DNA of 64,000 nt from Takakia lepidozioides (taxonomy: Eukaryota; Plantae; Bryophyta), in contig CM060732.1 in the NCBI GenBank assembly GCA_030704615.1, positions 57,908,001 to 57,972,000 on the forward strand, read 5' to 3'. The number at the start of each line of letters is the position of its first letter. The first letter of the stretch is position 1. The notes beneath the pieces were generated by a model, which was not told the origin of the DNA, did not search any database, and worked only from the letters and a program-made list of their open reading frames with translations. The translations under genes and the position numbers were made by a program. Of this stretch, positions 1-64,000 are shown piece by piece.

Positions 1-1071
1 GACATGCGTGCGACACGTTGCAAGTCTGACAGTGCCCGCTCTACCCGTGCTTCTCTGGAGGCCAAATGGGTCGCCCATTGTACCCAATTCTCCCAATCGC
101 CATACAATGGGACCCATGCCCGAATCTCCAGCGTTTTGGACAAGCGTCATGTAGTTGCCATGACAATGTCTCACTCCTTTGTAACGCGGTCGACATCTAA
201 TATCGGGTTCATCTCGGATTGAATGTCGACCCTCGAGCATTCCCCAGTTTCCAGTACTGATTCTTTTCTTTTCCTCCTTCTCTCACCCGCAATTCGTTAT
301 TCCTCAACCATGGTTTCATCGGCCACAAGGTCAAGGACGTCCGTAATTTCGTGAATAATGAGGTCAATACTGCGATCAAGCATCGCAAACTCCGCGTTCA
401 TGTCCACGACGTTTTGTTCGATCCTCATTGTGGACAACAGTGCCTTCATTGTTTGGAGGCATGTCTTGCAATCTAGCTTCCAACTCGGCTATGCGCAGTG
501 TTTGCCAGTCTAGTCGGTCCTACAGGGTCCTGATTCGCTGGTATTTTTCCGCCAGTTGTTCCTCTAACGTTGCAGCCGGTTGTATTCTAAACGTGTCTGG
601 GATGTACTCCAAATCGTATAGCAACCTTGCGTTCCTCATACTAGCAATTTGCCAATTCACTGGACGCAAAAGTATGACCTCCACGGACAACATGGCTGCC
701 AAGGTGTACGGGATTTGGCCCTTTAAGAGAGGTTGACCCCACAATGTGCAATGCACCTCATTCGCCCTATGCTGGAAATGCAAGTTCGTGCAAGACCTGG
801 ACTCTGCGTAATTGTTTCGGGTTTGCACGTTATGCCTATCCAAAGGCCAAAATTGATTGATGTAGTACCATTTCACGAATTTTTTGCATCTCGTCATCAA
901 CCACCTAAATTCTTCCGGAACATCCTCCCAGCCCTCTTCTGCTAGTATGCTAGGGTCACCATATACTTCCCAATTCAAGTCTTGCCTTGACCCTTTGATT
1001 TTCTTAGGGGGCGGTTCATGTTCATTGGGATCATCTTTTCCATGACGGTCATTGTCCTGGCCCTCTGCCAT
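1..1071 (-). pseudogene. Decayed TE-associated accessory ORF of unknown function, with an NLS-like N-terminus and a probable coiled-coil C-terminus
   Basis: ORF 520-1071 contains PPPKKIK. The frame reads on past the TAG at 520 (DRLDWQTLRIAELEARLQD...) and a shifted frame continues towards the window start with further stops. It lies directly downstream of the hairpin/TATA array. Confidence 0.45.
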
Positions 1072-1349
1072 TCTGCAACAATCAAAGCAACACTAAACGA
1101 GGTTTACTAATAAGATGTAACTCTAAACCCTTCATCCTAAACGAGTTTGAATATGTGTCAAAATAGTTCCTGAAAGCTAATTTTGTAGAATAAAATGATC
1201 CTGGAAGCCAGAGGACGGCCTATGGGAGCATTCTGTAACGACCTCACAGAAATCGCGGCAAAAAATACCCCCTACCCAACCAATGGCCTCCTTCTCCACG
1301 TGACTACGTGTCGTGGAATAATGAAATGTCACGCACACAGAAGTTGTGT

Positions 1350-3108
1350 GAAGAGGAAGTGAGGGGAGAATGAGCCTCCCTTGGCTTATATGCTCCCTCC
1401 CCCCATTCTCATTCCTCGGGCCACGTGCAGGGCGAACCTTCTAGAAGCGATCGCCAACTTGACGGTCGCTCCATTTTTCAGAAAAAATGAAAAAGAAAAA
1501 ACGACCGCCAGAACTGGCGGTCGCTCCATTTTCCGAAAATAAAATAAATATGCGACCGCCAACATAGGCGGTCGCTACATTTACAGAGACATTAAGAATT
1601 GAAGCGATCGCCAGTAATGACGGTCACTTCATTTTCAAAACAATTAAAATAAAAGCGACTGCCAGTACTGGCGGTTGCTGGATTTACAAAAAAAGAAAAA
1701 CAATTGCGGCGACCGCCCGTAATGGCGGTCGCTCGATTTTCCTCCAAAAAACAGAGAAGCAACCGCCTGTAATGGTGGTCACTTCATTTTCAAAAAATTT
1801 TAAATAAAAACGACCGCCAGTAATGGCGGTCGTTTCATTTTCAAAACAATTAAAATAAAAGCGGTCGCTCCATTTCCAACCAAATTTAAATAAAAACGAC
1901 CGCCACAAATGGCGGTCGCTGCAATTACAAAAAAACAACAATAGCGGCGACCGCCCCTAATGGCGGTCGCTCGATTTTCCTCCAAAAAACAAAAAAGCGA
2001 CCGTCCGTAACGGCGGTCGCTACATTTTTAAAAATAACCACTTTATTTCTAAAATAAATAAATGTATCCCCCCCCCTCCCAAATTCCTCGCTCCACGCGC
2101 AGGACAGACCTCGTAGAAGCGACCGCCACCTTCGCGGTCGCTCTATTTTTAAAAAAAAAAGACCGCCAGTAATGGCGGTCGCTGCATTTTGTAAAAACAA
2201 AAACTGCCAGTAATGGAAGTGAGGGGAGAATGATTGGGAGCTTATATGCCCCCCCCCCCCCAGCGACCGCCACCTTCGCGGTCGCTCTATTAAAAAAAAA
2301 ACGACCGCCAGTAATGGCGGTCGCTGCATTTTAAGAAATAACCATTAGAACGACCGCCAGAAATGGCGGTCACTGCATTTTGTAAAAACAAAAACTGCCA
2401 GTAATGGAAGTGAAGGGAGAATGATTGGGAGCTTATATGCCCCCCCCGCCTCATCCCTCGCTCCACGCGCAGGGTAGACCTCGTAGAAGCGACGCCCACC
2501 TTCGCGGTCGTTTCATTTTAAAAAAAAAAAAACGACCGCCAGTAATGGCAGTCGCCCTATTTCCAAAAGTAAAAAAATAAAAGCGACCGCCAATAATGGC
2601 GGTCGCTGCATTTTAAAAAATAACCATTATAGTGACTGCCAAAAATGGCGGTTGCTGCATTTTGTAAAAACAAAAACTGCCAGTAATGGAAGTGAGGGGA
2701 GAATGACTAGGAGCTTATATACCCCCGCCTCATTCCTCGTTCCACGCGCAGGGCAGACCTCGTAGAAGCAACAAAAAAAAAAGGACCGCCACAGATGGCG
2801 GTCGCTCTATTTCACAAAAAAAAAAAAAAAAAAAAAACGATCGTCAGTTATGGCGGTCGCTGCATTTATAAAAACAAAAAAAAACTTCAAGCGACCGCCT
2901 ATAATGGAAGTAAGGAGAGAATGAGTCCGAGCTTATATGCCTTCCTCCCCCTGCCTCACTCCTCGCTCCATGCGCAGGGCACACCTCGTAGAAGCGACCT
3001 CACCTTGGCGATCGCTCCATTTAAAAATCCCCAAAAAACGACTGCAAAATATGGCAGTCGATCCATTTTCCAAAATTAAAAAAACAACCGACCGCCACTA
3101 TTGGCGGT
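1350..3108. repeat. Array of GCGACCGCC-N(4-6)-GGCGGTCGC palindromes with A-rich spacers, plus a higher-order TATA-containing unit
   Basis: Dozens of hairpin units at roughly 40-bp spacing. The block ggaagtgaggggagaatg...gcttatatgccc...ccacgcgcagg...cctcgtagaagcgac recurs, in whole or part, near 1356, 2060, 2216, 2406, 2688 and 2905. Confidence 0.9.
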
Positions 3109-3545
3109 TGTAACACCCAGGATTTACACAAACTAGAATAGAAGTACTTCTCAACTTTTTCCCAAAACAACTCGATGCCTTCTAGGCTTTCATTGCAGGT
3201 TTATATACCCTTCACAATATGATTATTTTAAAGGTTTGATTTGAGAGCCTCAAGTCAAAGCTTCCTAAAGTCAACCTTCCTAGATTTGGCATATTCTCCA
3301 CAATACGACTTTATCAAAGATACTTGCTAAAGTCAACCTTCATAGGTTTGACATATTCTCTACAATATGACTTTATCAAAGATTTGTCATACTCTCCATA
3401 ATATGAATATCTTAGAAATTTGACTTGAGAGCCTGAAGTCAAACTTCCTTAAGTCAAACTTCTTAGGATCCTTCCTAGTTATTCTAGAAACTTCTAGGGA
3501 ACTTTCCTCCTCCATCTAGAACCTTCTAGATTCTACCTTGTTACA
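3109..3545 (-). repeat. 3' LTR of the chromovirus
   Basis: Near-identical to 8714-9121 apart from small indels and substitutions. A polypurine tract (AACGAGGAGGAT on minus, 3546-3557) is adjacent. Confidence 0.95.
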
Positions 3546-6500
3546 ATCCTCCTCGTTGCTCGAATTTTCAAAAGCTCGAATTGCCAATTGAGCATTTGCG
3601 AGATTTTGCACCGGTTCCCAAGTAGCTTCATATAATGGAAATCCTTTCCATAAAACCAAATATTTCAACACCTCATGTCGCCCTCGTTTATATGTGCGTT
3701 TTTTCAGATTACGGTCGACCTCCCACTTTTCATTTCCGTCTATCAACTCTGGTAAAGGTTGTGGTTCTTTGATTATCTTTGAATATTGATGGTCGAGGTT
3801 CGTAACGACGTAGTAGAGAAACGTGAAACACCGGGTGGATCTTCATATGTGGTGGTAACTCCAGCTTGTATGCTACTGCTCTAATGCGTTTAATGATCGA
3901 AAAAAGATCAATGAACCGTACCCCTAGTTTTCGCGATCTAATGATGTGTAAATAAGTTGTAGACAACCACACTTGATCCCCAACTGCAAACTCCTCATCC
4001 CGTCGACGTGCATTTGCATACTGCTTTTGGTGATTTTGGGTAACCATCAGCTTCTCTTTAGCTTGACGTACTCCTCGTCGAATTTGTTGCACAAATGCGT
4101 TAGTCGCAGCTACCTTGGATAACTCATCTTTTGATAAATTGAACTTCGTAAGAGTTGTTGACACATTTGGGTGTTCACCATACATCAAAAAGAAAAGAGT
4201 TTATTTCGTTGACGCGTTGACCGAGTTATTGTATGAAAATTCTACCAATGGTAATAACTAATCCCATTCTTCTTGTTCTTCTAACGTAAAGGCCCGCAAT
4301 ATATCTTCAATTGTACGATTTGCTCGCTCTGTCTGTCTATCTGACTCCGGATGATAGGCTGTTGACATAGCTAATTTGGTTTTAAAAAAACCAAATAAGC
4401 TTTTCCAAAACAAGCTAGTAAATTGGGTACCCCTGTCAGTAATGAGAACTTTAGATAGCCCATGATGAGAATAGACCGTTTCCAGATATAGTCGAGCTAG
4501 TTCAGGTGCAGTGACGGATTTTCTAGTGGGACGGATGGGTATCATCTTACTCAATTTGTCTACAAAGACCACAATAGTGTCCTATCCCGATGAGGTTTGA
4601 GGTAACTCACAAACTAAATCTATGCTCATATGTTCCCAACGTCTGTTTGGTACTGGTAGTGGTTGTAAAAGACCTGCTGGCTTGCGGTTTGTTGATTTGT
4701 TTTGTTGACATCTCATGCAACTTCGAACGTACGCCTCCACCTCGTCTCGCATCCGCGGCCAATAAAATGTTCGTTTTAGTTGTTCGAATGTTTTTTCAAC
4801 TCCAACATGTCCTGCTATCGCCGTATCATGAGCTCCAAACAAGACTTATGTCTTCAATGCAGGATCATCAGGGATCCAAAGTTTACCTCCCTTGAATATC
4901 AACCCTCGAACTTCTATCACTATGCCTTTCTTTTTAGAGTCCACAATCTCCTCATCATCTTTAGAAGCCGTCGTTATCTTATTCCACCAATCGGGTTGAA
5001 TGTGGATTTCTGTCAATGTGTTCATGCGCGACATCCTTGTCATTGCATCTGCCAATTGCCGTTTTCCCTCCACATAGACGATCTTCATATTAAATTGTTG
5101 TCGTCACTCTGCCCAACGAATCTGTCTCTTCGATAGATCTTTTTGTGTCTCCAAGTACACCAACGGTTTATGGTCTATCTTCACTATGAACTCTTTGTCT
5201 CCAAGATAGTGCTTCCAATGTTTTGTACCCAAAACAATGGCCAATTCTTCTCGTTCGGTTGTATGGTAATTTTATTCCGCAGGTAACAATTTGCGAGAAA
5301 AATATGCCACTGGGTGTCATCCGTCTTCCCATTCTTGTTGTAATATTCCACCCACTGTTGAGCCTGACGCATCTACCGAGAGCTTGATTAGTCTTGTCGG
5401 ATCATACCATTTCAAGATCGAGGCATGAAGCAACGCATCCTTCAAGGCCTGAAATGCTAACTCCTCTTCTGTACCCCACTTCCATTTAATTCATTTGCCC
5501 AAAAGATTTGTCAATGGTTGGCAATCTTTGAGAATGCCCGTACAAATCGTCTGTAGAATCCGGTAAGGCCAAGAAAACTCCTTAATTAGGTAATGTCTTT
5601 AGGGGCTATCCACTGCTGAATAGCTTCTATTTTCTCACTCATTACCTCAATTCCCTTCCTACTCACGCGATGCCCAAGATAATCTACTTCTTGTTTTCCA
5701 AACTCACATTTAGATGCTTTGGCATATAGCTGATTCTCACGGAGAACTTGTAATACTTGTTTAAGGTGGTTTCTATGCTCGACAAGGCTGTTACTATAGA
5801 TCAAAATATCATCTAAAAAGACTATCACAAATCTCTCTAAGAATGGGTGAAAGATATCATTTATGAGGCCCATGAATGTGGCTGGAGCATTGGTGAGACC
5901 AAATGACATAACCATGTATTCAAAATGTCCATACCTAGTGCGGAAAGCGGTCTTATATACATCTTCATCAGCGACTCGAATTTGGTTGTATCCACTCCTC
6001 AGATCAAGCTTCGTAAAGTATTTTGCTCCGCGCAGTTGGTCAAATAGATCGTCCATGCGTGGTAACGGGTACTTGTTCTTCACTGTCTGCTAGTTGAGTG
6101 CTCGATAATCAATGCACATGCGCATTGCTCCATCTTTTGTCTTCACAAACAACACCGGCGCTCCATACGTGGATACACTTGGTCTTAGCCTTTTGATAGT
6201 AGGTCCTTGATTTGAGCCATATATTCTTCCAACTCGTTTGGTGTTAATCGATAAGGGACTTTACAAGAATGAGTACTACTTGGAATAATCTCAATCTTAT
6301 GATCTATTCTTCTATTTGGCGGAAGCCGTGCTGGTAGGTCATCTGGAAAGACATCTTTAAACTCTTTCAATACACTCCGTAATTCTATAGGGACCTCACT
6401 CATGTCTTTTTTTGGATTTTCCACGTCTCTTATTAAACCTATAAATAATAAGTCTTTCTTACATATAGCTGTAGTACCTATAACAAATGATGGTAGGTTT

Positions 6501-6900
6501 CGATATGGTGTTCTCACTCGATCTCCCCATATTTTCCAATTCTGGGTTTTGACTATCTTTCTACGCCAATCAACATCAGGGTTGTGAGATTCCATCCAAG
6601 GCATGCATAATATTACGTCATATCGAGCCAGTCTGACCACCCGCCATTCTAAGGTTTCTATATATTTACCAATCGACAACTCTATGTTTTTAGGTAGTGT
6701 CTCAATGGCCTCTGTATGTCCATTTGACATTTCTACTTCATCTCTTTTATCATTTTCTAAGGGGAGACATAGTTTCAAGGCAGCCTTTCTAGATAAGAAG
6801 TTTTATGTTGCCCCAGGGTCTATTAACACTCTCACATGAATACCTTCCAAGGTTCCATCTGCCACAATTAACTGCGTCTCTTTCTTGCCCGCATGATTGA
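3516..6900 (-). pseudogene. pol: Gypsy pol: protease, RT, RNase H, integrase and chromodomain
   Basis: Motifs include VLIDPGAT (~6810-6830), [13 protein letters not shown]...FLDDILIYS (5586-6083), HDTAIAGH...CMRCQ (4582-4842), TDRGTQF...TERAN (4258-4572), IHPVFHVSLL and YLVLWKGFPLYEATWEP (3516-3746, ending inside the 3' LTR). Multiple stops and frameshifts. Confidence 0.95.
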
Positions 6901-6959
6901 TTTGTCTCTTCTCCTTGTAGGGCCCATCGCCTCTCCTTTTCTTTGTAGATACAGTAAGA

Positions 6960-8055
6960 TCGCGAGGTCTACTTACTGGTTGTCCTCGTTTTTCTGCTCA
7001 TTGTGATGTTCGTTATCTTCGCCTCTCCTTAAACTGTTAAGAGGTTTTCGATAAGTTTGTCGATTGTACCTTCCACTTCGACAGTTGGCTGCAAGATGTC
7101 CGTATTTTCCACAGTTGTAACATTGTCGAGTTTCCATTTGTCATTCTGTTCGTGAGAATGTTGAGGAGGTCACATCCTTGTCATTCAATTTCATTCGCCG
7201 TTGTGTGTTATTTTCCCCATATCTGATTCCCAGCCTATTTCTTTGAGAGTATTGGAAGTTATCCCATCTTCGAAGATTTCCAAGCTCCATAGGCATTGGT
7301 CCGTATTGGTTCAATGGAACGTGTATACCTTCGTCGTATTTTGGTAGCGTCCCTTCAATCTTTTGGGCCAATGAAATTGCTTCGTGGACATCAACCGGGT
7401 TGCGTAAAATTACCTCTCCTTGAATTTTCTTCTTCAATCCTCTTTTGAAGTTGTCTAAAGCTTCTGCAGGACTCATATCTTCGATTTGGACCTGAAGATT
7501 CAAAAAATCTTCAATGTAATTTTGCACACTCCCGCGTTCTTCCAAGTTCCATAATTTCATTCGAGCAGTTGTAACAGCATCTACTGCCTTGAATTGTTGG
7601 AGCAGTCCCGCTTTCAAGGTGCTCCATAGTAAAAGTTCTCCTTTTGCAATCTGTCTTCTCTCCCATGTCTGTAACCATGTTGAAGCATTGTCGAGTAGAA
7701 AAGATCATATGAACATTCCGTATTCCAAATCACTTGATGTAGGGAAATATGACAGATGTACCTCCATTCGATAAATCCATCCTTCTAGCACTCCCATTGC
7801 GCGACTTCCTTTATACGGCTCGACCTTGCATGTCTTGGTCATCTTTTGCAGCAACGTATCCGACCCATCAGCAACCAGTCCCGGGGCGGTTGATTGTCTC
7901 ATTTGTTTAAGCTCCTCCATCAACACGTTGTTTTGTTGTTGGGTCGTGACAAGAGCATTCTGCAATTCGTGTAAACGCTCCATTATCCACACCGTCTGAT
8001 CATTGGCTTGATGAGTAGTGTGTGCGTTGTCCACTATTTCTTCATTGTCCGCCAT
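6960..8055 (-). pseudogene. gag: Gypsy gag with a CCHC zinc knuckle
   Basis: ORFs 7705-8055 and 7141-7617 (SVQNYIEDF, FKRGLK, GPMPMELG). QCYNCGKYGHLAANC at ~7081-7125 follows a stop. Confidence 0.9.
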
Positions 8056-8127
8056 CTTGCTCCACTACTCCTTCCTTCGTGGTGTTTGTTTTTTAAAATT
8101 AATGTATACTATCTCTATTTTCTTATC

Positions 8128-8343
8128 CTAATATAGTATGTAAATAGTGCAATCCCAAACCATCCCGTACGTGACTATTGGTAATACAAAAGGGACGTTT
8201 GAACTCATGACAAGGTTCATGAATTCTATCCCAAATTCTGCAACTAAAAATCTCACAAGATGATGCTTGTCGATAGCGTGCACATTGATATTAAATACAT
8301 TTGGCGGTGGAAAATTAGGCGGAAAATGTCTACCTCGATCCAT
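8128..8343 (-). CDS. Extra micro-ORF B (71 aa) in the chromovirus 5' leader
   Basis: Intact ATG-to-TAG ORF between the PBS and gag. It aligns with the adjacent micro-ORF A. Confidence 0.55.
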   Translation of the reverse strand: MDRGRHFPPNFPPPNVFNINVHAIDKHHLVRFLVAEFGIEFMNLVMSSNVPFVLPIVTYGMVWDCTIYILY

Positions 8344-8346
8344 GAG

Positions 8347-8548
8347 CTATGTATATACACGTATGTATACCTTCCAATTTTTAATTATAGGAAAAACGAC
8401 AGGTTGTGGATTTTGTAACACTTCTTGATATTGTTCCTCTCCAAATCTCTGTACTATCATCTCTCTAATTTCTGCTTTACGACGGCATATGATTTCAAAC
8501 TCACACTCCGAAGGAAAAATCACGGAAAGGGGGTTGATTTAAGTCCAT
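8347..8548 (-). pseudogene. Extra micro-ORF A (~66 aa, one frameshift in a homopolymer), paralogous to micro-ORF B
   Basis: Reads MDLNQPPFRD/FPSECEFEIICRRKAEIREMIVQRFGEEQYQEVLQNPQPVVFPIIKNWKVYIRVYT* if one base is removed near 8517. Confidence 0.5.
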
Positions 8549-8699
8549 AAAATTTGTATACTATCGTTATGGCGCACCATCACTACTATCTATTCAACAC
8601 TTAAAAATATTAACAACAAAAATCTCTAAAAAAAAAAAATACACATCTTAATCGAATCCTCTTAAAGAAGGTATTCACTCCCAACTTTAAGAAAGACTA

Positions 8700-8712
8700 G
8701 GCTCTGATACCA
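8700..8712 (-). other. Primer binding site for tRNA-iMet
   Basis: TGGTATCAGAGCC on the minus strand, 1 nt inside the 5' LTR end. Confidence 0.95.
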
Positions 8713-8713
8713 T

Positions 8714-9121
8714 TGTAACACCCAGGATCTACACAAACTAGAATAGAAGTACTTCTCAACTTTCGATGCCTTCTAGGCTTTCATTGCAGGTTTATATACC
8801 CTTCACAATATGATTATTTTAAAGGTTTGACTTGAGAGCCTCAAGTCAAAGCTTCCTAAAGTCAACCTTCCTAGGTTTGACATATTCTCCACAATACGAC
8901 TTTATCAAAGATACTTGCTAAAGTCAACCTTCATAGGTTTGACATATTCTTTACAATATGACTTTATCAATGATTTGTCCTACTTTCCATAATATGAATA
9001 TCTTAGAAGTTTGACTTGAGAGCCTGAAGTCAAACTTCTTAGGATCCTTCCTAGTTATTCTGGAAACTTCTAGGGAACTTTCCTCCTCCATCTAGAACCT
9101 TTTAGATTCTACCTTGTTACA
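8714..9121 (-). repeat. 5' LTR of the chromovirus
   Basis: TG...CA termini; matches 3109-3545. Confidence 0.95.
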
Positions 9122-9270
9122 GCGGTCGCTGGATTTTGTGAAAAAATAGAAATTAAAGCGACCACCAGTAATTTTACGAAGAAACAAAAGACGATCGCTA
9201 TGACATCGCGTTCACTGTATTTACAAAGAATAAAAAATAAATGTGATCGTCAGTGATGCCGGTCGCTGCA
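9122..9270. repeat. Continuation of the GCGACCGCC hairpin array after the LTR insertion
   Basis: Removing the retroelement and one TSD copy restores cgaccgccactattggcggtcg. More degenerate units follow. Confidence 0.8.
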
Positions 9271-9699
9271 TTAAAATAAAAATGAATGCAGAGTTGGAAA
9301 CATGGCACAATTGTTCTTCATTCCACAAGCAAATCACTGAACACAAACATGAGCAAGTGACGGTGCCTTTTGTTGACATTTTGGCTGGTATACACATGAG
9401 CAACATCTTTTATTTTCCAACACATACACAACAACAATACAAATACTCATAGTGACAATGATCACACTGGTATTACTTCACTACAGAAATATAAACATGT
9501 CTACTAAAATGTGCTGATGCATGCCTACAGCTGTTTTGCTTCAATTTCTTCTAGTGCTTCGATGGCGGAACGAAGAAGATCCTAATCCTAATATTCCGAT
9601 GGGTTGAAAATCCGAGTCATCCTCGTCTTCACCACCATTGCTATGATCAGCGCTCGAATCGTCATCCCTATCCGACCTCATATGTCCAGGCCTATGAAT

Positions 9700-12512
9700 C
9701 TACAAGCGACCTCGAACCACATTTAGTTCTCTCTGAGGTCGACTCCCACTCCGGTCTTGAATACCATCCAGGGTTTCTGGCCTGTTTGTGGACCGATCGC
9801 CTACAAAAGGTTGGACTGTTCTCTGTCGTTTATGAACTTGGGACGTAATCGAAGGTGGTACCGGAGGGGGGTCTGCCTGAGATGGACCGGCATTAGATGG
9901 TCCGGCATGTGAGGAACCACGGGTTTGCTGCGCAACACGTCGGTGAAGGTGGAATTGTAGTGGCAGGTTGTCATCATCCGAGGCTTCAACTTCCGCCCAA
10001 TCTAATGCAGCAGAATGATGCGTGCGTGTGGGAAACAGATCAACCCTGTTGCTTTTTAATGCCCGCTGTGTTGATGGGGAGCTGGATCGGTTTTGACATT
10101 GTGGTGGAACTGGTTGTATCGGTGAGGCATGATCCCGTCCCGTCGACTGTACAATAGGTTTGACACCATCGTTTGTATGAATAAGGTTGTGTACGTCGCT
10201 CGGTCCTGGAAGTTCATCACCCCTAAGCTCCATTGGGGCACTATCGGTGACTTCAGCGTGTAGTGGGGGAGCGAGGGTCGACCCCAACTTCATTTTGAGG
10301 ACTATGTTCTGGGGATGACATAATTGCAGCTTCACCTTCATCTGCGATACGCACTTCTTCAAGAAGGTCATCAAAAGTCGGCTAGATATAATCATCATCC
10401 TCTGTGAATGTAAACGGGTCATACGCATTTTCAGGAGCATCATCGGATCCATCTTCACTATCGGAGGCAGATGATTCCCTCTAAGGTGATTCACTCTGAG
10501 GCTCAGTATTGTCACTCGTCGAATCTACCTCAAAAGCAAAGTCTTCGGAATGCAAATTCTTCTCATACCATGCTGCAGCATTATCCACTGTCCTCTCATG
10601 TAGCAATCGGCAATTGGTATACACATACACCAATTTGTGAGCCCTTGCGGGATTCAACCTGTTGTGAACAAATGGGTAACTGCTCCAATTGCGTTCGCAA
10701 GATGAGGTAGAGCACACTTGAGCAAGAATACGTTTCGCAATGGAAGCCAATGTTCTTGCTCCAGCTCCAATCAGATCCCACCATTCATGTGGCAACATAT
10801 TGAACTCTTTTGGATCCGACATGTCCTCAAAATGGTCGCGGCGATTTGAGAAGCATTAGTACTCGGATATAATTCTCTCTGCATGGTTGGGCGGAGCCAA
10901 TCGCATGAGCACTCGCACGATGCCAGTCTTGGCATCAGCGTCGTCTCAAAGCATGTATTGTCGAGCAAGAATGGATTGAGCAAAGCCCCCGCATAATGCA
11001 AGTCCGTTCGAACCATCGAACGACGGTCGTAAAATGCATCCTCAGCATTGTCCGCAAGTTCAGATTCCAAATAGAAGAGATGATGCCTCAATGATTGGAC
11101 GTGCTTATCAAGATTTTGCATTAATAACCATGTCTTGCCCATTACTGGTTATTTTCCATCAAACTCCCGCAAGACGATTAACAGCGGCTCTACCATATAA
11201 ACAAAATTTTCACATTTATTCCAGAAATCATCGCTGCGAATGTTATTTCGAACTTTTCGACTTTTGCCCAATGACTTGGCTGTTCTGGAGTCCCACAATG
11301 TCCGTGTGTATGCATCCCATTGAGGATCGATGATGGTGTGCTCCAGACTGCTCTTCACCAACCGATCCACCATCAAGAAGTTAGTGGCGAAACGAGTTTC
11401 GCCTGGATTGCAGAGGCTGTATTTGGGTTTGTGCCTTCTATATATTGCCAAATGGATGTGATGTGTGCGGATGAATGACACAACAATATTCGCTCGCTTG
11501 ACAAGTCATTTCACCCACTGTTCTTTTCACCAATCTCCAAAAAAGAGGTCAAGGATATAAGCAGCACAACCTTCATAGTACAGATGGGGATAACGTGCCA
11601 ACAACATGTATGCAGTGTTTCCCATGTTAGCGGCATTGTCTGTGCATATTTGCACGATTCTATCATTTCCGACATGTTCGATGAAGTCCGTCAATAGCTG
11701 GCATTGATAATGTCCATCTTTCTTCTCGCCGCTAGTGTTGACCGATCCCAAGAATTGTTCCCCAGCTGGACATACGAGTATAACATTGAACAACGGTCTG
11801 TTTGTAACAGATCTCCAACCATCGACACATATAATGCTTTCATATTTTCTGATGCACTCGCCCGTCCTATCGTTGATCTTTTGGGTAAGCTCGGTCATGA
11901 CGTCTTCTAGCAATCATGTGCGGAGATTGTGATAAGTCAGAGGTACGTACGTAGATCTGGACTCCGAGGTTGCTCTAATGGCAAAAACAAATGCCGGAAG
12001 CATTGCCACATTAAATGGTATGTTGGCCTCGAAGAAAAACTACGTCTATTTTTTATCCAACTGTCTTTTCGCAGACAAGTTAAGACCTTCCTGCATGGAT
12101 TGCTGCCGTAATCCTCTATTCCGTTGAAGTGTAGGGGTACAAAGAGGTATTGAAGCAGGTGTTGCTCCGGCACAACCCACTTGTCCAAGGACACCCGAAG
12201 CCTCACAAAAGTCGCCCTGGGTACTAATCGGGGCATCCTGACGGGAAGATGAAGTGTTATGCTCAAAGGTCATGTCCGGATCCAAAGACATTGGAATATT
12301 GCCTCTACACTGGCAAAGTGGTTTTTTACCCACATAGATGCTTTAGGGCATAAACCCACCCCAGTGCTCTTCATACCTTTATAGCCGAGATGAGCGAGCA
12401 ACCGATCCTTACGATAAGAAAGCTTTTATCAACATAGGTTCCACTCAACACTATTAGTGGCACTGACAGTGTTCGGGATTGCTGTATACCAAGGGCTCCA
12501 TTCCTCCCTCAT
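9700..12512 (-). pseudogene. hAT-superfamily transposase: BED finger, DUF659/RNase H-like core, hAT dimerisation domain and low-complexity tail
   Basis: Degenerate BED finger (VEWNLC/DKSF...RLLAHL...GLCP, ~12340-12512). Core motifs ICVDGW, QICTDNAANM, GCAAYILDL, ETRFATNF and LHYAGALLNP, then PHEWW...STSSCERNWS...KLVYVYTN. Many frameshifts. Confidence 0.9.
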
Positions 12513-12949
12513 CTTCACCCAATATCCACTCCCCTGGGCCCTAGCGATGTAAGCAACAAAAAACAGTCACCTATAAATGAACGTGTTGTGAATGTAGAGT
12601 GCAATGCGATAGCCCAACACTTCTACACCTATCAGCAATTCAAGTGGGTCGATGTGGGTTGTAGTGTTGAGCTTATATACAATCTGCTGAAGTGGCTTTG
12701 GTGGAAGCCACAACGGCAAAATGTGCGCACCTTTCTCTTGGGCACACTCTCGTTCAATGGAAGAGAACATCCAAAACAACCTCAAGTGTTTTCGCCAAAA
12801 GAAGTGAGGAGCTTGGTGACCCTCCTCCCTTATATATGATCCAAGAAGGATGAAAGTGAAATGAAAGTGAAATGAATAAATGACGAACCAATAGCGCCCA
12901 CCCGAAAAAGGCTGTTCAACCAGTTTTGTTATAATTTTGAAATTAAGTG

Positions 12950-13860
12950 ACCGCTAATACTACGGTCGCTATTTCTATTTTTTATGAAGAACAAGCAACC
13001 GCCACTACTGCGGTCGCTTTTATTTCCTTTCATTTTATGCAATATTGCGGTCATTTCTATTTTATATATTTTTAAATTTAAGCGACCGCCCGTATGGCGG
13101 TCGCTATTGTTTTTTATTTCAAAATCTAATGCGACTGCCCGTATGGCGGTCGCTTCATTTGTTAATATATTTAAAATAAAACGACCGTCAATATGGTGGT
13201 CGCTTTTAATCTTTATATTTTCAAGTTTAAGCGACCTCCAGGCTGGCGGTCGCTTAAACTTAATATATATTTTCAAATTGACGCGACCGCCGGTTTGGTG
13301 GTCGCAAATATTGTACTGTTTTAAAACAAGCGACCACCGGTGTGGCGGTTGGCTTTTATTTTCATATGTCGCTTGTTTTATTTATATAATTTTAAATTTA
13401 CTGACCGCCATATGGCGGTCGATTGTTTTTCTATATATTTCTTAAATTAAGCGACCGCCCAATGGCGGTCGCTGTTTTTTTTAATATATATTTGAAATTA
13501 TCCGACTGCCATATGGCGGTCGCTTGTTCTGTACATATTTACAAAATTGTGCGACCACCAATACGGCAGTCGCTTGTTTTTAAAAAAAAATTAGGCGACT
13601 GCCAATGCGACCGCCAATCTTGTTTTTTTTTAAAAATAAATTGAAGTGACCGCCAAGATAGCGGTTTCTATTTCTTTTTTTAATTCGAAAATAAAGCGAC
13701 CGCCAGTGCGACCGCCAATCTTGCTTTTTAAAAAAATAAATTGAAGCGACCGCCAATTATGGCGGTCGCTATTTTTTTTTAATTTCGAAAACAAAGCGAC
13801 CGCCATAGTTGGCGGTCGCGTTCATTTTGTTAATTTTCAAAATGTATTTGTCACCGCCAC
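12950..13860. repeat. Second GCGACCGCC/GGCGGTCGC hairpin array, upstream of the hAT transposase
   Basis: Same palindromic unit as 1350-3108, with AT-rich spacers. Confidence 0.9.
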
Positions 13861-14033
13861 CGTATCGGCGATGTGGCTGCTTAAGTGACAGTATTTAACC
13901 TGGTACTATTTTTACCAGAATATTCCCCGAACTCAACGTGAGGTCTGACGTAACCTGACGCTGACGGACGGACGTGACGTTGATAACCGGGCTTCTCGGT
14001 CAACAACGATTGATCACAGAAGGTGTGAGCTTG

Positions 14034-14072
14034 GTGTAGACTAGTCTACACGAAGCGGCTTTTCTTACAGTG
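14034..14072 (-). mobile_element. Putative CACTG-type terminus with an 18-bp perfect palindrome
   Basis: The minus strand reads CACTGTAAGAAAA from 14072. GTGTAGACTAGTCTACAC lies at 14034-14051. A further CACTACAAGA-type end (minus strand) ends at 14175. No partner end was found in the window. Confidence 0.5.
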
Positions 14073-16489
14073 GCTCAATTCCTCACCAACGAGATTTTAC
14101 AGGGGTGTAAGATTATGTGTAATTTAAAGGTATGAACTACCCGTGATGTAAAAAAAGCCAGGATCTCTTGTAGTGGCAACGGCCATGTGACACCATCTAC
14201 CTTAGAATGAAGAAATGTGGGCCGGTCACGTGGCACAATCTGATCCGCCCAGACTAAATACACGTGGCGTTATAGAGACCCTTGGATGGCTTTTGCTGAC
14301 GTGTAATCAATCCTACGACTGTGACGCCACGTCAGTTTAGTCATTCCTGACATATATTCAATTAATGACACATCGGATATACTTACGTTGGATTTACCGA
14401 GTCATTACTCTTACTTGTCTGTTATGATTGTGGATAGGTTAAATCTCTAATGACTCATCAGATGTCCGTTGAAACGATCATTTATTGTTGTAGTCATTGA
14501 ATCATACATGTCTTTTATGACTCAAAATGAGTCATTCAAGTAGTGGGAAAAGACATGATTTCTTCTTGTGTACCTTACGAGATTGTTTTGTAAACATGAC
14601 TTCATAATATTCGTTACGTGCATTTTGCAAATTCAAAAATGGCTGCATGTCAGGCAGCTGAATATGATTAATGTTGATGTGCAGTTTGCAAAGTCAAAGA
14701 TGGTCGTATACCAGCCAACTCATAATGCATGCACTTATAGGGATTTCTTTTTTTTCCTAGCATGACGTTTTAATATTCCTCTTACACAGTGGTCTCCTTC
14801 TCTTGTTTCCCCATCCTTGTAGTTTTGGTTCCCTTCCTCTCAGACATTGCCTCCCTCACTGAATCCCTCACTTGCAGCTCAAGATCCCCCAATATGCAAT
14901 CTCTCCCCACAGTCATCCCCAATTTCTGCTCCCCCACAATCTGATCCTCCCTTGTGTTCCATCCCCACCCGTCACCTCTTTGACCTAAGAATTGCCATGT
15001 ATGTTGTCACATCCAGTACTCTCCGCACAGGCCTGCTCCCCTCCACTAATATCCCCCCACGTGTCTGGTCCCCCTACTTTGATCCCCATCTTCTCACACC
15101 CCATTTGCTCCCCCTTTTTTGTCCCCTCCTTTCCACCACGATCTCCCCATCAGTGATCCCCCTTCGAGCCTCCTCTCACCATGTGTCCCATCTCTGATCC
15201 CCCACGCGTCCGCTCCCCCGCGCCGGTACACTACACATGCGAGCGGCCGAGGATGTCTTCCTTGCGATGTTCTCTGTGCTGTGTTTGCCTTTGCAATGTG
15301 CATTAGTTCATTGCGCTGTGTGTTCTCTTCCTTCTATTCTCTTGTTTGTGTTCCTTGAACTGTGTTGTGTGAATTTTGGCGTTGTATGCTCGTTAGCGAT
15401 GGCGAAGGTTTCCACCAGGTATTCCCCCAGAGGATGATATGTTGGTTTTCTGGTACAAGCCTAAGAAAAGGAATGAGATACCTTTTTGGTATACACCAAC
15501 TAAGTGGGAGGAGATGATAGTAGAGGCAGAGCCTGATCTTGGACCATGACACACGAACACGAACAACTTCCAATTTTGCTGATGCCAATGATGATCGATT
15601 TTGGGATGCATTTGTGAATTTCACTTAGAGTAGAGGGTTTATAATGTGAGGAGAGAGGGCTAAAACGCTGCTGGAAAAGATGGCTTAAAAAACAAGAGGT
15701 TTGCTCCCGGCCTCAATCCTTGCTACCCCAATCCTTCATTCCAAATGTCTTTTCCAGTTTACGGCTTTGTGATCCCCCCAAATATGTCTTGTATTTTTGT
15801 CTGCAGAAGTCTGCTACCGCGGGAGAACTTGAGGCAATGCGGCAATCTGTGCGCGCATGGACGACTTCCGAAGATGGCGTTTCCTCCCCTCCCTCCATTG
15901 GGCGGGAGTTGGCAGATTTTGAGAGCTATCTTGTGGGGAAAAAGAATCCGCCAATTCGAACACCCTCCTTGCTCCCCCAAATCTCTCTGCTATCTTGCTT
16001 GCTTCGGTGTCTCTCCCTGGTCCCCCCCCGTCTGCTCTCCCATTATCTGAGGCATCCCCCACCTTTGCTCCTGATTTCCTGTCTTCTCCCCAGATTTGTC
16101 TGCCCTCTCGCATGCTTTAGGGGATCAGTAGGAGGGGATCAGAGGGAGATCAGAGGTGGGGGGGGGGGGGGGGGGGGGAGATCATGAAAATGGCTTCATT
16201 TGCCGATTCGGTGTACTGTCAAGGGATCAGAGTCGGGGGATCAGAGTCGTGGGGATGAAATGGCCCATGGGCAGGGGAGCAGTGGAGTTGCACATTGTGA
16301 AAGGTCACATCCCACCTTTGTAGTATCAGAGAACACATCCCTTGTGATATGAGGGGACACATCCCTTGCATGTCTAAATGGCACATAACCATATAACAAA
16401 AACTGAAAACAAAAACAATATAAAATGCTGTAAATTGTGAAAGGCTGGTCAATTCTCACCTTTCAAATAAGCAATTATAGCTTGTACAA

Positions 16490-17035
16490 TGATCAATTTC
16501 AGCCCCTCAAATGAGCAATCCTAGATTATATAAATATTAATTTCAGCTGTTGAAATTGGCAATTCTAGCCCCCTAATGGCCATTCCAACCCTTGAAATTG
16601 ACAATTCCAACCCTCAATTGACAATTCAAACCTTTCAAATTGACAATTCCAACTCCTTAAATTGCAAAATCGACCCCTTGAAATTGACGATTCAAGCCCT
16701 TCAAATTGCAATTCCAACCTCTCAAATTACAAGTTGAGCCCTTTAAATTGGCAATTCCAGCCCCTTAAAATGCAATTCCAACCCCTGAAATTACAATTCC
16801 AGCCCCTCAAATTACAATTTCGGCCCTTGAAATTGCAATTCAGCCCTTGAAATTGGCAATTCCAACCTCTCAAATTACAATTTGAGCCCTTTGAATTGGT
16901 AATTCTAGCCCTTGGAATCGGCAATTGCAGCCCCTCAAATTGCACTTCCAGCCCTTGAAATTGGTAATTCCAGCCTCTCAAATTACAATTCAAGCCCTCT
17001 AAATTAGAAATTCCAACCCCTAAAATTGGAACTTC
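16490..17035. repeat. ~21-bp minisatellite (consensus approx. AAATTGCAATTCCAGCCCCTC), roughly 25 copies
   Basis: Degenerate tandem units are directly visible and produce the repetitive ORFs 16662-16850 and 16727-16993. Confidence 0.9.
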
Positions 17036-18020
17036 TTGCCCCTTCGAATTTTAACTCCCACTCCTAAATGGTGACCTGCTGATTTCGCCATACACTAGTG
17101 ATTATAGTGTATGGCGGCTTGAACATGCTTTATTTCACATGTTAAATTAAAAAAACAGAAGTACGAAAAAAACAGAAATAAATCAAATAATTTAATGAAA
17201 AAATGGAACTATGATATCAAATTATATAAAAATAAAAATAATAAAAATACAAAACCAATTTGATATGGAAAATCATCTTATTTCTTTTATCTTCATGGGC
17301 TATTTTTCGTATATTATATGAAAATATAGTTTAAAAAAGCATAGAAATATTTAGTATAATGACATATAATATTTCAATCTTTTCCTTCAAATTGTCATCT
17401 ATACATTTGATGTGAATGACATACATGTGTAACCTAATCCCATATGAGCTCTTGTTGTTCATTTTGCTTTGATTATCTCTTCTAAGTACTTGTCATCTCA
17501 ATGTTAGATGTTATTCTATCACAAATCTAAAACCATATTTTGTTTTTTGCTCCATTTGTGTAGTCTTCTAAATAACCCTCATTTCTTATGTACTATTATT
17601 TGCATCTTCTAAATATTTGTGATTTGAATATTAGATGTCACTCTACACTCATATATGGCACTCTAATCTCATTATTGATGGTGGATTGGAGTTAAAAAAA
17701 AATCCCTCTAGTAAGAAAAAAATCTATATACCCATACCCTTGCACATACCAGTACAACACTACCCTAAACAGTGAATCAACAATTTGAATATAAACAACA
17801 TAATTCAACTTCAATCTTTTACCCTAACACAAACCTTCAACCCTAAATCAACAATACCCTGGCACATACCCCCTAGTAAGAAAAACAAATCTATATGCCC
17901 ACACCCTAGCGCATATCCTAAACCCTAAATCAACAATTTGAACCTAAGCAATAGAATTCAGCTTCAAGCTTTTACAAATTACATGACTAAAGTCTAAATT
18001 ACAATGTCATTGTGAGTATA

Positions 18021-19255
18021 TCAAGAAATCCTTCCTGGATTCTCATTCAATTGGTTGGTACCTCTAGTCAATATCCATTTTTTGTTAACCAAAACCATCC
18101 CTAACCTATATTTTGTAGGAGATATAGATGAAGAAGAGAATAACAATGTTCCATGAGTTAATGTCTTGGAATGTGAAAAAATTGCAGATGTATTACTAGT
18201 CTCAAATTTATATAAATATTGATGAACCACAAACTCCCCTCCAACTGGAATTCCAGATTTAGTCCACATGATCATTGTGCAATCCGTATCTGTTGTATCC
18301 ACATGTGGTGAAAGAGGTGTAGACTTAGTCATGGATTGATGCATATGAATCTTTAAATCACAAACACCAATTCTAAGGCTATTTACGGGATGAATTTGAC
18401 TCTCAAAAGTATGAACCATTTGTGGTCCAATTTTTTTTTTCATTGCACCCCAGATACATGATGCAATACTATCACCCACCCCTCAAAAAAACAACCTCTT
18501 CATGAGTCGAAAGCTTGCTGTTAGTATACTTGGTGACTTTTTCAGCATTTGCCTCTCCTCCAATATTTGAATACCCATGACTTGTAGACTTGTCAGGGCC
18601 TCGAATACCATCTTTGTCACTTCTACCCACATGTGGTGTGGTCTCAAAATAAAGGTTACTCATATTTCTAAGAGTTTGACCTTCCATATCATTCATGATA
18701 TGTGGGATATATATGTGTTCCACCTCTCCAAAATCCAGTTCCTCCAAAGGGATAGGTGGGTCTGTACATAACAATATGTCTGCCTTCATAACCATGATAG
18801 ATTTTCTCACTGTATTAATCTCTGAACTCTGAAAGAGTATTCCCAACTTCCACTAATACTGGAATTTGTTGACCAATATGGTCTATTTTCTCCTTTTTTT
18901 GTCTACTTTGAATCTGAGTAAAAACAATGTGTACCTCTATTGTAATTGGCAATCCAAATTTCCTCAAAAGAGAAGTTGCTGGTGGGGAGCCAATAGAAAT
19001 AATACATTTGACCACCAACGACTGTGCATGCTTGTATATCTTCTTCAAATCTTGGTACTTTGTCGTAACGTTCAAAAAATCCTCTAAACATACAATACTT
19101 AGATCTTGTACTAATAATAGACCGAATAGGGATTTACAATGGTCCATTGGAGTACATGATGGTACAGAAATACATCTTGGACATCTATTTGACTCTATGC
19201 TTTTGACATAGGACTCACACAACTTTGTGGCAATTGACCCTCCATAAGTGTACAT
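18021..19255 (-). pseudogene. 2OG-Fe(II) dioxygenase, TET/JBP-like (copy 1, full C-terminus, frameshifted)
   Basis: Three overlapping ORFs (18815-19255, 18472-18846, 18021-18479). The last contains PHVD (HxD), GGEF, THGT (distal H) and YRLG (2OG-binding R) in double-stranded beta-helix (DSBH) spacing. Confidence 0.6.
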
Positions 19256-19368
19256 GGGCTAAGGGAATAACCCTAGTCCGAAACACAGTCTAAATGTTCA
19301 TTACTTTTATGACAGGGAATCACATGTAATATTTAAAGTATTTCGGACTAGGGTTGTTCCCTTAGCCC

Positions 19369-20727
19369 ATGTACACTTATGGAGGGGCAATTGCCACAAG
19401 TTGTGTGAGTCATGTGTCATAAGCATAGGGTCAAATAGATGTCCAAGATGTATTCCTATACCATCATGTACTCCAACGGACCATTGTAAATCCCTATTAG
19501 GTCTATTGTTAGTACAAGACCTAAGTATTGTATGTATAAAGGATTTTCTGAATGTTATGATACAATACCAAGATTTGAAGAGGTTTTACAAGTATGCAGT
19601 CACTATTTCTGGATATTTGGGATGGTTTGTACATGGTCTCCTCCTCGTCCTCTCCGTTCTGCTGGAGGTAGCCTGGTTGGAACAAATTAACCTTGAAAAA
19701 ACTGTGCAAGAAGCACACAATGCAGTTTGATATCCCAATCGCTACAGCGCAGCGCCGTATATGGTAAAAATCCAGCTCTTGGAATGCAAATCACCCCCGG
19801 AATTAGGCCTTACAACAATTTGAAAACAATTCATAGCCTGGTAGATGAATCCCATCCCCGCCTTCAATGTAAAAAACAACCTGAAGTTTGAAATAGTTGA
19901 GCAAATGTCTTAAACATTCCTATTGGCTCCCCACCAGCACCTTCTCTTTTGAGGAAATTTGGATTGCCAATTACAATGGAGGTACATATTGCTTTTACTT
20001 AGATTCAAAGTAGACAGAAAAGGGAAGAAAATAGACCATATTGGTCATCAAATTCCAACACTGGCAGAAGTTGGGAATCCACAATTCAGAGTTCAGAGAT
20101 TAATACAGTGAGAAAATCTATCATGGTTATGAAGGCAGACATATTGTTATGTATAGACCCACCTATCCCTTTGGAGGAACTGGATTTTGGAGAGGTGGAA
20201 CTCATATACATCCCACATATCATGAATGATATGGAAGGTCAAACTCTTAGAAATATGAATAACCTTTATTTTGAGACCACACCATATGTGGGTAGAAGTG
20301 ACAAAGATGGTATTTAAGGCCTTGACAAGTCGACGAGTCATGGGTATTCAAGTACTGGAGGAGAGGCAAATGCTGGAAAAGTCACCAAGTATACTAACAA
20401 TAAGCTTTTGACTAATGAAGAGGTTGCTTTTCGAGGGGCGGGTGATAGTATTGCATCATGTATATGGGGTGCAATGGGAACAAAAATTGGACCTCAAGTG
20501 GTTCATACTTTTGAGAGTCAAATTCATCCCGTAAATAGCCTTAGAATTGGTGTTTGTGATTTAAAGGTTCATATGCATCAATTACACGTGACTAAGTCTA
20601 CACCTCTTCCACCACATGTGGATACAACAGATATGGATTGCACAATGATCATGTGGACTAAATCTGGAATTCCAGTTGGAGGGGAGTTTGTGGTTCATCA
20701 ATATTTACATAAATTTGAGACTAATCA
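19369..20727 (+). pseudogene. Inverted second copy of the TET/JBP-like gene, truncated before the distal His
   Basis: ORFs 19401-19730, 20108-20317 and 20408-20800 match copy 1. It has a ~310-bp foreign segment at ~19600-19915 and a CGA>TAA stop at ~20315. Homology ends at ~20727. Confidence 0.85.
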
Positions 20728-20760
20728 TACACCTGTCATACATGGACCTCCAGACAAAAG

Positions 20761-21702
20761 CACTACAACAAAAATATGGATTTGTGACTGGGATTTATGA
20801 CTATTTTCTAGTCAGAAGACCCTCATGACTGACAGTCGTAAAACCCTGGTCGTAGAGCAACTGTAGTCACATGTACCTAACAGTCATAAGTCCCCATGAC
20901 TGACTGAAGACAAGTGATGTGTCATCTGAACGTGCTGACTGGAGGCTGACGTGTAGTTATATGTACCAACGTTGTCATGATTACAGACACCCACATGGAG
21001 GCCACGTGGCGAGGCGGCTGCATGCCACGTGTCCACATTTGACCCTATAGTCATAGTCATAGTCATATCAACGCTGTCATGACTACATACATCCGCGTGG
21101 AGGGCCTTGCCTGCTTGATACGTGTCCCCATTGACATTTGAAATTCAAATTTTGAATTTTAGTGGTTCAAAAATTTGAAATGTGCGTTGGCCGTTGACCA
21201 TTGACCCCACACCATCCCACACATTACTAAACAATACATTTGAACCTAAGACCGCCGCATTATAGCACTACTACGTCATTTTACACTAACCAACTCACCT
21301 ATGACACATACATGCATAGCATAAGTGGTTTGATTATATATAACCACAACAAACTTTGAAATATAAAGAGAGTGACATGTCTAGTCATAGTCATATATGT
21401 AGTCACAGTCATGTAATCATGTAGTAATACATGACTATGACATGTCATCCAATCATAGACATATGTACATAACACCTCATCATACCTAAGACTTACTCAT
21501 GACTGTTAGTCATATGTACCATGACATGTCATCACATCATAGACTTGCACACGACTGTCAGTCATATGTCCCGTCATGTGTTCGTCCAAGAAATATTTTA
21601 TTCATTTCTAACTGTATTCACGAAAGTGTAGTCATCCATTTAGTCAGATGTGCCATGACTACGGGAAAGCCACAGTCATGAAACCCAGCTTTTCTTGTAT
21701 TG
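20761..21702. mobile_element. Non-autonomous CACTA element
   Basis: Ends CACTACAACAAAA and TTTTCTTGTATTG, with a 3-bp TSD AAG (20758-20760 and 21703-21705) and dense ATGAC/GTCAT subterminal motifs. Confidence 0.85.
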
Positions 21703-22031
21703 AAGGTACTGTTGAGTAGAACGTATCACCACATATCAAGTTCCAAACTAGATGATGAGATGGAGTTGTAACCCTGTTAGAAAATTTGAAAGGCCTATCC
21801 TTTTGAAATATTTTGGAGTTTGTAGATATTTTGAACACAATGCTTTTAACCAGAAGATTAATCATGCAAGGTGCCAGGTTTGCATTGGATAGAACTGTTT
21901 GTTGGACATTAAACAGGCAATTGGTGTGGCAAATCCATTATAACCACTTCTTACAATAAAGGGCCAAGATAGGAAGTGAACAATTTGTCTGACAGGCATG
22001 AGATTGTGTGGGCACTATGTAAGCAAGGAAA

Positions 22032-22510
22032 ATGAAAGAGGTGCTCCACATTCTAGACCAAGGAGGCATTCAGGCAGACTTCAATATGTATATCTGTCTC
22101 TTACAAAGGTGCATCAACATGAAAACTCTGGCAGAGGGAAAGCAGGTGCATGCCCACATTATCCAAAGTGGATTCAAGCCAAACACCTTTATCGGCAACA
22201 CCCTTGTCAACATGTATGCCAAGTGTCGGAGCATGCTGGATGCCCAACAAGTGTTTGAGGAGATGCCTGACCGAGATACAGTCACTTGGACAATGCTGAT
22301 GGCAGGATGTGTGAAACATGGACATCCCAATGAGGCCTTAACAATCTATGAGCAAATGCAATGGGAATGGGTGACCCCGGACAGGGTCACATTCATTTGT
22401 GCTCGCAATGCATGTGCCAGTGTACAAGCCAAGCAGGTCCATGCGGACCATATATTAATTTAGAAAATACCCTTCTGGACATATGCAAAATGTGGGAGCA
22501 TAAAGGATGC
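22032..22510 (+). pseudogene. PLS-class pentatricopeptide repeat gene fragment
   Basis: Reads LLQRC...GKQVHAHII...NTLVNMYAKC...VFEEMPDRDTVTW...PDRVTF. It stops at 22461, followed by a frameshifted YAKCGSIKDA remnant. Confidence 0.85.
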
Positions 22511-23189
22511 AAGTCTGGAGTCTAACCCTCAAGCTCTGGCGGCCATGTCAGGGTTCTAATTGCTGGGCAGCTCTTACACAACAGATTGATGCTTGTAAGA
22601 AGGGCTTTCTAGAGGAAATCTGGAAAGCCTAAACGAATTGCTCTATCAAAGTAAGTCCCACTACTGGAGTGTGAAAGGGGCTGAGCCTCGAGATTCTCAA
22701 AGTTGGTAAACAACGGTACATGCACAAGTTAATCCTTGAATGGAATTTGAGAGGGTGTCTCTCTGGTCAGAGTACCTAGGACAGTGAGTCAAAAATTGAA
22801 TATTGTCTTCAGGTAGCTAACAGAGGTGGAAGTGAGATGACGAAGTGGGCAATTGTAGAGACTGCGAGTGGAGTAGCCAGCCCTGGACCATCTGGAACCC
22901 TCCAATGTGACCTCTATATGTAAGAATTTTACCCCCAAGTAATTTGGCTCATAGTTCAGCGCATATAAAGCCAGTCCTGGACCATCTGAACCCCTATATA
23001 TGTGAGCAATTTGTGTCTCTCCTAGCATGATTGGCTGGAAGCTCAGTGAACTGTTGAAAGTAGTAGAGCAGTTTCTAGTGGAATTGTGGGCCACAGAGAT
23101 GGATGCCTCTACTTTCAAATGCTGAAAAATGGATTCTATTGGTCATTACAGGCCACTCAGAATGCCAGGCATGCTAGTTGGCGACGGGA

Positions 23190-23805
23190 AACTCGGGGGC
23201 ATCTCAACATTGAACATGTGGATTCTAGTCTACGCATGGACTTTCACAACAATGCAGCCAATGAATGGCTTGGTTACCGGTTGGAAACGATTGGAACAAC
23301 AGTTCTCTGTTCAACAGCCCTCCTCCAAGTGGTTTTTCCATCAAGTATCGTGCAACCAGGTTAATCTGGAATTCTGTGACAAAATGAAATGTCCACAGCT
23401 GCTCAATCTAGAACTGTGCTACCACAGCAGGAGTTCAGATGTTTGGATTAAACTGGCTGATTCAGTGAGTGAAATCAAATGTCCGAGTTTCTCCTCCTGG
23501 CCCTCATCATTGCTTAGATGCCTAGTGCATGTCTGCCAGACCAAGGGATTACCAAAGCACACATCTAAAAGCTTCAGATGTGAAACTTCAACCTTCTGGC
23601 CATCACTAACAGACCAAAGTTATGTAAGCACATCAGGGTAATGTAACAAATTCCAGGTTTATGCCTCTATAGATCATGTGGAGCAGGTTAACAATGGGTG
23701 CTCGAGGATGCATTAAAACCTGAGTGTTGTCTTCCAAAAACCCCGCTGGTGCTAAAGGGTGTGTCGGCTACAATCAAGAGAGGGAGCAAAGTTGGGGTAG
23801 TAGGC
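23190..23805 (+). pseudogene. ABCC (MRP-type) ABC transporter fragments (TMD2 and start of NBD2)
   Basis: LRMDFHNNAANEWLGYRLE...VFPSSIVQP and PKTPLVLKGVSATIKRGSKVGVVG, truncated before the Walker A motif. Confidence 0.8.
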
Positions 23806-25099
23806 CTCCCTTCTTTAAATGAGAGTCATCATGAAAAATCAGCCCAGTGGATGCGGGTGAGATTCATGGCACAAATATTGTCCTCATCATACAGATCACT
23901 TTCACCAGTTCCCACATTCGAACCCCCTGGAGTAAATTGATGGATACCTGATAGGGAATTCCCCAGTGCGGCTGAATCTGGAGTGAACCCTGGATCTGGA
24001 TGTAGAAAATTTGGGACCTCCTCAACATTGCCCAAAGCTGCAACAGCTAGCAGCTTTATGTATGGAGTGCACGTAGAAAAGTTCCCAGGCAGCCTGATTT
24101 TCTCTCTCATGGGCACATTGTCCTTGCCTTCAGCATCTACAACTACTAGTAGTTGTCAAATCTGGAGCAAACATAATCTTAGAGTAGATTCGTGCGCTCT
24201 CTCTCTCCTTTGAACAGCAAACAAACAGAAGCAGGGAGGAAAAGGATCAGTCTCGACAAAGTACAGTTCAAGACGTTATTTTTCGGATTTTTCGGGCAGT
24301 TCGGGCAGGTTCCAGAAACTTGACGACGACGATGACGTGGTTACGATGACGTGGCGACGATGACGAGGCACTATGGCACCCTATTCCTAAACTAGCTTCC
24401 GACCTTCGGTCGTCGCTAGAATAAATGAAACTTGCGAAAATTACAAAAAGGGATTTGCAAGGCCTGTGACCCATTCCCCGATCACGGTGCTGTTTCCAGC
24501 CGTCTCCATAGAACGCTAATCTCACGCTAGCTGCCACATAAGGCCTTCAATCGAAATATATGCTCAAGTTGCTTGGCCACTGCCTGCGTACGTAGGACTT
24601 GTTCTCTGCAAATCTTTACTTCCAACTCCTCCAACCTCCTCCCTATCAGATCTCTCCATCCTTGTCAGCCACTGCAATGTTATAGATCATATTGATGTGG
24701 ACCATATCACAGTCAAATATGTAATAGTAGATCAGAGGATGAGCTTGTCGAGACACACGTACAAGGAGCAGGTTTTGGTATGTATGTGCCCGACGTTATC
24801 TTTTAACTACGATGATTTTCAGTATTGAAACTGGGAATGGAGAGACAGATTGCTGGTAATCTCCTCGGGGCCCACATCATTGAGACTAGGGACACGAATT
24901 GATAAGTATGACTAAATGCAGGTGAACGAACAATCGCCACTTCCATTGAGACAGGCTGCATAAGTTATCAACATTTTTGTTCTATGGCTAGGTAGCTTTA
25001 CGGATCCTAGTTGTGCCCTGTAGACACTGCTTTGTTCACTCGAGCTGCTCTGGTTTCACAGTACACGAAAGAAATGGCCTTGCAGTATGTGGATTCTCA

Positions 25100-25186
25100 G
25101 CAATGCAGATGCCGCCCTTCACTTCCATTGGAGACCTTGTAGGATGGGGTTTTCATGCGTCACGGGGGCTTGCCACAGAACAATCT
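25100..25186 (-). repeat. Short dispersed repeat; inverted copy in SDR intron 1 at 48623-48707
   Basis: The shared core CCCCATCCTACAAGGTCTCCAATGGAAGTGAAG(A/G)GCGGCATCTGCATTGC has few mismatches. Confidence 0.85.
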
Positions 25187-26933
25187 TAGCACTCACTTGT
25201 CTGGGAAGGAAGGTACTGGAAGTGAAGCGAGCTGCAGCGTGTCCCGTGCTCTTAGCCTGTCAGGTGTAACCGCCTCTAGTACACTATCAAACGTAAGTCA
25301 TGAATTGTGCAGCAACTATTCGGGCAACTATTCGGTGGTCTAATTGCAAGTGGGCCCCTTAAATCACTCAAAGGTTGCTTCTTCTCGCAGAAAGGATCAT
25401 GGTTCAGTGCTGAGTGGATTCTGCCTACCTAAAGATCCTACCTACATTTTGACACATTTCTCAGAAGTTTTCCGCTGATCTGGATTCTGTAGTCAAACTT
25501 TATCCCGTACTCCAACTAACTTAGAGTCTAACAGTGTCAGAATATATCGGATGTAAGGTCGCTCGGACCATCCAACGGCTGTCGGTACAAAGCGCGTCCA
25601 CATGTTATTTCTCATATGTACTTTTCATTGTAATGTAATACCTACAGGCCCTACAGAGTAAGAAGACACGTGCTGCGCAAGAGTGTGAAATGCTATGCAA
25701 GAGAGTACTCAAACAAACAAGAGATCCAGCAGCCAACAGCCCAACTGAAAATCCACTGACAGCAGTAATAATGCCACAAGACTGAATCACCCACCCGTCA
25801 CCTGCAAGCGTGGGACTGTACTTACAGTGCAGAGAAAATTAACAATATAATAGGGGAAGTGGGGAGATTCGAGTGCTGACATCGGCACGGTGCTGCCTTT
25901 GATGAGTTCATGCCCCTGCCCTCGTCCTGAGCTGCTGCACGGTGGCTTTGGGCACCATAAACAAACCAGAGATTGCACAAGATTGCGCTGCGAGTGTACC
26001 ACCCTTCAATGCTTCCCAGGCGCCCAACATCATTGCCATAATAACCACCCTTTTTATTTTTATTTTTGTTCCAAGGAACCCACTCTTTCGTAGCCTGTAT
26101 TTTTTTTTTAAATATTATTTTAGAGAAAGGGGAGGAAGCCCTTTAGAGCCTATATTATTTCAGTTTTTCAATTTTCTATGTTTGTTCAATACCAGCAGTG
26201 GTCGACAGATGTGTGTCACCCACTGTTGTGTGGCTCAAATCCTGCTAACTTAACTTAAGCTTTCCCTTTGCGAAAACTTTTCGCGTGCCTCCAGTTCACT
26301 CAGTTCATCGCCCTCCAGAGGAGAGATCATTAGTTACATACAGATATACACAAAGGAATGTATGATTCCAATTTCTGCTAACTGTCACTTCACGAAAATT
26401 TCAGAGACATGGAAGGTGAACTTTGATTTGTTTTTCTCGACATCTGCCACACTACTTAGTATCCATAACATCACATGTTGAAGCCCACTGCACTGCAAGC
26501 CAAAAGCTCCTCATATGGGGGCACAGCCTAAATTGAAACATCCTATTTACGAGGAGGGAATCCCTAGTTGCAAGGGGGAGAGAAAGAAAGAACAATGAAT
26601 TGACAAGTAGCTAGTGTGTGTAATGTACTTGGCATCGATGTTTAGAATGTGGGCTGGTTGCGGTGTGGAGATGTATGAGCTTCAAGTTAAGTTAGGTAGT
26701 TGTTCATCTGCCCTTTTCCGGATGTCCTCTCGGCCTCAAAGTATGGCTCAGTATCACTGAATATATATGGTTGATCAGCCACCTAACCCAACGCAAAGGG
26801 GCATGCCATTGTGGTGGATTTTTAAGATAACCAAGTCCAGGTCTGAGTGGCTGCCCTCCCTCAATGTCAGCCCTAGGGAGTGGAAAAAATAACTACTAGA
26901 GAGGGTTAACAGTTAACAGTTAACACTTAATAA

Positions 26934-27684
26934 CCCTTAACTTCCCAAGCCCTTTTTGGAGTTTTTAACAATTTTGGGTACCCAGCTAGAGTAAATTGCC
27001 CGTAGAAACCTACCAAAAATCATCCATAGATTCCAGCCATATAGAAGTGGGCCGAGCTCATTTAACATATCAAAAAAAGAGCCAATTCCACCGTGGGAAT
27101 TGTGAGATTATAACATTGCTCCAAACCTCAAATTTCAAGTCTCAGAGGAGAAATGGGAAGAAATAGGTTTGACCAAATCAATACATGGCTTTATCCAATT
27201 TTGCTTGCCCCAAGACCCACCATTTCCAAATCCACAATGGAATGGCTACAACCCCTCTAAATTGCAGGTCCAACAGTTTTTCACTTATGGTTGCTTTGTA
27301 TGTAATTACATTGGGGTTAAAATCTAAAAATTGACAAGGAAAAATGTGCCTCCAAATGAAGTACTTTTTTTTTCTACAGAATTTCTAAAACCCAATTTTT
27401 TTTAATTTTTACTAACTTTATTGATTTTACAATTTGGGCCTGTTTACCCGCCACGTCAACAGTCAACAAGCCCTTTACAAGACCAAAATCTGACATAGTT
27501 ACCTTAGATATTTTCTGTAGGTGGTAGCTTTTGTTTTTTCTTAATTTTTCTTTTGCATCATATTTGAGACAAGTCTTTTGTCATAAAAGCTTTAGGAGTA
27601 GGCCGCATCAAAGGAGATCCGCTGAAATTAGGTGGAAGTGGTAATTCAGAGCGACCCGATTGGGGCCGCTTGGGAAATTAAGGG
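26934..27684. mobile_element. Non-autonomous piggyBac-like element 1
   Basis: TIR CCCTTAA(C/T)TTCCCAAGC, flanked by ATAA (left) and TTAA (right), in a TTAA-rich target region. Confidence 0.65.
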
Positions 27685-27975
27685 TTAACCCACAAGGAAA
27701 AAGGTTTGGTAAATTCATCCTTTCTCGAATCTTCCTCTGTTTGCGGTAGCTCGCAGCTCGTGAAGCTCTAGCATTAGCCTACTCTTTAAGATAGCTCTAG
27801 GTTCACTCCGACAGCTTTCATCCATTGGATGGTTCTCTCTTCGATATGGTTCCTTGGGTTCGTCCCTAGCCGCAAGGTGTGCATGCTTTATGGCCCCACA
27901 TGGGTTTATTTTTTCCCCATCAATAAAAATATCGGGGTTCACCCCCTTTTTTTCTTTTTTTTTTAAGGTTCATTG

Positions 27976-28452
27976 CAGTGTTGGACTGTATATAGGTGAA
28001 GGATTGGTATATAATATTGGTATATGCACTGGTATTAGATACCAGACCAGTCTGGTATCATTTGGGAGAATACTTGGTCATGTGCCAGAGCTGGTATCAG
28101 TTCTTTCATACCAGCCACAATACCAGTACAATACCAGTATGTCTTCCTCATTTACTCTGGTATGTCTCCTGAATAATTTATGTGTACATATGCGTATATA
28201 TTTGTACTTAAGTATATTTTATTTGTTTTCACGCGTTTGATAAATTTGTAACTCAAGATGGCTTTGGAATGATGCCTGAGTTGATATCTCATACCAGCTG
28301 GTATTGTGGTCATGATACTCATATTCATACCAGTATCTGGGGAAAAAAAAACATCTACCATTATATAGAGCAGACTAGTATGAAAGTTTTGTGATACGTC
28401 TGGTACCAAGACCAGTCTGGTATGTAAAAAACTTGATACCAATCCAACACTG
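27976..28452. mobile_element. hAT-type MITE
   Basis: TIR CAGTGTTGGA...TCCAACACTG, degenerate 8-bp TSD GTTCATTG/GTTTATTT, and many TACCAG/CTGGTA subrepeats. Confidence 0.75.
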
Positions 28453-29626
28453 GTTTATTTACTGAAATATTAGGATGCCAGCTAGTGCCAAGTTTTTCTT
28501 TCTCAGCAAGACAGAAGGCCACGTCGACAAGTTCTGGCTAAACCCTAATATATTTTAGCCAAAATGTCACTTTTTTGTAGCCAAATAAATATATTGTATC
28601 TAATTAAATTATTGAAGGGGAAAAAAAGAGTTAAATCCCAAAGGGTGCCATACGCCCTCAACAGTCTACCATGACCAAGAAGAAAAATGAAGCTTGGGAA
28701 CAATTGCATGGCGGCTCTTGTTGGTCAGGGCTACTCAAATTAGATGGCTGGCAGAAACTATGAGTGCAAAATCTACAATCCTGGCAGGCCTTTCTCAATC
28801 TTTCTCGATCTGGGGACATTATGCTTACTTTTTTTTGTGAGATTGTCAAAGAATGGATATGTGGGGGTCATACAGGGGTCACGTAAAACACTTGAAGACA
28901 TTTTGTCCTCCATGAGTCCAGTATGGGAGGGTGTTGCCACAGCATGTGGTCATCACATTGGCTCCGAAGTATAGAGTTCAAATGCCGGTGCTTACGGCTG
29001 TAGCTCACATTCTTGACAATGAACTGCAATTATAAGATTTTGATGCACAGGAGTCAGAACAACTTTTTACATGGTTTTTTGAGATCAATTTTTTTTCTTC
29101 AATCTGGCAGGTATGTTCTGCAAAGAACGTACTCATAAGACATGGTTTGCCATAGTCTTGTGGCCATTGACCCCGCGCCAAGACATCCTTGCGACATTCC
29201 TTATAGCAGCTTTGGTATTCATAATAACTTCATTTTTGTATAGGGATTCGAACCCTTATAGCTATCCATTATAGCATACAAAATTATGGCCGAAAGGCCT
29301 TTAAGATTAACCATAAAGGTTAAATAAATTGGAGTTTTGGAATGTAATATGATAAACAATTTGATTGAATGGATTTTGAATTTATTGAAATGATGAAATC
29401 TGAGGTTGAGAACATGATAGAATATAGTATTATACATTATATATTGATTTATATTTTAAGTATTTAATACATAATATATTATTTTATTTTTATTTTTATT
29501 TTTATTTAATAAATTCGTTAATATAAATAGTATATTTGAAAGCTTTGAAGCTTTTGAGATGTAATATGATAGATAACTTGATTGATTAGATTTAAATTGG
29601 AATGATGAATATGACATTGAAAGCAT

Positions 29627-31359
29627 GGCAAGTAATAGAAGGGGCCCGGGAGTTGAATGCGCCTGGGCCGGTAAGCGTACGTGGCCCGCCGCCCACCCGC
29701 AGCCGCGCCCCCCTAGCCTGGCGCCTCATATCCGCTCGGTCACCGCGACGCCGCCCATTTCGTGGTAGGCCCCACGCAGTCTAGAGTCCCTTTTTTCTGT
29801 ATAACTAATATTAAATTCGGGCTATTTTTAATGTAGCAGCACGCAGTCCAGTGGTGCGATCGCTCCTTCCTGAAAGCTGAGGATGCAGGGTCGAACTTGA
29901 ACAGTTCTGCAACTGAGGCTTATTGCGCTACTACTTCAAAAAATTCTAAGTCCTGAGTCGATGCCCATCTTCACGCATAGTCATACATGTATGGAAATAC
30001 ATGAGAAATACATGGTCATGCATGTGGGGTCTCAGGTTCGGATACCAATTAGTGTATGATGTCAGATAATACTAGAGTTTTTGTTTGATTTTGCAACTTC
30101 AAAAAAGTTCCAAGTTTAAATGCTCATCTTGCATAGTCATACATGAGAAATAAATGGTCATGCATGGAAATACATCAGTTGTCTTCACACAGAAGTCTTG
30201 CATGGACACACATCACATCGTATGTCTGTATGTATGTATGACAATGCAACTGATTTCTTATGTGTGGTTGTGCATGAAAATAATCCAGATGTCATGTATT
30301 CCATGTATGACACATGCAATTTTATTTTTCAAGTAATAAGAATAAAATAATTCTATTAGTAGAGATATTGAGATTCATACTCATCTCATTCATTGTTATA
30401 TGAACCCACGACCTCATGACTTGTATGCATAGAAATAGAGTTTTAATAATGCATGAAAATACATGACAAGTTTGATGCATTGTCATACATATGCCACAAG
30501 AAATGTGCATGAATGAGACATGACATCATGTATGTACGACTATGCTAATAGAAATGACAATGCATTCAAATCATGTATGACTTTGCAACGATTGAAAATA
30601 AAAAGAATGATATTAGTATAGATATGAAGATTCATAGTCACCATCTCATCCATTGTAAATTGACCTGTGAGTTCACGATTTTTATGCATAGAGATAAAGT
30701 ATTGATACTGCATGGAAATACATAGTTTGAAGTATGATATACTTGTCATACATAATTATAATATATACCATTCAAGACTTGTGCATGAAGACAGCTCATG
30801 TATTCATGCCTGACCATACATTTTCTCCTGTATGACTATTTTTGAAGATGGTCATCCAAGTATAGTCACCATGTAACTACTTTCACAGGGACTTACAATT
30901 TTTTTGAAGTAGCAAAATTACAAAGATTGGGAGCTTATCGGGAACATGCATGTCCATATATTTCTCATGTATTTGCTTAATACATGAGATTTGAAAGTAT
31001 GTCAACCTGGGACCGGGCCCACAACCCTATATTTCTCATGTATTACCATACATGTGTGACTATGTGTGAAGATGGGCATCGACTCGGGACTTAGAAGTTT
31101 TTTGAAATAGCAGCGCAAAAAGCCTCAGTTGTACAACTTCAAGTTCGACCCTCAAACCTCAGCTTTCAGGAAGGAGCGATCGCACCATTGGGCTGCGTGC
31201 TGCTACATTAAAACTGGCCCGAAATCAATGTTAGTTATAGAGAATAATGACTCAGGACTGCGTGGGGCCTACCACGACATGCGTGGCGTCGCGACCGCGC
31301 GGATCTGAGGCTTACCGGGCCGGGCGCATTCAACTCCAGGGCCCCTTCTATTACTTGCC
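29627..31359. mobile_element. Non-autonomous Mutator-like (MULE) element with long TIRs
   Basis: Ends GGCAAGTAATAGAAGGGGCCC...GGGCCCCTTCTATTACTTGCC with inverted homology over ~350-400 bp and a perfect 9-bp TSD TGAAAGCAT (29618-29626 and 31360-31368). Confidence 0.93.
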
Positions 31360-31974
31360 TGAAAGCATGATATAAATTGATAAAATATTGATTCCTATAA
31401 TATATAATATATCATTATATATATATATATATAGTTCTCTTAAATAAATATTTTAGTATGTTCATTTATAGAAATAATATAAATATTTAAGATTTTAAAT
31501 TTGAAATATGAAAATGTAATGATAAGATATAAAGTGATATGAATAAATAATTATGTAGTAAGTAAAAATAACACATGATTGTAAGTGATAATTTGATTTA
31601 TGATAATGGATGGATGATAATTGACTGGTTGATAGATAGAATGATAGTTGATTTATGTAGTGACGTCGTTAGGTTATAGCTAGATTTTGAAATACATATA
31701 TTTATTATTAAGTTTATTTAATATAATATAATATAAATATTTGGTTTTTATATAATTATTTATATGATATTCTAATATATATATTTCTGATTATAGTTAA
31801 ATATTTATAATCTCTAAGTTGTATATACTATATTGATATCATGCTTGAATATCATATATACTATAGATTATGATGTAACATTCAAGTGGCATAATCACAG
31901 TGTAATGAATTTTGATGATTTCTTGGAAATATAAGATAGTGTTTTTGGTAGTTATCTGATAGTGTGTCTAGTAT

Positions 31975-34388
31975 GTTAGAAGAAAAAAAAAAAACAAAAC
32001 AAAACGAAAGAGAAAGAACGAAGAGAAAAAATGAAGAGAGTACATAAATACAAAGAACAAAGATAAGAAAGAAACATAAACAAAGACATAAAGTGAAAGA
32101 AAAAAGCAAATGAAGGCTATTTAGAAGAATTAGGAGACAGTTCTATTTTGCCACAGAACCGAAAGAACAAAGCAACATAAACAAACAACAAAAGCAAAGA
32201 AGAAAGATAAACGAAGAGGAAAGAAACAAAACGAAAGAGAAAGAACAAGGAGAAAGAAAGAATGGAAAGTTTTATTTTGCTCAACTCACACAAAAATACA
32301 AAGAATAGAGATCGGAAAGAAACATAAACAAAGAACAAAAAGCGAAGGGAAAAAACAAATGAAGGTTACTCAGAATTAGAATTAGGAGACAGTTTATTTT
32401 GCCACAGAACAGAAAGAACAAGCCTGGTTAGCCTTCTCGTCCCATACAAATTTGTCCTTCCCTGTGGGTCGTGTCAATGGTGCAACAATTTTGGAGTAGT
32501 CCTTGATGAAGATTCTATAGAAATTTGCAAATCCTAGAAAACATTGTACATCTCGGATCGAAGTTGGTTTAATCCACTCGATGATGGTTTGTATTTTCTT
32601 CTGATCAATAAAGACGTCTTTGTCGGAAATAATAAAGCCCAGAAATTCGACCTCAGATTGATGGAAAAGATATTTTTCCATCTTGGCATATAATCATCTT
32701 TCTCTTAATTTATCAATGACAAGGCGTACATGGTGACCATGTTCTTCTTCATTCTGTGAAAATATCAAAATATCGTCCAAATAGATGACTACGAAGTCAT
32801 CTAAAAATTCTCGAAAGATGTCATTCATCATATGTTGAAAAATTGTTTGAGCATTTATAAGACCGAAAGGCATAACACTGTATTCAAAATGTCCATACCT
32901 TGTTCAAAAAGTTGTTTTCCATTCGTCTCCTTCTTTTATCCGTACAAGGTTATAAGTTCATCTCAAGTCAATTTTGGTAAAAATCTTCATTCGTCCCAGC
33001 TGGTCGAGAAGCTTAGAAATCAGCGGCAACGGATAATGATTCTTAATTGTGACTTTGTTGAGACCGCAATAGTCTACACACATGCGTAATGATCCGTCAT
33101 TCTTTTTCACAAACAAGATAGGCGCCCCCGCATGTGATTTTGAATGTCGGATGAAGTGTCAGTGTCTGATAGAAGGGTACCCACGAATCCCACTTGAATA
33201 CCTTCATCAGGGTAGCTTTGTGGATGTAGTCGTATGAACAGTCGTACTTGTTGAACAAAACCGCGAAATCTTGATCTCGTCCCACCAAATTTCTCGGGTA
33301 TGCTGATCTTTGGTTCTCTCGTAATCTTTTGAAGAGGAACCGTTGCAGTAGGAGCTATTGCCGTAGGGACTCGTATGATTGAAGATCCATTGTTCGACTC
33401 CTTTAACTCTGAAATTTGTTGTTGCAAATTGTGGAGAGCGTTGTCAAGATCTTGAGACTGATCAGCTTGTAATTGGGCGGTAGAGGTACGAAGTTCTTGC
33501 ATCTGGAGCTGAAGACTTTGCAATGTGACGACCATTTCCGCAAATGTGTCTTCCATCTTAACTAACTAAGGAACAAACTTTAGTCTCGCCAAACTGTCAA
33601 GGACGAGAACATGACTGGAGGTACAAGACTAGACAAGAAATCAAGGTCGGCGTGGCCGAATGCATGGTGGGTAAACATGAATCAAGGTGATCTTTATAAC
33701 AATGGACAAGAGTACAAGATACTGGAACTCGACTCGAATACATGAATGTTGGAAACTGGACTGGGGTACCAGATACTGGAAACTGGACTAGAGTACTGGA
33801 AGCTGGATTGAAGTACTGGAACTGGGAACAAGAGTAGCTTGAACTTGTGTTGGCGAGACTGAAGAGTGTCCAGTCTCGCCTCTTATATATACTGACTACT
33901 ATGAGGTTCCCTAAGAGGCTTCCCCAAAGGAGGTTTCTTGATGGAGAAGTTTCCTCCAAATGAAGCTTCCTCAACAGTTTCCCAAGTTACTCTTGGTAAT
34001 TTGGTAAACTCTCGGTACTTGATAACTAATGGTAAAATATGATAGATAATGATAAATTATGGTAAGTCATGGTAAGTCATGGTAATTCCGGTAATATGAT
34101 AACTTGGTAACATCTGATATTTACTCCTGCTAAGTTCCTCTGGGCTATGTCGGTGACATCTGTTGTTTGTTTATGTTTGTTCTTTAAAACTGTCTCTTAG
34201 TTATTCTCAGTAGCCTTCATTTGTTTTTTCTTTCATTTTCTGTTCTTTGTTTATGTTTTTTTCTGTATTTGTATTTCTGTGTGAGTTGTTCAGCGGAATA
34301 GAACTTTCTATTCGTTCTCTCTCTTTCGTTTTGTTTTCTTTCCTCTTTGTTTGTGTTTCTTCTTTTCTTTTCTTGTTTGTTTATGTTG
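31975..34388. repeat. A-rich repeat in two direct copies (~31975-32420) and one inverted copy (~34160-34388), bracketing an inverted retroelement segment
   Basis: aaacaaaacgaaagagaaagaac...aaacataaacaaaga...aaatgaaggcta occurs twice on + and once as its reverse complement. Confidence 0.75.
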
Positions 34389-35370
34389 CATCGGACTTTG
34401 CATTTGGCGCTATATTCTCTCAATACGGTACGGATGGCCGACTTCACCCTGATGGTTTTCGTTCTCGCAAATTTTCCGCTGCAAAGATCAATTATGAAAT
34501 CCATGACAAAGAATTTCTAGCGATCATCGATGTTTTTGAGGAGTGGCGTCATCTACTGGAGGGAGCTAAACATCAGGTCATTGTCTACACCGATCATAAA
34601 AACCTCGAATATTTTATGAGTGCTCGTATTTTGAATCGACGTCAAGCCAGATGGGGTATGTCACTAGCAAGGTTTAATTTTGTTATTACCTATCGCCCCG
34701 TACATCTTCAAGAGAAACCCGATACTCTTTCTCGACGATTGTATCTTGCGCCGAAAAAAAAAAAACAACTTTCGACCAACAGAAATCCATCATCTTAAAA
34801 CCAACAAATCTCCAATTGAATATATTATCCATGTCCACCTATGACGATGCGGAGATCATAAAAGAGATTTAGGAAGCACTGAAGAGCGACCAATTTACTA
34901 CGACACTACGAAGTCAACTAAATCGACCTCGAGACAACCCACATGTTAAAAATGACTTCGAATTCAAATGTGGTTTACTTAATTTCAAGGGACTTCTCTA
35001 TGTACCTCCAAGACCTACACGACTTCGAATTCTTTAAACATGTCATGATCTTCCGGCTGCAGGACATTTCGGCTTCAACAAAACAATGGAATTGATATCC
35101 AAGGACTATTGGTGGCCGCAGATGTGGAAACTCGCGAAAGAATTTATAAAATCTTGCGACACGTGTGCTAGAGCGAAGGGACCACGACATTGACCTTACG
35201 GCCTTCTTCAACCATTACCCATTCCCAAGGGTCCATGTCGTCCGTATCTATGGACTTTATTACGGACCTTCCAATTTCCAAGATCACCGATTCAATCCTT
35301 GTTATTGTAGATCATTTTACGAAGATGACACATTTCATTCCATGTAATAAGACGGTTACCGGCGAGGAAA
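32425..35370. mobile_element. Rearranged Ty3/Gypsy element (Tf1/Tcn1-like): LTR-gag-RT on minus, RNase H-integrase on plus
   Basis: Gag 33107-33556 (PEKFGGTRSRFRGF) is fused by deletion to RT ([26 protein letters not shown]; 32425-33150). RNase H (ASDFAFGA...TDHKNL) and integrase ([13 protein letters not shown]) lie on + at 34385-35370. Confidence 0.9.
33595..34158 (-). repeat. 5' LTR of the second Gypsy element, with TATA box and putative self-primer
   Basis: TGTCA...TGACA termini. A TATA box lies at 33882-33891 (minus). An 11-nt sequence at 33850-33860 is complementary to the PBS-position sequence at 33582-33592. Confidence 0.8.
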
Positions 35371-35792
35371 CCCGTTTGCGACCCCCGGCCTCATAAATCC
35401 AAAAAATGCGTCGCAGGTTGCGACGCATGGGGGTCGCAGGAAGCGACGGCAGGGATTTCTAGGATTAGGTTTAGTGCCTTTGGGGTTTTTTATTTTTTTT
35501 ATTTCTTCATATGATATTGGGGTAGGGTGTTTTTTTTTCTTTATGGTTTAGCTTGTAGTTGTGGATCTTCTTGTAGATTGTGCCATTCATTTTGATAATT
35601 CTCTTGATACCACATCTGTATGTGGTTCTCCAACATATTCATTGTCTTTGTCTTCTTTCTTGAAAGACTACCAGCCACAGCCATATTTGATCAATCATAG
35701 AAATAAGCTACAATATGCATGTACATGTACAATCAATCGAAGGGATGTGTACAGTTCGGTGCGAGAATTTTTATGTAGCTTTGATTTTGTGT

Positions 35793-38700
35793 CTAATCAA
35801 CTTGAACATCATCATCCGGAGCTTCTTCATCCTCATCAAGCTGTAAGTCTTCTTGGTCATCGGAGTCATCGTCATAAATGGTCCGGCCGTCAAAAGGCAC
35901 CTCCGAATCATCCTCCACCTCGTTGTCAATGGCCGTGTTTTCGTCTCCTTCTCCACCATCTGTATCTTCTAGAGCTTCATCATATATAGTCCGGGATGCA
36001 TTGTCCAGGGCGTCATCATCCTCTTCTACCCCCTCTACCCAACCTCCATCATCAGCATCATTATGACCAGTCTCTCCGTCCACCGCAATTGCCTCACCCC
36101 ATGGAGATCCAAGACCATGATAGATACGTCTTCATCTTGGCTGAGCATACACAATCACCTTCCAATTCCCCCCTCTTGTTTTGTCATCGGAGAAGAAAAC
36201 TTGCTCCATGTCTGAAGGCCGTGAAAAATGCTCATCGAAGGGACGATGAACAGGGTTGAGCCTATCTGCATTGACGCGCATAAAACCACAATCATCTTGC
36301 ACTAGTGTTGCGGAGGGCCCCACAAGATGTGGCTGGAACCACTTTCACTTGAAGAGAAGAGGCCGGTACCTTGTATACTGAAGTTGGAATATGCTCTCAA
36401 GCTCTCAAATGTACTCAAGTTTGCTCATAGTAGGTCGTATATCTCCCTGTCCCACACGGAGTCTTGCCAATATGTGGCACACAAGCCAGAATCAAAGGTT
36501 GTTTTGCGCTTCATATCAGAAGCACGAATGCGGAAATGACGACGGTGAACCCAAACCGCCGTGTATGAGGTCGTGAATTGAGAGGGACTCTTTGCAATGT
36601 CTTGCACCAAATCGGAAACCACCTCTCCTTGAGCAACGACATCATAAACTGAAGTTCAAAGCCACTATTGGAATGAACTTAGAGGCTGCAATTCCATGGG
36701 CAAATTTTGTGAAGGAACATTCCAGCGGCCCGCTCCTCGTCGTGGGCGTCTAGTAACCGGCCTTGGATGGTTCCGCCTCCATGCAAGCGTCTCCTCCTCT
36801 CGTTGCTGAACAAGATTATTGTATCTTGCCTCCCACTCATGTATGGATGGGGTGTTCTTCAGTATGAAGTCATGCGCTTGCTCAATCACCAAGGTCGACA
36901 ATTTTACCCTCTTCGATTTTTTGGGCAAAACGATGTCATTGGTTCGTGCATCCTCCTCTTCCTTCCACATCCGAGGGGCTTCCTCATCCACCCTTGCCAT
37001 GTACTCCGTGCAATAGAACATAGCTTCTTGCAACGTATACCCTTCCGCCATGCTACCCTCCGGGTGCGCCATTTGTCTTACAAATCCTTTGAAAGTCTTC
37101 ATATAACGCTCAAGGAAATACATCCACCGATAATGAATGGGGCCGGCAATCGAAGCCTCTTCCACTAAGTGCACTATCAAGTGCACTTGGATGTCAAAGA
37201 AGGAGGGAGAAAGGTGCATCTCCAACATACACATTGCCTCTGCCGCCTCCTTCTTCATTCGTGGAAAATCCGCTTCCTCCAACTCTTTGGAGCAAATGCA
37301 CCGGAACAAGCCTCCCAATCTATAGATTGTCTCACGAACCTCGGGAGTCAATATCCCACGTATGGCAATGGGCAAGATGTCTTGCAATAGATTGTGGTAA
37401 TCATGAAACTTCAAACCATGGACCCCGTCTTCTTCGCTGAACTTCGTACGGATGAATGACCCATAACCAGTTGGTGTTCGGACAGCACTTATGGTGGCTA
37501 TCACTTTCTTGTATTCATCCTTTGTCCATTGCCAAGGTGCGCGCCTATACTTCCACCGTACAACACCTTTTGGGTCCACACCATTTTGTTCGGCCTATAG
37601 ATGACGCATGTGACCCTGCTCCTCAAGCTCCTTTCTAACACCGAGAGAATCTCCTTTTGCAGCCACTCCCTTCTTTGCCGACGTGCCATGAAGAACCCAA
37701 AAAGGGACGAGCACATTCTTCTCAATATGCATGGGATCTAGAAGATGGCGAATCTTCAGGTCCTACATATATCCCCACCTACAAATACTTACACAAAAAA
37801 ATTTACGTGAAAATGACAATGCAACGCATACCAAATGTGCAATATTACATGCATGCATAAGGATATTGACGGTGTTTTTGTGGAATATGTACCGCCCAAT
37901 ATGACAACTCGTTAAAGATTGAAAGTCGTTTTATGCCGGGCGCGTCCACTTCACCGTCCGTGCCCGCATGGGCCTCATTCCATTAGTCCTCCCAAAACCG
38001 CCCGGACGGTGTCATAGGGGGGGGGGGGGGGGCATACTTCCTCTTTGCCATCAAACAAGTGTTTCTCTTCTTCTCCATCGATGGCTCATAGAAAGAAATT
38101 TGCGGTAGTTGGGATATACTATCTTGTGAAGATGGCGGGAGCTATGTGCATCAAGATCATCGCCACAATGCAAGCATACATGGTACCCTTTGGTGCTTAG
38201 CCCCGAGCAAACAGTTAGTTCTGTACTACACATCCCGCCATATTAGCAAAAACAAAAAGTTGTCATGTACATGCCCATAATGCAATCTACCCCACTATGG
38301 TGCACAAGACTGTTGCCGCTACTTCAATCAATCCCAATCCTCATCGATATTATCCGGCATTGACAAGTGAATGTACGCAGGTTGTTCATGGGGAACATAA
38401 TATACCTGGATAATCATGCATTGTCCAAAGCAAGATGTCTCTCATCTGAAAAGATTGTCCGACCATAGGGTCAAGTGAAGCATCCAATGCCGGGACCCCC
38501 CTCCATAGCTCCTTAAATTCATCAATAAGAGGTCGCAAGTACGTGTCCATGTTTGTCACTTGTTTTTTCCCTATGAGACATTCACATCATTATTTCAATG
38601 CTCCACCAATATGCAAATTATACTACAAAATGAATTACACGTCTTACTCCATGATTATGTCACTCATCAATTTTGCATCCGAATTGCGTCAGAGATCAGA

Positions 38701-40330
38701 AGTTTAATGTAAAGTCCAAGGCAATAATAAACATGAAATGAATACACTCACCTGGCACAATAGCAGCCAACATGATATGGTCTTTTTTAATTGAAAGATA
38801 CAGATGGATGTTGTAATTCACCATGGTCACCGGCCAAGTGGAATGACTACACGACTGGACAGAGAATGGGTTGACCCCATCCGAGGAGAAGCCGAGGTGG
38901 ATATGTCATGGGTCCTCCAAGAGAAAAGGCCACATCTCTTCAATATGCCATGTTTGTGAATCTTGTGGCCCGCACACCTTTCCCGGGGGGCTCCGATGTG
39001 AGGCATGCCATCTCATGAGTCTGGCCAATTCGGGGCTTCGGTACTGTGCCCTCAATCGCAGGATATCGGAAAGTAATACATTTTCTAGGATGAAATACCA
39101 CACGCCCCCCACATGTAATCATGATCCCATTAGCACACATAATACAACACCCTTATGTCTTTCCCTTTATGCAGCCTCTCCCTCATTTGGGCGTGAATGG
39201 TCAAAACCGAACGTCCCTCCTTCCACTCCTCACTCACTCCTTCCAAAATCACAATTAGATCTTGCATGAGTGCTACTCTCTAAACCCTAAACTTTGTGGA
39301 ATACACTTTACATGCATTGGGAAGATTAAAGAAAGTAATCTCCATGCGAGGGGGAATGACGCTTATACCTTGCGTGGTACTTTTTTCCCTTTGACATTAT
39401 CCCGATATCGGTCTTTCTTGCACTCTGGGTACTTGGTGAGACGCAAATCCTCTCCGTAGTATAGGGTTTTATCACATGGACATGCATGAAAAATCTTATA
39501 GCCCATCCCCACAGAGTCCAAGACTTCGCGGGCCTTTTTCCGCGACCGTAGCATCTTGGGTTTGAAATGTGGAGCAAGGATATAGTCTGCAAAAATTCGC
39601 ATTATGGCAGACATCCCAACATTACTTATGCCAAATCAAATTTGAAGATTGAGCAAAAGTAAGATTGTTGAAAGTCGCTCACTCACTTTTGCCCTTCGTA
39701 CAAGGAGTTTCTCGCCTCCCTCTCCATGTCATTTGAGGGGGCCATTTCAGGATCATCGATTGGCCGGTTCCCTCTTCATGGATGCATCAGCGCCCACATG
39801 ATGCATTAAGAGATCCTCTATGGCTTGCACATCCTCCTGGTTAATTCCATGCTCATTGTTGTTGTCACTGTCACTGTCATCATCATCATCGTCCGGTACC
39901 GTGGGGGCGGCGTCTCACCCATGGCTCCCACCTGATGTACTTGGGTTGTTTTCGGATTGGGTGCCAAGAGAAAGGACCGGGAAGGGATGGACAAAGTCCT
40001 GATACGAACAAATGAACATAGGGACATATATTATAATGTGTCTATACAACTCATTATAAGCGAAATGCAAACAACAACCTTCAATGTGTGCGTGCATCAA
40101 ATATGTCATTCAATAATTACATGTTTGTGCGCAACGTACACGCATGCAAAGTTTCAAACCCAAACCAAATCTTTTGCCCCCCCAATGACGCATTCACCCT
40201 ATCAACCAATTTTTGCTTATTAATGTGAAAGAAAATCCTCTCATGCCATTGCACCCAACAAACGGATGTGGCTCAAGCTTCATTTTTTCCTACATGTGCT
40301 TAAATATGTGTGCAACACTTGTACAAAGAT
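35793..40330 (-). pseudogene. Multi-exon En/Spm transposase (Transposase_21, DUF4218 and DUF4216-like regions, acidic tail)
   Basis: Motifs HACPC...KVPRKV, MRWHA, SDGVNPF...STWPV, YLRPLIDEFKELW, TMHDYPG, LDPMHIEKN, GLKFHDYH, FFDIQVHLIVHL...GPIHYRWMYFLERYM...PEGSMAEGY and EQVFFSDD...W. GT-AG introns are present, along with several stops and frameshifts. Confidence 0.93.
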
Positions 40331-41070
40331 CCAGCAGAGAAGGGAAAAAAAAAAAAAAAACATTTGCCTCCCCAACGACACACTCACCTTGCACCAATTT
40401 TGAATTATATCGAATTTAAATTTAATTTAAATTAAATATTTGCATTTAGAAACTATATGATTGCAGTTTTGAGGGGCGTAATGTTTTTATTTTTAGCTCT
40501 ATTTTGTTCTATGACATCGGGCTTTGCACCACTACATCCATGCAAAAAATTGGACAAAAAAAAAAAGGAAAAAAAATAAGTGTGTTTCTAGGGTCATTTT
40601 TGTAGAACTCTCTATGAAGAATGCATGAAGTTGAAGATAACTCAATTTTGGAGTACAAATGAGAGAGCAAAATCTGGTTATGGGTCCAAATGACTTTTGT
40701 TTATTCCCAAAATTTTCATGCACATTGCATGTGCTATCATTAAGCATATGGCTTAAAAATAGAAAATAAAATAAAATCATGTGAAAGCGAAACGCAATTT
40801 TCCGTCTCTACGACACGTAGCTGCGTTCAACACTAGAATGACCCATTGAATCAACTTGGTTTAAGCTCATATTTGGTCCACATGTGCATAAGTATGTTAG
40901 ATCACATATGCAAAGTTGCAACCCACACGAACAACAAGAAAAATATTTATATCAATCGATTAATCGGATGTATACAAAGTACATCATGAGAATATCTACA
41001 ATGCCCCTCTACGCGATCCATGTCTCAAAGGAACCCTATTTCTATCATACATATCCCACTCACGCTGTAA

Positions 41071-42620
41071 TCAGAGGTCCCAATCATCCCGGGAGAACTC
41101 GTATGATGCAAATAGTTCGCTGTCAGCCCTAATAGTCCTACTAGCACATGTCATCACAAACATGTGCATCCCCTCACAGAATACCGACGTATGACCACAA
41201 AAGCTCTCATGCCCATCGCTTCGCTTGTCCCATACTACATTGGTTTTCCTAGGATGACCAAAAGAACTGTTGACCAGCCCAACAACATTGTCGAAGATGT
41301 CAGGGTCACCATCACAAAATCTGATCTCAATGGGAGACACCCCCGTCTACGTACATCTTGTCCGTTGACACACAAATGTAGGGTAGGATGTATGGGGCTT
41401 CGAGGGTAATGTACGGAACTCCGCGGAGGTGTAGTACGGACCGTAGTAGGTAAACAAGTCCACCATGCTGTTTCTCCGAGGAGGAACCACAATATCATTG
41501 ACCGTGAATAAACCCCGACCCATAGCAGGGTCTGTAGCGGCTCTCACAACATACCGTCTCCCCCAATACTCGAACTCCGCATTTTCTCGGATGGGGGTGG
41601 GAGGGTCGAGATGATTCCAACGAGGCTGAACGGTCCTCAGTAACAAAGTCCTATGCGCTTCCCATCGGGGGCGAGGATCCGGCTCAGGCCGCCCCCCGAG
41701 CCGAAGGGGAGGAAACCTAGGGCGAAACTGACCCCTCCTAAGGGTTTGGGGGGACATGCGCGTGGAGGTGGAGGTGGAGGTGGTTGAGGATGTAATGCTG
41801 GAGGTGCAGCCGGGGGTACAACGTCCGGATCAGGTACTACCGGAGGTGGATCGGGCAAAGAAACAGACCAGGGGGGGGGGGTCTGCTCGTCGCCGACCAT
41901 AACGCCTACAACACCTATGATACCCCTCGACCCTACGCATCTCATTTACGTGATGCTGGGGGAACCAACTGGTCACATCGGGCACATACTCTGGCACAAA
42001 TTCTGCAAGTAGACCGGCGCGAAATGCCTCCAGTGCAATGTGATTGCGAGCTTGGGCATCAAGTCGTGGCTGCAATATGCGTAGTGAACGACGCATCAAT
42101 ACTTATGTCGTAATTTGGATTCATGTATGCTTACCAATCATACTATATTATTAGATAAACCTAAATGTACCTTAAATGAATGTTAATGAGAGGGGTGGGA
42201 AAAACACTCACCTTTGCCACATCCGCAATCTTGTTCTTCTTGTAATGTTTTTCGATAACATGCGGTCGCCGCCTCGTTGGTCTGGTGCCGCCCGCCGCAG
42301 TATCCGTTCCCAACACTTAGTGCACCAACACTCAATCTTGTCGGGGGGGGGGGGTCAGAGGTGGACGTGGTTGGACGGGGTGGCCCGCGAGGGGGCAACC
42401 TGCGGCGCGCCCGACTCGATCCCGGAGTGTCAATATCCTCCGCATCACCTGAAATTTGGCCCCGGTCCCTTCTACGATTGTGCTCGACAGCCTGTATTGG
42501 ATCAGGTGCAATGGGTGGCTCCTCGCCACGAAAAACGGTCGCTCTCGCTCTAGGCCATAATCGATATGTGGTACTACCTCCCTATCCTCGAAGGAGATAG
42601 GCCGATGTTTTCCTCACCAT
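41071..42620 (-). pseudogene. SET-domain (lysine methyltransferase-like) gene with a Pro/Arg-rich N-terminus, inside the CACTA element
   Basis: MGRGLFTVNDI...YYGPYY (41347-41757) joins by one frameshift near 41410 to ...DGDPDIFDNVVGLVNSS...RTIRADSELFASY (41071-41340). An in-frame GT-AG intron lies at 42102-42211. Confidence 0.7.
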
Positions 42621-43404
42621 CGCATCCTAATTAACACACACCACCAACACTTTCATTTCTCAAAACCGTTGGCGAAAAAAACCCTATGCCTCAGCCTCGA
42701 GGCTTTCAAAATTGGTAACCAAAGGCGGAGCATCCCTATGGTGCTAGAGAGCCCAAGACAATAAATCCTTCCTCACGTTCTATCTTTAGGATGCCCACAC
42801 CATGGAAAAATTTGTTGAGACCCAGCGCTTTGCGATTATCAGATTGAACCACATTTTGGGTATGTGAATCATAATTACAACACACCATTATCCTTTTAAC
42901 CCCAAGACCCACAACCAAAACTGCCAATCCAAAACCCAGCACCATAAAGAAAAGCAAACACCCTAACCCAGTGCCATATGAAAAAAAAAAAAAAAAAAAA
43001 AACTAAGAAACCCAAAAAGCCCTAAACCCTAAACCTAGAAAGGCCGGCCGTCGCCTCCTGCGACACCCTCGCATCGCATTTGGCGACGCGTTTTAAAAAA
43101 AAAATTACCTGGGGGTCGCACCGCCGTCGCGGGATGCGACGTGTTTTTTAATTTATGGGGCCAGGGGTCGCAAGCAGCGACGGCCCGCCGTCGCAAATAC
43201 CATTTTTAGATTTTAAAAAAAAGGCGGAGCGCAGGCGTGCGACGGCCGGGCATTACACGTAGGCGCAGCGCCTTTTTTTTTTTCCTAAGTACTTGAAGTA
43301 CCTCTTTCCACTCCCGTTTTCGTTTATTCTTTGGGAGAGAGCTGGTAGTTCAGAGAGTGTGGTTCAAGGTGGAGGAGAAACGCACCTGCTGCTGAGCCTG
43401 AGGT

Positions 43405-44287
43405 GGTAGGATTTGGTGCTCCATCTGAGGTACACACGGACCAAGGGAGAGAGTTCTTGGGGGAGTTTTAGGCTTTGTGTGATAAAGCCTTGATAGACCA
43501 CCGTACCACTTCTCGGGATCATCTTGAGGCCGATAGCTTGGCAGAAAGAGTGGTGCAGACGGTGAAAAGGGGTTTGTGCAAGTATGGCTTGCAAAAGGGA
43601 CACCTAGGAGATTGGGATCTTTAGGTACCTTGGTTAGCCATGGGCTACAGGTTTAGCAAGCAAGCATCACTTGCCTCATTCTCACCATATTTCTTTCTCT
43701 TTGGCCGAAAGCCGGATTTGCCTGCATCTATTCGTATGGAGGCTGCATTAGTCATCAACCTTGATGATCCGGATGTATGGACACAAGCATATGCCCAGCG
43801 GGTAAAGTTGTTCAAGAGAGTCATGCCTATAGCTTTTGAGAATCTTGCTATTGCCCAGCACTGAGACACATTGAGGTATGTCACTATACGTGGATGGGAT
43901 ATCGGCCAGGTGTTCGGCGTTTCCACCCTGGGGACTATGTGTAGACAACGCCTATGACCTTGGATGTCACAGCAGGATGTGTGATTCTAAGGGTCAGAGA
44001 GGTGTTGCCTTCATGAGTGTTGATTCTGGAGGGTCGAGATGACATGGTATGGAAGTACCATGTGCGCAATTGTGCGTCGTGTCACCTTCCACACGTGGAT
44101 GAGAGGATAGATCCCAACCTTACAGTGATACTTGCAGGATTGCGTTGCATGCTATGTGGGCATGCTCGTGGTTGGGCCACTATGCTGGTGTGTGATCGAT
44201 GCTCAAGAGGTCGGCACAAGGGATGCTTGACACCACCTTGAGAGGGTTCCTTATGGAGATGGGTTATGTCCACACTGCTTGGGATAG
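43405..44287 (+). pseudogene. Gypsy-type integrase C-terminal fragment ending in a PHD finger
   Basis: FGAPSEVHTDQGREF...AERVVQTVKRGL...FSPYFFLFGR...NLAIAQH, followed by CMLC-x8-MLVCDRC...HKGCLTPP/ERVPYGDGLCPHC (C4HC3) with one frameshift. Confidence 0.8.
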
Positions 44288-45895
44288 TGGCAGTGGATAT
44301 GACTAGTGGCAGCTAACAAGACATGGGAGACCAAGCTCATAGGAGTCAATACCCGAGATCTCAGACTCAAGTTCACAGGTTGCAAGACGACGATCAACGA
44401 TGGGGCAACTCTTGTACCCGACTCTTGTGTAGCTATAGGTATGCGCACGACAACCCTAATTTTATTGACAAAAAGAAAAAATCGAGCTCGCCAGCTCTGC
44501 AAAAAAAAACTGTCAACTCTAACTGGTCCCGATTTTATTTAAAAACAAAGCAAAAAATTAAAAAAATTGGGACCGTCAAAGCTGACTGTTTTGATTTTAT
44601 CCATAAATAATATTTAATTAGAAAATTCCGGGACAGCTAGGGCTGACTATTTTGATTTTATGCCTTAATATTTTTTAATTTTATAAAAATAGGAACCTCG
44701 AATATCGATAGTCCCAATTTTATCTTACTATAAATAAATAAATAAAAATGGGTCCGCCAGACCACTATTTGGGATTACATTAACTACATTAAACTACATT
44801 GTAAAAGAATTGAATTATTTCGATCAATTTGCCAATTCCGACGATGAAATTTTTGGTCATTGCCAAATCCAGTAGAATGTTGCCGAATATGGCAGTAGAT
44901 CCGGCATTCTTGGCATTTCTTGCCAGAATTGGTGCCCCTCCAAACTCATGCAGTGCCGGACCATATATTCTTATGACTCTGCAACCTAATTCAATCTACT
45001 TTTTATTTATTTTACGGACAGCCTGGTCTCCCTATACATTCTCACCAACCAAATCTGCAAGCCATCTTCTCATATCCACCATCCTGATATTACACTTATA
45101 AAAGCAATCATCGATGTTGTATCCTCTTTACCCTTGCACCTCTATATAGATAAAGTTCGATCGCATACAGACATAACAGATAATGACATAGCAGACCAGT
45201 TGGCTCAACACCAACCCCTCAACCAACCCTATCCATGGGTCGCACACATACCCGTTTTGGCTCATATCGACCAGGGCTAGATTCTCGACCATAGCACATA
45301 TATGGAACCTGCATACGTACATTCAAGGCGAAACCGAACAACTCATACAAGCATCCTGCACCTACACAAATTCCTACAAAATATCTAAGTGGGTATCGTC
45401 CCCGCATCTGCTACATAGTATGTCCAATCAACTTTGGACATCCCCCGCGGTTACTGATGCACAAATCAAACAAACAATGAAATTTTGATATGGTCAATAC
45501 ATACACACTCAACGTCGTAACTTATTCTAGCCATTATTATACCCTAACAAACGCTGCATGCATGCTTCGCCCAAAACCCCCAATTGGACACATGGCCACC
45601 CCATAATTCATGGACTTCGGGTAATTAGACATAACCAAGGGGTCATACAACTCCCCAAAATTCTCACTTCACATCGGAAATCTATGTGTATGTCCCCAGG
45701 GGCGCCCTTGCTTTTGCCAGGCAAGGCTCTGCCTATATATTTTGTTAGTTCAAGGACTTCCTATATTGGCATTACCACCGACAGAACGGCTTCCATCTCT
45801 CGAAATGTATTTTTTGGAGTTCTTTGGAGTTCGCGTTCAATCCATTATGTATAAAACACAAACAATATGACCCAATCATGCTGGCCCTTTGTTAA

Positions 45896-46743
45896 CCCCT
45901 AATGGATGAGGCAGTTTTTGGTGGGCCCCCTCTGAAACAGGATATACCCTCACGGATGAGGGTATATCTCTCAGGAAACTAACATCCACAGGGATGAACC
46001 GTATGAATGGGAGGCTATCTACTTCATCCAGCTTCTATGAAAATTTCAACTCATTCCACTGTGTTGTTTGGAAGATTATAAGAAATTTGCAAGCCCAAAA
46101 TTTGGGGTACACTCCAAATTTAAAGTGGAAAAATGGTTTGACCAGGAAATTGGATCAACAAAATATTTTTTCCTCGCAAGACCCCATCCAGATTCCAATT
46201 ATGTGGCACCTAAAGCATGTTGCCCCAAAATTTCAAAGCAGAATTCTAAAATCTTGATAAGGTTGCTTTGTATGGAAAAACAGGGGGATCAAAAATACAC
46301 CATGAAGCTCAAATGACATGTATTTCAGGCTTAGGAGGTCGAAATTTCCTTGGAATCACAATTGCTGCGGTGAAAGTGTTCCTTGAATGATGAACTACTA
46401 CCTCCAAAAAGAAATTCAAAATTCTAACAAAAATTCAGGCAGAGATTTGCATTTGTTTCCATTTGTACTTTTGCCTTGTTGTCACCCCTTCAGCCTGCCA
46501 CGTCACTAAGTCAAACCTGCTGGACAACCAATTTTGGGCACCCTTGCACACTAAGAAAATTACTGACGATAGGGCTTTCATTATTTTAGGGTGCCATAAA
46601 GACGGGCAGGTGCATGACATCAAGGTGCACAACTTTCGTTCAAAAAGATTTTTCATCCAAGGTCATCCAACGATTTGCCATCATGGATGATTTTTTACGT
46701 GACCCTGACGCGACCCGAAATGGGTCGCCTCGTCCATTAGGGG
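45896..46743. mobile_element. Non-autonomous piggyBac-like element 2
   Basis: TTAA|CCCCTAATGGATGAGGC...GCCTCGTCCATTAGGGG|TTAA: a 17-bp TIR with one mismatch and a perfect TTAA TSD. Confidence 0.8.
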
Positions 46744-46794
46744 TTAACGAGGCTAGACCACAACACCTATGAGAGTCATCACCGCTTGTGTCAG

Positions 46795-47012
46795 GGGTGG
46801 TGCACCTACCCATAATATCCAATTTTTGAAAGATAACCTCAACCTACCACCCAAATGCACTACACCTCTCCTACGAGCCTTGCACTTCACAACAATTAGA
46901 TACCCTTATACAGAAGATTGAAAGTGACTATGGGTGGTGCACATACCCATAATATCCAAGGTTTGAAAGATAACCTCAACCTACCACCCAAATGCAGTAC
47001 TACACCTCTCCT
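46795..47012. repeat. Local direct duplication (~80-bp block, ~137-bp period), followed by (GA)n and (TA)n microsatellites
   Basis: gggtggtgcac.tacccataatatccaa...acctctcct occurs twice. Confidence 0.8.
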
Positions 47013-48287
47013 AAGAGAGAGAGAGAGAGAGGTTCCAGTGCGGATAGAGCCCACCCACCCACAAGGGTAAAGAGGCTCTTTGTTACGCTAGCTTTGTTTG
47101 ACATCATATATATATATATATATAATATCAATAGCTTCGTTATATATAGATATATATAGATATATATAGATATATATATTGTGAACGTGGCTATTTGAGG
47201 ACAGCTTCAGGGCACTTATTCATCCAAGTTCATCCACGACATGTATGTATCCCGTTAGAGTTCGTCGTCCTTCACAGATTAGGGAACAGTTACAACTTGA
47301 ACATCAAGTCCTTTTTTTTTTTTTTTTTTTTTTTTTCACCCCTCTCTTTGGGAGACAAATTAAACCCTCTCCTCTCACCCACAGGCTAGTCGGTCATACT
47401 CTGTCAGATTCGACATAAATTGATTATATTTTGGATTGTTGAAATTTTTGAATTAACTCAAGTGACATGTCTAAAAATCCAGAAATATTACATACTCAAC
47501 TTGTCCAAAAAGAAGAAAATTTGGTGCTCGTGAACTGCTTGATCGTTGCAGACGGCGTGCGTGCAGCCTCTAAAGATGCGGATCTCATATCCCAAGCTTG
47601 TATTGCAGGTGGCGAACAATTTCAATCCTAAACTGCCGAAACCCTGGAATATAAAATACGAGGTGCCGAATGGACTGAGCCTCCAAAAAATAATTATCTC
47701 GGCACTGTGCTGTCGAATCTGACACCACGTACGGTAGTTACCAAAACATCTGGGAACAAGGAAGCAGTGTGAACGCGGTGATGCGGGAGTGTAAAATTTG
47801 TCGTCATGCATTTGAACCCGCGGCACCTGCTATTCCTCCTCTCCATCAAATGCGGCACACAATGATTGCCCCGTGCCACCAAACTAGACCCGTCACCCAA
47901 CCAAACTCTCCACTCTCCCTCCATCAAACTGCCGGGCTGCAGCTTTGAATTTGCGCGGCCCGTTGTACAGAGAGAGCGAGAGTGTGATTTCTAGCGGAGC
48001 CGTGATTAAGTTAGGGCAGCAATTTGTCATTAGAGGCGCGTAGTTAGGGAGGCGAGATTCTGATTTGCAGTGCTACCGTGATTTCAGCTGGATCTTGACT
48101 GGTGGCTGCCGGTGGCCCAGAGGAATCTGCACACAAAGATCCGGCCATGCAGAGGGTGACCGGCTGTGGCAGGGATGTCCAGCATGCTTGGAAGGCGAGG
48201 CGTGGTCTGGTCATGGTTTTCTGTGTAGTGGGATTGTGCGGGGAAGAGAGGAGGAGGCGGATCGAGTGCGAGTAGAGAGGGGGAGAG

Positions 48288-51200
48288 ATGGGAGTGTTTT
48301 CGTTGGCCACGGGATTGAAGGGAGCCAGCGGGTTTGGGTCTAAGAGCACTGCAGAGGATGTGACCAGCGGGGTAGATGCAAGCGGCACTACAGCCATCGT
48401 CACAGGTCAGAGAATCTGAACTTGTGTACTTTTATCTTGTTTTGTAGGGAGGTTAGAGGAGGATCAGCTCTGGCGTTTTAAGGTGGTGAGCAAGCCTGAA
48501 GACATGAATGTTCTGTTTCTTGGGTTTTGGGGTTTGTCTGCGCACTTGCCCCTTTCTCCGCACAAGAGGCTTGTGTTGGGATCGGGGGTTGAGTACAGAC
48601 TTCTTCAATGTCATGTACCTGTAGATTGTTCTGTGCAAGTCCCCATGATGCATGACACCCCATCCTACAAGGTCTCCAATGGAAGTGAAGAGCGGCATCT
48701 GCATTGCGATTTTGTGAGGGGTGATCGAAGGCGTACGTTGCACTATAATTTGTTAGATATTCGTCATGTGAGCGACACATTTGGGAAGAAGGCGGATGGT
48801 GGCAATGTCATTTCAGAGGGGATAATACATCATGGAATAAGGCGGAGCAGGCAAGAGATTGTTCATTGGATTGTCGCTGATTCGCAGGTGGGGCGAGCGG
48901 GATTGGAAGAGAAACAGCACGGGTACTGGCAAAGCGTGGGGCACGTGTGGTCATAGCTGCGCGCAACTTAGCAGCTGCTGCGGAGGTGCGCGATGCCATT
49001 CAGTCAGAGACGAACGGTGGCAAAGTTGAGGTGCTGCAATTGGACCTCAACTCCTTCGCCTCCATCCGCAAATTTGCAAGCGACTTCCTCGCTTTGGACC
49101 TCCCTCTGCATATCCTCATGTAAGTGTCGTAGTTCACATTGGTGGAAACTGATGTTCTCTTAAGCAACCTACTCGCAACTCATCTCTGCGCAATGTAGAC
49201 CAGCAGCGGGAAGGATCGGATTCGTCGTTGTGTATTGGATAGATAGCGGACAGAACTGCTGAGTGCTTGTGTTGGGTGGGTGATGCATATCCTATGCATG
49301 GCTGCAGTCATATATCTTAGGCTTTTTTGGTGACCAAGTAAACCCTCCCAACTTAACCACGAGCAACGATGTTGTAGAGGTCTATGAGTAATTCTTGACA
49401 GTCAGAGAAGCTTTTTCAGAAACTTACCTGCTCTGCAGCCTAACAATTGCATTTGTACTGGCTTCTTGGGATGTGAAGCAACAATGCAGGGGTGATGTTG
49501 TGCCCTTATCAACTTTCAGAGGATGGCCTGGAAAGCCATTTCGCAACCAACCATGTTGGTATGCTTTATCCTGAGCCTTACAGTCCATGTGGTGCTGTTG
49601 TGATTTCTTTACGCAAGAACTACAAATTCAAGAGCTGTTTCTTGTGGCTAGTTGTGTGGTTACTGACTATGCTGCCTCGGATGTTGATGCCATAGTAGTG
49701 AGAGGATCAATGTCTCTCGTCACATTCCATGACTATTCGGCATGTTCCTCCTGCAGAAATGTTGGCCAGAGTTTCCACATACTTGTTTAATACGTCGCAT
49801 ATGTGCTTGGTTTGATCCCCTCAGGTTAATTCTCAAAAAGAAGTTGGGACAGCAGCATCTGAGCATAGGCCTACCCTGGTTTGTGATGGAGGCTAGGCTG
49901 GAAGGCAATCTTTGCTGACAGTTTTGAGTATGGGGCTTTGTTTTTCCTAGGCCATTTCCTGCTTACGAATCTGCTGCTGGAGAAGATGAAGACCACAGCA
50001 AGAGAGAGTGGCAGAGAAGGCCGAATTGTGATTCTGTCATCCGTTGCTCATTTTTATCCATATAAAGGAGGCATCCGCTTTGATGCCCTTAATGATAAGG
50101 CTGGGTGGGTGCCTTCTCTCCTGTGTTGGAACCACAAAGAATGTACTTTTGCAAGGTATTATGACCAAGTTGGTTCTGTAGTTTATGCATACAGGATGGG
50201 TCTTTGTCTGTTACCCAGGCGCTTGTGATGCATGTCAGTGTTGGTGTATCTGAGGGAAAGGGATGGGAGAAGGGTTGCAGATACTCAGCAACCGGTGCAT
50301 ATGGGCAGTCCAAGCTTGCCAATGTTCTCCATGCGAGTAGTTTGTCAATGCGCCTTCAGGTATGCATTCTTGATTCAGATCGTCCTTTCTTTCTGGGTCA
50401 AGTATTGCAGGAATTGATAAGCTGTGAAGTCTACAAGAAGGTGTCCACCTTCCAAACAGAAGGCTGTAGCCCTTCTGGGTGAAGTGACACCGTAAGTTAC
50501 GCTTGCTTCGGCAAGAGTCTTCCTTCTGAAGTCTACAACATTGCTGCCAGGTGTTTCCTTACTGCTGCCTTCTCACCAAAATATCAACCACAACCACTGA
50601 CTCTCTTGAGGCCCTCCCCCTCCCCTTGAAGAAAAACATATTATGGTCCATGTGACTCTCTTGACAATCAGAGAGATGCTATGTTAATGGAAGATGTATG
50701 CTACCGAATGCATTTACAGGAAGAAGGAGCTAATGTGACTGTGAATACAGTACACCCGGGATTCATCATGACAAATCTCATGCGCTACTCGAAATCATTA
50801 ATACGTGAGTAACTGCTAGCCACTTGGTGTAGCTTTGTTGCAACATACTTGGAATTGATTACAAGGAAATCACTTGGTTGGCTGTACTGCAAGTCTACGG
50901 TGGAGAAGGTCTGTCGATTTCAGGGAGGGTAAGAAACCTGGATTGTGAACTCTGAAGAAAATGTTGTGCAGTGAAAGCTAATCTAGTCTTTTGGGGGCTG
51001 GTGATTGATGCAGTGTTTTTGAAGTTCTTCTCATTTTTCTTGTGGAAGAATGTTGCACAGGTGGGTACTAGACGACCCTTGCCAGCTTGTCACTTGTCGG
51101 CAACACTTAAAAATGAATGTCTTCAATTCTTTTGTGAAGCAGTTATGAAACGAATTATTCATTTAGGGTGAATAGATTATCAATGCAATGTAAAGTGCAC

Positions 51201-51599
51201 TGCCCCCAGATTGTCTACATCTAGCCTACAGCTGATGAATGTCAATGTGGTACCACTGAAATAGGACTCTCAGGTAACGTGCTTATTGATGGGCACTGTG
51301 GTTTTTTGACTGCTGAATCCCCAGTTTGGATAGCTGTCTCCAAATAAGTTGTAGGTGTAATGAGGTGGGTATTGGCATGATGTACTTGTAGTTCTCTGTA
51401 CTCAAGATAGGATGGTTGGTGTGTTTTCTCACAGGGCGCAGCCACCAGCTGTTATGTGGCACTGCATCCAGACCTGGAAGGTGTGAGTGGTGAATACTTC
51501 ACAGACTGCAATCGTACAAAGCCCAGTGCCCTTGCCTTGGATTCTAACCTGGCAGAGAAGTTGTGGGAGTTGAGTGATAAGCTCACATCATTTAGCTGA
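48288..51599 (+). CDS. Short-chain dehydrogenase/reductase, TIC32-like (8 exons, intact)
   Basis: Exons approx. 48288-48405, 48888-49119, 49479-49558, 49951-50104, 50281-50359, 50720-50804, 51014-51060 and 51435-51599. Motifs: TGGASGIG, NNAG, FATNHVGHF, YGQSK, VHPG and [12 protein letters not shown]. Confidence 0.93.
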
Positions 51600-53402
51600 C
51601 CTGTTGGCAGCCGGCATGTGTGTGAAGGGTGACCTTGCTTGTATTTCATTCGGCAAACCAATTGTTCCAAGTATTGCTCCCCATATTCACTTGAGGAGGT
51701 GCAGTGGAGTGCACACAGGGCTATGGAGAGATATGGCCCAACAGCAACAGCAACCACCCTCCATGGCCATTGATTTGTTGATGGGGTTGTGGTTGGTTGG
51801 ATGTGGTTGGGGGGGTGTTATTTCATAGATTGATAGATTAGGGACAGGAATGACTTAGTGGTAGGGTAATCACAGGGTGGCTTTCTCTCCACAGAAATCA
51901 CGTGTTGGAAGGCCGCACCCTCCAAACCAAAGCCTACCACTTTCCAAGAGCGCAGAGATCGCCCAATGGGCTACACACTATTTCTTACATACTTGGTTTG
52001 TAACACCACGATTTTGACCTGAACATTGAATTTCCTCATAACTTGTCATCGTAATACGTTGTTCTGTACAAGCTTGTTTCTTTACAAATTTATGACACTG
52101 GAACTCGGGAGCAAATCCAGTGCGCTTCTTAGCCGAGTACTCACCGCCCTTTTTTCAGTAGTGTATGTAATGTACACGGCTACGTCGTGCTCCCACCGTC
52201 GGCCCCCACTTGTTGTTGACGGGCCCATAAACCTAGGCGACGGGTTTGCCTCTGCGGGTCCCGTGTCCCGACTCCCGACCCAAGACCTACACAGTCGGGC
52301 TGTGTTTGCTCGAGATCCCCGTAAGCCCTACGCAGTCGGCTTAGAGTCTAGACGTGTGGGCAGGCCCAGGCTAACTTAGTGCCACTGCGGAAATGATGAG
52401 TTGGCAGCGATCGGGAGGAAATGAGGGTTTGTAGGGGTTAGTTTTGGATAGCACTGAGCAGTGAGCAGTAGATAAGAATGTTGTAGCCCGCATTAAATGC
52501 CATGGCACACTAAATGCCATGCCAATTAAGCCATCTCCATTCTTGAGATTGATACGGACGGGCTTCATTTGCAACAAAAAGATTTGCTACTCAGTAAGTT
52601 AGATCTCCATGAATCCCATGACATGTGGAGGAGATTATCGACAGTAAATAATGTGCGACGATTTCTGTCTGTATCGGTTTACTATATGCCCCTTGTTTGT
52701 GGCGGGCTTGGTGGTTGTGGTGTGTATTTAGGGATACTTGCAGAGCCCACCGAAAGGATCCGTAATAAAATGGATCCCTTACCCTCCTTATATAGTCTTT
52801 GGAGGCGGTGGTGGAGCCTTCTAGAAGGGGGCCCACCGCTGCTTCTGGAAGGTGGCCCCCATCCCACATGTGCGCAGCCTGTGGAGCCATTTCCAACCTC
52901 TCCAAGCCTCGTGTCGGCCCCACTGATTGGCTCTTCCCACACTGTCGGGTTGCCTGACCTTCTCAAACGGGAAGTCTCAGGTGTAAGACCCCTAGGGCCC
53001 TACGAAATTCGTAATGAAGGGACACGTTGGTTTTCTACGCTAGTGAAGGGCAGCTGATGAGGCCCTTCCACCGTTGGTCCAGATCCGGGTTCGGGTTCAT
53101 TTCAAAACTGAACTGGGGTCCGGGTTCAGGTTTTTGGTGATATCATGGGTCCCGGACCCGCGAGGTACCGAACCTGCACAACAGTGGAGGAAACCCACCC
53201 TCACCCACTTGGTGGGGCATTCTAAGGGGGGCCCACCGCCACCTTCAAAAGAAGAGGTACCTCGTTAATGAATTTGCTCTGCATGTAGGTATACATCTCG
53301 AAGTTATTATTTTGGGCTCCCACGCGAGATAGATGTAGGCGATAAATATGGCGATATTTGGAGCCAAGTCCCGGGCGAGACCTGCGTGGCCCATTCGCAA
53401 GT

Positions 53403-53518
53403 GGCGGGAAAGGGCGCGAGAAAATAGCGCGGGAAGACCAACTGCGTGGCCCCGTGTGGCTGCTGTTGTGGCTTCTTTACGTGTTCATGAAGTTTAGGTC
53501 TTGTCACCAAAACCCTAA
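53403..53518 (+). promoter_or_regulatory. Putative RAD16 promoter elements: E2F site and telo-box
   Basis: GGCGGGAAA (reverse of TTTCCCGCC) at 53403-53411, a second GCGCGGGAA at ~53427, and AAACCCTAA at 53510-53518. Confidence 0.5.
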
Positions 53519-53919
53519 ATCTCTCCTAGAAAATGGATGAGAATCTCAGTATTCTGGTGGATGCAGTGGTGACAGTCAGTGTAAATTTGGCCCAACGGAT
53601 GAAAATTGGTAACAGTTATGCGAACGAAGCGAAACATCTCACCTCCGTCTCTCGTGTCTCTCGAAAGAAGAGAGGAAGAGAATATACGATGCAGTGGTGC
53701 TCTGGAGCGATGGGAGAGCAGGAGGAGGAAGCAGAAATAGCGATGGGCAACAAGACGTAGCAAGGCGAATAAGTTGCAGAAACAAGGTCACACTTTGTTG
53801 TCTTGAGATGTTAGCAACAAGTGTCGGTTTGCGGTACATTGAAGCCGCAAGTGTGTGCTAAGTGGCTGTTTGTAGCAGGCGCAATCCGACAAGTGAGAAG
53901 GTGGATTCGGTGTGCGATC

Positions 53920-56900
53920 ATGGCTCGCGCCAGACGCCGCGCTGCCAAGAGAAGCATTGAGAAAGGTGCGAGTTTCTATCCTACCTGAAATCGTAGGTAT
54001 AGGATTGTTGTAGTGGATTGTTGTGTGAGAGGGAGAGAGAGAGAGAGAGAGATCTGCGATAGGCTGGCTACGCTTGAGGCACGTTCCGCCAGGGATATCA
54101 ATTCTTCTCACTTTAGTCCGTCTTGTGTCGGAGGACGATGGTGGAAGTATGCAGTGGGTATGGGGATGTATTCATAAGAAGTTTGGCGGGGTTTTCGGAT
54201 CATAGATATACCTATCTCATATATCCGCTGGGTTACCAGCAAAATTCAGGTCTCATTTTAGTGTAGACCAAGTAGGTGATCTTCATCAGATGAGGAAGCC
54301 CGTTTCCTGGTAGCACAATACATGTGCTATGTTGTGATGCATTGGTCTGTGCGTGGAGCAGTGAGGAAGCTGATGGCTGACAACCTCGACGGTTCGAGTG
54401 ACCAGAATATAGACTCTGGAGAGGCCAACAACAGCAGCGATGGTCTGTCTCTCTTCCTCTCCCGTGGATGTTATACAGTTTCTTCCCATATTTCTATCTC
54501 GAATGTGTCCCATGGGCCTACGGCTGTCCCAGAGACTGCTAGAAATTATCTCGTTCTTCTATCTTTTGGATTGGAAAGGGAGGAACGCTATGGAAACTTA
54601 ATCAACTATCACAACAAATGCTGACTCTGGTGGGTTCAGCAACTCTTCTTCTGCTCCTTTTTAATCTGCCTGACATTGTTTCGCTTGCTTGTAACTTGTT
54701 TTCTTTTTAATTGCTGGACCTATGCAGATTCTGAAGATGAACTGGTGATCCAGCCAGCTAGGGTCAAAGGTTCAGCAAGAAAACGGGGTGCTGGGGTGGC
54801 CGACATGGTCTCATTGCCAGGTAAGGCCAAGAAACAGCAGAAATCCACCCACAACCAGCTGACACAGAGAAGGCACCAGATTGTCTCTTCAGACATTGAA
54901 TCGGAGACTGACAATTCGGATTATGAAGTTCCTGCTGACATTTCAGAAAGCAGTGAGAGTGGGAGTGATGGGGAATGCGCCCAGCAGAAAACACGGTGAG
55001 TTAGTTGGACTGTCACTAGGGTAATATTGAGTCTGTTTGATGTCTTTCTCAACTCACTGACCAGTCCCACAGCCCTGTTGCCTCTTGACCGTACTCAGTG
55101 TTGATGAAGTAATTCCTTGTGTATCACTTGATCAAATCACTGTCAACGTTCATTTGAGTCAAATGGTCTAAGGGCCCCAGTACACATAAGAATTTCAGTG
55201 TGCTGTTAGATGCAGTTAGAAGAAAGCCTACAAAAATTTGACTGCCAGGTTTGTGGACCCCTTGGTTCCGTGCAAGTGTGTCTTCTTTGGAGACAAGGTG
55301 TTCGGTGGAGAAACGAGGTCTATGTAAAATGATCGGAGGAAACCTACATTGCTGGAACTGTCACAGTCCTGTCTTATTACAGTTAACCAGTCTCCTCATG
55401 AACTGTGTATGAGCAAGTTAACCACCCAACCTTGAATTCTCATCTTGCTACTTGCTAAGGAGTACTCTCTAAGTCATATAGGCTGCCCCCGAGGATTTCC
55501 CTCCTTGCTCTGAGAATACCCTTTGGTATTCCCTCACTTGCTACTTGGCCTTTGCCATTCTGAGTGTTCACCTTCCCTTGCTTAGTCATAAGACTCTTCA
55601 GCTTCTGATATGTCCTACTATTTCTAGCCTTGCTTAGGCACTAAGCTAGGCTTGCTAACCTAGTCCATGACATTCTCTACCCTGCCAAGTCATTGTCCTC
55701 AATGACAAACTCTGGGTACTGCTGCTTCAATGTTTGCTCACACTACCAAGTGGCATTGGTAAGTGGAAGCTCATACCATGCAACCAAACACTCAGTGTGC
55801 TGTAAGATGCAATTAGAGGGAGAACATAAGCTTACAAAAACTTGACTGCCAGGTTTGGTGGACACCTTAGTTTCATGCAAGTGTCTTCTTTGGAGGCAAT
55901 GTGTTCAATGGAGATATGAGGCTATGTGAATATTAAGGGTTTGATCGGTGGAAACCTACATTTCTGGGACCCTCAGCAATGTGAATTTGCGGTTGGCAGA
56001 TGCTCCTGATGTTTTCCTCACATAGATTTCTGACATGCCTATTATCCTCCGGACTTTGTGGTCATGTGTTTGGCAGGCAAAGGGGTGCTCCCTGTAGTGC
56101 TTCCAATTCAGAAGAGAGTGAGGATCTGGACTTGGGCGCTACCACAGGCAGTGCAAACAAACTCGTGGTGAAGAAGAAAGCCACTGCAGCTGCCAGGAAA
56201 GCACAAGAGAAGAAAAGAAAGAAAGAAGGGAAGACGTGGTGGGGTAGCAGCAACAGAGTTGGATTGGGAAAGGTGGGAGCGCGAGCTGGAGGCCACTTGG
56301 GGGCCCTGGGGCGACAATGATGGTGAGATAGACATGGAGGACTTGGTGAAACGAAACCAGCTGCTTGAACAAAGAGAGCCTCCTCCTGAGCTTCTCATGC
56401 CATTGCTGCCGTTCCAGAAAGAGTGGCTGGCTTGGAGTTTAAAGCAGGAAAGTTCTGCCATGCGGGGAGGGATTCTGGCCGATGAAATGGGCATGGGGAA
56501 AACCATTCAAGCCATTTCACTGATTATTACCAGTCGTGCTGACCAGAGAATTGCGCAAACTCTGTCAAACAGAGACAAACAGTCAATTGACAAGTTTCCT
56601 CTCAGTGGAGGAATTGATCTGAATCTGAAGCCCCAGTTCAATGGGCTTAATGATGAGTCGAGATTGATAGCAGGGGCATCCACGTCATCAGGTCTGATTT
56701 CAAAACCTTCTTGTGAAGGTGAAGGAGAGTTGCCGCAGGTGAAGGCAACTCTTGTTGTCTGCCCATTGGTTGCCGTCATCCAATGGCGCAATGAGATTGC
56801 AAGGTTCACAGCAAGTGGAAGCACAAAAGTTCTTGTATACCATGGGCCCCGCCGAGGTATTGGGCTCACTGAGCTCTCCAAATACGACATTGTGCTGACA

Positions 56901-59900
56901 ACATATGCAATTGTGGAACAGGAGCACCGCAAGAACGTGATGCCACCTAAAGAGGCATGTAAGTGGTGCTCGAAGCTCTATTATCCAGACAGAATGGCTG
57001 TTCATCTACGTTTTTTCTGCGGGCCTGACGTGCGCAACAAGAAGCAAGCCAAACAGGTTAAGAAAAGTCCGCGCATGAGCAAAAGCTCGCTAGTGAAGGG
57101 GAAAGCTGATAGAAAGTTGAAGATGTCAGCTGTGCTGGGAGAAGAAGAATATGATTCTTCTGCTGTGGATAAAATGAAAGGGAAGGGCCGAGGCAGAGGA
57201 CTGGGAAGAGGTAGAGGAGAGGTAGGTTTTGCAAGGACAAAAGTTGGGTTGAGGATGAGATAGAAACTGCAGATGATTGTCTGAAAGGAGGGAGAGGTAG
57301 GGGCAGAGGGGGAGGAAGGGGAAGGGGCAGGGGAAGAGGAAGGAAGGTTGTTGCTGCTGAATTGGAAGAAGCTCTGGAGGAAGCTCTGGAAACAGTACAT
57401 GACTATGATGACAAGGGCATCTCAATCAAGGGAAACTCTGTATTGCATTCCGTGAAGTGGGCACGCATAATCTTGGATGAGGTGTGATTTCTTCTTGACT
57501 TCAGCCTAGCATGTAGTCTCCATGACAGGTTCTCGATGAATAATCACCTGTAATATGTGATAAGAGAGGGAAAACATTTTTGTATTTGTCTGTTAGACTT
57601 GTTCAGTGAGACAGGACAGGTTGCATGTGTTTAATGTCCTTGTTTTTTAAACAAGGAGGCCATTGGTCTCTTCGGAAGAGCTTGAATGGGCAACCTCTAT
57701 CTTGGGAATGGATGGTCTCTTGCAGTAGCTGAATGAAATTCATCGCCAAAAAACATACAATATAGTGGTAGGATAAAAGGATGTCAGGTTAGTGAAAGCT
57801 GGCCTGGGAATTGGTGAGGGAGACAACAGGCACATTCTATAAAGGACCGTCGATGCAGCACAGCAAAAGCAGTGTTTGCATTGAAGTCGCTGCATAAGTG
57901 GGCTCTCAGTGGCACTCCTTTGCAGAACAGAATGTTTGTTGTCTTTTTTGTGTTTCTTTTATAATTTTCTTTCATGGTTGGTTTGGTGTCTTACTCTTCT
58001 CCTCAATGATCTGTTGTTTTTGGATTTTTGGATTTTTCTCTTCTCCACTCCTTTTCCTTTGCTCTTGCCACTTCTGGGGTTTTTAATTAAATGCTACTTT
58101 GACATGATTGGTTGTTTTTGGCAGGTGCGGTTCCTGGAGATTTATCCCTACTCCTATTATTTCTGCAGAGCCTGCGATTGCAAGTCACTGGACTATCGGT
58201 AGCCCTTTTTCCTTGCTCATTTGTGCCAACAAGAACCCTTACCTTGAATATTCAGATTTGAACCAGCAGGCATCAACCAGTCTTACATGAAACAGACTAT
58301 CAGACCTTGCTTGTCACTGTCATGACACCAGATATATTGGATAGATACATCTAAGCAGGGGACCTCCCTGCTGGGTGTTGGCAGGTTCGGGAAGAACTGG
58401 AGAAAATGTGATGAATGCGGACACTCTCCACTGTACCATTTTTGCTGGTGGAACAAGGCATGTCCTCCCCTTTCCTTGTCTTCTGTCAGTAAATCAAATT
58501 CCTACTGTGTTCCTCAACAGTGCACATGGATTTCCTTGATTGTGTGTCTGGCATCAGAAGTTGTTAGACAATGAGAGATGTACATATTAGACTTACATGC
58601 CGTAGGCTTTTGGCCTCTAAAACCTGTGTTCGTCTGTTTTGGTGGGAGGAGGGGGTGGTAAAAGAGAGAGGTGCTAACAGTGTTGAGATGGGGCATGCAC
58701 TCGAGGCAGTTTATAGCAAATCCAATCAAGAAGTGGGGGTATGTGGATGAGGGACGGAAGGCAATGCTGCTACTGAAGTACAAGGTATTGGACAGCACTT
58801 TGCTTCGACGCACCAAGACAGAGCGTGCTGCCGACCTTGCCCTTCCACCGAGAACTGTGAGTTTCTACCTTGTGTCTTTAGATTATTTGTTCAATATCTT
58901 CCTTTGCCACATCGATTACTGTATGTCGTTCTCTGCTTGTGTGTCTATATTCACTGTGGCAAACATGAAGTACATTATTCTGATCAACTGATTCACAGAT
59001 TGCCCATGCAATCTCTGTTGTTGGTATTTAGCGCACCGTGCATTAGCTTTAGGATATTTTTATGCTTAGTAATCCCTAAAGGGCTGCAACTTTATTCACC
59101 TCAGACTGCAAAATCTGCACCTCTGGCCACCCTTCTAGTCATAACTAAAAACATGCACAGATCTACACAACTAGACCGTTGAACCATGTTCCTAACTGCA
59201 TCCCCTACCTTCACCTAAACTTTCATGGCATTTTTCCCTCGGAATTGGAATCTTGTAACTTTTTTGTGAGCATATAACGTTTTTCCAACATTTGCAGCGC
59301 AGGAAAACAATTCACAAATCTGTTCAAAATTCCTACATGGCTAAGCCAATTGAAATCAGACTCTACAGGAACATGCCTCATGATGTTGGCCACCTTATAC
59401 TACTTTTTCAGAGTTTTTGGACAAGATGTTGGTGTCCAGAACTGCATTTTCTGCACTTTTTGCCACCTTGGTTTTGGGTAAATTTGGGTGTGTTGTGTGG
59501 AAAACTGGACGACCCTAATGTTGTCAATCAAGTATGGAAGGTCCTCGTAAATTTTTTGTTGACTATTTTGTTATAATACCTCCAATTTGCTCGGCTCCTT
59601 TGTTTCTTAGGGCTTATCCAGTGGCCACCCCTCTGAAGATGGGGTCACCCCTGCCAGTCACCCCTCTGGGACAACGAGCCCCACCCCAGCCGTGCAGAGG
59701 GCTGGACCCTCAACACCCCCTCCCTTATCTGCAGGTACCCGCCAGCCCTGCCAAACGGGCAGCAGGCAAGGCATATCCAGGGTCAATCTGCCCGCATGTC
59801 ATGATTTTGGTTGCAAAAGTCGTCTTAACTTTCTGCCATCAGCACCAATGGGCCTCAGGCAGGTGCCATTGGAAAGCCCTTGTGCCGGGCTACATTATAG

Positions 59901-62900
59901 CTGTTTACTGCAGGTCAATCAGATTCGAATCCAGGAAGATACAGGGGTTTGAGAAAAGGGGTGAGACCTGACCTTTAGGGGTTAAGAACAACCTTGTACA
60001 ACGCAAGCATTTGAAGTCAGAAGTAACTTCAAATTTCATGCCTGTGTTGTGGGCAGGCCTACCTTCGACGGGATGCTTTTGATGCTAGGGAAGACGATTT
60101 CTATCAAGCCCTTTACACACAGAGTCAGTCTCAGTTTAACACGTAAGTTCTCTCTCCTTGTTCCTTCACACCAGAATGGTCTATGGTTGACCTTCATCTG
60201 GCACTGATTCTCTGTGCTCTATTTAGCTCTAGTGCTCTATTTGTTAGTTCTGCACCACGAGCTATTTGGGCTATTTTTGGATGTTCTAAGCTCACTTCTT
60301 TCTGTGTCTTTCTCATTCTATGGGGTTCAATTTTTCATAAGTCTGGATCAAAAATCTTTGTCATCACAAGTGGGCCAATGCCTATCAGCCAGCTGTGGCG
60401 AAAGTTGCCTCACAGCTCTCAAACATGCTGATGAAGTCTTGCAGTCAAACCTCACCTGGGCACTGTCAAATTCTTTATCACGAGCGTGCACATATCTGAC
60501 TTCAGAAAGAGTTTATACGGGTACTGCATCAGAGCTGTATCTTCATCTCAATTTTAAGGGGTGTTACTTGATGCATCCGGCATGAGCACACCCATGTAAG
60601 GCAGGCCAATTTTAGTTTAGTTTGAGGTAAAAGGGGAGTATGGAAGGATCACCACATTGCCATTGAGGAAAGTAAAATGTACCTGTGACAGTTATGTTAC
60701 AGCTGGAACGCTTGTGAACAACTATGCCCACATCTTTGATCTTCTCACACGTCTCCGACAGGTATTTCCCATTTGGCATCATGGTTGTAAAGCTGGCCTT
60801 CAGTTTGTTGCCGGTTCTCAGGAGTTGCATCAATGCAGTTGAAATAAGTTTATTGACCTCTCTTCCATCCAACCCATTCACAGTTTCTCTTCTGCTGCCC
60901 TTCTCTTGTTTCTTTCCATCTCTCTCACTTCCTGGCTTGATCATATTCACCCAGGAATGTTTTACGATTAGGCGTTTGTGGGGCAGTAGGATAGAACTTA
61001 CTCTCATAGCATGCACCTCTGATACGAGGCACTAGAAAGGACTTGTTCTCAGTGGCCTTGTAAATGCATATTAGGGGATGCTCACCATTAAGGGAGGAGG
61101 AACCAAGCCCACTTCCCATAAAAGAAAACCTCGTAATATTTTAGCAAAAAACTGGTTGGTTTTTTAGTCACATGTCTATTGACAATCCTTCTCTTGGACT
61201 TTTCTTTGTGAAGGCAGTGGATCATCCATATTTGGTGGTTTATTCTGCAACAGCATCAGCAAAGCGTGAAAAAACATCATTGTTTGATCCATTGGCTGTT
61301 GAGGAAGCTTGTAGCATCTGCCACGATCCTGCTGAAGACCCTGTGGTATGTGTGTGCTGTTGGTTTTTGTAGGCTGCTTATCGTTCAGGTCTGGAGCACG
61401 GATCAGGATTTTATTAACATTAGGGCGTACTGAACAATCTTTCACAATACCAGTGGAACTCTGCATGTCTTGCTTCTAAGAACCTTCTCAGAAGTTGCCC
61501 ATAGATCTCAGGAGGGATGTCGAGAGGTTAGATGGCATGATGATTTAGAAACTGGGGATTTCTTTTAAGCTGGTGAGTTGGTCTAGTTTGTTGTAGGCCG
61601 TGTCCCCTCCCCTACTTTGGAACCAACTGTCAGTGATCCTGCGTTTGCTAAGCCCATTTTGGCAATGAATATGGTGGTGGTGACTGGAGCTGGAGGATGA
61701 AGACTGTGGAAGTTCTTTCTGTCAAAGACGGGGCTTGATTGGCTGGTTGATGTGCCTTGACTCGACTGTCTTAAGCCCTAAAGTTTGGTAAATGTCATGT
61801 GGGAGTGTGAATTAGAGCACAGGATGTCATCATACATTCTGCCGCACTTGTGTGCAAGAATATGTCGCTGCAGCAGGGGGCGGATTGGGTGGAGGCCAGT
61901 CCCCACAGTGCCCGACCTGCCAGAAACCTCTCACGGTGGACCTGATGGGAGCAAAAAGAGGTGCTGCCAAGGAAGATGCAACTAAAGTGCTGGGCTACAA
62001 ACGCACCAGCATTTTGAGTCGCATTGATCTTGATCAGTTCCAAACCAGCACCAAAATTGACGCCCTCGTAATTTCTCACCGTCTCTTCATTTTTTTCTCT
62101 TTGACCTTCTGTCAGTATCACCTAGATGTTGCTCCCAGCTCTAAAAACTTTCTAACGCCGCTTCTTTTCCAGAGTCTGCTGTGTTCAATCCCACAGCCTG
62201 CTCCGCAAAACAGGTGGTGTACTGTGACTGTGTCTTCAAGATACATCGGAGGGAAGGCTGACATGGAACAGTCAGTGGGTGATATCATTCTGTCTGATGA
62301 AGAAAACGGAGGCTGACTATTGGTGCTTTTGTATGTTGTACAGAGAGAGGAAGTCAACCTGATGCTGCAGAGGGATTCAGCAGCTAAGGGCATTGTGTTC
62401 AGCCAGTTCACTTCAATGCTGGACCTAATTGGTTTTTGCCTTCAGAAGGTAGGCGGAGTGCTTATATGGTCCTGGAATCTGGTTCCGTGTTGATTCATAT
62501 TCTATAGTTATCAGTGGGGAGCACTATCTGCAGTGTTTAACTAATTTGAGTACTTCAATCTGATGAGGGTGGGCCATTTTGGGGGTGAGAAATGATCCAG
62601 TCAGGAATCAACTGTGTCAAGTTGGATGGAAGCATGAGTATGATGGCGCGGGATAAGATGATTGAAAGTTTCACCCATGACCCTGATTGCAAGGTAATCG
62701 GTTCTCCTTATGTAGCGTAGGGGACTCGTCATGGAGACCCCCCTGGTTTTGGAGTACAATATATTCTTTCAAAAGACGCAAATGAACTGTAGTAAGTTGT
62801 TGCATGCCATGACCTCAGGTTGGCGTCTCCACTTTGCTTGCCTCGATTTCTCATTCTGTTCACTTCTGACCCTGTTTTCACATGTATCTTGAACATTGTA

Positions 62901-63990
62901 AGCATGGCTATACAAAGAATATCCTCTTATACACATGTGCTAACTGTATTTAACTCATGCCCTTGTTTCCTCATGGAGCAATCCATCCCCTCTACCCTAG
63001 GTCCCACATTTGCTGCATGCAGGCCTATTGGTGCTCACCGGTATATGTTGTTATGTATTTCCCTTGATGTTACACTTGCAGGTGTTTCTGATGAGTTTGA
63101 AGGCAGGAGGGGTAGCTCTCAACCTGACAGTGGCATCCCATGTGTTTCTGATGGACCCATGGTGGAACCCAGCAGTGGAGCAGCAGGCACAAGACCGTAT
63201 TCATCGCCTGGGCCAGTACAAGCCCATCAAGTTGGTACCGTTTGACCTTCTTCATAGAGTTTTTCCTAACCAGCTTCATGGAAGTTTTAGTAATTCTTAG
63301 GGAGGTAGTCCCTTCTGAGGGCAGTAGAATAAATAATTCCCCGTCACCCCTGGTACTCAGTTTCCCAGATCAATTCTCCTCTTGTAGTGACGCTTAATTT
63401 GTGTGAAAATAATCAGTCAATTTTCTGACCAAAGGGTGATGGTGGGTAATGCAGAGTAACTAGATTCGTTATTGAAAACACAATTGAGGAGCGCATTCTC
63501 AAATTGCAGGAGAAGAAACAACTGGTTTTTGAAGGGTAATGAACTCTTTCCCCCCAACCCACCTTTCTCATGATGGGCAAAATATTGCCTTAGAGGTACG
63601 GGAAAAGTAACATTCTCGGTTGCCTGTGGAAAGTAATCAGAATAGAAACTGCATGTTTTACAATTTATTTGTTTGTGTTTAGAATCCCATTTGAGGGAAA
63701 TATCTTTGCTTTGCGAATATGCTGTGGGGCTATGCCCAAGACACTGGTCACGTTGGTATTTGGTGTCAGCCTGGCCTGAAGCACAGAAAATGTGTCAACA
63801 TGAAGTATTGCAATTGGAACTGGTTCATTGGCATGGATCCCCTTTGTCCAGAAATGCATAGCAGGGCACAGGTTCCGGTGTTGCTCATGATTGTTTTCTG
63901 TTTATTTGCTGATTCAGGACAGTGGGAGGATCAGCAGAGGCACTTGGGAGGTTGACAGAAGACGACTTGCGTTTTCTTTTCACAAATTAG
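53920..63990 (+). CDS. RAD16: RAD16-like SNF2 helicase with RING finger (multi-exon; apparent frameshifts and a small deletion in this sequence)
   Basis: Motifs [71 protein letters not shown], a C3HC4 [47 protein letters not shown] and DLRFLF. The start exon [15 protein letters not shown] is inferred. Confidence 0.9.
55195..55970. repeat. Diverged ~170-bp direct repeat pair in RAD16 intron 2 (55195-55360 and 55792-55970)
   Basis: tcagtgtgctgt.agatgca...ttgactgccaggttt...gatcgg.ggaaacctacatt occurs twice. Confidence 0.8.
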
Positions 63991-64000
63991 AGCAAGGTAT

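Follow-up and report, generated by a model that had tools for sequence, protein, structure and literature searches.

A head-to-head pair of damaged genes

The window (the whole stretch of Takakia lepidozioides DNA that was analyzed, 64,000 nucleotides) contains two copies of a damaged gene: copy A, on the minus strand, and copy B, its inverted duplicate, on the plus strand. The features of the pair are the following:

18021..19255, minus strand: copy A, most probably a CMD1-like TET/JBP pseudogene, in three frames with two frameshifts near 18835 and 18491
18815..19255, minus strand: N-terminal piece of copy A, with several Cys, matching residues 137-230 of the homologue P0040 (32% identity, E 4e-8)
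18472..18846, minus strand: middle piece of copy A (GRSDKDGIRG...SHGY), N-terminal half of the catalytic domain
18021..18479, minus strand: C-terminal piece of copy A (PHVD...GGEF...THGT...YRLG...VNK), double-stranded beta-helix core
19225..19399, no strand: palindrome centre, with 62-nt arms (19225-19286 and 19338-19399) and a 51-nt loop
19401..20735, plus strand: copy B, inverted duplicate of copy A, with stops, 1-bp indels and a 3' truncation
19599..19915, plus strand: about 317 bp inserted into copy B, absent from copy A

Exactly three minus-strand frames of the ORF listing make up 18021-19255. They are collinear with residues 137-230, 270-368 and 383-529 of P0040, a metagenomic protein of 556 amino acids, relative to which copy A is 5'-truncated. 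Since the gaps between the pieces are too short for introns, copy A is an intronless gene split by two frameshifts. The N-terminal piece matched no Pfam family. In the C-terminal piece, the PHVD motif has its His codon at 18305-18303 and its Asp codon at 18299-18297, and the codons of Trp72, of the THGT His and of the YRLG Arg lie at 18266-18264, 18155-18153 and 18107-18105, respectively; this Arg (Arg125 of the piece) sits in an R-x-G...V-N-K strand. Copy A has kept all the catalytic residues for which an alignment was possible. The initial annotation had described a decayed intronless gene carrying an HxD...H...R set, preceded by a GRSDKDGIRG...HGY segment and a Cys-containing start, and this description was borne out, the segment and the start being the middle and first frames of copy A.

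That annotation had also mentioned a second copy, and it was located in inverted orientation at 19401-20735 on the plus strand. Copy B reads in one frame, interrupted by an in-frame TAG at 20000-20002 (CAG in copy A) and by a TAA at 20315-20317 (CGA in copy A), and it ends after 20735, with loss of the second His and of the Arg. Its 317-bp insertion showed a read depth two to three times the local level and is probably a small, non-autonomous repeated element; inspection revealed no clear TIR or TSD. A retained intron was also considered for this segment and ruled out, as GT..AG removal would delete conserved residues.

The head-to-head copies form a palindrome centred near 19312, with 91.8% identity between its arms (K2P 0.088; 66 transitions to 24 transversions). 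Contigs from a DNA run crossed 18946-19450 without any difference, and a run from a separate study crossed 19173-19404, again without any difference. Since the junction was spanned identically in two independent studies, the inverted palindrome is real, and an assembly artefact was thereby ruled out. The observed/expected CpG ratio of the locus is 0.25, both stop codons of copy B arose by C-to-T changes, and the decay consists largely of transitions, a pattern expected of neutrally decaying DNA that was presumably methylated for a long time. At two 1-bp differences between copies A and B, located between the first and second pieces, either arm taken as ancestral disturbs the frame, which indicates that the gene had probably become a pseudogene before the duplication took place.

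The two frameshifts of copy A, and the stops, insertion and truncation of copy B, mean that both copies are dead: they are pseudogenes and do nothing today. The initial proposal of an anti-silencing factor thus cannot apply to 18021-20735 itself. That one copy would nevertheless be a working, expressed anti-silencing enzyme could be argued from the complete set of alignable catalytic residues in copy A, but copy A has two frameshifts and no room for introns, and copy B, besides carrying stops and the insertion, is without the second His. In addition, two runs guessed to be RNA yielded no contig on the locus, which is weak evidence of silence given that contigs alone were searched and that the RNA label is uncertain. 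We regard a working copy as extremely improbable.

Family assignment from profiles and structures

The pieces in the window were searched separately, and P0040, as an intact natural homologue, was folded in order to have the full catalytic domain. No Pfam model, including Tet_JBP (PF12851), matched the window pieces at E values up to 1, and none matched P0040 at E values up to 5, so that the Tet_JBP profile failed to recover the family proposed in the initial annotation. A phmmer search with the 152-amino-acid C-terminal piece against 1.84 billion representative proteins returned 37 proteins, the best relative having an E value of 1.9e-24 and 40% identity, far above what chance would give. Eight of these 37 (P0008, P0009 and others) were rejected as relatives: the two that were scanned proved to be WD40/nSTAND1 proteins matched through the sum of short stretches, and the others were set aside for showing the same multi-stretch pattern. 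About 29 true relatives were left, most of them unnamed, fragmentary sequences out of metagenomes and run assemblies.

Searching the PDB with the C-terminal piece alone retrieved only CMD1 of Chlamydomonas reinhardtii (E 0.0034), the enzyme that forms 5-glyceryl-methylcytosine (5gmC) with vitamin C as co-substrate. When a family profile of 31 sequences was used, the E value for CMD1 was 1e-11, and no other relevant protein appeared even at E 10; identity to CMD1 is about 26% over the core. A word-indexed protein search found nothing with P0040 and only five proteins with the family alignment. In the ESM Atlas, 26 of 30 neighbours by language-model features were Tet_JBP clusters, and the structural neighbours were likewise Tet_JBP or Tet-like clusters; with the Cys-rich N-terminal region of P0040, the feature search brought up nothing usable.

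One distant member, P0029 (366 amino acids), is encoded on a densely packed 16-kb contig (ENA ERZ27292242) together with an intein-containing gene and genes for RNase HII, a pectate-lyase-like protein and a polysaccharide pyruvyl transferase, which gives this contig the look of a giant virus.

Eight core strands are present in the AlphaFold model of the C-terminal window piece (pLDDT 78.6), and the structural neighbours of this model were all double-stranded beta-helix proteins, cupins or 2-oxoglutarate (2OG) oxygenases, which indicates that the double-stranded beta-helix core is present. With this piece, Foldseek placed CMD1 at ranks 1-5 (rmsd 1.8 Å over 88 columns), followed by CcTet and NgTET1. 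The model of the catalytic domain of P0040 (residues 255-556) was of modest quality (pLDDT 60.5, pTM 0.62), and its Foldseek ranks 1-26 were all TET/JBP proteins. VIA, an aligner independent of Foldseek, ranked TET2, NgTET1, CMD1 and CcTet first to fourth for the intact P0040 domain; applied to the 152-amino-acid piece, it did not tell 2OG from cupin families apart.

The choice of TET/JBP over another 2OG family, made by eye in the initial annotation, was thus upheld by the profile match confined to CMD1, by the Foldseek and VIA rankings and by the language-model neighbours. The structural comparison, in which a non-nucleic-acid 2OG oxygenase or a protein of another fold might have come out best, gave CMD1 first for the window piece and TET/JBP proteins first for P0040. 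It is very unlikely that the gene belongs instead to the prolyl 4-hydroxylases, AlkB or a similar 2OG/Fe(II) oxygenase family and resembles TET/JBP in its shared fold only: beyond CMD1 being the only significant sequence match in the PDB and TET/JBP proteins leading both structural rankings with the full domain, the HxD-x2-D-x7-W and H-G-T...R-x-G spacings are those of CMD1 and TET, and the DNA-contact loop of CMD1 could be aligned. The clade is divergent and beyond the reach of PF12851, and its membership rests on profile and structure evidence. The locus is very probably a head-to-head duplicate of a damaged, 5'-truncated gene from a divergent, CMD1-like clade of TET/JBP Fe(II) dioxygenases.

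Catalytic residues and predicted reaction

Residues of the window protein, numbered on the C-terminal piece, were mapped from HMM alignments to CMD1. In CMD1, Fe(II) is bound by His345, Asp347 and His397, and Asp350 binds N4 of 5mC (PMC7854593); their counterparts in copy A are His59, Asp61 and His109 for the triad and Asp64 for Asp350. CMD1 Trp358 touches vitamin C and fills the site where Arg1896 of TET2 holds the C5-carboxylate of 2-oxoglutarate (PMC7854593). It corresponds to Trp72 of copy A, which lies 13 residues after the first His and is at least 90% conserved in the 31-sequence alignment. For four other residues of the vitamin-C pocket, Thr337, Ile356, Phe371 and Thr399 (PMC7854593), identical or like residues were found in the window protein or in the family. 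The S-x-S-H-G-Y family motif of the middle piece aligns with Lys264-Tyr270-Arg275, the DNA-contact loop of CMD1 (PMC7854593).

The C-terminal strand of TET/JBP enzymes carries an Arg (TET2 Arg1896, NgTET1 Arg289, CMD1 Arg410), with an aromatic residue at +6 and a His or Arg at +8, both of which hold the flipped base (PMC7854593). In copy A, Arg125 lies 16 residues past the second His in an R-L-G-x-x-x-V-N-K strand, and its position is occupied by R, K or T in the relatives. The HMM alignment to CMD1 stops before this strand, and its residues were matched by spacing only; on that basis, Phe416 of CMD1, which stacks on the base (Tyr1902 of TET2), appears to correspond to Val131 and Arg418 to Lys133. 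Equivalents of CMD1 His249 and Ser414 were not found, and none was located for CMD1 Arg244 (TET2 Arg1261), the N-terminal Arg with which these enzymes touch the co-substrate and stack against the base; the conserved R-G of the family aligns beside CMD1 Gly263, not Arg244.

By homology, the His-x-Asp...His residues of an intact member would hold Fe(II) on the double-stranded beta-helix, and the enzyme would act on the methyl group of a 5-methylpyrimidine that it flips out of the DNA duplex. As judged from these sequence comparisons, the co-substrate of intact members seems finely balanced between ascorbate and 2-oxoglutarate, with a slight leaning towards ascorbate: since the Trp and other residues of the vitamin-C pocket are conserved, an ascorbate-dependent reaction of the CMD1 type would be at least as likely as 2-oxoglutarate oxidation. 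The conserved Trp, which would block 2-oxoglutarate, points to ascorbate dependence and to a 5gmC-like base, a prediction that can be tested.

Surroundings, origin and comparison with known systems

Further features of the window are the following:

3172..9038: LTR retrotransposon with 276-bp direct repeats (3172-3447 and 8763-9038), 97% identical
10484..11913, minus strand: decayed hAT transposase pieces (DUF659 at 11530-11913, hAT dimerisation at 10484-10822)
16540..17043: 21-bp minisatellite of about 24 units with a higher-order spacing of 42-43 bp, adjoining the locus on its left
from about 20850: high-copy repeat, recognized by read depth
22032..22460, plus strand: PPR ORF fragment with a weak Transposase-associated-domain match, 1.3 kb right of copy B
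36668..37579, minus strand: CACTA/EnSpm-type DUF4218 ORF (E 1e-34)
56259..57260, plus strand: SNF2/RAD16-like ORF

The LTR retrotransposon contains a reverse-transcriptase ORF on the minus strand (5589-6083). The hAT pieces lie on the same strand as copy A and 6-8 kb from it, with no link to the locus shown. The SNF2/RAD16-like ORF has 58% identity to the representative of a cluster with proteins of Sphagnum fallax and S. magellanicum, its best named relatives, as against 42-47% for proteins of angiosperms, in keeping with a non-seed plant as host. The PPR, DUF4218, DUF659/hAT and Transposase-associated domains likewise point to a land plant.

Read depth at 90% identity or more was about 30x, the local single-copy level, across 17500-20850, and climbed to 100-500x to the right of the locus. 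The only long repeats around the locus were the two gene arms; no TIR, TSD or LTR pair enclosing the gene pair and no adjacent transposase were found there. The statement that the gene is flanked only by repeats was therefore roughly right as regards the minisatellite and the high-copy repeat, and incomplete in that the PPR fragment at 22032-22460 and the hAT remnants are also present. The remark that no cognate transposase is visible beside the gene agrees with our findings, the decayed hAT being the nearest. Transposon carriage, on the other hand, found no support at the locus, which has no bounding TIR or TSD, no adjacent transposase and about single-copy depth.

Relatives of the gene offer one lead on its origin. 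On two contigs of one metagenome, from an AT-rich eukaryote, a TET-like ORF (P0002/P0038) occurs together with a split integrase gene of the rve type (Pfam rva_4), at L001:9633-18519 and L003:9831-16705. The two genes belong to one unit, which recurs with about 96% identity and is a candidate for a TET-carrying transposon of the integrase type. The TET-like gene is the sole sequence that this unit has in common with the window.

These observations bear on whether the gene arrived as cargo of a DNA transposon and protected its carrier from silencing by methylation, a question of origin that is compatible with our preferred reading of the locus as a duplicated CMD1-like pseudogene. We consider such an arrival possible, at somewhat less than an even chance. 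The closest longer relatives, those of L001 and L003, lie in a repeated unit of at least 9 kb alongside an integrase gene, many relatives are fragmentary and degenerate in the way that decaying repeats would be, and the window is rich in transposable elements (LTR retrotransposon, hAT, CACTA). There is also a fungal precedent: the transposons known to carry TET genes in fungi include KDZ, Plavaka, hAT7, IS3EU, EnSpm and Helitron (Kojima, 2025, PMC12730594). However, the locus lacks an enclosing TIR, TSD or LTR pair and has single-copy depth, the nearest transposase remnant lies beyond the minisatellite, and the window is otherwise without likeness to the L001/L003 element. A different origin, in which a spliced host gene gave rise by retro-copying to a processed pseudogene that later underwent inverted duplication, appears improbable. 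It would account for the 5' truncation and for the absence of introns over the equivalent of P0040 residues 137-529, but no poly(A) tract was found within 1 kb downstream of the stop, and P0040 is likewise one uninterrupted ORF, so that an intronless gene may be normal for the family in this region. A CMD1-like pseudogene pair therefore stays our reading of the locus, and transposon carriage and an anti-silencing role are hypotheses for the family rather than findings for this locus.

To our knowledge, land plants are generally described as having no TET/JBP enzymes and as relying on ROS1/DME glycosylases alone for the removal of 5mC. The initial annotation had drawn this contrast for angiosperms, and it is only indirect here since the host is a non-seed plant. 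According to reviews, CMD1-like proteins are limited to green algae and close relatives (PMC11066809, PMC11065753). Our literature search on TET/JBP in mosses, ferns or embryophytes found no land-plant report; the Iyer/Aravind surveys of 2009 and 2014 were outside this search and might list a bryophyte member. A verified CMD1-like TET/JBP relic means that the family is, or was, present in a land-plant lineage, and the value of the locus, itself without function, is as evidence of the spread and decay of the family. By analogy with CMD1, intact paralogues might be active, ascorbate-dependent enzymes in a land plant that turn 5mC into either a glyceryl-type base or an oxidised one and, as transposon cargo or derived from it, counter silencing; we consider this unlikely as a whole. 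If true, it would give land plants a second route for removing or masking 5mC beside ROS1/DME.

Among known systems, CMD1 (PDB 7cy4-7cy8) is the closest: no other solved protein was matched by sequence, and Foldseek ranked it first for the window piece. The Fe(II) triad, Asp350, Trp358, the four vitamin-C pocket residues named above and the DNA-contact loop all have counterparts. The family differs from CMD1 in what appear to be a Val in place of Phe416 and a Lys in place of Arg418, in the missing equivalents of Arg244 and His249 and, for the plant family, in a different Cys-rich N-terminal region; in addition, the window copies are pseudogenes. The 2-oxoglutarate-dependent 5mC oxidases TET1-3, NgTET1 and CcTet are less similar. 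They gave no PDB sequence match at E values up to 10, and PF12851 was not matched either; the Trp of the family sits where the site of the 2-oxoglutarate C5-carboxylate must be free, and the family has no CXXC domain, Cys-rich TET domain or large insert.

The degenerate TET/JBP gene in TE-rich DNA resembles the transposon-encoded TET/JBP genes that Iyer reportedly described in fungi in 2014, and the repeated unit with an rve-type integrase found in the metagenomic relatives is reminiscent of the TET-positive IS3EU elements of fungi. In contrast to the fungal cases, the host here is a land plant, and the locus is single-copy at 90% identity or more; neither a complete element nor a TIR, a TSD or a linked transposase could be recognized. 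The protein clade itself appears CMD1-like from its sequence and is probably distinct from the fungal PU, AG and PE types. Finally, the ROS1/DME 5mC DNA glycosylases are comparable in that they, too, have 5mC in DNA as their target and could oppose silencing, but they are unlike the family in fold and chemistry, performing HhH-GPD base excision where an oxidative modification of the methyl group is predicted for the CMD1-like family.
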